NCBI GenBank assembly: GCA_037441385.1
Contig: JBBISH010000038.1
Span: 1 to 47,574 of the forward strand
Origin: Myxococcales bacterium
GTDB lineage: Bacteria > Myxococcota_A > UBA9042
DNA: 47,574 nt
Reading direction: 5' to 3'
Shown: positions 1 to 47,574 of the stretch, piece after piece
Numbering within the stretch: the stretch's first letter is position 1
How the letters are laid out: each line of letters opens with the position of its first letter
Program-made: the position numbers and the translations under genes
Notes under the pieces: generated by a model
Seen by the model: the letters and a program-made list of their open reading frames with translations, nothing else
Told to the model about the DNA's origin: nothing
Databases searched by the model: none

Positions 1-326
1 TGCGCTGGTCGATCGCCGGCGCGGCACAAATGGCGAGACTTCGGGCGGACTTATTCAACGGCCGCTGGGAGCGGCGCACTCGGGAAATCATGGCGGCTTG
101 ACCCGGTTTTCGGAACCGCGCCCGGAGTTGGCGATCTTCCGATCGCCCTGCCGTGCGCCCACGAGCAGATTGACGCAACGCGCAAATGGGCCTAGCGTCG
201 GCCACCGCGAACTTGGTTCGGGTGGGTGGTCGGCCGCGTGTGGGCCTGACTACCTGGGGAGTACCGCCGGGGCGGGCTTGCGCCGGCTTCAAGGCCCATC
301 CCGAACGGCCTGACTCGAGGTGCACC

Positions 327-3300
327 GTGCCGCCGTGTGGGAAGATTGTACGTGACCAGCTGCGGCGCCTCGCTGTGCTGTTGGTCGTCCTTGTCGCGGC
401 CTGCAGCTCGATCGCCCAGCGCATGGACAGGCACCTGCAGGCGCGCGAGTGGGATGAAGCGATCTCGCTGGGGGAAAAGTGGATCGACGCTCAGAATCCG
501 GCCAAAGTCGATCCCGGCGAGTCGCAGAAAGTTCGGCACTTGCTGGCAGAGGCGCGCCTGGGTCGTGCCAAGAAAATCGACACGGTCGATGCGTACGGCG
601 AAGTGGTCGAGGCCTATCCGGCGGGCGAGCCGCGCGACATCGTCGCCGAGGCGAAGAAGCGCCTGACGGCGACGTGGTACCGCGACTACACCACCAAGCG
701 CGGCAAAGTGGACGATTATCGCGTATTCCGGGCCAAGTTTCCTGAGGCGGCGGAAGTCGCGGCCAGCAAAGCGGCCGAAGCGGCGGTTGCCCTTGCGGAC
801 CTTGGACCCACTCCTACCGTTGCTGCCCTGGACCAGTGGCGCGAAAGCTATGAGGCTTGGCCAGAGGCGGCCAAGTCGGCCTCCCAAGCGCGTTCGACCG
901 AAGTCGACCTGGTGGTCGCCGAGGCGCGGCGGATCGACACCTTGGCCGCATGGCGTGGCGTGTCAGCCAAGTTGGCCGGGTGGGCGGAGGCCACCAACGC
1001 GTTGCCAGAAGCCCGCAAGCGCGAGGTCGAGCTTGCTTTTGCCGAAGCAGACCGCGCCGAAGGCGTGGACATGTTGCGGGCCTTTGTCGATCGGTACTGG
1101 GGCTGGCTGGAAGCCCGCGCGCAGGTCCAGCTGGCCCGAGAGCATATTCGCGTCAAGCGCCTGGCGGCGGCGCTGGCGGCCGGTGACGAGGGCGCGGCGC
1201 TCCGCGAGTTCATCGAGCACTATCGCGCAGACCCCGATGCGGCTGTCCAGGTCGACGAAGCCCGTAGCCGGCTGGCGGAGCGCCTGTGGGCCAGCGCGCG
1301 GGCGTCCTTGGATGTCGGCAAGCTGAAGACCATCGTGGCGGAATTCCCCGAGGCACCCCAGGCCGCGTCGGCGGCCTCGTTGCTCGCCTCGATTCAAGCC
1401 TACAATGCTTCGCCCGGTCGAAACGAATGGACCGTGGAGATGGGCGCCATGTCGCGAACGGCAACCGGAACCGTGCGGGCGTTTGTGCAAGTCTTGGGGC
1501 CGGATGGCGCCCCAGTGGGCGGACTGCGCCGCGACCATTTTCAGGTCCTGCTCCCCTCGGGATCCCTGCCGATAGCGGGTTTTGCAGGGACCGACGAGAT
1601 GCGGCCCCTGGACATGGTGCTGGTCTTTGACGTTACCGGCAGCATGTCCGTGCAGATTGACGCAGCCAAGGCCGCCGCCTTGGAATTTGCCGCGGGTCTG
1701 CGTTTGCGCAACCGCGATGCGCGCTTTGGGGTGGTGACGTTTGGCGATACCGTGCAGCGGGTCTTTGCGCCGTTGACACCCGATATCGAGACGTTGCGCG
1801 GCTGGCTGGGAAGCATGACGTCAGGGGGTGGCGATGACACGCCCGAGAATCCCTTGGATGCCATGGCCGTCGCTGTGGGACTCAAGTTCAGGCCCAATGC
1901 GCAAGTGGCGCTGATTCTTATCACCGATGCCCCAGCTCATGTCGCTGACCGCGTGACCACTCGGACCTTTGAGCAGTTGACCAGCCAATTGTCGTCGCGC
2001 AGCATCACGCTCTTTGCCGTGGGGCCGAACTGGCCGCCCTACCGCGAGATGACGGCCAAACTGGGCGGCCAATTGTTCCCGATCGGCGACGCGGCCGCGT
2101 TCGAATCCGCATTTTTGCAGCTCGGAACACTGACGGCCAAGCAGTACGAAATCGCTTTTGCCGATCCGGCCGAGAGTGTGGACCCTGCCATGGCCGCGAC
2201 GGTGGCCAAGTATCGGCCCAGGGTGCGGGCATTTCGCGACATCTCTTGGGCGACGGCTGGCAGTGCGCCGCCCGGTGAGTTCGCCATCATGGTCGAGGAC
2301 TCGACCATCTCGGCCGCGTGGATGGCGGCGGCAGTGGGTGGTGGTCTTTTCTATAGCAGCGATGGAGCCAAGACTTGGCGGCCTGCGGGCAAACCAACTG
2401 TGCAGACCCTCCTTAATGTGGGGCCGCATTCTTGGCTCCTGCTGGATGACACCGGGCGGATTCAGCGCAGCGGCGGCGACGGAGCCCAGTGGACGACGGC
2501 CGACTCGGCGCCCGCCGCATGTGTTGCCATTGCCCAAGACTTTGCCCGACCGAGCCACCTTTGGGCGGCAACCGCTTCGTCGATCAGCGAATCCCAAGAT
2601 GGTGGCCTCACCTGGAGCACGGCCGCGGCAGCCGGCGGGGCCGAGTCCGCGATTGTGAAGGCTTGGTCTGCGCCCGGTGGACGGTTCCTGTATTTGCGCG
2701 CCGACGCATCGGCGTGGGAGTGGACCGGCCCGCAATCGCGGTCGCGGCGGTCTGCGTTCCAACTGCCACCGCTGGTGGCTGGCCATCGCGCCCGATTCGT
2801 CGTGCCCTGGTGGAACGGTCACGTGGTGCTCGTCTTGGGCGAAGATGGGCGTCTGTGGCGTTCTGGCAATGGCGGCGCGACGTGGGTCGAACTGACGATC
2901 GCCCGAGCCGGCGGACGCACTCACTTGCGCTACGTCGTCGCCGACCGGGCCAACCTGCGCCGTTTGGTGGCCATCGGCGACGACGGATTGTGGCTATCGG
3001 ACGATGCCGGGTTGACGTGGCGCCTAGCCGGTGAGGGCTTGTTGGCTGCGGACCTGCAGCGTAGCTCCGTTGCCCTCTCCTCGCGGGGTGGACTCCTGCT
3101 CGCGTCGGCGCAAAGCAAGCGCGTGGTTCGCCCGGCCGCGGTGGTCGACCGCGAGTTCGTGGCCAGCCACGTCTATTTCCCAACCGGCAGCCACCGCATC
3201 AATGACGAACTCCGCGCGTATCTCTTGAAGCTGGCAGACAGGATTCGCGGCCGCCTGCACCTGAGCGTCCGCATCGACGGGCACACCGACGATGTGGGCG

Positions 3301-3494
3301 AAGAAGGCGCCAACATGACACTGTCGCTGCAGCGCGCCGAAGCGGTGCGTGCCGCGCTGGTCGAGGCCGGCATCGACTCCCGGCGGGTCGAGGTCCAGGG
3401 GTGGGGCGAGACGCGGCCCCTGGTGCCGAACACCAACTCCGAGGCACGGGCGCGCAACCGACGGGTCGAGATCGCCGTCTTGGAGGCCGAGTAG
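327..3494 (+). CDS. Lipoprotein with helical repeats, VWA domain, Asp-box (BNR) beta-propeller and C-terminal OmpA-like peptidoglycan-binding domain
   Basis: GTG at 327 preceded by GAGGT; lipobox LVAAC; MIDAS-like VFDVTGSM...LITDA; five SxDGGxTW-like Asp boxes; OmpA motif IDGHTD...NMTLSLQRAEAV...GWGETRP...RARNRRVEI. Confidence 0.85.
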   Translation: MPPCGKIVRDQLRRLAVLLVVLVAACSSIAQRMDRHLQAREWDEAISLGEKWIDAQNPAKVDPGESQKVRHLLAEARLGRAKKIDTVDAYGEVVEAYPAGEPRDIVAEAKKRLTATWYRDYTTKRGKVDDYRVFRAKFPEAAEVAASKAAEAAVALADLGPTPTVAALDQWRESYEAWPEAAKSASQARSTEVDLVVAEARRIDTLAAWRGVSAKLAGWAEATNALPEARKREVELAFAEADRAEGVDMLRAFVDRYWGWLEARAQVQLAREHIRVKRLAAALAAGDEGAALREFIEHYRADPDAAVQVDEARSRLAERLWASARASLDVGKLKTIVAEFPEAPQAASAASLLASIQAYNASPGRNEWTVEMGAMSRTATGTVRAFVQVLGPDGAPVGGLRRDHFQVLLPSGSLPIAGFAGTDEMRPLDMVLVFDVTGSMSVQIDAAKAAALEFAAGLRLRNRDARFGVVTFGDTVQRVFAPLTPDIETLRGWLGSMTSGGGDDTPENPLDAMAVAVGLKFRPNAQVALILITDAPAHVADRVTTRTFEQLTSQLSSRSITLFAVGPNWPPYREMTAKLGGQLFPIGDAAAFESAFLQLGTLTAKQYEIAFADPAESVDPAMAATVAKYRPRVRAFRDISWATAGSAPPGEFAIMVEDSTISAAWMAAAVGGGLFYSSDGAKTWRPAGKPTVQTLLNVGPHSWLLLDDTGRIQRSGGDGAQWTTADSAPAACVAIAQDFARPSHLWAATASSISESQDGGLTWSTAAAAGGAESAIVKAWSAPGGRFLYLRADASAWEWTGPQSRSRRSAFQLPPLVAGHRARFVVPWWNGHVVLVLGEDGRLWRSGNGGATWVELTIARAGGRTHLRYVVADRANLRRLVAIGDDGLWLSDDAGLTWRLAGEGLLAADLQRSSVALSSRGGLLLASAQSKRVVRPAAVVDREFVASHVYFPTGSHRINDELRAYLLKLADRIRGRLHLSVRIDGHTDDVGEEGANMTLSLQRAEAVRAALVEAGIDSRRVEVQGWGETRPLVPNTNSEARARNRRVEIAVLEAE

Positions 3495-3738
3495 CTAGGC
3501 GTCTTGTGCCTTGGCTGTCCGTCCGGGACAACGCCGGAAACGACTAGAGTTTGGATCAGCTACTTGGGCGTCTCGCTGTTGAACGATCGGCCCGCCAGCG
3601 ACCCCAGCAGCAAGGACCGCGTGGAAGTACAAACCGTGGCTTGGTTGCGGAGCTGAGCCGCCGTGGACTGCCGTTGCCGGCCGATCGCGCGCACACAATC
3701 GCGGGCAAATCAGTGGCCGTCCGAGACGGCGCCGCGGT

Positions 3739-5025
3739 TCACCGCTGCCGCGGTTGCGGCCATACGTCGCCGCCGCAGCTGGTCCACACCACATGACCGT
3801 CGTAGCTCAAGGGGTCGCCGTCGAATACGGTGAAATTAGACGGTAATCCCGGCGCGATCGCCACGACTTGCGTATCCAGGCCCAGCACCTGCGCGGCCGC
3901 GACGGTGCCCATGCGCAGCGCGTCTGCCCAAGGGACGCCCTGTTGCACCAACAAGCCAAGCGCCCAGCGCAGGTTGCGCGCGTCATAGGCATGCTCAGTC
4001 GCCACGATCACCGTCACACCGGCCTGCAACAGCAAGCGGGCGTTCTGGTCCGTCGCGCGCAACCGAGCAAAGTCGTTGGGCCGGGCCGAACCCGGCGTCA
4101 GGATGACGGGAACGTGCTGCGCAGCCAGCGCCGCAGCGGCCAAGTGGGCCTCGGCCCCGCCGGCGATCTGCAACCGGAAGCCAAGCTCGCGCTGCAATCG
4201 CAACACAGCGCCGATGTCGTCGGCATGGTCGGCGTGGACGACCAACGGCAGTCGGCCGGCCATGACTTCGGCCAAGGGCGCCAAGCTGGGGTCGTCGCGC
4301 AGTCGTTGCAGAGATTCTTCTTGCGCTGGCGTGACTTTCTGTTTGCCCACTGCGGCCTTGGCCAGCCGCTGACCCTGCAGAAGCAAGTCGCGCAGCTTGG
4401 CCAGTTGGCCCGACCGCGACCCGGTCAGCTGATCTTCGCGCTTGGCTGCATGCCCGATGCTGGCATGGACCGCCACAGGCGACCTGATTATCGCTTGATC
4501 CACCGTAGCGCCGCACGTGCGCAACACCGCGCTTTGGCCCGTGATGAGGCCGCTTCCCAGCGGATGCACGGCGACCACGCCGACACCGGCTTGCTGGGCG
4601 GCCTCGATGGCCCGGCTGTTCAGGCGAATTCCATCCACGGCCCGGACTTGCGCAGCGTTGGCCAGCTTGGGGGTTGCGCCGTCGCTGGACTCTTCCTCGG
4701 CCTCGATCTCGACAAGACCCAACTCGTTGTAGGGCTCGATCAGGTTGGGAATGGCGATGCCCTTGCCAGCAAAATCACGTACTTCGGCGGTCTTGCCCGC
4801 CTGTTCTTGGCACGGTCGGACCTGTACGCTGGGCGGGCGCACACCGGCGACGTCGCCGCTCAGGCAGCGGATCACGCCGCGGTTGTCCAGAAGGATTTCG
4901 GCGCGGCTCACGACCACCTGCGGCTCTGCCAGCTGCAGCGTAAGTCCACGCAATAGCAGCTCGCCGGCCCAAGCCGGAGCCGGCAGGCTCAGCAGGCCCA
5001 ACAGGGTCAGAGCGGTTACTCGCAT
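3739..5025 (-). CDS. Secreted amidohydrolase-family protein, probably a catalytically degenerate subunit
   Basis: Signal peptide; amidohydrolase-fold segments ([21 protein letters not shown]); the HxH metal motif is replaced by IEPYNE; ATG at 5025 with GGGGGAG upstream, overlapping the upstream gene's end. Confidence 0.8.
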
Positions 5026-6332
5026 CCGCACTCCCCCGCGGCGGCGTGGACGGTGCGGCTCCAGGCTGCCTGCAAGTTTTGACCGTCACCAACTACTTGA
5101 ATCCCTTGGATAAAGACCCGCTCTGGGCGAGCGCCCAGCGCCAGCGGCGACACGGGCCACACTACCACGTCGGCGTCTTTGCCCACTTCGAGCGTGCCAA
5201 TGCGGTCGAGCAAGCCGATGGCCTGTGCAGGGTTGCGCGTCACCGCTGCCAGCGCCGCCTGCTCGGCCAGGCCGTAGTGGTGCGCCTTGGCCGCCTCGCC
5301 GACGAGGTCGCGCGACTCGATGACCGGGTGGTCTGTCTTGAGTGCGACAACTACGCCTGCAGCCTGCAGAATCTCGGGTGCATGCACCGACGCGTCGTAG
5401 GCTTCGAGCTTGAAGCCCCCCAAGTCGGCAAAGGTCGCTACGGCGATGCGGCGCTCGCGCAGTAGCTGCGGCACCTTCCAGGCTTCCAGGGCATGATGGA
5501 TCGCCGCGACCTTGAAGTGGAATTCCTCGGACAGCCGCACCAAAGTCTCGATATCGTGGACTTCGTAGCAGTGGACCTGCAAAAGCACCTCGCCGCGAAG
5601 CAGGGCTTGCAAGGGCTCGAGATCGGGCCGATTGGGTCGCGGAGCCGCGTGCACGGCTTCTTTGTCCCAGCGCTGCTGGCTGGCGTCCAGCTCCTGCGCC
5701 TCAATCAACCGCTGCCGAATCACCCACGCACTGCCCATGCGCGACATCGGCAGCTGGCCGCGGCCGCCATAGGTGCGCTTGGGGTTTTCGCCCAGGGCCC
5801 ACTTCATCGCCCGCGGTGCGCCCGGGATCTGCATCTCGGCAACCGTGCGACCAAACAGCTTGATGTACAAAGCCTGCCCGCCCATCACGTTGCCGCTGCC
5901 GGGCAAGATCAGCGACGTGGTGACGCCGCCCGCCACCGCCCGGGCGATCGCTGCATCCTCGGGATCGAACGAGTCGCTGGCGCGCAGGTACGGCGTCGCT
6001 GGCGCGGTCATCTCGTTGCCGTCGGCGTGGGCGCGGCTGTTGGGCGACGAATACACCCCCAAGTGCGAGTGCATGTCGATCAGCCCAGGGGTCACGATGC
6101 GCCCGCGGGCCTCGACCACCACGGCAGCGGGTGGCGCGACCAAGTCCTTGCCGATCGCGGCGATACGGCCGTTCTGCAGCAACAGGTCGGTGTCTGGCAG
6201 CACCGCGCCGGTCGCGGGCCACAAGGTCGCGTGCCGCAACACAATCGGCAATCGGGCGGGCACCGCGGCATACACCGACACGGCCGGCAGCAGGCCCAGC
6301 ACCGCCATCAGGCACAGACGGGCGAATTTCAC
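5016..6332 (-). CDS. Secreted amidohydrolase-family protein (imidazolonepropionase-like)
   Basis: [32 protein letters not shown] and GKDADVVVW motifs; GTGA overlap with the upstream stop at 6329-6332. Confidence 0.9.
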
Positions 6333-6895
6333 GGGGCGATCGGGACCTTGCCCCCGCAATGCAGCATCTCGGCGCCGTAGTACGGGTTGCCCATCTCGTC
6401 GCCCGTCTGCAGCCACTTTTGGTACGTCTTGGTCATGGGGCAGCGATAGCACACCAGACCGGTCTGCAAGGCCTTTTCGCCGGCTACGACGGTGATCATG
6501 GCCTTGCTGGCATCGCCAAAGGCTTGGCGCGCACCGGGCATGTCGGCTGCGCCGCCCACAGCGCCCAACGCCGTCTGAACATGCTGTAATTCGGTTGCGG
6601 CGCCGGGCAGGGCGGCGGCTGCGGCCTCTAGTGCCGGTTTGGCGGCGTTGGCGGCGGTCTTGGCATCGGCCAGATTGTCGGCGGCAAGGGCTGCGCGCAC
6701 CTTGGCATAGGCCGCGATCGCTTCTTGGCCGGCGCGGAGGCGCGGCGAATCTTGTTCCGCGCGGGGCGCTTCGGCCGGCTTGGCGGCGGCTTCTGCGGGG
6801 GCGGCTGGCGCTGCAGACGGAGTTTCGGCCGGGGGCGCCGCTTTGGAGCAAGCCGACACGGCCAGGGCGGCCAGGACAAAACGCAGGAACTTCAT
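6329..6895 (-). CDS. DUF3347-like heavy-metal-binding lipoprotein
   Basis: [16 protein letters not shown] lipobox; Ala/Pro linker; C-terminal YRCPM...WLQ...[12 protein letters not shown] motif typical of Cu-efflux-associated proteins. Confidence 0.8.
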
Positions 6896-6918
6896 GATGG
6901 ATTGCTCCAAGTGAGGGG

Positions 6919-9534
6919 CTAGGTCGGTGGGCGCCAGCGCTGCAACCGCAGCGAATTGCTGACCACGCTGACCGACGAGAGCGCCATGGCAGCGCTGGCC
7001 AGCACGGGCGACGGCATGTCGCCGGTCCAGGGATACAACACCCCAGCCGCCAAGGGAATACCCAGCAGGTTGTAGCCGAACGCCCAGCCCAAATTTTGCA
7101 GCAGGATTCGGCGCGTGTGCTTGCCCAAGTCCAAGAGCGCCAGGATCGCCCTGAGATCGCTGCCCAGCAGGGTCACATCGGCTTGCCCTACGGCCACTTC
7201 CGTGCCGCCGCCCATGGCGATCGACAGGTCGGCCGCGGCCAGGGCCGGCGCGTCGTTGATGCCGTCGCCCACCAGCGCCACGCGCTGTCCGCGACCGCGC
7301 AACTGCTCGACCAAGCGCGTCTTGTCGGCCGGACTCGCCGCCGCGGTCCAGCCATCGGCACCGATCGCCGCGGCCGCCGCCTGCACGGCCTCTTGCCGAT
7401 CGCCGCTGAGCAGGTGGACTTGTGCGCCCAGCTTGTGCAACTCGCGCACCAGTTCGGCCGCCTCGGGCCGCACCTCGTCGCGCAACCACACAAGCCCACA
7501 CAGCTTCTTGTCCACCACCACGCCCACCAGCGAAGTTGCGACCGGTTCGCCCCGGCGCTGTTCGGCCAGACTGGCCAGATCGCCCTGCGTCGCCAACCAC
7601 TCGACCGCGCCCACCGCCACGCTCGCCCCGGCCACGTGCGCGCGAACGCCTTGCCCGGCAGCCACTTGCGCGCCACGCGCCACGGCTTCGACCGTCGACC
7701 CGCCGCTACTCGTTTGGAGCTGCTGCCACGCCACGATGGCCTGGGCCAAAGGATGGCTGCTGGCCCGCTCGACGGCCGCGGTCATCGCCCAACCCGTCGA
7801 TTCGGGAATGCTTGTGTCGACCCAGCGCGCCGCCACCACACTGGGATGGCCCGTGGTGATCGTCCCCGTCTTGTCAAAGACGACTGTGTCGACCTTCTGC
7901 CCGCCCTCTAGCGCGGCGCCCGAACGCACCAACAAGCCCGCCCGCGCGGCCCGGCCGATGGCCACCATCACGGCAGTCGGCACCGCCAAGCCCATCGCGC
8001 ACGGGCAAGCCACGATGATCACGCTCAGCGCGGCCACCAGCGCACGCCCCAACGCCGGTTCCGGTCCGACCAGCAGCCACACCAGCGCGGTGAGCAGGGC
8101 GATCGCCAAGACAATCGGCACGAACCGCGCCGCCCAGCGATCGGCCAGGCGCTGCAGCTGCGGCTTGGCGGCTTGGGCCGCCTCGATCTGGCCGACGATA
8201 TGAGCAAGCGTAGAGTCTTCGCCGACTTGCGTGGCCCGCAGCGTCAAGGCGCCGTCCAGTGCCAAGGTGCCGCCCACCACGCGCTGGCCGGGCTGGCGCA
8301 GTACGGGCACGGCCTCGCCGGTCAACATCGACTCGTCCACGCCGCTTTGGCCCGCCTCGACGCGGCCATCGCACGGGATCCGCGTCCCAGCGGCCACCAG
8401 CACGCGATCGCCGGGCAGTAGCTCCTCCACGGCCACCTCGCGCGGCGTGTCGCCCTCTAGCCGAGTCGCAGTGCGGGGTTGCAGGCTTACCAGCGCTTGC
8501 AGGCTGGCATGGGTGCGGCGCCGGGCCCGGCCTTCCAGATAGCGCCCCAGCAGCACCAGCCCGGGCACCCAGGGCACCGCATCGAACCACGTCTGCGCCG
8601 GGATCTGCAGGCGTTCCAGGGTCTGCGGCACCACCGTGGCGGCCGCGCTCGCCAGCCACGCCGAGCCGGTGCCCAGCGCCACCAGCACATTCATGTCGCC
8701 GGCACCGTGCCGCAAAGCCGCGCGCGCTCGCACAAAAAACGTCCGTGCCGGCCCCAACACCACTGCCGTGCACAGCAGGAGCAGGACCCAACGCAATAGG
8801 TCGTGATCCAACGCGTAGAGCCAGGGCATCGCGGATTGGAACAGGGCGTCCACTCGGGCCATCGCTGTCATGGCGCTGCCGTGCTGGTGCCCTGGCCCCA
8901 TGTCCGCCATCAGCGGCATGCCCAAGAGCATGGTCAGCAAACCCACACCCAGGCTGAACAAGATCGGCGTCAGCGGCGCGGTCGGCTCGTCGCGATCGGC
9001 CAGGCGCTGCGTCCAGCTCGCCGCCGCTGGGCGCACGCTGTAGCCCAACTCGGTCACGGCCGTCATCAAACGATGGGCGTCGGTTTGGCCTGGCCAGAAG
9101 CGGACTTGCGCCCGCTCCAGCACCAAGTCGACCGCGGCTTCGTGCACGCCCGGCAGCGCCTGCAGGGTGCCCTCGATCGAACGCACGCACGCAGCACACG
9201 TCATCCCGCCCACGCTCAGCTTGAGCGTGACGAGCTCGTCGCCGGCTTCTTGGTTCGACTCTGTGGGGTTGGCTACGTCTGCCGCGTCACTCGACGGGGC
9301 AGACGGGCGTATGTTGGGCTCCGTGTCGCCTTCGACCTCGTAGCCCGCGGTTTCGATGGCCTTTTGGAGATCGCTGCGCGGCACGCTGCCGTCGTGAATG
9401 GCTTCGGCGGTGCAGGCGCTGTGGCTGGCGCGGGCTTCACTCACGCCGGGAATGGCTTTCAGGGCTTTGACGACGCGGCCTTCGCAGTGGCCGCACGACA
9501 TACCGGTCACGCGTAAGGTGGTGCTGTGGGACAT
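6919..9534 (-). CDS. copA: Copper-translocating P1B-type ATPase
   Basis: Two HMA domains (GMSCGHC, GMTCAAC); [24 protein letters not shown] and MALSS Cu(I) ligands. Confidence 0.95.
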
Positions 9535-9630
9535 GAACTCGCTCCGGGTGCCGTTGGGCACCAACGCAGCGTAGGAGCCAGCCCGCACTTGTAAAGGGGC
9601 GGCGTGCTCCGCGACCGTGTCACGCCTGCA

Positions 9631-10665
9631 TCACACCGGGTCTAGATCGAATTGACCAAGCAGCGCCGCCAATTGCGGCCACAGGGTCTTGGCCGCCGGC
9701 GACGAGGTCATGCCGCCCACATGGCTGCCATCAAAGACCACGTGCTCTTTGCGCGCGGATTGCGTCCACTGCAGCAGCGGCTCGCAACAGGGCGCCGGCG
9801 CAATGGAATCCAGCGCGAACGTCACCGCCAGGACCGGCGTGCGCACCGCCGCCAGATCGACTTTGCGGCCGTTCACGATCAGGGTGCGGTTGGCCAGGCC
9901 ATCGCGCTGGTACAGGTCGCGCACGTAGCGGCGGTAGAACTCGCCCGGCAAGCCCACGTTGTCGTTGGCCCACGTCTCTAACGCCAAGAAACCGTCCAGG
10001 AATTTGTCGTTCCAGGCCCGGTCGATCAGGTTGACGCCCTTGGCCAGCGGCAACGTCGGCCGCAACATCTGGAAGCTGGCCTGCAGCAGCGGCGCCGGCA
10101 CCACCCCGGTGGCATCGATCATCGCATCGATGTCGAAGTGGCCGCCGCGCAGCCAATCGCCCATGATTCCAGCACGATCGAAGGCGACGGGCGCCGCCAC
10201 GGCCGTCAGCGACTGCACCTTGTCAGGGTGCAGCGCCGCATAGACCGCGGCCAGGGTGCCGCCCATGCAATAGCCGAACAGATGGACCTTTTTCGCCCCC
10301 GACAGCCGCTCGGCCACGCCCGCCGCCCGGCCGATCGCTTGATCCACCACCTGGTCAAACGTGACGAAGCGGTCTTCGGGCCGCGGGCTGCCCCAATCGA
10401 TGCAGTACACGTCGAAGCCGCGTGCAACCATGTATTCCACAAAGCTTTTGCCGGGCGTCAGGTCCAGGACGTAGTGGCGGTTGATCAGCGACGGCACCAG
10501 CAGCAGCGGGTGGTGGACGGTGGGCGGTTGCGGCGAGAAGTAGTGCAGCAGCTGCCAGCTGCCCTCGCGATGCACCACCGCGTGCGGCGTGACCCCCACT
10601 TGCGGCCGCGGCCGCTTGGGCAAAGTCAGCAGGTTGCGCAGTCGATTGACCAGGTTGGGCTGCAT
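9631..10665 (-). CDS. phaC: Class III PHA synthase subunit PhaC (copy 1)
   Basis: PLLLVPSLINRHYVLDL, DWG, lipase box GYCMGG, LETWAND, catalytic Asp (LDSIAP) and His (GSHVG). Confidence 0.88.
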   Translation of the reverse strand: MQPNLVNRLRNLLTLPKRPRPQVGVTPHAVVHREGSWQLLHYFSPQPPTVHHPLLLVPSLINRHYVLDLTPGKSFVEYMVARGFDVYCIDWGSPRPEDRFVTFDQVVDQAIGRAAGVAERLSGAKKVHLFGYCMGGTLAAVYAALHPDKVQSLTAVAAPVAFDRAGIMGDWLRGGHFDIDAMIDATGVVPAPLLQASFQMLRPTLPLAKGVNLIDRAWNDKFLDGFLALETWANDNVGLPGEFYRRYVRDLYQRDGLANRTLIVNGRKVDLAAVRTPVLAVTFALDSIAPAPCCEPLLQWTQSARKEHVVFDGSHVGGMTSSPAAKTLWPQLAALLGQFDLDPV

Positions 10666-10683
10666 GATGCGATCCTTCACCTT

Positions 10684-12360
10684 CTACTTGGCATACAAAG
10701 CTTCGAAGTCTGCTTTGAATTCCTCGCAGACACGCTTGCGCTTGACCTTGAGCGTCGGAGTCAGCTGGCCGCCCTCGATGGTGAGCGGTGCGCTGAACCG
10801 GTGCCACTTCTTGATGGTCTCGTGCTTGGCCAGGCCCGCGTTGACCTTGTCCACCTTCTGCTGGATCCGCTCTAGGACAGCTTTGTATTTGTCGTCTGCC
10901 GACATACCTGCAAACAAGTGATCGGCTACCAGCGGATTCGCCCAGAAGCCAGCGACCAAGAAGGGCTTTGCGTCGCCGTAGACCACTGCATAGGCAATCA
11001 GGGGTTCGTCCAAGAAGGCCATCTCGATGTTGGCCGGCGGGATGTTTTTGCCGCCGCTGGTGACGAGGATGTCCTTCTTGCGGTCGATGATCTGCAGAAA
11101 GCCGTCTTCGGTCCAGCGGCCGACGTCGCCGGTCAGCAGCCAGCCGTCGCTGGTCAAAACGCCAGCGGTGGCCTGGGGATCCTTGTGGTAGCCGGCGAAT
11201 ACGCTCTCGCCGCGCGCCAGGATTTCGCCGTCGTCGGCCAGCTTGACCTCCACCGAGGGCAGCGGCTTGCCCACCGTGTCAAAGCGGAAGGCGTCGGGGC
11301 GGTTCAGCGTGATGGTCGGCGAGGCCTCGGTCAGGCCGTAACCCTCGATGATCAAAGTGCCCGCCGCCAAGAACGCCTCTTTGACCCAGCGCTGCAGACC
11401 GGCGCCGCCCGACAGGCAGAAGCGCATGCGACCGCCTGTAATCTCCAGCAGTTTCGCCTTGGGATCGGCGGCGCGGCTGGCGGTGGTAGCCAGCTTTTCC
11501 CACACCGACGGCACGCTCATGAATACGTGCGGCTTGACCTCGGGCAGCTTGGCCAATACCGACAGTGGATCGGTCAGGTACGTGACAAAGCCCAGCGTAT
11601 TGCCCAGGCAGGCCTCGCCGTAGCCAAAGATGTGGCTCATCGGCAGCCACAGCAGGTCGGTGTCGCCTTCTTCGACCAACGGGCCGTTGCAGATCAGCCA
11701 GTCGCGGCCGTTGACGCCGATGTTGCGATGGCTCAGCGGCACGCCCTTGGGGTTGCCCGACGTGCCACTGGTGTAGAGCATGATCGCGGTGTCGTCCAGC
11801 GACAGACCGTGGACAACTCGCTCTACCGCCTGGGGAAACTGGGCTTTGCGTGCCCGCCCGCGCTGGGCCAGATCCGTCCAGGTCAGCAGGGCCGAACCCA
11901 CCGGTGCCAGCGTCTCGCACAGGGCCGGCTCAAAAGCCACTACCTGCCGCACGCTGTCGCAAAGCTGCGGCCACGCCTGCGCCACCCGCTGCGCCAGCGC
12001 CGGGCTGTCCACGAACAGCACTCGCGCGTCGCTGTGGCCGGCCACATACGCCAGTTGATCCGCGGTGTTGCTGGCATAGACCGGCACCATCACACCGCCG
12101 GCCGCCTGGATCGCCAGCGCGGCTTCCATCCACTCCACGCGGTTGGGCGCAAAGATCGCAGCGCGTTCGCCCTTTTGCAGGCCCAGGTCCAGCAGGCCTT
12201 GCGCGGCCAGCTCGATGTGTTCGGCGTGATCGCGCCACAGCAGCGGCTGCCAACCCGACGCAGTGGGTAGGAAGTAGCGCGGCAGGTCACCGCGGACCTT
12301 GGCGGAGTCGAACAGCACCCGCGCAGCGGGCATTAGCTCCAAATATGGCGTGACGTCCAT
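10684..12360 (-). CDS. fadD: Long-chain fatty acid-CoA ligase (AMP-dependent synthetase)
   Basis: YTSGTSGNPKG, EGYGLTE, TGDVG, IIDRKKD and LTPTLKVKR motifs. Confidence 0.9.
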   Translation of the reverse strand: MDVTPYLELMPAARVLFDSAKVRGDLPRYFLPTASGWQPLLWRDHAEHIELAAQGLLDLGLQKGERAAIFAPNRVEWMEAALAIQAAGGVMVPVYASNTADQLAYVAGHSDARVLFVDSPALAQRVAQAWPQLCDSVRQVVAFEPALCETLAPVGSALLTWTDLAQRGRARKAQFPQAVERVVHGLSLDDTAIMLYTSGTSGNPKGVPLSHRNIGVNGRDWLICNGPLVEEGDTDLLWLPMSHIFGYGEACLGNTLGFVTYLTDPLSVLAKLPEVKPHVFMSVPSVWEKLATTASRAADPKAKLLEITGGRMRFCLSGGAGLQRWVKEAFLAAGTLIIEGYGLTEASPTITLNRPDAFRFDTVGKPLPSVEVKLADDGEILARGESVFAGYHKDPQATAGVLTSDGWLLTGDVGRWTEDGFLQIIDRKKDILVTSGGKNIPPANIEMAFLDEPLIAYAVVYGDAKPFLVAGFWANPLVADHLFAGMSADDKYKAVLERIQQKVDKVNAGLAKHETIKKWHRFSAPLTIEGGQLTPTLKVKRKRVCEEFKADFEALYAK

Positions 12361-12390
12361 GGCTTACCCTCAGTAGCGAACGGAATCGGA

Positions 12391-12759
12391 CTAGGCTTGG
12401 CCCGTTGGTGCGGTCTTGGTCTTGCTGGCGCGCGGCGCGTCAGCCACCGCCGGGGCCGCCTTCAGCGCGGCGATCTCGGCGCGAGCTTCGGCCAATTGCT
12501 CTTGAAGATCCAGCACGCTGCTCTGCAGCTGGTTCAGGGCGTACAGGGTGCGCTCTTGATCGCGGCGCGTCGGCAGGCCCACCTGACCCCAGGCGGTGGC
12601 CAGGCGCTTGTCGTGCTCGGTCTTCATCTTCATGGCCTGGCCCATCAGGGTACCGGCCGGGCCTAGCACCGCCGGGCTGCGCATCATGGTTTCGATGAGC
12701 TGCGCGGTGTGTTCTTCCCAGATATCAAAGCCTTTCTTCCAGCTATCCCACGTGAACAT
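12391..12759 (-). CDS. phaE: Short PhaE-like PHA synthase subunit or granule-associated protein
   Basis: GLPTRRD followed by a coiled coil, resembling the PhaE C-terminus; AGGAG RBS; first gene upstream of fadD-phaC. Confidence 0.6.
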   Translation of the reverse strand: MFTWDSWKKGFDIWEEHTAQLIETMMRSPAVLGPAGTLMGQAMKMKTEHDKRLATAWGQVGLPTRRDQERTLYALNQLQSSVLDLQEQLAEARAEIAALKAAPAVADAPRASKTKTAPTGQA

Positions 12760-12791
12760 GATGCACTCCTTTTTTGATATCTACTACCAAT

Positions 12792-12842
12792 TCCGTCCGA
12801 ATCGGATCGAAAACTCGGGCAATTCTTCGGGCCCGAACCGGG
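12792..12842 (+). repeat. Dispersed 51-bp intergenic repeat, copy 1
   Basis: 43/51 identical to 22144-22194 by manual alignment. Confidence 0.75.
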
Positions 12843-12938
12843 GTCCCAGCCTGATTCTCGCCAGTTGCAGAACGGGTCAGAGAAGCCGTACCGGCGCGAA
12901 TCAGGTGGGGTGCGTATACAGCGCCAGTTGGTGAAGCT

Positions 12939-13775
12939 CTAGAGAGCCAGCCGGCGCAATTCCTGGGCCTGGCCCTTGCCCAGCAGGTCGTTGCCCACGG
13001 CGCGCGCCACCTCGCCCAGGCACTCACAGAAGAACGAAACCTGTTGCTTGACCACAGCTTGCCCCACCACGGGGTTGGCCGTCACGGTCGTGACCACCCG
13101 CACGGCCTGGTCGACGCTCAGGTCTGGCAGGATCAGGCGACCCGACAGATCCGCCGTACTTTCGTAGGTATCCACCCCGGCGTAGCCCATGCCGTACAGC
13201 TTGCCGTTGCTGACTTTGCCTACCGCCTGCCAGGTCGCGCCCACCTGCAGCGGCAGCGGCACGGTCTTGACCGGCTGGTCGTAACGCAAAATCGTTTGAC
13301 CTTGCGTGGGGTTCTGCAGCCGCGATGCCAGCCCCAGCAGGTACAGGCCATCGCTCTCTTTGGCGTAGACGCCGTCCAAATAGCCGCCCACGTCAAAGGC
13401 GACCGCGAACTGAGCGCCAGGAAATTCCGCCGCGTACCACTTGCTGGCAATCGGCTCGGCCGTCACCGCCAGGGCCGTTTCACCCGCCGCCGTCCAGCCC
13501 CAGTCCCACACCCGCTGCCCGGCGCCGTTGACGCCGCCGTCCAGGTCAACCGGCCGGTTGAACACCAAGCGATTGCGGGCGGTTACGCCCAGCGCCACCG
13601 GCAGCTCGCTCGCCACCAGAGTGCCGTCCAGGTTGGGGATGCAGCCCAGGCCGGCGGGCGCCGCGTTGCTGGGCAGCCAGGGCTGCAGATCCGGGTGGGT
13701 CTGGTTGTCGACGCACCCGGTCAGCAGCAGCGCCACCAGACCCGTCATCGCGCGGACTTTCGTGTTGGTTTTCAT
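12939..13775 (-). CDS. Uncharacterised lipoprotein, paralog of 16349-17398
   Basis: Lipobox LLTGC; shares CxPNxDG, WYxxxFxGA, YDxP..PLQVGxTW, FxxECxGxVA and ExRRL with the paralog. Confidence 0.8.
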   Translation of the reverse strand: MKTNTKVRAMTGLVALLLTGCVDNQTHPDLQPWLPSNAAPAGLGCIPNLDGTLVASELPVALGVTARNRLVFNRPVDLDGGVNGAGQRVWDWGWTAAGETALAVTAEPIASKWYAAEFPGAQFAVAFDVGGYLDGVYAKESDGLYLLGLASRLQNPTQGQTILRYDQPVKTVPLPLQVGATWQAVGKVSNGKLYGMGYAGVDTYESTADLSGRLILPDLSVDQAVRVVTTVTANPVVGQAVVKQQVSFFCECLGEVARAVGNDLLGKGQAQELRRLAL

Positions 13776-13818
13776 CCGCTTTCTCTCCGTTCGCACCTGC
13801 AGCATTCCAGCTTGGGGA

Positions 13819-15426
13819 CTAGAACGCCCACCGCACGATGACGCGGCCCAGCTGAGCCGGCTTGGCCAGCAGCCCCGCCGCCGGGTTGTCCAGGCCACTT
13901 TGCGGCAGCAGCACCGCGTACTGCAGCGCCGCGGTCAGGCCGTCGCGGGTCTGGTATTCCAGGGTCGGATCGACCTCGAATCCCAGCGGCTGCCGGCCGC
14001 CCGGTGCCGAGGCCGCGTACACCGCAAACGACTGGATGGCCGCCAGATCCAAGGTCAAGCGCCCCGCGCCCACCTCGGCCCAGCGGTAGCGCAGGTGCGG
14101 CCGCAGGTACACCGCGTCGGCCACCGCGCCCCACAGCTCGCGAAACAGGATGCGATCCACGCGGAATTCCGGGCTCATGCGGAATTCGCTGAGCATGGTA
14201 TCGCGCGGCGGGTCGATCTGGGCGGCGCGGATCGTGCCCGGCTTGCCCACCGTGGCGGTCCCCGCCGCAAACGAACCCACGCCTGGGGCCGGATCGCCGC
14301 TGGCGGCGCCGGCGTCCAAGCCCGCAGCAAAGCCCATGCTTTCGCCAAATTCCGAGCGCAGCGCCGCGCCCAGCTGCCGCAGCTCGATCGGATCGCGCAG
14401 CTGCACGCCGGGGATGAGCGACGCCTGCTGGTAGGCCCCGGTCAGAGCGAAGGCCTCGGCTTCCACCGCGCCCCACTTGCCGCTGGCCTTGAGCCAAAGG
14501 TCGCCCGCGTACACGTTCAAGCCGCGCTGCACCCACTGGGCGCTGCCCAATTCCGCCGGCGGCGTCGCGGTGGCCCAACTGGCCGGCACGTCGCGGTCCT
14601 GCCAGCGGCGCGACACGAACACGCCGTACTCCAGCGTGGTTTTGTCAGCCTTCATGCGGCGTTTGCGCGCCTGCTCGGTGTGCCACTGCAGCACGGCCAG
14701 GGTCACCGAGCGCACGTCGTCGCTGGGGTCCAGGTCGATGCTGCGGCTGCCATTGGGGCGCTGGGCGGCCGGGCCGGTGGCGCTCCAGTCGTACGACACC
14801 GCGACGATGTGGCCGAACAGCGGAGAAACCAAGGCGATCCGGTCGGCCGCGTCGCCGCGGTCGCTGTCCAGGTCGCCGGCGCCGTGGCTGACCATGCCCA
14901 TGCCCCAGTGGGCGCTCATCCGGCCGACCGCCAGGGCGCCAAAGGGCAGAGCGGCCATTGCGTAGGCGTGACGCAAAACCGCAGCGGTAGAGGCCGGTTT
15001 CTGGCCCGTGGCCGCGGTCGGCGGGCCATCCGGCGCGCTGCCCAGGCCCAGCCCGTCCAGCCAGTCCAGCCGCAGGTGCACCGAGCCGCCGCCCCGCGGG
15101 GTCCGCGCCGTCAAGTCCGTGCGCAGCCGCACATCGGCGTGGGTCAGCAGCTGCGAACTGGGCGACGACGGCGGCACCGGATACAGCGGCTGGCCCGTGG
15201 GATCCAGGCCGCGATCCAGATCGGCGTTGTACAAGGCCTCGCCGCGGCTGCGGAAATAGCCGCTGACTGACCACCACGGCTGCGGCCGCCCGTCGATGTC
15301 TTGCGAGAGATCGGTGTAGCTCGGCTCGTCGGCGCCCGCCGCAGCGGCGATGGCCAGCCCAGTCGCCACGAGCGCGGCCGTTGTGCAGGTGCGAAGGCGG
15401 CCTTTTGTGCGGTGCACCATGCTCAT
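13819..15426 (-). CDS. TIGR04551-like outer-membrane beta-barrel protein
   Basis: Signal peptide; SGYFRxR, GRMxxHWGMGM and FRVDRILFRELWGAVADAVYLRP segments; C-terminal aromatic RWAF; ATGA coupling to the hydrolase gene. Confidence 0.75.
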   Translation of the reverse strand: MSMVHRTKGRLRTCTTAALVATGLAIAAAAGADEPSYTDLSQDIDGRPQPWWSVSGYFRSRGEALYNADLDRGLDPTGQPLYPVPPSSPSSQLLTHADVRLRTDLTARTPRGGGSVHLRLDWLDGLGLGSAPDGPPTAATGQKPASTAAVLRHAYAMAALPFGALAVGRMSAHWGMGMVSHGAGDLDSDRGDAADRIALVSPLFGHIVAVSYDWSATGPAAQRPNGSRSIDLDPSDDVRSVTLAVLQWHTEQARKRRMKADKTTLEYGVFVSRRWQDRDVPASWATATPPAELGSAQWVQRGLNVYAGDLWLKASGKWGAVEAEAFALTGAYQQASLIPGVQLRDPIELRQLGAALRSEFGESMGFAAGLDAGAASGDPAPGVGSFAAGTATVGKPGTIRAAQIDPPRDTMLSEFRMSPEFRVDRILFRELWGAVADAVYLRPHLRYRWAEVGAGRLTLDLAAIQSFAVYAASAPGGRQPLGFEVDPTLEYQTRDGLTAALQYAVLLPQSGLDNPAAGLLAKPAQLGRVIVRWAF

Positions 15427-16352
15427 GGCCGCACCTCGCCAGCCGGTTGGCCCAGGAACTGCAGCAGATCGCGGTTCGACTCGGCCCGCGCCTCCAGCAT
15501 CGGGAAGTGCCCACAGCGCGGGTAGACCTTCAACTGCGCGTTGGGCAAGAGGTTCTGCAGACGCTCGCCGAATTCCAGCCAGGTCACTGCATCGTCGCGG
15601 CCCCAGAGCAACAAAGTCGGATTCTTGACCTGCGGCCAGTGCTGCTCCAACTCGGCAAAGTTCTGCCCGCGCACCGCAGCCAACGCCGCCGCGGTGGTCC
15701 CCGGACGGTCCAGCGCGTGCTCGATCTCTTCGACAAAGGCTTCCGAAACGAAATCAGGGTTGTAGAAGGCGGCGCTGATGCGATCGCCAGGCCGCTGCTT
15801 GTAGTACAGCGCGAAGATCGCCTCGCCCACGCCGCTGACCTTGGCCCAGCGGAAGAAGCTGGGCAGCTGATCCTCGAATACCCAGGCGTCGTACAGGGCG
15901 ATTTTCTGAACCCGCTCGGGGGCTTGCAGTGCCAACGCCAGCGCGACCGACGAGCCCCACGAGTGGGCGATCAGGTCGAAATCCTTCACGCCCAGTTGGT
16001 CCAGCACGCCGCGCACCAGGGCCGCCTGGGCCATCGGCGAGTAGTCGCCCTCGGGCCGATCCGTCCAGCCAAAACCCTTGAGATCCAGCGAGATGACCCG
16101 GTGGTGGCGCTCCAGCTCCGGCGTCACCGTCGCCCAGGTCTCCAGCGCCGAGGCAAAACCGTGCAGCAGCAGCACCGCCGGGCCCTTGCCCACGTCGCGC
16201 ACGCGCACCCGCACGCCGTTTTCTGTGACGTAACGCATACCTGAGGCATCGCCGGGGGCCAGCTTGGGCTCCCCCAGCATCGGTCCCTGGTGGAAGGCCA
16301 GGCAGCCGCTCGCGCTCACCGCGAGGATCAGGGCCAGCAGCGCGCGGATCAC
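15423..16352 (-). CDS. Lipoprotein alpha/beta hydrolase (esterase/lipase-like)
   Basis: Lipobox ASGC; HGF oxyanion motif; AHSWG nucleophile elbow; WGRDD; CGHFPMLE; GTGA overlap at 16349-16352. Confidence 0.88.
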   Translation of the reverse strand: MIRALLALILAVSASGCLAFHQGPMLGEPKLAPGDASGMRYVTENGVRVRVRDVGKGPAVLLLHGFASALETWATVTPELERHHRVISLDLKGFGWTDRPEGDYSPMAQAALVRGVLDQLGVKDFDLIAHSWGSSVALALALQAPERVQKIALYDAWVFEDQLPSFFRWAKVSGVGEAIFALYYKQRPGDRISAAFYNPDFVSEAFVEEIEHALDRPGTTAAALAAVRGQNFAELEQHWPQVKNPTLLLWGRDDAVTWLEFGERLQNLLPNAQLKVYPRCGHFPMLEARAESNRDLLQFLGQPAGEVRP

Positions 16353-17398
16353 GGCGACAACCTGCGGATTTCGGCGGCGTCGCTGAAGTCGGCGGCGCTT
16401 TCGTTCATCTCGGAGTCCACCTTGGCCACCGCACCGTAGCATTCCGCCACAAAGGCTTGGGTGCGGTAAACGGTGGTAAGCAATCCAATGAGTTTGCTGG
16501 TCTTGCCGCGCACCTGCAGCACCGGGAAAGCGCCCAGCGGCGTCTTGACCGCGCCGGCCTGCACCACCTCCATCTCCAGCTTCTCGCTCCAGGCCGAGAT
16601 CACGCCCTGGTACAAGCCCGAAGCGGTGGCGTCGCTGGTCCAAGTCTGACCCACTTGCAGCGGGAATTGCAGCGTGGGAATCGGCGGATCGTAGGTGATG
16701 CGGGTGGCGAACAGGCCGTCTTCGGGGCTGACCGCGCCCATCAGCAACAGCTCGCTGTCGGTGAGCTTGAACACGCCGATGAGACCCGAGGTCTCGCCGA
16801 GCTCAATGGCGTAGGTTGCGCCGGCAAAGTACTTGCCGTACCAAGCCTTGGCCGGATCCTGCGTGACCAGTTCGCTGGCATGGTCGCCGTCGTACTTGCC
16901 GCTGAAGTCCCACACCGGCAGGCCGTCGGCGCCCTTGCTGGGGGCAAGACTGACCGTGGTCTTGAGCCCGACCGCGTACTTGGCGTGCAAGCCGATGGCG
17001 ACGTTCGACTCGCTGCGGCTGACGACGCCGTCGTGGTTGGGCACGCAGCCCGCACTGGCGGTGTCCGCGTCGCCTTTGGTCACGTCGGGCTTGCTGGTGT
17101 CGGCGCCGCTGCCGTCCTGGCCGCTGTCCGAAGTGCTGTTGCCGTCTTGGGTTTGTCCGCCCGTGCTCTGCCCGTCGCTGCCCAGCACATCGCCGCCGCT
17201 GCTGATGGCGAAGCGGGTGCTGGCATCGCCGCCGTTGGCGTCGGCGGCTACCGGCGCGCAGGTGCCGTCGCTGCGGCACAAACCGCTGGCGCAGTCGGCA
17301 CCGGCGTGGCAGGCGGCCTGACTGTCGCTGCCACAGGCGGGCGTACCCAGGCAAAGAGCCAACAAAATCATTGCAGTGTGGGCAGCGCGGCGCGGCAT
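16349..17398 (-). CDS. Uncharacterised lipoprotein with Cys-rich N-terminus and D/G/S-rich linker, paralog of 12939-13775
   Basis: Signal ending TPAC; CxxxxDCxSGxCxxxGxC module; C-terminal domain aligns by eye with the paralog; GAGG RBS. Confidence 0.75.
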   Translation of the reverse strand: MPRRAAHTAMILLALCLGTPACGSDSQAACHAGADCASGLCRSDGTCAPVAADANGGDASTRFAISSGGDVLGSDGQSTGGQTQDGNSTSDSGQDGSGADTSKPDVTKGDADTASAGCVPNHDGVVSRSESNVAIGLHAKYAVGLKTTVSLAPSKGADGLPVWDFSGKYDGDHASELVTQDPAKAWYGKYFAGATYAIELGETSGLIGVFKLTDSELLLMGAVSPEDGLFATRITYDPPIPTLQFPLQVGQTWTSDATASGLYQGVISAWSEKLEMEVVQAGAVKTPLGAFPVLQVRGKTSKLIGLLTTVYRTQAFVAECYGAVAKVDSEMNESAADFSDAAEIRRLSP

Positions 17399-17627
17399 CC
17401 GGGGCCTCGGGGTGGCGGCCTGAGGGGCCGACGCGGAAATGATTACGCGGGTGCACAAAACTGTCAACCCGGAAATGCAATAGCTTTGTCGAGATTGCCT
17501 GGCAAGGGTCCGCGGACCTCTTCACCGCAGGCGCAAAATGAATTATCGTGGGCGGGCGCCGCCGGATCCGCTCGGGCCCCACCTGGGACAACTGCCGCTG
17601 CTGTGCCGCTGCTGCGCAAGGATCGCC

Positions 17628-18320
17628 ATGTTGCTCAAGAAATACGCCAATCGCCGTCTCTACGACACGGCTGCCAGCCGCTACGTGACGTTGGACGAGG
17701 TCGCCGAACGCATTCGCGGCGGCGAGGAAGTCATCGTCATCGACGCCGCGGACGGCAGCGATCTGACCCAGGCCACCCTGACCCAGCTGATCCTGGAAAG
17801 TCGTGGAGCCGCCAAGCTTTTGCCCGTGCCGTTGCTGCATCAGCTGGTCCGGTTGGGCGACGACGCTCTGGCCGAGTTCTTCAATCGCTGGATCAGCTGG
17901 GCGCTGGAATTCTACGTGGCGGGCCGCCAGAGCGCGGGGTGGTTCAACCAGTGGAACCCCATGCAGAACCTGCCGTTCTTCCAGGGTGGCGGCGTTCCCT
18001 GGGGTTGGCTGGCAGGGCGCGATCCGCGTTCGGGGCCGCCCTCCGCGGTGCCACCGAGCCAGGCCGTGGGTCCGGGGCCGGGCATGGGGCAGGCGGGCGG
18101 GCCCGGTGTGCCTCCTGGGATGGTGCCCAATAGCCCGATGGGGCCGCTGGGGCCTATGGGGCCGATGGGACCGGGGATGCCGCCGCCGCCGATGGGGCCG
18201 ATGCCCGTCGCCAACGACGAGGACGTGGCCCGTTTGCGCCGCGAATTGGAAGAGTTGCGTGCCGGCATCAAGGGGCGCAAGCGCGGGCCGCGCAAGAAAA
18301 CGCCGCCCGCGGCCGAGTAG
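17628..18320 (+). CDS. phaR: PHA synthesis regulator PhaR-like protein with Pro/Gly/Met-rich insert
   Basis: LKKYANRRLYDTAASRYVTLDEV is the PHB-accumulation regulator N-terminal motif; C-terminal coiled coil LRRELEEL. Confidence 0.88.
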   Translation: MLLKKYANRRLYDTAASRYVTLDEVAERIRGGEEVIVIDAADGSDLTQATLTQLILESRGAAKLLPVPLLHQLVRLGDDALAEFFNRWISWALEFYVAGRQSAGWFNQWNPMQNLPFFQGGGVPWGWLAGRDPRSGPPSAVPPSQAVGPGPGMGQAGGPGVPPGMVPNSPMGPLGPMGPMGPGMPPPPMGPMPVANDEDVARLRRELEELRAGIKGRKRGPRKKTPPAAE

Positions 18321-18479
18321 GGGCACGGGCCTGCGACGAATCCGCGACAGTTCTTGTTGCGGGTGCGAAAAGAACCCTTGAAAGCGCCGCAACCGGTGCT
18401 AGACTCCGCCCTGCAGGCATGGTCCTGCAAGCAATGTGCGGCTGCGAAATCCTGACCGCCGCCTGCCCAAGGAGTCCCG

Positions 18480-19550
18480 ATGCAAGCTGCCCCCTCGGCC
18501 GATGTGGCCGCCGCCCTGTCTGCCACCCATCCGCTGTTCACCGCCATGCCCACCATTGTTCAGTCGTTCCAGACGGTCGGCGGCAAGATGATGCCCACGC
18601 CGCGGACCACCGTGTTCCGCGATGGGACCGCCACGCTGATGCGCTTTGAGAACGAGGCGGGCGAACATGGAAAGGGTGCGGCAGTGCTGCTGGTCCCTTC
18701 GATGATCAACAAGTGGTACGTGATGGATCTGCGCCCTGGTGCCAGCATGATCGATGCGCTGGTCAAGCAGGGGCTCGACGTGTTCTGCGTCGATTGGGGT
18801 GAGCCCCAGGCCGAGGACCGCTACCTGAGCTGGGACGACGTGCAAGAACGCTTGGCGCGGATGATGCGCGCGACCCGCCGGATTGCCGGGCGATCGCAAA
18901 TCGGTGTGCTGGGTTACTGCATGGGCGCCACCCTGTGCGCGGTGGCGGTGGCGCGCAACCAGCAGGGTGTGTCGGCGCTGATTAACCTGGCAGGTCCCAT
19001 CGACTTTTCGCATTCGGGCGTGCTGGGCGAGATGACCGATGCGCGCTGGTTCGACGGCGACACCATCGCCGCGGCGGGCAACATCACCCCCAGCCAGATG
19101 CAGAGCGGCTTTACGGCGATGCGGCCCACGCTGCAGATTGGCAAGTGGATTGGCCTCGTCGACCGGGCCGAGGACGTGCTGGCCGTCGACGCCTTTGCCG
19201 CCATGGAGACCTGGGCCAACGACAATGTGCCGTTCCCCGCCGCCGCCTATGCCACCTACATTCGCGAGCTCTATCAGGGCAACCTGCTGGTGGCCGGCCA
19301 GCACGTCGCCTGTGGCAAGCGGGTCAAGCTGGCCGACATTACCTGCCCCGTCATGGTGATTTGCGCCTCCAAGGACACCATCTGCCCGCCGCCGGCCGCG
19401 ACCGCGCTGGCCGAGCGCTGTGGCAGCGAAGTGAAGAAAGTCGTGACGGTTCCAGGCGGTCACGTGGGCGCCGTGATCGGCAGCCGAGCTTCGCGCGACT
19501 TGTATCCGGCCATCGGCCAGTTCTTTGCCGAGCATGTGCCTATGGCGTAG
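18480..19550 (+). CDS. phaC: Class III PHA synthase subunit PhaC (copy 2)
   Basis: VLLVPSMINKWYVMDL, DWG, GYCMGA, METWAND, KDTICP and GGHVG; AAGGAG RBS. Confidence 0.88.
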   Translation: MQAAPSADVAAALSATHPLFTAMPTIVQSFQTVGGKMMPTPRTTVFRDGTATLMRFENEAGEHGKGAAVLLVPSMINKWYVMDLRPGASMIDALVKQGLDVFCVDWGEPQAEDRYLSWDDVQERLARMMRATRRIAGRSQIGVLGYCMGATLCAVAVARNQQGVSALINLAGPIDFSHSGVLGEMTDARWFDGDTIAAAGNITPSQMQSGFTAMRPTLQIGKWIGLVDRAEDVLAVDAFAAMETWANDNVPFPAAAYATYIRELYQGNLLVAGQHVACGKRVKLADITCPVMVICASKDTICPPPAATALAERCGSEVKKVVTVPGGHVGAVIGSRASRDLYPAIGQFFAEHVPMA

Positions 19551-19712
19551 ACAGAGACCGAAGACGCTGTGACAAATGTGTGACCAAGCCGAATTCGCTT
19601 GGCTTGCAGATGCAGTAATTTCAACCCCGGCTTGGCGCATTGGCCACCGCGCCGTGCCTGGGGGTTCTGCCATGAATCCAGACAGATCCACGGTCCGCCG
19701 CCGGGCCGCGCC

Positions 19713-22073
19713 ATGACGCCATCGCCAGCGACAAGCATTGCCTTGGGCTGGACTGCCGTTGTGGCCGTTTCGCTTTGGGCCACCCTCGACGCAGGGGACA
19801 ACATGATCGCGGCGCTGGCGGCGGCCGAAGCGCGATCGCATCTTGAACAGGATCATCTGTATCGGCGCTGGGTTGCTAGCCACGGCGGCGTGTACGTGCC
19901 GCCAACAGAGGCCTCGCCGCCCAACCCGTACCTGGACCATGTCCCCAACCGCGATGTGGTCACGCGCGATGGTCAGGCGCTGACGCTCATCAACCCCGCG
20001 TACATGACCAGGCAGGTCTATGCCATGGGGGTCGGCTTGGATGGGCTGCACTCGCACCTGACCAGCCTGCGACCGTTGCGTCCCGAAAATGCCGCAGACA
20101 GCTGGGAAGTCAAGGCGTTGACCGCCTTCGAACGCGGCACGGCCGAGGTGATGGAAGAGGTCGAGAGCAACGGTACCCGCGCCGTCCGCCTGATGCGGCC
20201 GATGATGGTCGAGCAATCCTGTCTCAAGTGCCACGCCAGTCAGGGCTATCACGTGGGGCAGGTCCGGGGCGGCTTGAGTGTGACGGTACCGCTGGCTCGC
20301 TATTCCAATTTTGCCGGTGGTCACGCACGTGAGTTGTGGCTTGCCCACGTCTCGGTCTGGGCCGTTGGATGGCTGGCCCTGTGGCTCGCGGCACGGCGCA
20401 TCCGCAGCGTAGAGGCGGGTCTCCGCCGCAGCCAAGACAGCCTGAACGAGGCGCAGGCGCTGGCGCAAATCGCAAGCTGGGAGTACGACTTGGCCAGCAA
20501 GACCACCAAGTGGTCGGCGCAGATGTATCGCCTCTTGGAAATGCCCGAGCCGCACACCGAGCCGGTGCCGGACGTGATGAGGAAGGCGGTCCATCCCGAC
20601 GATTGGGAGCCGGTTCGCGCGGCCTACTTGCGGTCCCTGCAGACGCGCGGCACGCAGGCGGTGGTGGGGCGGCTGGTTATGCCAGATGGACGGGTCAAGT
20701 TCGTGCAGGCCCACTTCCATACCGAGTGCGGGCCCGACGGCAAGCCCGCTTGCTCGGTCGGCACGATGCAAGACATCACCGAGCGGCATACCGCCGAGCT
20801 GGAGCTGGAGAAACACCGCAGCCACCTTGAAGAATTGGTCAACGAGCGCACGGCCCAGTTGAGCGAAGCCAAGCAGGCGGCCGAGGTGGCCAATCGTGCC
20901 AAGAGCGCGTTCTTGGCCAACATGAGCCACGAGTTGCGCACGCCGCTCAATGCGATTGTGGGCATGGCCGAGCTGGCGCAGCGCGAGGCGACCGACCCCA
21001 AACAGAGCCACCAACTGAGCAATGTGGTCCACGCTTCGCGGCATCTTATTCAGATCATCAACGATATTCTTGATTTGTCCAAGATCGAAGCCGAGCGGCT
21101 GGAGCTGGATCCCGTGGACTTCTTGTTGGCCGATGTCATTGCCAACGTGGTCGGGTTGGTCCGGCGGTCCGCAATGGACAAGAGCCTGCGCTTGCGCGTG
21201 ATTCAACAGCCCGGTTTGGCGCGCAGGCCGCTCCGCGGCGATCGGTTGCGGTTGCAGCAAATCTTGTTGAACTTGTTGGGAAATGCCATCAAGTTTACAC
21301 ATGCCGGCTCGGTCTCTGTGCGGGTCACCGTGCAGTCGGAAGATGGCCGTAGCATCCGCTTGCGGTTCGAAGTGCAAGACACCGGGATCGGCATTGCGCC
21401 AGCGGATATCAAGAGGCTTTTCAATGCGTTTGCTCAGGCCGACGGCTCCAGTACCCGGGTCTATGGCGGCACCGGCCTGGGACTGGCGATCAGCAAGCGG
21501 CTGGTCGGCCTGATGGGGGGCGAGATCGGCGCCGAGAGCGAACCCGGCAAAGGCAGCACCTTCTGGTTTACGGTGCAGGTCGAACCGGGGCGGACGTCGG
21601 CGGGCACACTCGAGTTCCAAGCGGCGCAGGCGTCGAATCGCGATGCCGAGCAGCAGGTGTCTGCCCTGCACGCCGGCAAGCGCGTGCTGCTGGTCGAAGA
21701 CGACAGCATGAATCAAGAGTTGGCGACTGAACTGCTCCAGGCCGTGCGCCTGCAGGTGGACGTGGCTGGCGACGGGGACGAGGCGATGGCCATGGCCCGC
21801 CAGACTCGCTACGACGCGATCTTGATGGACGTGCAAATGCCCCGCTGCGACGGTTTGGCCGCCACGCGCGCGATCCGCGCTGAGTCGCTCAATCGCGACA
21901 CGCCGATCTTGGCCTTGACGGCGGGCGCTTTTGACGAAGACCGCGAGCAATGCCTGGCGGCGGGCATGACCGACCACGTGGCCAAGCCGATTGACCCAGC
22001 CCAACTCTACGCGGCGCTTTTGTGTTGGCTCGATTCTGGAGCCGCCATCGCATCAGGCGACGCTGGCCTGTAG
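19713..22073 (+). CDS. Hybrid sensor histidine kinase with periplasmic heme-c (DUF3365-like) sensor, PAS, HisKA, HATPase and receiver domains
   Basis: HGGVYVP, INPAYMTRQ and CLKCH; MSHELRTP; NAIKFT; DTGIG; GGTGLGL; receiver LMDVQMP and KP. Confidence 0.92.
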   Translation: MTPSPATSIALGWTAVVAVSLWATLDAGDNMIAALAAAEARSHLEQDHLYRRWVASHGGVYVPPTEASPPNPYLDHVPNRDVVTRDGQALTLINPAYMTRQVYAMGVGLDGLHSHLTSLRPLRPENAADSWEVKALTAFERGTAEVMEEVESNGTRAVRLMRPMMVEQSCLKCHASQGYHVGQVRGGLSVTVPLARYSNFAGGHARELWLAHVSVWAVGWLALWLAARRIRSVEAGLRRSQDSLNEAQALAQIASWEYDLASKTTKWSAQMYRLLEMPEPHTEPVPDVMRKAVHPDDWEPVRAAYLRSLQTRGTQAVVGRLVMPDGRVKFVQAHFHTECGPDGKPACSVGTMQDITERHTAELELEKHRSHLEELVNERTAQLSEAKQAAEVANRAKSAFLANMSHELRTPLNAIVGMAELAQREATDPKQSHQLSNVVHASRHLIQIINDILDLSKIEAERLELDPVDFLLADVIANVVGLVRRSAMDKSLRLRVIQQPGLARRPLRGDRLRLQQILLNLLGNAIKFTHAGSVSVRVTVQSEDGRSIRLRFEVQDTGIGIAPADIKRLFNAFAQADGSSTRVYGGTGLGLAISKRLVGLMGGEIGAESEPGKGSTFWFTVQVEPGRTSAGTLEFQAAQASNRDAEQQVSALHAGKRVLLVEDDSMNQELATELLQAVRLQVDVAGDGDEAMAMARQTRYDAILMDVQMPRCDGLAATRAIRAESLNRDTPILALTAGAFDEDREQCLAAGMTDHVAKPIDPAQLYAALLCWLDSGAAIASGDAGL

Positions 22074-22143
22074 CCGCCCGGACACGCGTTGATCCGGCAT
22101 GCGCGCGATTCCCGCAGCCGGCGGCCAATTGCCTTGGACGCAG

Positions 22144-22194
22144 TCCATCTGAATCGGGCCGAAAACTCTGGCAATTCTTGGGGCTTGAACCGGG
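22144..22194 (+). repeat. Dispersed 51-bp intergenic repeat, copy 2
   Basis: 43/51 identical to 12792-12842. Confidence 0.75.
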
Positions 22195-22201
22195 CATCGC
22201 A

Positions 22202-25200
22202 TCAATGGTCGACCGCGACGGAACGGGCCTGCAGCGGTGCTCCGTGGCGCATCGTGTTGATCGCCAGGCTGGTGGCATGCAAGTGGCTGCGAACCACCAA
22301 CTCGGGCCGTTGTAGCGGCGGCCACACTCCGGGCGTCAGCACCGCGCGGAGGTGGTCTTGCGGCGCGGCGTCGGCGGCGGCGTGTGCATGGGCAAATGGC
22401 ACCGCAAAAGCCAGCGCAGGGCTCCAGTCACTGGCCCAGCCATCCAGGATGACCGCTGCGATGTGCGGGCGCAGCAAATGGTGCGCCAAGGTGTCGGCAT
22501 TGGGCACGCTGATCACGTGCAGCAGGGCCGGCTGACCCAGCGCCGCCGCCAGTTGCCGCCACGCTTGCGCCGCTGACGCCGAACAAGCCAACACTTCTAT
22601 AGGGTTGTGGACGCAGAGCGCCGCCACCGCATGCACCACCGCGTGGGCAGAGACGGCCGCCCGACCCGCCAGGACCACCGCGGCGCCTTTGGGGTGTTGC
22701 CAGCGGTTGTAGCTAATCTGCCCTGGGATTGCCCGGTTCTGGTCGCTGCCGTGCTCCGGGGCGTGCAAGTGGCCGGTGCTCCAGGCCAGGGTCTGGGCGA
22801 CCAGGGCGGCGGCGTCGGCGTGCAGACCGCTTGCCGCGTGCTGGTCCTGCCAGGCGGCCCACATGGCGGCGCTGCTGTGCGGTTCGCTGTGGTCGCCGTG
22901 CGCGTCGTGGTCGCCTGGGTCGTGACCGTGGCCGGCAGCCTGCGGCAAATCGGCAAGGATGGTCTGGGCTTCGCGGTCAAGGGGTGCCGTGGGCTCGGCT
23001 GGGAGCTGCAGCATCGCACCCAGGTAGTCGCGTCCGCCGGCCTTGGGCCCGGTGCCCGACATGCGGAAACCGCCAAACGGCTCGACCGCCACACGCGCGC
23101 CCGTGATGCCGCGATTGATGTACAAGTTGCCGACATAGCTGCGATCGCCTAGCCAGTCGGTGTCGACATCGCTCTGGGCAAAGATCCCGCCCGTCAGCGA
23201 GTACACGGGCGCGCGCCATACCGCCACGGCCTCGTCTAGGTCGGCGAACGGGATCAAGTGCACGATAGGGCCGAACAATTCGCGCTGGGCCTGGCTGCCT
23301 GGCTGCAGCGCCGTGGCGGCGGGCAGGGTCACCACCACCGGGCCGACCACGGTGGCGTCGGCCAGCTCGGCGCTTTGGGCGCTGTGGCTGCGGTCGACCA
23401 AGACCTTGCCGCCGCTTTGCACGGCTTCGGCCATGACCAAGGTGGCGTCGCGGCGCAGCCGTGCCTGATCCTCCAGCGAAACCACAGGGTTGATTCGCGT
23501 GCCGGGCGAGTGTGCCAAGCCCACGCGCCAGTCGGCGGCCGCCTTGGCAAACCGCGCGCAGAAGGGCTCGAAGATGCGTTGGTCAACGAGAATCCGCGAC
23601 GCGGCCGAGCACTTCTGACCGGCGTGGCCAAAGGCCGACCGGAGCGCGCCGCTGACCGCCTCGTCCAAGTCGGCGTTGCCAGTGACCACGATGGCGTTCT
23701 TGCCGCCCATCTCGGTGATGGCGAGCGCGGTGTGGGCGCCCTTGGTGCGGGTCGCCATGCTGCGGTGCAACAGGGTGCCCACGGCCTTGGATCCGGTGAA
23801 AACTACGCCGTCCACCTCGGGATTTTCGACCAGCGGCGCGCCGACGCTGGGTCCATCGCCTACGACATGTTGCAGTGCAGCATGCGGCACACCCGCGTCG
23901 TGCAGCAGCTGGACTAGCCGCTCGACGACCAGGGGCGTCTGCTCGGCCGACTTGAGGAGCACCGCGTTGCCGGCCACCAGCGCCGCGCTGGCCATGCCGC
24001 AGGGGATTGCCAGTGGGAAGTTCCATGGCGCCACGACCGCCAGTACGCCCCGCGCCGCGGCCTCTGGAAATTCCGCAGCCAGACGCAGGGCTTCGCGCGC
24101 ATAGAACTGCAGGAAATCGATCGCTTCGTCCACGTCGCCCAGGGCCTCGGCTCGCGACTTGCCCGACTCGTGCATGATGAGGGCGGCCAACTCCGGGCGC
24201 TCGCATCGCATTTGCTCGGCGGCGCGCAGCAGGGTCGCCGCGCGCACTCCTGCCGGCACACCCGCCCACTCAGGCGCGATTTGCCTAGCGCGAATCACGG
24301 CTTGTGCAACGTCCTCGGCCGTGGCGCTGGCGATCTCGCCCACCACAAAGTTCTGGTTCGACGGCGACCGCACCGCGACCGGCCCACCCTTGCGCTCCGC
24401 GGTTTGCACCAGGACCTTGGGCTCAAAGCTCTGGAGCGCCGCGTCGACCACGGCGCGGTGGTCTGGGTGATACAGCCGCAGAGGCGCGGTGTTGTAGAAC
24501 TCGGGCGTCTGACCCGCCGGCACGGCCGTTAGTTGCGGATCGCGCGGCAGCTCGCCCAGCTGATGGCGTGCGCGCACCAGGGCCAGCGGCGGCCGCATCA
24601 GCACGTTCAGGTCCACGCCGTGGCGAGCCGCAGTCAGCACGCCGACTTGCGAGCTGTTCTCTAGGATGCGCCGCACCAAATACGCCATCCCCACCAGCAG
24701 GCTGCCCACGGGCACGTAGTTGCGCACCGCCCAGCCGTGCTGCGCCATCGCGGTGCTCAGCGCCTCGTACGTCATGTGCAGAGCCTGGTGCTCGACCGCA
24801 GGCGCCTCCGGGTACAGAACCTGGCGCGCCGCCTCAGCAAAGCAATGGTCGCGCAGGTTGTGGCTCCCCACGCACAACTGCACCACGTCGCCGTTGGCCA
24901 GGATGTGCAGCGACAAGGCCTGGTACATCACGTCCGTTTCGTTCTTGTCCAAGAACTGCGGGGCCGGGTGATCGTGGGCATCGGCTTCGATCGTCTCGGC
25001 ATCCCAATAGGCACCCTTGACCAGGCGCAGCGGCATCCGCACGCCGCGTCGGCGGGCATAGGCGATCACTTCGCGGCAATGCTCTGCCGCGTCGCGGAGA
25101 TAGGCCTGCACCACGATGCCTGCGCCCGTCCAGGATTGCAGGGCCGGGTTGCTGTCCAAGGCCCGACGCAGCATGGCAAACGTCAGGTTGCGCACCGAGT

Positions 25201-26410
25201 AATGCTCCGCATCCAGGTTGATGAAGACCTGCCGCTGATGCGCCTCGGCAAAAATCGAGCCCAGACGCGGACCTACGCGCTGCCAGGTGCCGTCCTCGTC
25301 GTCGGGATCGTAGTCCGAGCATAGCGCCGACACTTTGACCGACACGTGCGCCCGCTCGATCCCCGCCGCGTTGCGCTCGCCCGCGGCAAAACCGGTGCCC
25401 GCGGCCCGCACCAGGCCCAGCACGCGCTCGCAGTAGACATCGGCCTCGGGCTCGCTCACCACCAACTCGCCGAGCTGGTCCAGGGTCGCGTCGCGGCCGC
25501 TAGCCCGCAATTGCGCAAGCGCTGGGCCGGCTTCTTGCATGTCCTGGCCCGCGATGAAGGTCCGCGCCACTTGCTGGGCCACTCTGCGGGTCGCCCGAGC
25601 CACCACGCTGGCCGGCAGAATCCGCACCAGCCACGCGCCGATCGCGACGCCGATCGCCAGCCACCAGGGCAGGGTGTCTTGGGCGTGGCCGGCCTGCGCC
25701 GCCAAGTCCGAATCCCGTTGCAGCGCCGCGAGCATTTGCCCCAGCAGCCGCGCCACCTCGTCACCGCGCTGGTCGTGGTCCAGGGCCGGCAATCCGGCGA
25801 CAAAACGCAGGCCGTGCAAACGCAAAGGTTCGCAGTTGCTGGCCAATTCCAGGCCCCACTGGTTCAGGTTTTCGCGCACGCCGGGCCGATAGGCGCGCAT
25901 CGGCTGGTTGACCAGCGCGGCCAGACGCGCCGTTTCGCTCCAAATCGTCTGTGCTTGTGGGTGATCGCCCGCGGCGATTTGCGCCTCGGTGTGCAGTTCG
26001 GCGTCGGCCAGGGCGACTTCGACCGTGGCGCGCGGCGTATCCCGCAGGGCGGCGTGCCACGCCCCGACCAGTTCGTTCAGGGCGTACCAGCGGGCCAGTT
26101 GCTCGCCGGTGGCCGCGCCCTGCGTGGCCTGAACCAGCAGTTGCTCGGTTGCGAACCGCTCGGAACCCAGCGCCAACTCGTGCTTTTCCGGCTGGACAGC
26201 CACGCACAGCTGCACGCCCTGCACGTCGATCAGGCCGCGCCAGGGTCTTTGGTCGGACTGGGCGGGCAAGAGCCGCAGCAGGGCGACTCGGCACGCGTCG
26301 CTGATGCGGTCGCCGCTGAGCACGGCGCGAGAAAGGTCTTGCGAGAAGCGAACTTGCCAGGCGCCCGCCGGCGCGGCCAAGGTGGCGCTGAGGGTCTGGG
26401 GCAACAACAT
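22202..26410 (-). CDS. putA: Bifunctional proline dehydrogenase / P5C dehydrogenase
   Basis: RLVKGAYWD and YLVRRILEN (PRODH); PWNFP, FTGS, EMGGKNA, GQKCSA, ELFGP and EPFGG (ALDH); GGAG RBS. Confidence 0.9.
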   Translation of the reverse strand: MLLPQTLSATLAAPAGAWQVRFSQDLSRAVLSGDRISDACRVALLRLLPAQSDQRPWRGLIDVQGVQLCVAVQPEKHELALGSERFATEQLLVQATQGAATGEQLARWYALNELVGAWHAALRDTPRATVEVALADAELHTEAQIAAGDHPQAQTIWSETARLAALVNQPMRAYRPGVRENLNQWGLELASNCEPLRLHGLRFVAGLPALDHDQRGDEVARLLGQMLAALQRDSDLAAQAGHAQDTLPWWLAIGVAIGAWLVRILPASVVARATRRVAQQVARTFIAGQDMQEAGPALAQLRASGRDATLDQLGELVVSEPEADVYCERVLGLVRAAGTGFAAGERNAAGIERAHVSVKVSALCSDYDPDDEDGTWQRVGPRLGSIFAEAHQRQVFINLDAEHYSVRNLTFAMLRRALDSNPALQSWTGAGIVVQAYLRDAAEHCREVIAYARRRGVRMPLRLVKGAYWDAETIEADAHDHPAPQFLDKNETDVMYQALSLHILANGDVVQLCVGSHNLRDHCFAEAARQVLYPEAPAVEHQALHMTYEALSTAMAQHGWAVRNYVPVGSLLVGMAYLVRRILENSSQVGVLTAARHGVDLNVLMRPPLALVRARHQLGELPRDPQLTAVPAGQTPEFYNTAPLRLYHPDHRAVVDAALQSFEPKVLVQTAERKGGPVAVRSPSNQNFVVGEIASATAEDVAQAVIRARQIAPEWAGVPAGVRAATLLRAAEQMRCERPELAALIMHESGKSRAEALGDVDEAIDFLQFYAREALRLAAEFPEAAARGVLAVVAPWNFPLAIPCGMASAALVAGNAVLLKSAEQTPLVVERLVQLLHDAGVPHAALQHVVGDGPSVGAPLVENPEVDGVVFTGSKAVGTLLHRSMATRTKGAHTALAITEMGGKNAIVVTGNADLDEAVSGALRSAFGHAGQKCSAASRILVDQRIFEPFCARFAKAAADWRVGLAHSPGTRINPVVSLEDQARLRRDATLVMAEAVQSGGKVLVDRSHSAQSAELADATVVGPVVVTLPAATALQPGSQAQRELFGPIVHLIPFADLDEAVAVWRAPVYSLTGGIFAQSDVDTDWLGDRSYVGNLYINRGITGARVAVEPFGGFRMSGTGPKAGGRDYLGAMLQLPAEPTAPLDREAQTILADLPQAAGHGHDPGDHDAHGDHSEPHSSAAMWAAWQDQHAASGLHADAAALVAQTLAWSTGHLHAPEHGSDQNRAIPGQISYNRWQHPKGAAVVLAGRAAVSAHAVVHAVAALCVHNPIEVLACSASAAQAWRQLAAALGQPALLHVISVPNADTLAHHLLRPHIAAVILDGWASDWSPALAFAVPFAHAHAAADAAPQDHLRAVLTPGVWPPLQRPELVVRSHLHATSLAINTMRHGAPLQARSVAVDH

Positions 26411-26543
26411 GGCGATCTCCGCGGGCCCGCCAACGGTGGGTACCAGGCAGGCGCCCGGCAGGATAAGCCTCTCCAGATCGATGCAAAAGGACCACAGCAG
26501 CCGCAACGGCGGCTCCGCGTCACAGCACTGTGGTGGGCGGCGG

Positions 26544-27116
26544 CTACGGTTGGCGGTGATTTCGCCAAAGGACAAAGCCGTAGCCGGCCAGGCCGGCACA
26601 CCCGGCGGCGGTCACCAAGGTGAGCCAATTGCCCTGGCGTGGCACCAGCGCCGAGGCGAGGAAGTAGCCGCCAAAAACCACCCCAGCCAGCATGGCCTGC
26701 AAGCCCAGCCGCCGCAGCCGATCGCTGCGCTGGCCCGTGATGGCGCGGTCGGTCGCGGCCAGCGCGTCGGCAACCTGTTGGGCGGTCTCGGCTTTGAGGC
26801 CCTGACCAGTCAAGCTCTGGGCCAGAGCCGCCACGCGCTCGGGGTCCACGTCTGCGGATTCGGGATCCAGGCGCAGCGCTCGGCGCAGGGGTACGGCGTC
26901 GATCCCTACCGCGGCCGGGGCATCGGCATCGGGGCGGCTGGCCGGGCGGATTCCGGTGATCTGCTCGAGCACATCGTCGGCCAAGCGCGGCGCCAGCCCC
27001 TCGCGCTCCAAAGCGGCGGCGATGTCGGCGTGATGCGCGCCTTCGGTAGACAAGTCCTCGATTTGTGCGACCAAGTCTTCGGCCGCGCTGGCTGGTGTCC
27101 AATCCGTGGTGGCCAT
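26544..27116 (-). CDS. Hypothetical membrane protein with two C-terminal TM helices
   Basis: AAGGAGG RBS; two short helical repeats then hydrophobic segments. Confidence 0.7.
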   Translation of the reverse strand: MATTDWTPASAAEDLVAQIEDLSTEGAHHADIAAALEREGLAPRLADDVLEQITGIRPASRPDADAPAAVGIDAVPLRRALRLDPESADVDPERVAALAQSLTGQGLKAETAQQVADALAATDRAITGQRSDRLRRLGLQAMLAGVVFGGYFLASALVPRQGNWLTLVTAAGCAGLAGYGFVLWRNHRQP

Positions 27117-27208
27117 CGCGCCCTCCTTGGCGAGCCGGCTGCTTGCCTGCTATTGGCCCGCCGCCTATCTTGCGTCTTCGGTGGCCCATCGCCACCCAAG
27201 GCCTTGGT

Positions 27209-27988
27209 ATGCCGCTTCTCTCTGCGCTGAATCTGCCCCCAGCCTTGCTCGACATGCGCCGCCGCGTCGGGCCGCTGATCTTTGGCTGGATGGCCGCCAT
27301 CGCCGCGATTCACTTGGTGTTCTTGCTGGCCGTGGGGCTGCTGCACAGCGGCGCGGCTCTGCAAGTCTACGATGACTGGCTGGCCTTGTCGCCCGGTAAC
27401 CTGCTGCGTGGCCGCGTGTGGACGTTGGCGACCTATGCTTTCTTGCACGATCTGCGCGACCTGTGGCACATCGTCGGCAACTTGCTGGGTCTGTGGTTCT
27501 TTGGCCCTCCGGCCGTGCGCGGTCTGGGTCAGCGGCGGACGCTGCGCATGGCGGCGGCGGCGGCCGTGGTAGGCGGCTTGTTGCAGGTGGGCTGGCAGTT
27601 CTGGATTGGCCGCGACGCGCCCATCATCGGCAGTTCGGCGGGGGTCTTGGCGCTTCTGGCCACCTTCTCCTGGCAGCAGCCCGATGCCGAGATTCGTCTG
27701 TTCTTCGCGATTCCAGTCCGATCGCGCTACTTGGTGCCGATTCTGCTGGGGCTCGACGTGCTGCTGGTGCTGTCTGGCTCGCCGATTGCCCTGGCGGCCC
27801 ACCTGGGCGGCGTACTGGTGGCTTGGTGGATGGTTCGCGCCGGTGGCAATTGGCGGGTCGCGCAGGCGCACTTGCAGGCCGGCGTCCAGGTACTCCTGGG
27901 CGGCAGGGCACGCAAGGCCACGCGATTTCAGGTAATCGATGGCGGCAAGGGGCCGAGCAAACCGCCGAGCAAGTGGGATGTGAATTGA
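27209..27988 (+). CDS. Rhomboid-family intramembrane serine protease
   Basis: WTLATYAFLH, HIVGN, GSSAG catalytic Ser and AHLGG catalytic His; start codon uncertain (27209 or 27254). Confidence 0.88.
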   Translation: MPLLSALNLPPALLDMRRRVGPLIFGWMAAIAAIHLVFLLAVGLLHSGAALQVYDDWLALSPGNLLRGRVWTLATYAFLHDLRDLWHIVGNLLGLWFFGPPAVRGLGQRRTLRMAAAAAVVGGLLQVGWQFWIGRDAPIIGSSAGVLALLATFSWQQPDAEIRLFFAIPVRSRYLVPILLGLDVLLVLSGSPIALAAHLGGVLVAWWMVRAGGNWRVAQAHLQAGVQVLLGGRARKATRFQVIDGGKGPSKPPSKWDVN

Positions 27989-28082
27989 CGTGAACGGAGC
28001 GCGACTGGGAGGGAATCCCGGTCCACAGCGGCGCGCCGGGTCTGCGCCGCCGTGGCCCCGGTTCTGGGTCGAGGCAGGCTGC

Positions 28083-29432
28083 CTACTTGGGGGCAGCGCT
28101 GGCCTTTTCGATGCACTTCTTGGCCGCTTCAGCTACGCTGGCATCCGCGTCACCGGTGAGCTTCTTGCAGGCGGCCACCGACTTGGGTCCGCCGAGGGCG
28201 CCCAGCGAGGTCAAGACGTAGCGGCGGTCCGACGCGGTCGCGACTTTGGCCTTCAAGATCGCGTCGGCGGCGGCGCGCAGGGCCTTGTCGCCGTCGGCAT
28301 TGTCCTTGAAGCGGCCGCTGGTGGCGGCGGCGTAGATGACTTCCATGTAGGCCGTGGCCACGCCCGGCTTGTCGCCGTTGGCGGCGAAGTGCTTGGCCAC
28401 GGCCGTGAGGCCGTCCAGTTCGATGATGCGGCCCAAGGCGCCGCCAATCGAGACCAGGGGCACCTTGGTCGCGCCGCCGGTCAGCAATTCCACAAGCTTG
28501 TCCTGGGCTTTCTTGGCCTCTGGCGTGGCCGGCTTGGTGCTGCCCAGCCCCGACGCCGCGGCGCGCGCCACCCCTAGCAGCGGATCGTCGGCCAAGCCGA
28601 CCAGCACATCGACCACCTCTGGCTTGTCGCGCGCCACGGTGGCCAGCGAACTGACCGCTTCACTGCGCACGTCTTCGTCGTCAGAGGCGTCAAAGGCCAC
28701 GCCGCGAAGCGCGCCAAAGATGTCGGGCACGTCCTTGGACACCCAGCCCGCGTGGCGAATCAACTCGCGCCGACCGCCGGTGGACTTGATGGTCTTGTCC
28801 TTGAAAGCGGCCAGCATGGCCTTGCGGACGTCGCCGTCTTTGGACCACCAGTTGCCCAGCACATTGGCGATGCCGTAGCCCACGTAGTTGTCTTCCTTGT
28901 CTAGCTTCTTCAGCGCATCCAGCAGGTCGCCCGCCATCTTGGCGTTGTCTTCGTACGCTTTGCCGCCACGGTAGGCCTTGGACCAGGCGGCGTAGGCGGC
29001 GCAGCTGCGCGCCTTCAGGTCCGTGCCGTGCAGCAACTGGTCGATGATGGCTTCGTAGACTTGGCCAAAGCGCTTGGGGTCCTTCTCGCGGCCCTCGTAG
29101 GCCGCCTTGCTCGTCTCGATGAGCTTGAAGTTGGCCGGGCACTTGTCTTTGGCATACAGGTCCGAGGTGTCCTCGCACTTGGCAATCTCGGGCCACAGGG
29201 GCGCTAGCTCGGCCACGGCAGGGTTGTCCGAGGCCGCGGGCGCCGCCGGAGCCGCGGGCGCCGCCGGTGCCGCCGCAGGTTCGGCTGCCTTGGCCAGTTC
29301 TTTGGCGGGTTCCTCCGCCTTGGCAGCGGGTGCCGGGGCGGCGGGAGTTTCGGGAGCCTTGCCCTTGCAGCCCGAGACGGCCAGGCAAGCGGAGAGAGCG
29401 GTCGACGTAATGAACCAAGTAGATCGGCGCAT
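28083..29432 (-). CDS. Lipoprotein with Ala/Pro linker and HEAT-like repeats
   Basis: Lipobox VSGC; APAAPAAP linker; repeated DxDxxVRxxAxxxLG-like units. Confidence 0.8.
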   Translation of the reverse strand: MRRSTWFITSTALSACLAVSGCKGKAPETPAAPAPAAKAEEPAKELAKAAEPAAAPAAPAAPAAPAASDNPAVAELAPLWPEIAKCEDTSDLYAKDKCPANFKLIETSKAAYEGREKDPKRFGQVYEAIIDQLLHGTDLKARSCAAYAAWSKAYRGGKAYEDNAKMAGDLLDALKKLDKEDNYVGYGIANVLGNWWSKDGDVRKAMLAAFKDKTIKSTGGRRELIRHAGWVSKDVPDIFGALRGVAFDASDDEDVRSEAVSSLATVARDKPEVVDVLVGLADDPLLGVARAAASGLGSTKPATPEAKKAQDKLVELLTGGATKVPLVSIGGALGRIIELDGLTAVAKHFAANGDKPGVATAYMEVIYAAATSGRFKDNADGDKALRAAADAILKAKVATASDRRYVLTSLGALGGPKSVAACKKLTGDADASVAEAAKKCIEKASAAPK

Positions 29433-29558
29433 CGTGGCAAATCCTGGCCGACGAACAATGTCGGACTGGGGCGATGATACGCCTTGGGGTCGGGTGGTCA
29501 AGGGTGGCGAAAGTCATGGGGGAATGGGTGAGGCGCGGGAGTGGCCGTCACCCCGATG

Positions 29559-29609
29559 CCCTCACCCCGACGCTGCGCGTCTGCCCCTCCCAACGCTTTG
29601 GGCGAGGGG
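29559..29609 (+). repeat. REP-like element (CCCTCACCCC...CCCCTC-CCAA...TTGGG-GAGGGG)
   Basis: Near-identical reverse-complement copy at 43119-43171; terminal hairpin. Confidence 0.85.
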
Positions 29610-29958
29610 CAATGCAGGTTTTTCGTTGCGGGGCAACGGGTTCAGTGGGCAAGGTGAAGGGCGGAGGACATGGCACGGGGCCTGAAGCGGAACCGCAACC
29701 GGGGCCAGACCCGGAAGCGCAACCAGAATGGGCTGGAGCAATGTCACTTAGGCTGGATCGGTCATGGTACTGTCAACAGGCATGAGCAAGGCGTCAAGGT
29801 CTGGGAAATGGCAAGGTCCGGGTACGAGCGGGCCTCTGGCCCGCGACCGGAAGGAAGTGAGTGAAATCGAGGTGGCGTGGTGGTTGCCGGCGGCTGAAAG
29901 CCGCGCCTGCGCCGTTGCTGTACGGCCCGCGAAGCCATCGTCGCCGACGCGAGGAGGT

Positions 29959-30525
29959 TCATTGCGGCCGCTGATCCCATGGTGCCGGCTCCATACTTGG
30001 CATGACCGCGGTTAGCACCCATCGGAGTGCGTCGGCGGGTTTCAGCGCCGGCAGCGGCACTCTGGCCTTAGGTTTGGCACTTAGGTCGGGCCCAACATGG
30101 CAGTGCCAGGCCGCATGTCCGCACGCGCCTGTGCCCTTTTGGTCACCTTCGCCGCCGGGCCCCGCATCCTCAAGGTGGACGGCGACCACCCATGGCGTGT
30201 TGTCGGCTGCGCGCGCACCCTCCAGCATAGCCGTGAACTGCCGAAGGCGATTTGCCCTCGTGTCGACAAGCCCAAGCAGAGTCAGCTTCACGTCCTTGAG
30301 CTCGACAGTGTTCGGGAGCGACAGCGCGCCGTCTTGGTGGCCATTCATGTACCACTCGGCCGTGCCCGTCTCCTGGTTCGTTTCCGGTGACCAGCGCGCG
30401 TCGAAGCCGGGCGGCAGGTGTGCCCGAACGCGAAGATCCTGGAGAACTGGTCGGACTTTGCGCAACAAGGCTTCGGCGTTGCCCCTGCCCTCGGTGTGGC
30501 GCTTGTAGATGTTCCACCAGGTCAT
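29959..30525 (-). CDS. Hypothetical protein with GHxxxHxHxG...RVP motif (DUF2290-like candidate effector)
   Basis: ATGA overlap with the upstream gene; His cluster GACGHAAWHCHVG followed by RVPLP; family assignment tentative. Confidence 0.65.
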   Translation of the reverse strand: MTWWNIYKRHTEGRGNAEALLRKVRPVLQDLRVRAHLPPGFDARWSPETNQETGTAEWYMNGHQDGALSLPNTVELKDVKLTLLGLVDTRANRLRQFTAMLEGARAADNTPWVVAVHLEDAGPGGEGDQKGTGACGHAAWHCHVGPDLSAKPKARVPLPALKPADALRWVLTAVMPSMEPAPWDQRPQ

Positions 30526-31058
30526 GGGCGTCGCTCCAAGAGCGCAGCACGGTAAGCGCGCGACGTTGAGGCACTGGTCGCGGGGATTTCGCCGTTGCGC
30601 CAGCGCTGCAGCCAGCTCTCGGGACTCTCGCCCACGTCGTCCTGGAATCGGGTGCGCTCTCGGCCAACGTTGATCGTAGACAGCGCATACGGGTCGATGT
30701 CGTGGCTGCGCACCCAACTGGCCAGTCCAGGCGAATTGGCAAGCTCCGACTGTCCCAAACCCCCGCGAAGGAGCAGCAGGACCACCGGCGCCTGGCGTGG
30801 TGGCTCGAGGAAACGCTCGCGATTGCCGTCGAGGTCGCGCACCGCGGCCGCCTCATCGTCAGCGACGAGGAACACGACACGGTCTCGCGTGCGCCTAGCG
30901 ACGTCGACGGACTTCGTGCGCATTGAGCGTGCGGCTGTAGGTAGCAGCGAGCGCAGCTCGGCCAGCATGTCGTCGCGGTCGTGCTCGTAGTACACGACTA
31001 CGATCCCAGACAAGGCGCGCTCGAGCGCCATGGCAAGTTCCAGAGCCGAAGAACGCAT
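30522..31058 (-). CDS. Small protein resembling a degenerate (inactive) STAND/P-loop domain
   Basis: LDGNRERF...PVVLLL...SPGLASW resembles the LNxxRE...APDxxSW pattern of partners of this ATPase type; no Walker A. Confidence 0.6.
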   Translation of the reverse strand: MRSSALELAMALERALSGIVVVYYEHDRDDMLAELRSLLPTAARSMRTKSVDVARRTRDRVVFLVADDEAAAVRDLDGNRERFLEPPRQAPVVLLLLRGGLGQSELANSPGLASWVRSHDIDPYALSTINVGRERTRFQDDVGESPESWLQRWRNGEIPATSASTSRAYRAALLERRP

Positions 31059-31063
31059 GGGAC

Positions 31064-32092
31064 CTACCCGATCTCGTTTACCAGTGGGTGTATATGCATG
31101 ATGACGCCAGGATCATTGGAGTATTCGAGCAGGATCCCGTGGTTGAGCAGTCGGAGCTTGCGGTCCAGGGGCATTTCAAGTCCGCTGCGCCCCTCGACCC
31201 TGCGAAGTTCGTCCATGTCGCCCTGCAACAGAAGCCTCCGGAAGCTGTCCCGCATGTCGTTGGCTGCCAGAAACAAGTCTTCCATCGTGGGCCAGTCGCG
31301 TTGCGCGCGGTAATTGGCCCGCAGGCCTGCGTCTGCCATGAGTTGGAGGAAAGCGCGGGGCACGCCACCACTATAGAAGGCAGCCCGATCGACGACCTCA
31401 AGGTCGTCAGACGCCAACGCGGCTGCCTGGGTGATGTTCAAGTCGAGGCGACGGGCAAGGAGGGCACGGAAGAACTTCCTACCTGCTTCGCCACTCGGGC
31501 CGGTCACCGTCACGGCCCGCAGATGAGCAAACTTCTCGCCGTCTTGAATTACGGACTGAGATTGCGGACCGTAGGTCATGTACCAGGGCATGACGACCAC
31601 AAGATTGGCCTCAGCGGCAATGGTCCGGAGTTCGTCGAAGATGGGCCCGGAGCGCTCTTCAGGCATCTTCTCGAGCCCGTCCATGAAGAAGGTCACCGGC
31701 CGGCCTGACTCTTCGACAATGGCCCGGATTTGCCTGACGAGCTGGTCGGTCCCAGCGTGCCTTGCCAAGAAGATCTGCCTGCCCGCATCGTGCTCCATGC
31801 CGATCAGTGCATGAACAGTGCAACGCACCAGGTGCGCCTCAGTGATCGTGCGCATGTTGACCATGCGATCTAGCGGGACAATAAGCGTCGTCGAGCTTTC
31901 ACGGATGGCTGCCGCCACATGTCCAAGCTCGGTGCTTTTCCCAATCCCAGCCGGTCCTGTGACCAAGACCACGCGGGTGCCTTGCCGCAAGCGGTCAATT
32001 ACGCCAGCGCTCGGCGAAGTCGGGCGTTCGACATAGAGCTCGTTTCCCGGTTCCAGTGGGCGATTTGGTTCTAGTTTGGACCAGTTTATCAT
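31064..32092 (-). CDS. STAND/KAP-like P-loop ATPase
   Basis: YVER; Walker A GPAGIGKSTEL; Walker B FFMDGLEK; SGGVPR; C-terminal ILLEY...HIHPLV; GAGG RBS. Confidence 0.85.
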   Translation of the reverse strand: MINWSKLEPNRPLEPGNELYVERPTSPSAGVIDRLRQGTRVVLVTGPAGIGKSTELGHVAAAIRESSTTLIVPLDRMVNMRTITEAHLVRCTVHALIGMEHDAGRQIFLARHAGTDQLVRQIRAIVEESGRPVTFFMDGLEKMPEERSGPIFDELRTIAAEANLVVVMPWYMTYGPQSQSVIQDGEKFAHLRAVTVTGPSGEAGRKFFRALLARRLDLNITQAAALASDDLEVVDRAAFYSGGVPRAFLQLMADAGLRANYRAQRDWPTMEDLFLAANDMRDSFRRLLLQGDMDELRRVEGRSGLEMPLDRKLRLLNHGILLEYSNDPGVIMHIHPLVNEIG

Positions 32093-32135
32093 CGGGACGA
32101 CCTCGCTCAGGCGCCGGCAAGGTATGCGGAACTTG

Positions 32136-32819
32136 TCAGGGTTGCAAGGGGGCGCAATCGCTTGGCGCCAAGCCGTTGTCCCCCGCCGTCCAGTCGGCAT
32201 CGCTGGTGCGCCGAAAGTCCGCCGCCAGCCACTTGGCCACCGCGCCCTCTTGGCCACCGGCCGGATTGCGCAGCACTACGCCCTCGGCGCGCCCCGTGGA
32301 GTAGTGCGAGCGCTGGCAGAAGGCCTCGACCGCCGCGGCGCCGGGCCATCGCCCAACTGCGTAGGCCTGGGGCACGCTCAAGCCGGCCTGCTGGCAGGTG
32401 GCGTCGCGGGTGGCGACGGCTGCGAAGCCGTACTCGGGGTGCCACAAGTCCAGGACGACCAGCCAATCGGGTAGTAGGTCGTAGGCGACCGAGTGGCGCA
32501 GGCGCAGCCACTCGCCGTAGACGACGGGCCAGTCGGCGAGGACGCCTTGCAGCGCCGGCGCGCGCTCGGCGATCCAGGCGCGGACCCGGCCGAGCTGGCC
32601 GCCGCGGTCGCCGTGGGTTTTGCCCGAGCGGGCGTAGGGTTGTGGCCAGCCCGCGTCGTCGCAGGCGAGGGCGAGGTTGAAGCCGTCGAGCTTTTCTTCG
32701 ATGCAGAAGGTCCGGGTTTGCAGGAGGTTGGCGGCTTCGGGGGTGAGGACGAGGTCGTCGCGGTCGGCGCCGGGGTGGGCGCGGAGGTGCGGGATGCGGT
32801 GGTAGGGTGGGGGCGTCAT
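32136..32819 (-). CDS. ATP-dependent RNA ligase family protein (nucleotidyltransferase domain only)
   Basis: Motif I EEKLDGFN; YGEW; HSVAY; VVLD; EGVV; AKW. Confidence 0.85.
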   Translation of the reverse strand: MTPPPYHRIPHLRAHPGADRDDLVLTPEAANLLQTRTFCIEEKLDGFNLALACDDAGWPQPYARSGKTHGDRGGQLGRVRAWIAERAPALQGVLADWPVVYGEWLRLRHSVAYDLLPDWLVVLDLWHPEYGFAAVATRDATCQQAGLSVPQAYAVGRWPGAAAVEAFCQRSHYSTGRAEGVVLRNPAGGQEGAVAKWLAADFRRTSDADWTAGDNGLAPSDCAPLQP

Positions 32820-32908
32820 GGTTTGGCCCGGTCGACAGGTGTCGATGTTTGGCTCGGCGAGGACGACTAGAGGCCCCGCGCGTGGAGCACGAACACGCGC
32901 ACGGTCGA

Positions 32909-33958
32909 CTACTTGATCTTCCGCCAGAGGCCGCATCGCGAACTCTTGAACCCCTTGTCGGTTGCCCGGATGGTCACGGTTCCACCACCATTGTTGTTTG
33001 AAATCAAGTCGCGCATTCCGCCCGAAAACCCGCGGAGGCGCGCCCAGTAGCACGACTCAGGGCTGTCGGCGCGCCACACCCCCGGCTCGATATCCACGTT
33101 GACAATGTACGTGCCTGCGCCGAAGGGGGAGGTTCTGCCAGGCGTAATTGCTGAGAGGTCCGCGGACCACTCAGAGCAACGGTGGGTCTCAAACGCGGCA
33201 TCTTTCGGGCCGATGGTGACCACTTCGGGGCCATCGCTGTTGTCGTTAGCCAAGATTTCGCCAATTTCGCCCCCGGTCCCTGCCAACCGGGCCCAATAGC
33301 AGCCCACAGATGCCGTGCGAGTGCGAAAGGTACCGCTTCCAATATCTGAACCCACGAGCAGCACGCCACTTTGGGCCCGGCGCCGCTCAACTTCGGGCGC
33401 TGCCGTTGGGACGTCGGCTGGCGAACTGCCGCGCCAGTTTGCCGCGTGCCACGCCGCAACGTCCGCGCACGTTACGCCTTTGCGCGCAGCAGGATCCGGC
33501 GAAATCGCCGAATTCATCGCGGCCAGAAGTTCTGCTCCAGTGGCCTTGGCCCCACGTGCACCTACCGCCCTGAGTGCGGCAGTGACACCTTGCGCAATCT
33601 CCTCTTCGCCTTCAGGACACTTCGCCTTTAGCTCGGCCATTACTGCTTCGTAGGCCACCAACACATTGCGTGGTACCGCTGCCGAACCTACGTCCGCGCT
33701 GGCTAGTTTCCAAGCCGGCGGCGACGAGGCCGAAACCGTTTCTGTGATCGCATTGGTTGGCGAGACGCCTGCCGGGGTTGAACCACTGCCCCCGCGGCCA
33801 CCCATCAGCGCGCTCATTGCCGCAGCGATCAGAAACAGGGTTAGGCATCCCAAGACTGGCTTTGGCAGCGGGTTGCCCATCTTGCGCCCACAATGTGGGC
33901 AGGCTGGGGCGCTGCTGCTGACCTGGCCACCGCAATCCTTGCACGTCCAGACTGCCAT
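32909..33958 (-). CDS. Zinc-ribbon single-TM protein with two C-terminal GTY/F...CYWARL repeats
   Basis: CKDC...CPHCG ribbon, TM helix, two repeats of G(T/V)xR...CYWARL...N...F.(T/S)xRCxxW; GAGGT RBS. Confidence 0.8.
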   Translation of the reverse strand: MAVWTCKDCGGQVSSSAPACPHCGRKMGNPLPKPVLGCLTLFLIAAAMSALMGGRGGSGSTPAGVSPTNAITETVSASSPPAWKLASADVGSAAVPRNVLVAYEAVMAELKAKCPEGEEEIAQGVTAALRAVGARGAKATGAELLAAMNSAISPDPAARKGVTCADVAAWHAANWRGSSPADVPTAAPEVERRRAQSGVLLVGSDIGSGTFRTRTASVGCYWARLAGTGGEIGEILANDNSDGPEVVTIGPKDAAFETHRCSEWSADLSAITPGRTSPFGAGTYIVNVDIEPGVWRADSPESCYWARLRGFSGGMRDLISNNNGGGTVTIRATDKGFKSSRCGLWRKIK

Positions 33959-34133
33959 CGGTGCACCTCGTGCTAAGTCAACCTGTTGCGCTGCAGCAGT
34001 TGCGCTGCAGCAATCCAGTTCCACGTGACTACGACTGCAATGCGCTTGCCGCAAGTTTGAGCACTATGCGCACCGTGTCAAGCCAGCGGCAGTGCCTGCC
34101 GACCGTAGCAGTGCCTGCCGATCGGCGCTGGTG

Positions 34134-35075
34134 TTAGGTTTTGGCACTTGGGCCCTTGCCGACGGTGTTCAGGATCCTGGCTTCAAGCTTCCTACGCAGG
34201 TCAACGGCTTCAGTCCATACGATGTGGTTGAACTGGCGGGTGTCGAAGTGGAGGCGCTTGACGTCTCGCTTATGCACCGCCCAGATCACGGGTTTGCCCA
34301 GTCCTTTGGCGAACCCAGCCTCGTAGTACACGCCGCCCTTGCGGTCGGTAAAGTCGGCGACGATGAAATGGCAGTTCTTGATTTCGTACTCGATGCGGTC
34401 GTCGATGTGGTCGTTGTGCTCCCGGTCGCTGACCAGGATGGCCTGATAGCCCGCGGCGACGATGGCGGGGCGGATGGCGGAGTCGGCGATGGCGAGCATT
34501 TCGGCGGTGAACGACATGGCGATGAAGGCGTAGGTGCCGCTGGTTTTGGCGAGTTCGGCGACGCGAGCCCACCCGGCGGCGGTGAGGAAGGCCCGGATGC
34601 CGTAGTAGGACCCGCCACCGTTAGTAAGTTCGCGGTCAATCAGCTTCTGCTCGGCCAGCAGCGCCGATAGGCCGAGAAGGTCCTGGGCGTCGTACGCGCC
34701 AAGTGCCCACTGGCGGTGCTGGTCGGAGCGGAACTCCGCCTTGGGGCGGTCGAGCAGTGCGGCGATGCGGGCGAGCAGCCGGTCTGTGCGGGCGATGACG
34801 GGTAGTGGCCGGATGAGCTCGAGTTGGCTTGGCGTGAACTCGGGGATGCGGCCGGCGGCGTTTTCGTCGTGGATGTAGATGCGAAGTTCGGCGACCACGT
34901 CGCGGGTGCGGAGGTGGTGCAGGAGTGCAGTGGGGCTGTTTGGATGTAGGGCGGTTTGGGCCTCAAGTGTAAGCTTGAAATTGCCGCAGTCGGTGCAAGT
35001 GAGATGTTCACGGTCGAGATCGTAGGCTTGTTCTGGCTTTTCGCAGAGGGGGCAGGTCTGGGGTAGGCGGGTCAT
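34134..35075 (-). CDS. Zn-finger plus nucleoside 2-deoxyribosyltransferase/TIR-like domain protein
   Basis: CPLC...CTDC N-terminus; FIAMSF, IVADFT, GVYYEAGFAKGLGKPVI and HFDTRQFNHIVW. Confidence 0.85.
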   Translation of the reverse strand: MTRLPQTCPLCEKPEQAYDLDREHLTCTDCGNFKLTLEAQTALHPNSPTALLHHLRTRDVVAELRIYIHDENAAGRIPEFTPSQLELIRPLPVIARTDRLLARIAALLDRPKAEFRSDQHRQWALGAYDAQDLLGLSALLAEQKLIDRELTNGGGSYYGIRAFLTAAGWARVAELAKTSGTYAFIAMSFTAEMLAIADSAIRPAIVAAGYQAILVSDREHNDHIDDRIEYEIKNCHFIVADFTDRKGGVYYEAGFAKGLGKPVIWAVHKRDVKRLHFDTRQFNHIVWTEAVDLRRKLEARILNTVGKGPSAKT

Positions 35076-35368
35076 CGATAGTCCTTTGTTCCACGCTTCA
35101 GTTTTCTTGGGGCATATCTGGACCTCGACGTCCAGCGGGTCGAGTGGCGACTCGGGATCTGGCTTGCGGGCCAAGGCGCCTTGGCGCCCTGGGGCAGTCG
35201 TCAGCGGGCTTGGGCTTGGCCAATTTGCGTGGTCCTCCAGCACTGCCGGTCGACTGCACTGCCTCGTGACCTACCAGTCCAGGGTCGACTTGCCCTTGAC
35301 CACGTTCTCCTAGATGGCGTAGGACGTTGGCAGGGCAACTTCTGTTGTGCAGCGCATGAGCCTTGCAC

Positions 35369-35890
35369 TCACTGCCGTGCCACGAGCCCCCTGGTTACAG
35401 CCATTGCATCATTGAGGACCACGATCGCATCGGCATCGATGCCCCAAACTCGCCGGTGGACCGACAGCTCCTTGCGTAAAGCGTCTTGGAGCGGAGGCAG
35501 CCACTCCGTCTTGTGGCCATTGACCACGAGAATCAGCCTGATTTTTGCAGTGCCAAGCTGCGTAGCGCGAATTTGCGCTGGTACCTCGCCGCCATCGTCG
35601 GTGTGCCGGCCCAGACATGCCGCCACCAAGATGGTTAGCCCGTGCACGAATTTCTCAGAGACATCCCGGAGGAAGACGTGCAGGTCGCCCGTGTTCCCTG
35701 GCTGCGGGCTGCTTGACTTCGCCTCGACCAGCCAAAGTGCAGCGGGCGATCTCGGTGCCAGCCACACGAACTCGGGCGCCTTGATGCCCTCACCAAGCCG
35801 CGACCGCATGGCCGAAGCCTCGATGGCGAACACCGCATCATCTTCAAAAGGGCCGAAGGTCATCCCGGATTCGATGAAAGTGCGGCTCAT
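35369..35890 (-). CDS. Putative PD-(D/E)xK-like nuclease partner of the ABC ATPase
   Basis: ATGA coupling to the ATPase; PEF...LVEAK motif. Confidence 0.7.
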   Translation of the reverse strand: MSRTFIESGMTFGPFEDDAVFAIEASAMRSRLGEGIKAPEFVWLAPRSPAALWLVEAKSSSPQPGNTGDLHVFLRDVSEKFVHGLTILVAACLGRHTDDGGEVPAQIRATQLGTAKIRLILVVNGHKTEWLPPLQDALRKELSVHRRVWGIDADAIVVLNDAMAVTRGLVARQ

Positions 35891-36903
35891 GACAGCGACG
35901 CCTCCACCTCTGCCTCGTAAAGCTTGATGGCCTCGTCCATGATGGGGTTGTCCGGCGTGCCGTTGCGGAGATCCGCGGTGCCCCAGTTGCAGTTGCCCGC
36001 GCACAGCACCGGGATGGACAGGTCAGCAGCCTTGGCAACTAGGCCAAGCTTCTTGACGACAAAGTACGAGTGGGTCGCCATGAAGAACTGGATGCCGCGG
36101 TTCGCGAGCAGGCTGACAATCTCCATGAACTCGCCAATGGCTGCTGGGTGCAATGCGGCTTCGGGCTCATCGATGAACACGACCGAGCCTTGGCCGAGGT
36201 AGCGGTTGCCCAGCAGAGTGTCCAGGATGGCGATCTTCTTTACTCCTTCGGCGGTGACCCCGACCTGGAAGCGCTGGTTCTTGCCGTCCCGGTATTGCCA
36301 GCGTTGGGCCGCAACGTCGAATTCGACCTTCCCGCCAATGATCGCTTCGAGCCGCTGGCGCGAGGCTGCGACCTCTGTGGACGACTTTCCCGCGCGCGGC
36401 GACTGTTGGAGGGCACGCGCAAGGTCCAAGTACGTGTCGTCGAAGCCAAAGACTCGGTCCTCATCGCGAGACTTCAAAATGATCGAGTGCAAGGACAAGA
36501 CTTCCTTTGCAGGCAGGAAGATGGAGTTGCTGGAAATCGGGTCGACGTGATTTTCCACCTTGCCGATCTGATTGGTGGTTCGCGCGCCAAATTCGTAGTC
36601 GAACGCGCGCCCGTCCCACTCGATCTTCGACTTCAAGACCTCGTGTGCGCCACGTGACACGAGCTCACCCAGCTTGTCGGTCTGAAAGGTCCAGTACAGC
36701 TTGTCGGCGAGAATTTCTGCGGCGCTGCGCTTGTCGTCGCCGCGCTTGTAGGTTTCGAGCGTCTTGACGGCGGCATAGAGCGCCTTGAGCAGAAAGGTCT
36801 TGCCCTTGCCGTTGGCGCCGATGATCAAGTTGATCTTGCCGAGCGCAGGCCACTGTACATGGGCAAGCGGACCGAAATTCTGTAGCTCTACACTGGTCAA
36901 CAT
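35887..36903 (-). CDS. Soluble ABC-type ATPase (AAA_15/AAA_21-like)
   Basis: LQNFG; Walker A GANGKGKT; AEG signature variant; FIDEPEAALHP; ATHS; GGAGG RBS. Confidence 0.9.
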   Translation of the reverse strand: MLTSVELQNFGPLAHVQWPALGKINLIIGANGKGKTFLLKALYAAVKTLETYKRGDDKRSAAEILADKLYWTFQTDKLGELVSRGAHEVLKSKIEWDGRAFDYEFGARTTNQIGKVENHVDPISSNSIFLPAKEVLSLHSIILKSRDEDRVFGFDDTYLDLARALQQSPRAGKSSTEVAASRQRLEAIIGGKVEFDVAAQRWQYRDGKNQRFQVGVTAEGVKKIAILDTLLGNRYLGQGSVVFIDEPEAALHPAAIGEFMEIVSLLANRGIQFFMATHSYFVVKKLGLVAKAADLSIPVLCAGNCNWGTADLRNGTPDNPIMDEAIKLYEAEVEASLS

Positions 36904-36966
36904 CCGAACACCTCCCGGGCCCTATGGTACGCGACCGCCGTGCGTTGGCGAAAATCTCGCCAGCTG

Positions 36967-39900
36967 TCAGCCGTTCCCCAACCCCGGCAACCCCGCCACG
37001 ATCTTCATCGTCTCCAAGCTAACCGTAACCACCCGCAGAAACAACTCCAGCGGATACTTCGGGTTCCCCATGGTCTCCACAGCCCAGTCGTTGGCGTCGT
37101 TCACAATCCCGCTGTCCTTGTCGGTCTTGACGCACTGCCGCTCGACCACCCAGTCCAGTGCCGGCTTGCCGTTGACGACGTACTCGTAGGCGGCGAGCGG
37201 GATGTTGCGGACGGTGATGTGCGCGTTGTACTCCAGCGTCGTCAGCTCCTTGTCCTTGCCGTTCTTGCCGTAGCGCATCTTCTCCACGCGGTACTCTTTG
37301 TCGGTCAGCGTCTTGCCCCGGGTGTCGACGATGGCGTGCGGGTACATGGGCACGCTCTCGTAGTGGACGTGGAGGTCGGCGAGGCGGCGGCCGGCGGCCG
37401 AGAATGCGGCGAAGGCGGCGTAGGTCGGCACGCGCGGGATGCGGGGCAGTTCTTTGGACAGGTTGTCGGCGTAGCGGGACCGGTACTCGGGGGAGTGGAG
37501 CAGGCCGTAGATGTAGTAGAAGAGGTCTTCTTTTGAGATCGGGTCGTTGGGGTAGGCGGCCTGGAAGTGGGCGAGGCCGGCGTCGGTGATGGCGTCGCGG
37601 CGCTTGGGGGTCGTGGGCTGGGTTGGCGCGTCGAAGAGGCCGGGTTGGGCGCTAGGCGTGGTGGGGGTGGGATCGGGTTGGTCGTAGAGGTAGAGCGCCA
37701 TGCACTGGCCGTTGCCCTGCAACTGGAATTCTGGGGGCAGGTTCGTAATGATCGCAGAAAATCCATTTGGCGTACCGAGGCCCGTCACCGCCAGAACCAA
37801 ATTCGCGCAATCTGGCGATGGAAAGTACTTCGGGATCGAGTAAACGTACTCGTTCCACATGCGATCGAGGTACAGCCATTCCTTTGTGAACGGCCGATAC
37901 ATGCTCATGCGCACACCAGCTTGAACAAATGAAGCCACCTTGCCCTTGCCGAATGCGCCTCGTAGCCCTCGCGACCACGCGATGCGGTTGGGGTCGTTGC
38001 TCGGGCCTTGTACGGCAGCCCGTGACGGGGAATCGCGGTCAATTGCCAGCTGTTCGTTGTAGAAGTCTACCGTTTGCGTGATGTTTCGGCCCAATCTGTT
38101 GTGCGAGAAGTTGACGCACCATGCATCGCGTGCGGTTGTGACACCGCTGGAGACTTTCTCAAACATGGCGGAACCGCCAGCCGCGTCTTTGCTGTAGAGC
38201 GCCATGAATTCGCCAAATGCCTGATCCCGTTGTCCACGCCAATCGCCATGAGCGTCAGGCACGACGACTTGCCAACCTTGAGCGCTCGCAATGCCACCAA
38301 CGTGAACGAATTCACTTAGCCTCGACAGCTTCTGCTCGCGCGTTAGGTAGTCGCCGATATCGTGGAAATGGATCTGGCCGTGCGTCGCCGCCGTCGGATT
38401 CTTGACAAGCACCGAGATTGCGATCGGTGCGCGGCTCCCCAACCCAAAAACGTTGTCCTTTTCTTTCCGCCGTTGTTCGCCTGACGTTCGGGCGTTGCCT
38501 CTGAGATGGAACACGTAGATGTCGGTGAACTCCCTGGCGAGGCACTTTCGCATGCCATCAGCCGAAGTTGCATCCAGGAAGCCCGCGTTCGTCACGAAAG
38601 CGATGACCCCGCTATTGCCCACGCGGTCGCTTGCCCAGCGGATTGCGCGAACATACGAGTCGTACAATCCGCGGGAATTCGTGGCAGTCGATGCGGCCTG
38701 ATAGGTGTCGCTGATGTGCTGGTCAAGCTGCGGATACGGCACATTCTTGTTGTCATCGTTGGCGTCCCCTTGGCCTATCGAATAAGGCGGATTCCCCAAA
38801 ATAACCTGAATACTCTTCAACCCCTTCTGGCGAGTCCGCCGGTTGCTATTCTCAACCAGCATCTTCGCCACCAGGTCCTCGTGCTCCTGCATCTGGAACG
38901 TATCGGTCAGGCAGATGCCCTCGAACGGCGTGTACTCCCCGCCCACAATCCCGTGGTACGCCGCCTCGATGTTCACCGCCGCGATGTAGTACGCCAGCAG
39001 CACGATCTCGTTGGCGTGGATCTCGCCCGCCTTGTACTTCCGCTCCAGCTCCTCCTTGCTCAGCAACCCGCTCTGCATCAACCGGGTAATAAACGTCCCG
39101 GTCCCGGTAAACGGGTCCAGCACATGCACGCCTTCGCTGCCCAAGCTCTGCCCGAACTCCGTCCGCAGCACGTGGTCCACGCTGTGGATGATGAAGTCGA
39201 CGATCTCGACCGGCGTGTACACGATGCCCAGCCGCTCGGTCATTCTGGGAAAGGCGTTGCGAAAGAACTTGTCGTACAGCTCGACGATGATCTTCTGCTT
39301 GCCCTCGGCCTTGTCGATGCCGGCGGCGCGCATTTTGACGCTATCGTAGAACTTCTGCAGCGTGTCGGCCTCGCTGTCCAGCCGGTGTTCCTTCAGCACC
39401 TCGAGCACCGACTGCATCGCCTTGGAGATCGGGTTGTGCTGGGCAAAGCTGTAGTCGGCAAACAGCGAGTCGAACACCGGGCGGGTGATCAGGTGCTGGG
39501 CCAGCATCTCGATCACCTCGCCGTCGGTGATGCTGTCATTCAGGTCGTCGCGGAGTTCGGTGGCAAACTCCTCGAAGGCGGCGCGCTCGGCCGTGTTGCT
39601 CGGGTCCGCTAGGATTGTCTCGATGCGCGTGATGTGCGTCTTGGCAATCCGAGCGATGTCGCCGGCCCAGTCCTCCCAGTGCCGCCGGTTGCCACACTTC
39701 TGCACCACCTTGGCGTAGATGGCCCGCTCCAGGTCGCCGATGTCGAACTGCAGCGGCACTTGGTGCGCCGTGGCCTCGCGCTTTTGCGCCGGCGCTCCGA
39801 TAACCCCAGTGCCGCGCCCCGCATCCTGCTTGCCCGGCTTCTTGGCCTTGCGCTGCACGGCGTCGCTGACGGCCACGATCTCCATGCGGCTGATGTCGGG

Positions 39901-41868
39901 GCCAATCAGGTCCATCTTGTTGACCATCGCGTCGAAGCGATCGTCGTGCGAGCGCAGGGCCTGCAGCACCTGCCAGACCACGCGGTAGGTCTTGTTGTCG
40001 CTCAGGGCCTCCTCGGGCGACAGGTCGGCCGGGATCACCACCGGCAGCACGATGTAGCCACGCTGCTTGCCCGGCGCCTTGCGCATTACCCGACCCACCG
40101 ACTGCACCACGTCGATGGCCGAGTTGCGCGGCGTCAAGAACAGCACCGCGTCCAGCGCCGGCACGTCCACGCCTTCGGACAGGCAGCGGACGTTGCTCAA
40201 GATGCGGCAGGTCTCGGGGCCCGCGTCCTCTTTGAGCCAAGACAGCTTGGCTTCCTTCTCGCTGGCGTTCATGCCGCCGTCGACGTGCTTGACCTCGCAG
40301 GCCAGCTTGGCCGCCGCGCGCTCGTCGTCGGGGTTGCTCTCTTGGTAGGTGTCGATCACGTCGCCAAAGATGGTGGCGATGTGCTTCGAGCTCACCTTGT
40401 GGGTCTTGGCGCCGGTCTGGTACTCGATCACCTGGCAGAAGGCCACCGCCCGCCGCATCGGCTCCAGGTCGTCGGCCAGATCCTCGGCCGTGTCCTGCTT
40501 GCTCAGCGCCTTCCAACAGCCGACGATCTTGGCCGCATCCTCTACTTTGAGCTGGTTGTCGTCGTCCTTGAACAGCTTCTGCAGGCGCCGGCTGATGTGC
40601 CGCTCGTCCACCGCCAGCACCAGCACCTTGTAGTCCACCAGCAGATCGGCCTTGACCGCCTCCGAGAACGTCAAGACGAACAGCTCTTTGCCGTACAGCG
40701 CCGGGTCGTCCATCGAGCAGAGCGCCACGTTGTCCTTCTCGGCGGTAGCCTTGGCCGAGTCGGCAAAGATGCGCGGCGTCGCGGTCATATACAGACGCTT
40801 ACCGCCGCGAATCACGGCGCCGTCGTGCACCCGCACAAACGCGCTCTCTTCTTCGTCGTCAAAGGTCGCGCCTGTGGTGCGGTGGGCCTCGTCGCACACA
40901 ATCAGGTCGAACTCGGCCAGGCCGAACTGGTGCTGCGCGTCGGCGATCACCTGGATCGAGTGGTAGGTGCTGAACACCACGCTCATGTGCAGTTGGTCGT
41001 AGCGCTTGGCCATCTCGATCGCCAGCCGGTCGGCCTGGGTCGTCGCCGGATAGCGCAGCTCGTGCGTGTAGGTCTGGACGAGGTCGGCGTCCTTGTCGCG
41101 CTTGTTCCCCACGTCGCTGTCCGAGCACACGGCAAAGCTGTGCAGCGGCGTCTCGCTCTCTTGCGTCCACTCGGTCAGGGTCTGCGAGAGCAGCGACAGG
41201 CTGGGTACCAGGAACAGCACCCGGCCACCCGCGCCGGCCAGGCGCTCGGCCACCTTCAAGCTGGTAAAGGTCTTGCCCGTGCCGCAGGCCATGATCATCT
41301 TGCCGCGATCGGCCAGGGCCAAGCCCCGCTCCACCGCCGCCACCGCCCGCTGCTGGTGCGGCCGCAGCTGCTTCTTGGCCTTGATGACCGCCTCGTGGTT
41401 CCGCTGATAGCGCGACCAGTCGATCTGGCTGTTCTCCAGATCCAGCAGATCGATGCGGCTCACCGGGATCTGCTGACCCTGCAGGGCCGCCGCCGCGTTC
41501 GCCGACCAGTGATCGGTGGTCGCCACGATCATGCGATGCGCAAATGGCTTCTTGCCCGAGGCGGTAAAGAAGCTGTCGATGTCGCTCTTCTGCACAACGT
41601 GCTGCGGGTGGAAAAACTTACACTGAATCGCGTGGATCTCGCCCGTGCCCGCCGTCTTGGCCACCAAGTCGATCCCGACGTCGCGGCCGTCGATCCCCTG
41701 CAGGGCCGCCCACTGCGAATAGGTCCACACGTCGCTGTACAGGTCCTTGTAGGTCGCCTCGTTGCGCAGGTAGCAGACGATCAGCTCTTCGAAGTAGGTG
41801 CCCTTCTCGCGTTCAGTGACCGCGGCTTGGCGGAATTGCTCAAGAATGGCGTGCAGGGGCGAGGGCAT
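36967..41868 (-). CDS. Type ISP restriction-modification enzyme (LlaGI/LlaBIII-like: Mrr-type nuclease, SF2 helicase, N6-adenine MTase, TRD)
   Basis: GIDLV...IQCK nuclease; MACGTGKT, DEAH, TATP and QSVGRVMR helicase; LDPFTGTG and GNPPY MTase; YRPF and YVVNGKPALDW C-terminus. Confidence 0.93.
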   Translation of the reverse strand: MPSPLHAILEQFRQAAVTEREKGTYFEELIVCYLRNEATYKDLYSDVWTYSQWAALQGIDGRDVGIDLVAKTAGTGEIHAIQCKFFHPQHVVQKSDIDSFFTASGKKPFAHRMIVATTDHWSANAAAALQGQQIPVSRIDLLDLENSQIDWSRYQRNHEAVIKAKKQLRPHQQRAVAAVERGLALADRGKMIMACGTGKTFTSLKVAERLAGAGGRVLFLVPSLSLLSQTLTEWTQESETPLHSFAVCSDSDVGNKRDKDADLVQTYTHELRYPATTQADRLAIEMAKRYDQLHMSVVFSTYHSIQVIADAQHQFGLAEFDLIVCDEAHRTTGATFDDEEESAFVRVHDGAVIRGGKRLYMTATPRIFADSAKATAEKDNVALCSMDDPALYGKELFVLTFSEAVKADLLVDYKVLVLAVDERHISRRLQKLFKDDDNQLKVEDAAKIVGCWKALSKQDTAEDLADDLEPMRRAVAFCQVIEYQTGAKTHKVSSKHIATIFGDVIDTYQESNPDDERAAAKLACEVKHVDGGMNASEKEAKLSWLKEDAGPETCRILSNVRCLSEGVDVPALDAVLFLTPRNSAIDVVQSVGRVMRKAPGKQRGYIVLPVVIPADLSPEEALSDNKTYRVVWQVLQALRSHDDRFDAMVNKMDLIGPDISRMEIVAVSDAVQRKAKKPGKQDAGRGTGVIGAPAQKREATAHQVPLQFDIGDLERAIYAKVVQKCGNRRHWEDWAGDIARIAKTHITRIETILADPSNTAERAAFEEFATELRDDLNDSITDGEVIEMLAQHLITRPVFDSLFADYSFAQHNPISKAMQSVLEVLKEHRLDSEADTLQKFYDSVKMRAAGIDKAEGKQKIIVELYDKFFRNAFPRMTERLGIVYTPVEIVDFIIHSVDHVLRTEFGQSLGSEGVHVLDPFTGTGTFITRLMQSGLLSKEELERKYKAGEIHANEIVLLAYYIAAVNIEAAYHGIVGGEYTPFEGICLTDTFQMQEHEDLVAKMLVENSNRRTRQKGLKSIQVILGNPPYSIGQGDANDDNKNVPYPQLDQHISDTYQAASTATNSRGLYDSYVRAIRWASDRVGNSGVIAFVTNAGFLDATSADGMRKCLAREFTDIYVFHLRGNARTSGEQRRKEKDNVFGLGSRAPIAISVLVKNPTAATHGQIHFHDIGDYLTREQKLSRLSEFVHVGGIASAQGWQVVVPDAHGDWRGQRDQAFGEFMALYSKDAAGGSAMFEKVSSGVTTARDAWCVNFSHNRLGRNITQTVDFYNEQLAIDRDSPSRAAVQGPSNDPNRIAWSRGLRGAFGKGKVASFVQAGVRMSMYRPFTKEWLYLDRMWNEYVYSIPKYFPSPDCANLVLAVTGLGTPNGFSAIITNLPPEFQLQGNGQCMALYLYDQPDPTPTTPSAQPGLFDAPTQPTTPKRRDAITDAGLAHFQAAYPNDPISKEDLFYYIYGLLHSPEYRSRYADNLSKELPRIPRVPTYAAFAAFSAAGRRLADLHVHYESVPMYPHAIVDTRGKTLTDKEYRVEKMRYGKNGKDKELTTLEYNAHITVRNIPLAAYEYVVNGKPALDWVVERQCVKTDKDSGIVNDANDWAVETMGNPKYPLELFLRVVTVSLETMKIVAGLPGLGNG

Positions 41869-42097
41869 GGTGATCTCCGTGGGAACTGGCGCGAGCCCTT
41901 TGGGATGGATCACCCAATGCCCGCGGTGGCCCGCGTTGTACGCCACCGGCAAGGCCGGTTCAAGCATCCCCGCGCTATTGCTGCACCGCGCCCCGCTCGG
42001 ATCGCGAAAAAAACTTGCCCAATCCCAGCCCCCATGGCAATTCAACCCCAAGCGCATATCCCTCACTCACCCCTCCGCGCCCAAAGGAGACCCAGCT

Positions 42098-42844
42098 ATG
42101 TCGACCAAACCACTCGACCCCGCCAAGACCGTCCCGGCCCTCGCCGTGACTCCCGCGCAAGTCCTGAAATCTCCTTCTAAGTACCTGCCCAGCCTGGTCG
42201 CCATCTACCAAGGCATCGCCAAGGCCAACGCCGGCTTCTTGTTCCCGGCTGACCTGTCGGCGGCGCTGGTGCACGACCACATTGTCAATCACTTGGCCAG
42301 CGAAGCCGCCCACACCAGTGCCGGCCAGCAAGAGCGCACCGCGGTGGCGCAGCGCAACACCCTGTACAAGCAGGCCGAAGCGTTGTTGTCGCGGCTGGAG
42401 AGCCTGGTCAATGGCAATTTCCCGGCCGGCACTCCGCAGCGCGTCGACTTTTTTGTGCCTGGCGCCGCGCCCACGCTGCGCTCCGAGCGCCTGACCGCGA
42501 TGGTGGCCGGCATCAAGGCCCACAACCTGCAGCCGCTGCCCGCCGACTGGCCGCTGACCGCCATCGAGGCCCTCACCACCCAGACCGCGGATGCCGAGCA
42601 GGCCCGCGAGGCCGTGATTACGACCCGCAAGGGCGCCGCCACGGAGCGCGAACGCCTGGAACAGACCACCGCCAGCATGGCCCAGCGCCTGCGCAAGGTG
42701 ATTGAGGGCTACTACGGATCGAAAAGCCCCGAGCTCGTGCAGTTTGGCCTGCTCGCCAGGAAGATTGCGCGCGGCGGCGGGCGCAAGAAGAAGCCTGCGG
42801 CGCCGATTCTGCCGGCCGACGGGTCGAATCAGGCGCCGGAGTAG
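42098..42844 (+). CDS. Uncharacterised alpha-helical protein with internal two-fold repeat and basic C-terminal tail
   Basis: AAGGAG RBS; high-GC3 codon use; halves align by eye (AVAQRNTL...LVNGNFPAGTPQRVDF vs AATERERL...VIEGYYGSKSPELVQF); tail RKIARGGGRKKK. Confidence 0.85.
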   Translation: MSTKPLDPAKTVPALAVTPAQVLKSPSKYLPSLVAIYQGIAKANAGFLFPADLSAALVHDHIVNHLASEAAHTSAGQQERTAVAQRNTLYKQAEALLSRLESLVNGNFPAGTPQRVDFFVPGAAPTLRSERLTAMVAGIKAHNLQPLPADWPLTAIEALTTQTADAEQAREAVITTRKGAATERERLEQTTASMAQRLRKVIEGYYGSKSPELVQFGLLARKIARGGGRKKKPAAPILPADGSNQAPE

Positions 42845-43054
42845 GCGCTTGCGGCGCGGGTCGGGTCGATTTCGCCGCGCTCCGGCTCGATGCCGCTGCG
42901 GTCCAAGTCGAATTCCCACCGGTCCGCGTCGATTTCACACTTGACCAGGTCGATTGAAGTACAGGCCGAGTCGATTACAGTCCAGGTCGGATCGATTCCG
43001 CGCCGCGCCATCAAGATCCAGCCCGATGTCAGGAAGATAGCGCCGCAATCCGGA
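42845..43054 (+). repeat. Degenerate tandem array with exact 21-nt period (TCGATT-like core, variable 15-nt remainder)
   Basis: Cores at 42866, 42887, 42908, 42929, 42950, 42971 and 42992 (TCGAwk) and at 43013 and 43034 (AAGATm); a degenerate unit starts at 42845. Confidence 0.9.
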
Positions 43055-43118
43055 CCTTGTCCTGTGCTCCCGTCGCGCCGGCACCTTGGGTCAAAACCCC
43101 AAGCCCCAGAATAGCTTG

Positions 43119-43171
43119 CCCCTCGCCCAAAGCTTTGGGAGAGGGGCAGACGCGTAGCGTCGGGGTGAGGG
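43119..43171 (-). repeat. REP-like element, inverted copy of 29559-29609
   Basis: Reverse complement ccctcaccccgacgctacgcgtctgcccctctcccaaagctttgggcgagggg differs from the first copy by 2 substitutions and a 2-nt indel. Confidence 0.85.
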
Positions 43172-43189
43172 CCCCGACACTCCCGACCC

Positions 43190-43405
43190 CTAAGACGCCC
43201 CTTGCACCCACGCCCCCACCATCTGCACGGGCCTGCGGTCCACTTTGAACGCTGGGTTCCGCACATGCTGAAAATCCGCCGCCAACCAGCGCAAACGCAC
43301 AACCGGCGCGCAGCAGGAAACGTCGCAGACCTGCTCGCTGGCCTGCCGCAGGTCGCCGTCGCCGATGAAGCCGTCGACGCCGCCCAGGTCGAGGTTGCCG
43401 GCCGT
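43190..43405 (-). pseudogene. Degenerate C-terminal fragment of an OprB-family carbohydrate/Mn2+ porin
   Basis: LGGVDGFIGDGDLRQASEQ...WLAADFQHVRNPAFKVDRRPV matches the porin C-terminal pattern GG..F.GDG.L....E...D(Y/F)Q...NPA(Y/F)N.DRGPV; N-terminus absent. Confidence 0.6.
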
Positions 43406-43612
43406 CTGGGGTATCGTAGCTGTCCTGTGTGTCCTCGATCCATGCCACAGCCCTGTGGGCCCAGGCCTCCGGGCGCCCAAGCCCCAGTGCCGAAATCTCG
43501 GCAGCCCCCGCCGAAATGTCGGCACATGCTTCATCCGTTAATGTCCATGCAGATCCGCGCACCAGCACCGTTCGCGCCGGGCCAGCACCGCACGGCCCAC
43601 CTTGGCCCGCCG

Positions 43613-43660
43613 AAAAACCGGCAGCCGCCCGTCAGGTCGGGGGACCCGGCGGGCGGCTGC
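43613..43660 (-). terminator. Probable intrinsic terminator of the multiheme cytochrome gene
   Basis: Inverted repeat GCAGCCGCCCG/CGGGCGGCTGC followed on the minus strand by CGGTTTTT. Confidence 0.65.
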
Positions 43661-43699
43661 GGCGCCCGAACAGCTGGGCGCAGGTTCGCGGTCAGCGGC

Positions 43700-46234
43700 C
43701 TACAAGACGGGGAATTTGTGGCAGGCCGCGCCGCAGGCATTCGTGTACGGAATCGGCATCACCTTGCCAAGCGGACCCTTGGCCGCCGCGGGGTCGATGT
43801 TCTTGATCAGCGCCTTGGCGGGCACGTCAAAGATGTGGCTGGCGATGTCGTTTTGGTAGAAGCCCTTGGCGGCCGCGGTGCCGGCGCCCGACAGCGCGGT
43901 CTTGACCATGTGGCAGTCCTGGCAGGTGGCGCCCATCGCTGCGGCCATGGTGGTCTTGGCCTTGACGTGCGCGTCCAGTCCGGCCTGGCTGGCGTAGTCG
44001 GCGTGGCACTTGCCGCAGATGGCGGTGGTCGTGGGGTCTTCTTTCAGCTGCGCCACGTTCTTGGTGCTGTGGACGTTGTGGCAGTCGCTGCACACCAAGA
44101 GTTGTTTGCCGTTGCGGTAGTGGCTGCTCTTGATGAACTCGCTGTACTGCTGGTGGTGCTTGACCGAGTGCTTGCCGTCGCCCACGCTCGCGAAGGTGCC
44201 ATCGGTAGCTGCGGCCGCGAGCGCGTGGATCCCGTCGTCGATGGCAGACACGTTGTTCTTGAGCCAGTCGGCGCGGCGCGTGCCCGGGATCATCATGTTG
44301 CCGGCCGCGTCGAGCGGGGCCTCAGTCTTGCCGGCGCCGGCGCCCGCCACGCGGCTGTGGCACTGGCCGCAGATCATGTTCTCGCGGTCGGGCGACAGGT
44401 TTTGCGGGGTGACGATGTAGAGGCCCTTGCCCTGGTTGGCCATGTGGCGCGAGCCGGGGCCGTGACAGGTCTCGCAGCCCACGTTCAGCGCGTCGGCGGT
44501 GCCGTCTTTGTCAAAGTCGTACGATCCGCCGATGTCGGGCGTCAAGAAGGCCTTGTAGGTGTTGGTGACGGCGGCGGCCAGGGCGCTGACGCCCACGGCG
44601 TGGCAGCCCAAGCAGTTGTTGTCAAAGGCCTTGGTGTCCGACGGGCTCTTGGCGACCTTGTTGGCTTCGTCGTACCAGCGGTCGGTGTTGTAGCCGATGA
44701 TCTCGCGGCGATCGCTCGGGGTGGCGGCGCTGTTGTCGTGCACGCCCTGGTCGTTGATCTGAATGGGCAGGATCTGGCGGAAGCCGTTGATCTCGACCAC
44801 ATAGCGCTGCTTGTGGATGCCGCCGCCGTAGCTGAGCTGCACCGCATAGGTCGAGGGGGTCTGGTTGGCCTTCAGGTTCTCGACCGTGGCGGTCAGCTTG
44901 CCTTCGGGGGTCTTGCCCATGGTCAGCTTGAAGCTGGGGGTCTTGGCCGCGAGCCAGGCGGCATCGGGCTGGGCCTCGCCGGCCTTGACCAGGTAGGTGG
45001 CGTACGACGGCGGCGCGCCGGTGGGGTTGCCGGTGTAGTAGTAGATGGTCGTGGCGTTGTCGAAGTACTTCAGGCCGTTGTCAAAGGTCGGCCACAGCTT
45101 GGTGTCCAGCTTCTGCAGGCCGTCGTTCTTGCCGGGCTCGCGGATGCCCATGAAGTGCATGGTCGACTTCACGCTCACCTTGCTGTGGCACATGATGCAC
45201 ATGGTCGAGCCCACGTAGACCGCCGTGCCCACCGTCATCGACAGCTTGACGTCGACCCGCTTGCCGACGAGCAACGTGCCGGCATCTTTGGCGATGCGCG
45301 ACATGTCGCCGCCGGGCAGGTGGTTGGCGTCGGTGCTGGCCGGCAAGACGTACAGGTAATAGGTGCCGGCGGCCACGGCCTTGACGTCGTAGATGCCGTT
45401 CGCGTCCGTGACGGCGTTGGCATAGGTGGGCGCCGCAATTTGCGCGTCGATCAGGTCTTCCAGCGGCTCGTCGTTCTTGTCGGCGATGACGTCGGCCATC
45501 GCCAGTGTCTTGGGCGTCGCCGAGTCGACCACCAGCTTGACCTTGCTGATCGCCGTCGCCGGGACCAAGAAGACCTGGGCGCCGGCCACGGGGGCGTTGG
45601 CCGTGTCCGTCACGCGGCCGACCAAGCCGGTGGCGTCCAAAGCAATCGTGGGGTTATTCGGGTCTGGGGCCGGGTCGCCCTTGGCCCCCGTGTCGCCCTT
45701 GGCACCGGTGTCGCCCTTGGCGCCGTCCTTGACGGTGATGCTGCTGGTGCCGCAGGTAATAGTGAACGTGCCGTCCTTGTTGTCCACGGCTGCGCAGTTG
45801 GCTCCGTCTTTGCCGGCGGCGCCGTCCTTGCCGTCCGCGCCCGCCGCGCCGTCCTTGCCCGCGGCGCCGTCTTTGCCCGCCGCGCCATCGCTGCCCTTGG
45901 CGCCGTCTTTTAGGGTGACGCTTTCCGTGCCGCAGGTGACGGTGTAGGTGCCGTCTTTGTTGTCCAGGGCGGTGCAGGCCTTGGCCGGGTCGCCCTTGGC
46001 GCCGTTGCTCACCGTCACGGTCGTCTCGCCGCAGGTGATGGCAAAGGTGCCGTCCTTCTTGTCGACGACCGTGCAGCCGGTGCCCGTAGTCCCTTGCTTG
46101 CCGGCCGGGCCGACTTCGCCGGTGCAGCTGGCCAGCGCGCCGAGTGCCAGCACCGCCAGTGTGTGACCGACCGCGGCGCGCACGCCTCGGCCAACCGTGA
46201 GCTCAAAACCTTTCTGTTTCATCGTGTCTTCCAT
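43700..46234 (-). CDS. Multiheme c-type cytochrome lipoprotein with collagen-like stalk
   Basis: Lipobox LASC; GxY collagen repeats; seven CxxCH (CIMCH, CLGCH, CETCH, CGQCH, CSDCH, CGKCH, CQDCH) plus terminal CGAACH. Confidence 0.92.
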   Translation of the reverse strand: MEDTMKQKGFELTVGRGVRAAVGHTLAVLALGALASCTGEVGPAGKQGTTGTGCTVVDKKDGTFAITCGETTVTVSNGAKGDPAKACTALDNKDGTYTVTCGTESVTLKDGAKGSDGAAGKDGAAGKDGAAGADGKDGAAGKDGANCAAVDNKDGTFTITCGTSSITVKDGAKGDTGAKGDTGAKGDPAPDPNNPTIALDATGLVGRVTDTANAPVAGAQVFLVPATAISKVKLVVDSATPKTLAMADVIADKNDEPLEDLIDAQIAAPTYANAVTDANGIYDVKAVAAGTYYLYVLPASTDANHLPGGDMSRIAKDAGTLLVGKRVDVKLSMTVGTAVYVGSTMCIMCHSKVSVKSTMHFMGIREPGKNDGLQKLDTKLWPTFDNGLKYFDNATTIYYYTGNPTGAPPSYATYLVKAGEAQPDAAWLAAKTPSFKLTMGKTPEGKLTATVENLKANQTPSTYAVQLSYGGGIHKQRYVVEINGFRQILPIQINDQGVHDNSAATPSDRREIIGYNTDRWYDEANKVAKSPSDTKAFDNNCLGCHAVGVSALAAAVTNTYKAFLTPDIGGSYDFDKDGTADALNVGCETCHGPGSRHMANQGKGLYIVTPQNLSPDRENMICGQCHSRVAGAGAGKTEAPLDAAGNMMIPGTRRADWLKNNVSAIDDGIHALAAAATDGTFASVGDGKHSVKHHQQYSEFIKSSHYRNGKQLLVCSDCHNVHSTKNVAQLKEDPTTTAICGKCHADYASQAGLDAHVKAKTTMAAAMGATCQDCHMVKTALSGAGTAAAKGFYQNDIASHIFDVPAKALIKNIDPAAAKGPLGKVMPIPYTNACGAACHKFPVL

Positions 46235-46286
46235 TTCTCTCCCCTCGCTTGGTCAGCAGGGCGCCGCCTGGCGCGACCCCAAGTTG

Positions 46287-46302
46287 TGCAAGGTCCGGGC
46301 CG
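46287..46302 (-). promoter_or_regulatory. Putative sigma54 -24/-12 promoter for the multiheme cytochrome
   Basis: Minus strand CGGCCCGGACCTTGCA is GG-N10-GC with TTGCA, about 50 nt upstream of the start. Confidence 0.6.
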
Positions 46303-46333
46303 AAACCGGGCCAGGCCGACAAAGACGTGACGC

Positions 46334-47131
46334 GTGCTGCGCCGCCCGCTCGTCGACAATGCCGTGGCACAACGGGACCTGGCGGGCACGTTCCTTGCAA
46401 CATTGCGGGGCTGTTGGTGCCGGGCCAACCCGGTAAATGGTGCTGCGGTGAGCAATTCACAGAGATTTCGGCGTACGCGCTGGTATGGGCTAGTACGCCA
46501 ATTCTCAAGTTCTTTCAGGGTTGCCGTCGCTGGCGTACTAGGCGGCGCGAGCCGCGCGCGGGGGTCGCAGGGGGCGGGGGTCCAAGAGTGTGCGGCACGC
46601 CCCCTTTGCCTACTGAACAGGCTAGGACTACAAACCATTCGAAAGGCCCGTTCCCGAACGAACTTCGGGTTTGTAGTACTCGCCCTCGCGTGCGGGCTCG
46701 TTGGCGCCACCATTGGCTGCACAGCCCAACCGGCTCCGCCGCGCTACGGTCAGGCGATGCAAGAAATCGGCCGCCGGTTCGAGCTTCTGGGCCGCGCCGC
46801 TGCCGCAGGCCGCTACGAATTGGCGCGCTACGAGCTCGACGAGCTGAACGAAGTCGTCGAGAACGATCTACCGCGGGCCCACGCGCCGCAAATGGGCGAT
46901 GTGCAGGGGGCCGCCGCCAGTCTCCGCGCCATGCAGGTGGCGCTGGCCGAGTTGCAGGGCGACCTGAGCCATCCCCAAGCTGTGCAAGTTCGCGGGCGCT
47001 TCGCCCAGGCGGCCAAGGCCTGCAACGCCTGCCACGCCAGCTTGGCCCATGGCTTCATCCAGATTCCAGAAGAGTTGGGCGGGAGCGTCCCGCGCACGGA
47101 CGCGGGCTCGTTCGTTCGCGATGAACGTTGA
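46334..47131 (+). CDS. Cytochrome c'-like (class II) monoheme lipoprotein; true start probably around 46600-46670
   Basis: Hydrophobic stretch ending TIGC, helical body, C-terminal KACNACH; the 5' part of the ORF looks non-coding and the start codon is unresolved. Confidence 0.7.
   Translation: MLRRPLVDNAVAQRDLAGTFLATLRGCWCRANPVNGAAVSNSQRFRRTRWYGLVRQFSSSFRVAVAGVLGGASRARGSQGAGVQECAARPLCLLNRLGLQTIRKARSRTNFGFVVLALACGLVGATIGCTAQPAPPRYGQAMQEIGRRFELLGRAAAAGRYELARYELDELNEVVENDLPRAHAPQMGDVQGAAASLRAMQVALAELQGDLSHPQAVQVRGRFAQAAKACNACHASLAHGFIQIPEELGGSVPRTDAGSFVRDER
46384..46399 (+). promoter_or_regulatory. Putative sigma54 -24/-12 promoter, divergent
   Basis: GGGCACGTTCCTTGCA vs consensus TGGCACG-N4-TTGCW. 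Confidence 0.6.
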
Positions 47132-47203
47132 GCCCAGCGTGCGGGCTACTCTGCCTTGCCGGTGATCCACCGTTGTCGGCACTCCGCTTGAAGCCCCTTG
47201 GCG

Positions 47204-47325
47204 ACCCGGGGTTAAAACCCCGGGCTCGCACTCAAGAAACCGGCCTTCGCCGGTTGGCGCGACCCCAGGTCCCAGTCCGCGGAGGCGGACTTCTCGACGG
47301 CGAGCCCCAGGTTTCAACCTGGGGT
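47204..47325. repeat. REPIN-like element: two inverted REP-like palindromes flanking two hairpins
   Basis: ACCCGGGGTTAAAACCCCGGGCT and AGCCCCAGGTTTCAACCTGGGGT, with internal AACCGGC-CTTC-GCCGGTT and AGTCCGC-GGAG-GCGGACT. Confidence 0.75.
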
Positions 47326-47360
47326 CGCTCGGGCTGTCGGCAACCGGTACGGCGGGCGTC

Positions 47361-47573
47361 CTACTCCAAGGGATCAGCGGGCGCGACCTCACCCGCCTGC
47401 AGCGGCAGTTCGACCCGCGCCACCGTGCCCACACCGGCTTGGCTGCGCAGCATCAAGTCGCCGCCGTGGTCGCGGACCGCGCGCCGGGCAATCGGCAGGC
47501 CAATCCCCGTCCCCTCGCCCACGGCCTTGGTGGTAAAGAACGGTTCGAACACCCGCGCCAGCGTGTCCGCCGC
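47361..47573 (-). CDS. C-terminal HATPase fragment of an NtrB-like sensor histidine kinase (runs off the window)
   Basis: VFEPFFTTK...GEGTGIGL...HGG...GVGT. Confidence 0.9.
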   Translation of the reverse strand, partial: AADTLARVFEPFFTTKAVGEGTGIGLPIARRAVRDHGGDLMLRSQAGVGTVARVELPLQAGEVAPADPLE

Positions 47574-47574
47574 A

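Follow-up and report, generated by a model that had tools for sequence, protein, structure and literature searches.

The question raised by this locus is what a tract of exactly phased, degenerate 21-nt units is doing directly behind the gene of an unnamed helical protein. The window, meaning the whole analyzed stretch of 47,574 nucleotides, carries the 248-aa protein P0001 on the + strand at 42098..42844 and the array at the 3′ end of its gene. Three roles had been proposed for this array in the initial annotation, namely phased protein-binding sites, a processed small-RNA/guide array bound by the protein, and a hidden heptad-repeat coding region. Phased protein-binding sites fit best among the three.

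The array contains seven strong units at 42866..43012, each composed of the core (G)TCGAWT and a variable GC-rich spacer. The TCGA tetranucleotides start at 42866, 42887, 42908, 42929, 42950, 42971, and 42992, in exact 21-nt steps with zero indels. TCGA is present in 7/7 strong units and each of the following two bases is T in 6/7, while a YC located 4–5 nt 5′ of the core is conserved as well, which agrees with the NYC described earlier at unit positions 16–18 (Y in 7/7 and C in 7/7). Two in-phase units flank the strong ones at 42824..42865, the first reading TCGAAT and the second, at 42845, being degenerate, and two weak in-phase units follow at 43013..43054; no strand was assigned to any of the units, and the phase is lost beyond about 43055. 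Of the ten contiguous units originally counted from 42845, seven were found to be strong at exactly 21 nt, but the other three are weak, with 42845 lacking TCGA and both 43013 and 43034 beginning with AAGAT in place of TCGAT. Unit 42824 comprises the final seven codons of P0001 plus the stop and lies two units 5′ of the first strong unit, and its similarity to unit 1 suggests that the array may have grown out of the 3′ end of the gene.

The periodicity of the array is real and goes beyond chance by several measures. Its lag-21 identity is 0.65, and 21 regions genome-wide reach at least 0.60, mostly coding low-complexity sequence. TCGAWT is rare in this genome, with 3051 sites on both strands of 6.63 Mb, and the sole chain of at least three sites at 21-nt spacing is this array, a uniqueness that speaks for binding sites; no further genomic targets of the TCGAWT core were found in G000. 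Tandem Repeats Finder (TRF) returned merely two 2-copy fragments on the array.

Slippage or tandem duplication at the ends of a fast-turnover module could also leave such tracts as a functionless, decaying by-product, seeded here by the final 21 nt of the P0001 gene. This explanation, which we consider rather unlikely, draws on the resemblance between in-gene unit 42824 and unit 1, on the array of the relative L012, which overlaps the stop of its gene, and on the slightly greater similarity of adjacent than of distant units. The last of these had been annotated as neighboring units resembling each other most, a trend that persisted only faintly: non-core identity is 0.46 between adjacent units (n = 6) and 0.25–0.38 at unit distances 2–5, with a random expectation of 0.29, and the first and last strong units are 0.67 alike (n = 1). 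Overall, the non-core identity of the window units is close to random. The columns are conserved unevenly, and this argues against a by-product, since uniform decay yielded at least four contiguous invariant columns in 0.13% of 4000 simulated runs, and 4–6 of them in at most 0.13%, at a simulated mean identity of 0.54 compared with 0.59 observed.

A coding function was considered for the open 60-codon frame designated P0002, which lies on the minus strand at 42829..43011, overlaps the stop of P0001 by 16 nt, and reads MARRG followed by seven [I/F]-[D/E]-x5 heptads. It is very unlikely that the tract encodes this 60-aa heptad-repeat protein, convergent with P0001. The frame is open and has an ATG start, its GC content by codon position is 0.60/0.42/0.78, its codon adaptation index (CAI) of 0.59 lies within the range of real genes (14th percentile for 60-codon windows), and its heptads are regular, with [PIVLF]-[DE] heptads running in the corresponding orientation in L015. 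However, the same CAI is matched by 23% of open antisense frames sharing third positions, and the richness of P0002 in W, C, and R is typical for GC-rich noncoding frames. The conserved T of TCGATT becomes a third-position A and results in the rare codons GGA, GTA, and TCA (usage ≤0.04). The hidden coding region of the initial annotation was thus recovered as an open minus-strand frame, but without a Shine-Dalgarno sequence, which 12/18 family genes have, and without a homolog, a place among the called proteins, or a Pfam/NCBIfam match. Consequently, P0002 is probably not a gene.

Only the window frame has passable codon usage, and the corresponding frames of the other seven arrays contain stops, as in L007, or have a CAI of at most 0.52, with 0.22 in L015, whose conserved core imposes xTA codons for V, I, and L; none of their stop-free frames exceeds a CAI of 0.49. 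Most of the arrays cannot be coding, and the 21-nt arrays in general are probably noncoding, as would be expected of binding sites. Pfam searches with the long minus-strand ORF, the + strand ORFs across the array, and the L019 array frame gave sub-threshold chance matches only. Read-through of the P0001 TAG was also rejected: the frame remains open to 43114, but its CAI of 0.39 falls below the first percentile (0.46) of 60-codon windows, and the close relatives of P0001 are equal to it in length.

The proposed guide array found no support either, and it is most improbable that the array acts as RNA, whether as a 3′-UTR element or as a processed small-RNA/guide array bound by P0001. Four of the arrays in the family begin 0–90 nt past the stop codon and would be co-transcribed with the gene unless terminated, no terminator-like site was found between P0001 and its array in a consensus scan (0 promoter and 0 terminator sites in 41800–43800), and P0001 is basic enough for RNA binding. 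On the other hand, folding of either strand of the array is not better than that of shuffles (z 0.05 and 0.57), no Rfam family matches it, and the conserved portion of the unit is just 6–9 nt. Four further arrays lie upstream of their gene, and those of L005, L019, and L014 precede a promoter-like element, which would place them outside the transcript of the gene. CRISPR repeats are approximately 23–50 nt long and are separated by unique spacers of similar length. A CRISPR array was rejected for this locus based on the 6–9 conserved nt in a 21-nt unit and the absence of a cas gene from the scanned ORFs of the window.

The P0001 gene has a GC3 of 0.85–0.95, a CAI of 0.70, and the Shine-Dalgarno sequence aaggag before its ATG. 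A candidate −35 element, CTTGCC, is located on the + strand at 42014..42019, behind an A-run and 84 nt 5′ of the start codon, and is likely the promoter of P0001 itself; an [ACT]TTG[AC][AC] hexamer occurs 62–125 nt upstream in 14 of the 18 family genes. The translation (RKIARGGGRKKKP...) gave a confident AlphaFold (AF2) model (pLDDT 93.3), all-helical and with two helices of approximately 53 residues in a duplicated unit, followed by a basic C-terminal tail, so that the two helical-domain copies and basic tail annotated earlier were both borne out. Prediction of a homodimer (residues 15–222, two copies) gave a score of 0.17 against a mark of 0.42, which is no evidence either way.

No family match was obtained for P0001 in Pfam, NCBIfam, PADLOC, PHROG, or the PDB, and no Pfam/NCBIfam family is common to more than 1/48 aligned members of its own family. 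The family profile found nothing below E 0.2 among PDB sequences, and Foldseek found nothing in the PDB at E ≤ 0.001. A wider fold search returned generic long-helix bundles (RAP, BAR, YscO/FliJ) with a best Z of 8.3, below what is meaningful for helical proteins, and the ESM Atlas contained unnamed Myxococcota clusters only. The family comprises 62 representatives in 1.84 billion proteins and is restricted to one family-level Myxococcota lineage; P0003 to P0005 are relatives that are 76–80% identical to P0001. All 48 aligned members have a pI above 9, in keeping with binding to DNA, and the net charge of the tail is at least +4 in 43 of them. By contrast, no recognizable DNA-binding domain was found in P0001 by Pfam, Foldseek, the fold search, or family profiles, and this weighs against the binding-site explanation, as does the occurrence of a GRP core in 2/48 members. 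A looser G-[RK]-[RKP] motif is present in 21/48. P0001 was rejected as a canonical AT-hook protein of the HMGA/CarD type, since its tail, GGGRKKKP, is without the R-G-R-P/GRP core.

Looking for a 21-nt period downstream of homologs had been recommended as a check. It was carried out, with a positive result, over 500 nt on either side of 18 full-length members of the family, namely the gene of the window and 17 from nine related genomes. A 21-nt array was found within 500 nt of seven of the 18 genes (lag-21 identity ≥0.55), and an eighth gene reached 0.50. The genome-wide density of 0.0106 such regions per kb predicts approximately 0.2. Lags 21/42 (22/21 in L012) ranked top of 45 lags in 8/18 flanks. 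As L005 and L019 are orthologous, the array loci count as seven independent lineages. Since every relative belongs to a single lineage, their independence is incomplete, which tempers the support that this recurrence lends to binding sites. About a dozen other short 20–22-nt intergenic arrays exist in this genome with no family gene nearby, a further point against that explanation.

Several properties of these loci also count against binding sites. Eight of the 18 genes have no array, and two others are accompanied by arrays of 41 nt and of 16 nt (partly masked), while L005 has an additional 66-nt array. The 16-, 41-, and 66-nt periods are incompatible with two helical turns; some of these tracts are nearly perfect and hence young, as a mutational by-product would be, and gene fragments and duplicates of the family (C160, L046, and L047) are scattered in the manner of a fast-turnover module. 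Neither the position nor the core is constant: four arrays are downstream and four upstream of their gene, and the paralogs L007 and L015 are 58% identical, yet their cores differ. No k-mer is common to arrays of at least three lineages, the shared strings being GTCGA in L002, L014, and L015 and CATTTC in L007 and L019.

Other features of the same arrays argue for binding sites and against a by-product. The orthologs L005 and L019, whose proteins are 74% identical, have kept the core CCGATCGAAG and the period while their spacers differ, and L014 holds its phase over 25 units with zero indels. In 6/8 arrays the core is an A/T patch (A/T ≥ 0.7) within GC-rich spacers. In genomes G007 and G008, chained matches to the L019 core occurred solely at the L019 module (contig C50 of G007) and its duplicate (C62). 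A looser core pattern matched many coding sites in G007 and G008, and the module of G008 itself was a single match.

The arrays might instead be occupied by another factor, for example a regulator or an architectural protein of the host, which would control the neighboring gene or the promoter of the module and leave P0001 as a bystander. In three of the four downstream cases (L007, L012, and L015) the array is followed, after 130–330 nt, by the next gene in the same direction (SDR, OPT transporter, and lipoprotein), so another binder is possible, and the three readable upstream arrays of four (L005, L019, and L014) are located before a promoter-like −35 element and abut the −35 region of the family gene. 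Short 20–22-nt arrays also occur just upstream of unrelated genes in the genome. We nevertheless regard a different factor as distinctly unlikely, because no + strand gene follows the array in the window, the neighboring genes are mutually unrelated, and the enrichment is specific to the flanks of the P0001 family. The arrays even track the family gene into the truncated duplicate L047, in which the 5′ portion of the gene is still accompanied by its promoter and array.

Our preferred explanation, held tentatively and at slightly less than an even chance, is that the array is a series of phased, one-face, cis-acting putative protein-binding sites, most likely for the adjacent P0001, whose gene would then most likely form one small module with the array. 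That a protein binds here, that P0001 is the binder, with what stoichiometry, and to what biological end are all points that we infer; what the analysis shows is the array with its uneven columns, its recurrence next to family genes, the inability of most arrays to code, and the shape and charge of P0001. As a very basic helical rod, P0001 would span approximately 8 nm with its ~53-residue helices, close to the length of 21 bp (7.1 nm). Several such protomers could line up along the array at roughly one per unit, each touching the short A/T-containing core (GTCGATT), probably via the flexible lysine/arginine tail. Since 21 bp equal two helical turns, the cores would all be exposed on the same face of the helix. 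Where such a nucleoprotein tract immediately precedes the promoter of its gene, it might serve as an autoregulatory operator; where it separates the stop codon from the neighboring DNA, as here, it might be a roadblock or insulator bordering a strain-specific island.

Among known systems, the iterons of theta plasmids with their Rep initiators (R6K pi, pPS10 RepA, F RepE) are similar in having contiguous direct repeats of ~21–22 bp beside the gene of an internally duplicated protein of ~250 aa, and in repeat sequences that differ from paralog to paralog. An iteron-like period (17–22-bp repeats, period ~21–22 bp) is present here, in seven units of exactly 21 nt. In contrast to iterons, the window array has only 6–9 of 21 positions conserved, P0001 is modeled as an all-helical rod and not as a winged-helix Rep, with no match to Rep_3 or another Pfam family, and the family loci are chromosomal, amid housekeeping genes. 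No DnaA box (consensus TTATCCACA, at ≤1 mismatch) was found in 41800–43800, nor was an AT-rich unwinding element, no 40-nt stretch in this interval being below 45% GC. Partition adaptors such as ParR-parC (R1/pSK41) and TubR-tubC cooperatively coat centromere-like repeats. They share with the P0001 locus a short direct-repeat array beside the gene, a site that travels with the gene, and an array at or near the promoter of the gene of the coating protein, here putatively P0001. However, the fold of P0001 is neither ribbon-helix-helix nor HTH according to the model and fold search, and the genes flanking P0001 or its relatives include no NTPase gene of the ParA, ParM, or TubZ type.

Nucleoid-associated proteins and xenogeneic silencers (H-NS, Lsr2/CgpS, and the HMGA-like CarD of Myxococcus) combine an oligomerizing helical part with a basic minor-groove tail. 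P0001 resembles them in its helical part and flexible basic tail, in the A/T-patch cores within GC-rich DNA, and in its location in a strain-specific segment bearing restriction-modification genes. It differs in that no sequence or fold relation was found and that the GRP hook core is rare in its family, and we know of no dedicated phased array beside the gene of an H-NS, Lsr2/CgpS, or CarD-type protein. BldC, a small MerR-like protein, forms head-to-tail multimers on direct repeats of variable number. One protomer per repeat in head-to-tail order is likewise what we propose for P0001, but the repeat period of BldC is much shorter and no homology with P0001 was found. A restriction-modification C protein acting on a C-box was rejected, as P0001 has no HTH family match or fold and a restriction-modification gene adjoins 2/18 full-length family genes.

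The genomic setting was also compared with the annotation. A complete Type ISP restriction-modification gene with the Pfam domains Mrr_cat_2, ResIII, Helicase_C, ISP_coupler, N6_Mtase, and Type_ISP_C was found on the minus strand at 36967..42066, confirming that P0001 is divergent from such a gene; its translation probably begins at the Met near 41868. Homology with genomes of the same genus ends at about 43489–43700, and therefore the array, P0001, and the Type ISP gene are situated within a strain-specific segment, which is the extent to which the proposed edge of a defense island was supported. A palindromic REP-like dispersed element lies just past the array at 43116..43172 (no strand assigned); its start has copies on other contigs, and its match to Rfam whalefall-1 is sub-threshold (25 bits, gathering score 37). 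In the window the neighboring genes encode the Type ISP enzyme and a multihaem cytochrome, and the relatives are flanked by chromosomal housekeeping genes unrelated to each other. A half-size relative is found beside a Type ISP ortholog in genome G023.

More broadly, it is possible, if doubtful, that P0001-family genes and phased arrays constitute a previously undescribed, self-contained chromosomal module of this Myxococcota lineage, in which a basic rod devoid of any known DNA-binding fold would polymerize at one protomer per 21 bp on its own co-evolving array. Gene and array would travel, multiply, and disappear together where strain-specific (restriction-modification) islands begin or end, and would serve there as a boundary/insulator or as the anchor of a mobile segment. 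No such combination of gene and array was described in the titles and abstract openings of the literature searched. If P0001 does coat its own array, DNA binding by a duplicated rod of long helices and a basic tail, with no HTH, RHH, or winged helix, would be a new architecture. The gene would then have its cognate site right next to it, making the pair directly testable, and the paralogs with different cores would offer a natural series on how such a rod reads DNA. The location at the border of strain-specific segments, in two cases with restriction-modification genes as neighbors, prompts one to ask whether acquired islands in bacteria are framed by dedicated boundary elements. Even as mere slippage debris, the array would still mark a gene family that is unnamed, confined to one lineage, and unusual in its turnover.

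Contigs from three DNA sequencing runs of a single study revealed no variant array; the X2 fragments are all identical and do not span 42809–43116. The sole divergent contig among these runs is the paralog fragment C160.

The window contig G000:C38 (47,574 nt, 66% GC) contains seven strong 21-nt units downstream of the TAG of the P0001 gene (42098–42844, plus strand), which encodes a 248-aa helical protein. Their TCGA cores start at 42866, 42887, 42908, 42929, 42950, 42971, and 42992, with a spacing of exactly 21 nt and zero indels. A degenerate unit lies at 42845, weak units beginning with AAGAT follow at 43013 and 43034, and an in-phase TCGAAT is present at 42824, where the final codons of the gene lie. 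The initial annotation had counted ten units; the array and its indel-free 21-nt period are real, but seven of the units are strong and three are weak. Within the strong units, TCGA is invariant, each of the next two positions is T in six of the seven, and the previously noted NYC at positions 16–18 corresponds to a pyrimidine-C pair located 4–5 nt 5′ of each core (Y 7/7, C 7/7). The non-core columns were near random, with an identity of 0.25–0.46 against 0.29 expected. Neighbouring units had been described as most alike, and adjacent units were indeed closer than distant ones, but only slightly. TRF recovered just two 2-copy pieces of the array. Counting both strands, the 6.63-Mb genome has 3051 TCGAWT sites; three or more of them follow one another at 21-nt intervals only in the window array. 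The periodicity was confirmed as real and not due to chance.

The periodicity check suggested for the flanks of homologues was performed on 18 full-length family genes, comprising that of the window and 17 from nine related genomes, by scanning 500 nt on each side for lag-21 identity in a 105-nt window. Values of at least 0.55 were obtained beside 7 of the 18 genes, downstream in the window and at loci L007, L012, and L015, and upstream at L011, L014, and L019, while the upstream array of an eighth gene, L005, reached 0.50. The best of 45 lags was 21 or 42 (22/21 in L012) in these 8/18 genes. Since comparable regions, mostly coding low-complexity tracts, have a density of 0.0106 per kb in the window's own genome, about 0.2 would be expected in the approximately 19 kb of flanks examined, compared with the seven observed, an enrichment that is overstated to some degree because all array lineages come from one bacterial family. 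As L005 and L019 are orthologues, the arrays represent seven independent lineages.

The arrays have a common architecture of 5 to 25 units of 21 nt, each combining a conserved 5–10-nt core with free spacer sequence, and in L014 the phase was held for up to 534 nt without indels. The cores are GTCGATT in the window, TCATTTCAG in L007, GGTCTAnCGGT in L015, CCGATCGAAG in L005 and L019 (plus CATTTCC in L019), and GCGGACAATTC in L011, and no k-mer common to at least three lineages was found among the arrays. In six of the eight, the core falls on an A/T patch surrounded by GC-rich DNA.

No array was present at eight of the remaining ten family genes. At L021, a near-perfect 41-nt × 5.7 array runs from right after the stop codon to the contig end (L021:2046–2281), L008 has a partly masked 16-nt array, and L005 carries, besides its upstream 21-nt array, a near-perfect 66-nt × 4.6 array right after the stop codon (2226–2526). 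The 21-nt tracts might be slippage debris, which we consider unlikely. When identical units were decayed uniformly to a mean identity of 0.54, close to but not exactly matching the observed 0.59, 0.13% of 4000 runs yielded four contiguous invariant columns, and stronger decay yielded none. L021 and L005 are both family genes of genome G008, and their 41-nt and 66-nt unit sequences are related (GCGAAGCGC..GCCA.GTCT.CC). Hexamer tracts of (CCGGAA/CCGGAG)n flank the family genes in L014 (below 894) and L020 (about 1300–1400 and 2240–2330), those of L020 being inverted on the two sides and read as (PE)n tails of convergent neighbouring genes. The window's genome also has about a dozen other 20–22-nt tandem arrays, which are short (3–5.5 copies), of high identity, intergenic, and often just 5′ of a gene (C2:164718–164802; C12:55198, 64340, and 75798, all three inside 20 kb; C55:14494; C58:6222; C101:5015; and others); no P0001-like ORF was found beside them.

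The minus-strand frame P0002 (42829–43011) is open for 60 codons over the window array and begins with MARRG, after which come seven heptads of the form [I/F]-[D/E]-x5. A hidden heptad-repeat coding region had been among the roles suggested for the array in the initial annotation. Among real 60-codon windows, its CAI of 0.59 ranks at the 14th percentile, but 23% of the open antisense frames whose third positions coincide with those of a real gene, as those of P0002 do with the P0001 frame, reach an equally good CAI. P0002 has no Shine-Dalgarno sequence, no homologue was found, it is absent from the called proteins, and it matched no Pfam or NCBIfam family. The T ending the TCGATT core supplies the third-position A of four P0002 codons (GAA, GGA, GTA, and TCA), three of which have a usage of at most 0.04; such a pattern, spread over four amino acids, is what conservation of the nucleotide and not of the residue would produce. 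In the seven other arrays, with the codon table of the window's genome as a proxy for the related genomes, each frame had stops or a CAI of at most 0.49, the single 0.52 frame having ten stops. The GTA, ATA, and TTA codons of L015 are imposed by the conserved core, and the L007 frames equivalent to P0002 have stops within the core. A small ORF is therefore a very unlikely explanation, and the arrays are probably non-coding. Read-through of the P0001 TAG was ruled out, since the plus frame past it has a CAI of 0.39 and the 76–80% identical relatives have 248–250 aa like P0001. This frame stays open for 89 codons (42845–43114, plus strand) and ends in ...KPQAPE, resembling the ...NQAPE of P0001 itself, its last stretch being shifted by 5 nt relative to the 21-nt phase. 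Possibly the original end of the gene survives here as a relic.

An RNA element, such as the small-RNA or guide array envisaged in the initial annotation, appears most improbable, because the two strands of 42845–43060 folded no better than dinucleotide shuffles (z 0.05 and 0.57) and the array had no Rfam match, the only one being a sub-threshold match to the neighbouring palindromic element. A consensus scan for promoter-like and terminator-like sites found none. In L005, L019, and L014, the array ends just 5′ of an A-run and a CTTGnn element, which is kept between L005 and L019, and 14 of the 18 family genes have a similar hexamer 62–125 nt 5′ of the start codon. This element is a candidate promoter, and if it acts as such, these three arrays would lie outside the transcript of the gene.

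The P0001 gene has good coding statistics (GC3 0.85–0.95, CAI 0.70) and a Shine-Dalgarno sequence. The AlphaFold2 model based on a 48-row alignment (pLDDT 93.3) predicted helices at 30–42, 55–107, and 113–118, and again at 128–142, 153–206, and 211–216, corresponding to a duplicated unit with two helices of about 53 residues and a less confidently modelled basic tail, in agreement with the two helical domain copies described before. No match was obtained in Pfam (best Cgr1, E 0.026, and KfrA_N, E 0.28, both far under the cut-offs), NCBIfam, PADLOC, or PHROGs, and no Pfam family recurred in more than one of the 48 aligned members. The family profile found nothing below E 0.2 among PDB sequences, and the model found nothing at E ≤ 0.001 with Foldseek; a wide structural search returned generic long-helix bundles only (Z ≤ 8.3), and the ESM Atlas look-alikes were unnamed Myxococcota clusters. 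All 48 members have a pI above 9 (median 9.9), and 43 have a net charge of at least +4 over the first 25 tail residues. A canonical AT-hook was ruled out for the tail, as only 2/48 members have the GRP core. The family is small and narrowly distributed, with 62 representatives at E ≤ 0.001 among 1.84 billion proteins; one family-level lineage that also makes up the whole order has 37 genomes, of which 10–11 carry the family, and the other 70 genomes of the class yielded one weak partial match.

A fixed two-turn spacing, a short core, free spacers, and a variable unit number are the behaviour of protein-binding-site arrays, as is a sequence that is kept in orthologues, differs in paralogues, and is co-inherited with one gene. 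We tentatively propose, at a little under an even chance, that the adjacent protein, uniformly basic with a flexible K/R tail, binds the array to make a one-face, cooperative nucleoprotein tract. An array before the promoter could then have an autoregulatory role, and one after the gene, as in the window, could act as a roadblock or boundary; a rod of about 8 nm (53 residues at 1.5 Å) would match 21 bp (7.1 nm). The main points against this proposal are that the family, PDB-profile, and fold searches found no known DNA-binding domain in P0001, the eight array-less genes, the other periods (16, 41, and 66 nt), and the variable array position. That the arrays are sites for another factor seems rather improbable to us. 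The arrays are real and statistically clear, and the main expectation of the initial annotation came true, while their function is a proposal.

In its working, the module is closest to iterons with their Rep protein and to partition centromeres with their adaptor, but belongs to neither, as it lacks the winged-helix Rep, DnaA box, and AT-rich unwinding element of iteron origins and the adjacent partition NTPase gene of centromeres. A CRISPR array was ruled out as the identity of the 21-nt tract. We regard the module as a variation on an established theme, in which a phased repeat array acts in cis next to the gene for its presumed binder; that it represents a novel type of module for chromosomal boundaries or anchoring is doubtful. 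A full-text literature search, judged by titles and the starts of abstracts, returned no description of such a module.

The promoters and genes of L005 and L019 share 74% identity, and their arrays keep core and period with different spacers, while their flanks are unrelated. In L047, a truncated duplicate in the same genome, the array, promoter, and first ~70 codons occur together. The genes flanking family modules are unrelated housekeeping genes. Three loci show a boundary between conserved and variable DNA, and in each of them the module occupies the variable side. In the window, the cytochrome gene is common to same-genus genomes only up to about 43489–43700, which places the array, P0001, and the Type ISP gene in a strain-specific segment. 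At L019, 5/5 other genomes of the genus align only from 29 nt past the stop codon, and at L007 only from the next gene onward. The L007 family gene and a Type I HsdM gene are divergently oriented, and genome G023 encodes a single-repeat relative of roughly 115 aa (L087, about 1269–1539, minus strand, on G023:C82; a weak match of 15 bits to profile positions 140–231), whose gene immediately precedes, in the same direction, the orthologue of the Type ISP gene of the window (75–79% DNA identity). Together with the window, these loci hint at a link to restriction-modification loci.

G000:C160:9546–9733 (L016:1504–1691) matches the final ~190 nt of the P0001 gene at 89% identity; this is a gene fragment that lacks the 5′ part and the array and abuts the end of a convergent membrane-protein ORF. 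Just past the window array, a palindromic REP-like element (43116–43172) matched Rfam whalefall-1 below threshold (25 bits versus a gathering score of 37), and its first 24–39 nt recur on G000 contigs C9, C7, and C6; a dispersed repeat of ~55 nt with many copies in the genus likewise follows the array at L007:2431–2490. The segment 43192–43386 has a 79% identical copy at G000:C125:2659–2853 and overlaps a 114-aa minus-strand ORF (43190–43534, GC3 0.80) with no Pfam match. Two PhaC-like alpha/beta hydrolases and a PhaR-type PHB regulator (9631–10680, 17538–18320, and 18480–19550), about 23–33 kb left of the array, represent ordinary chromosomal context.
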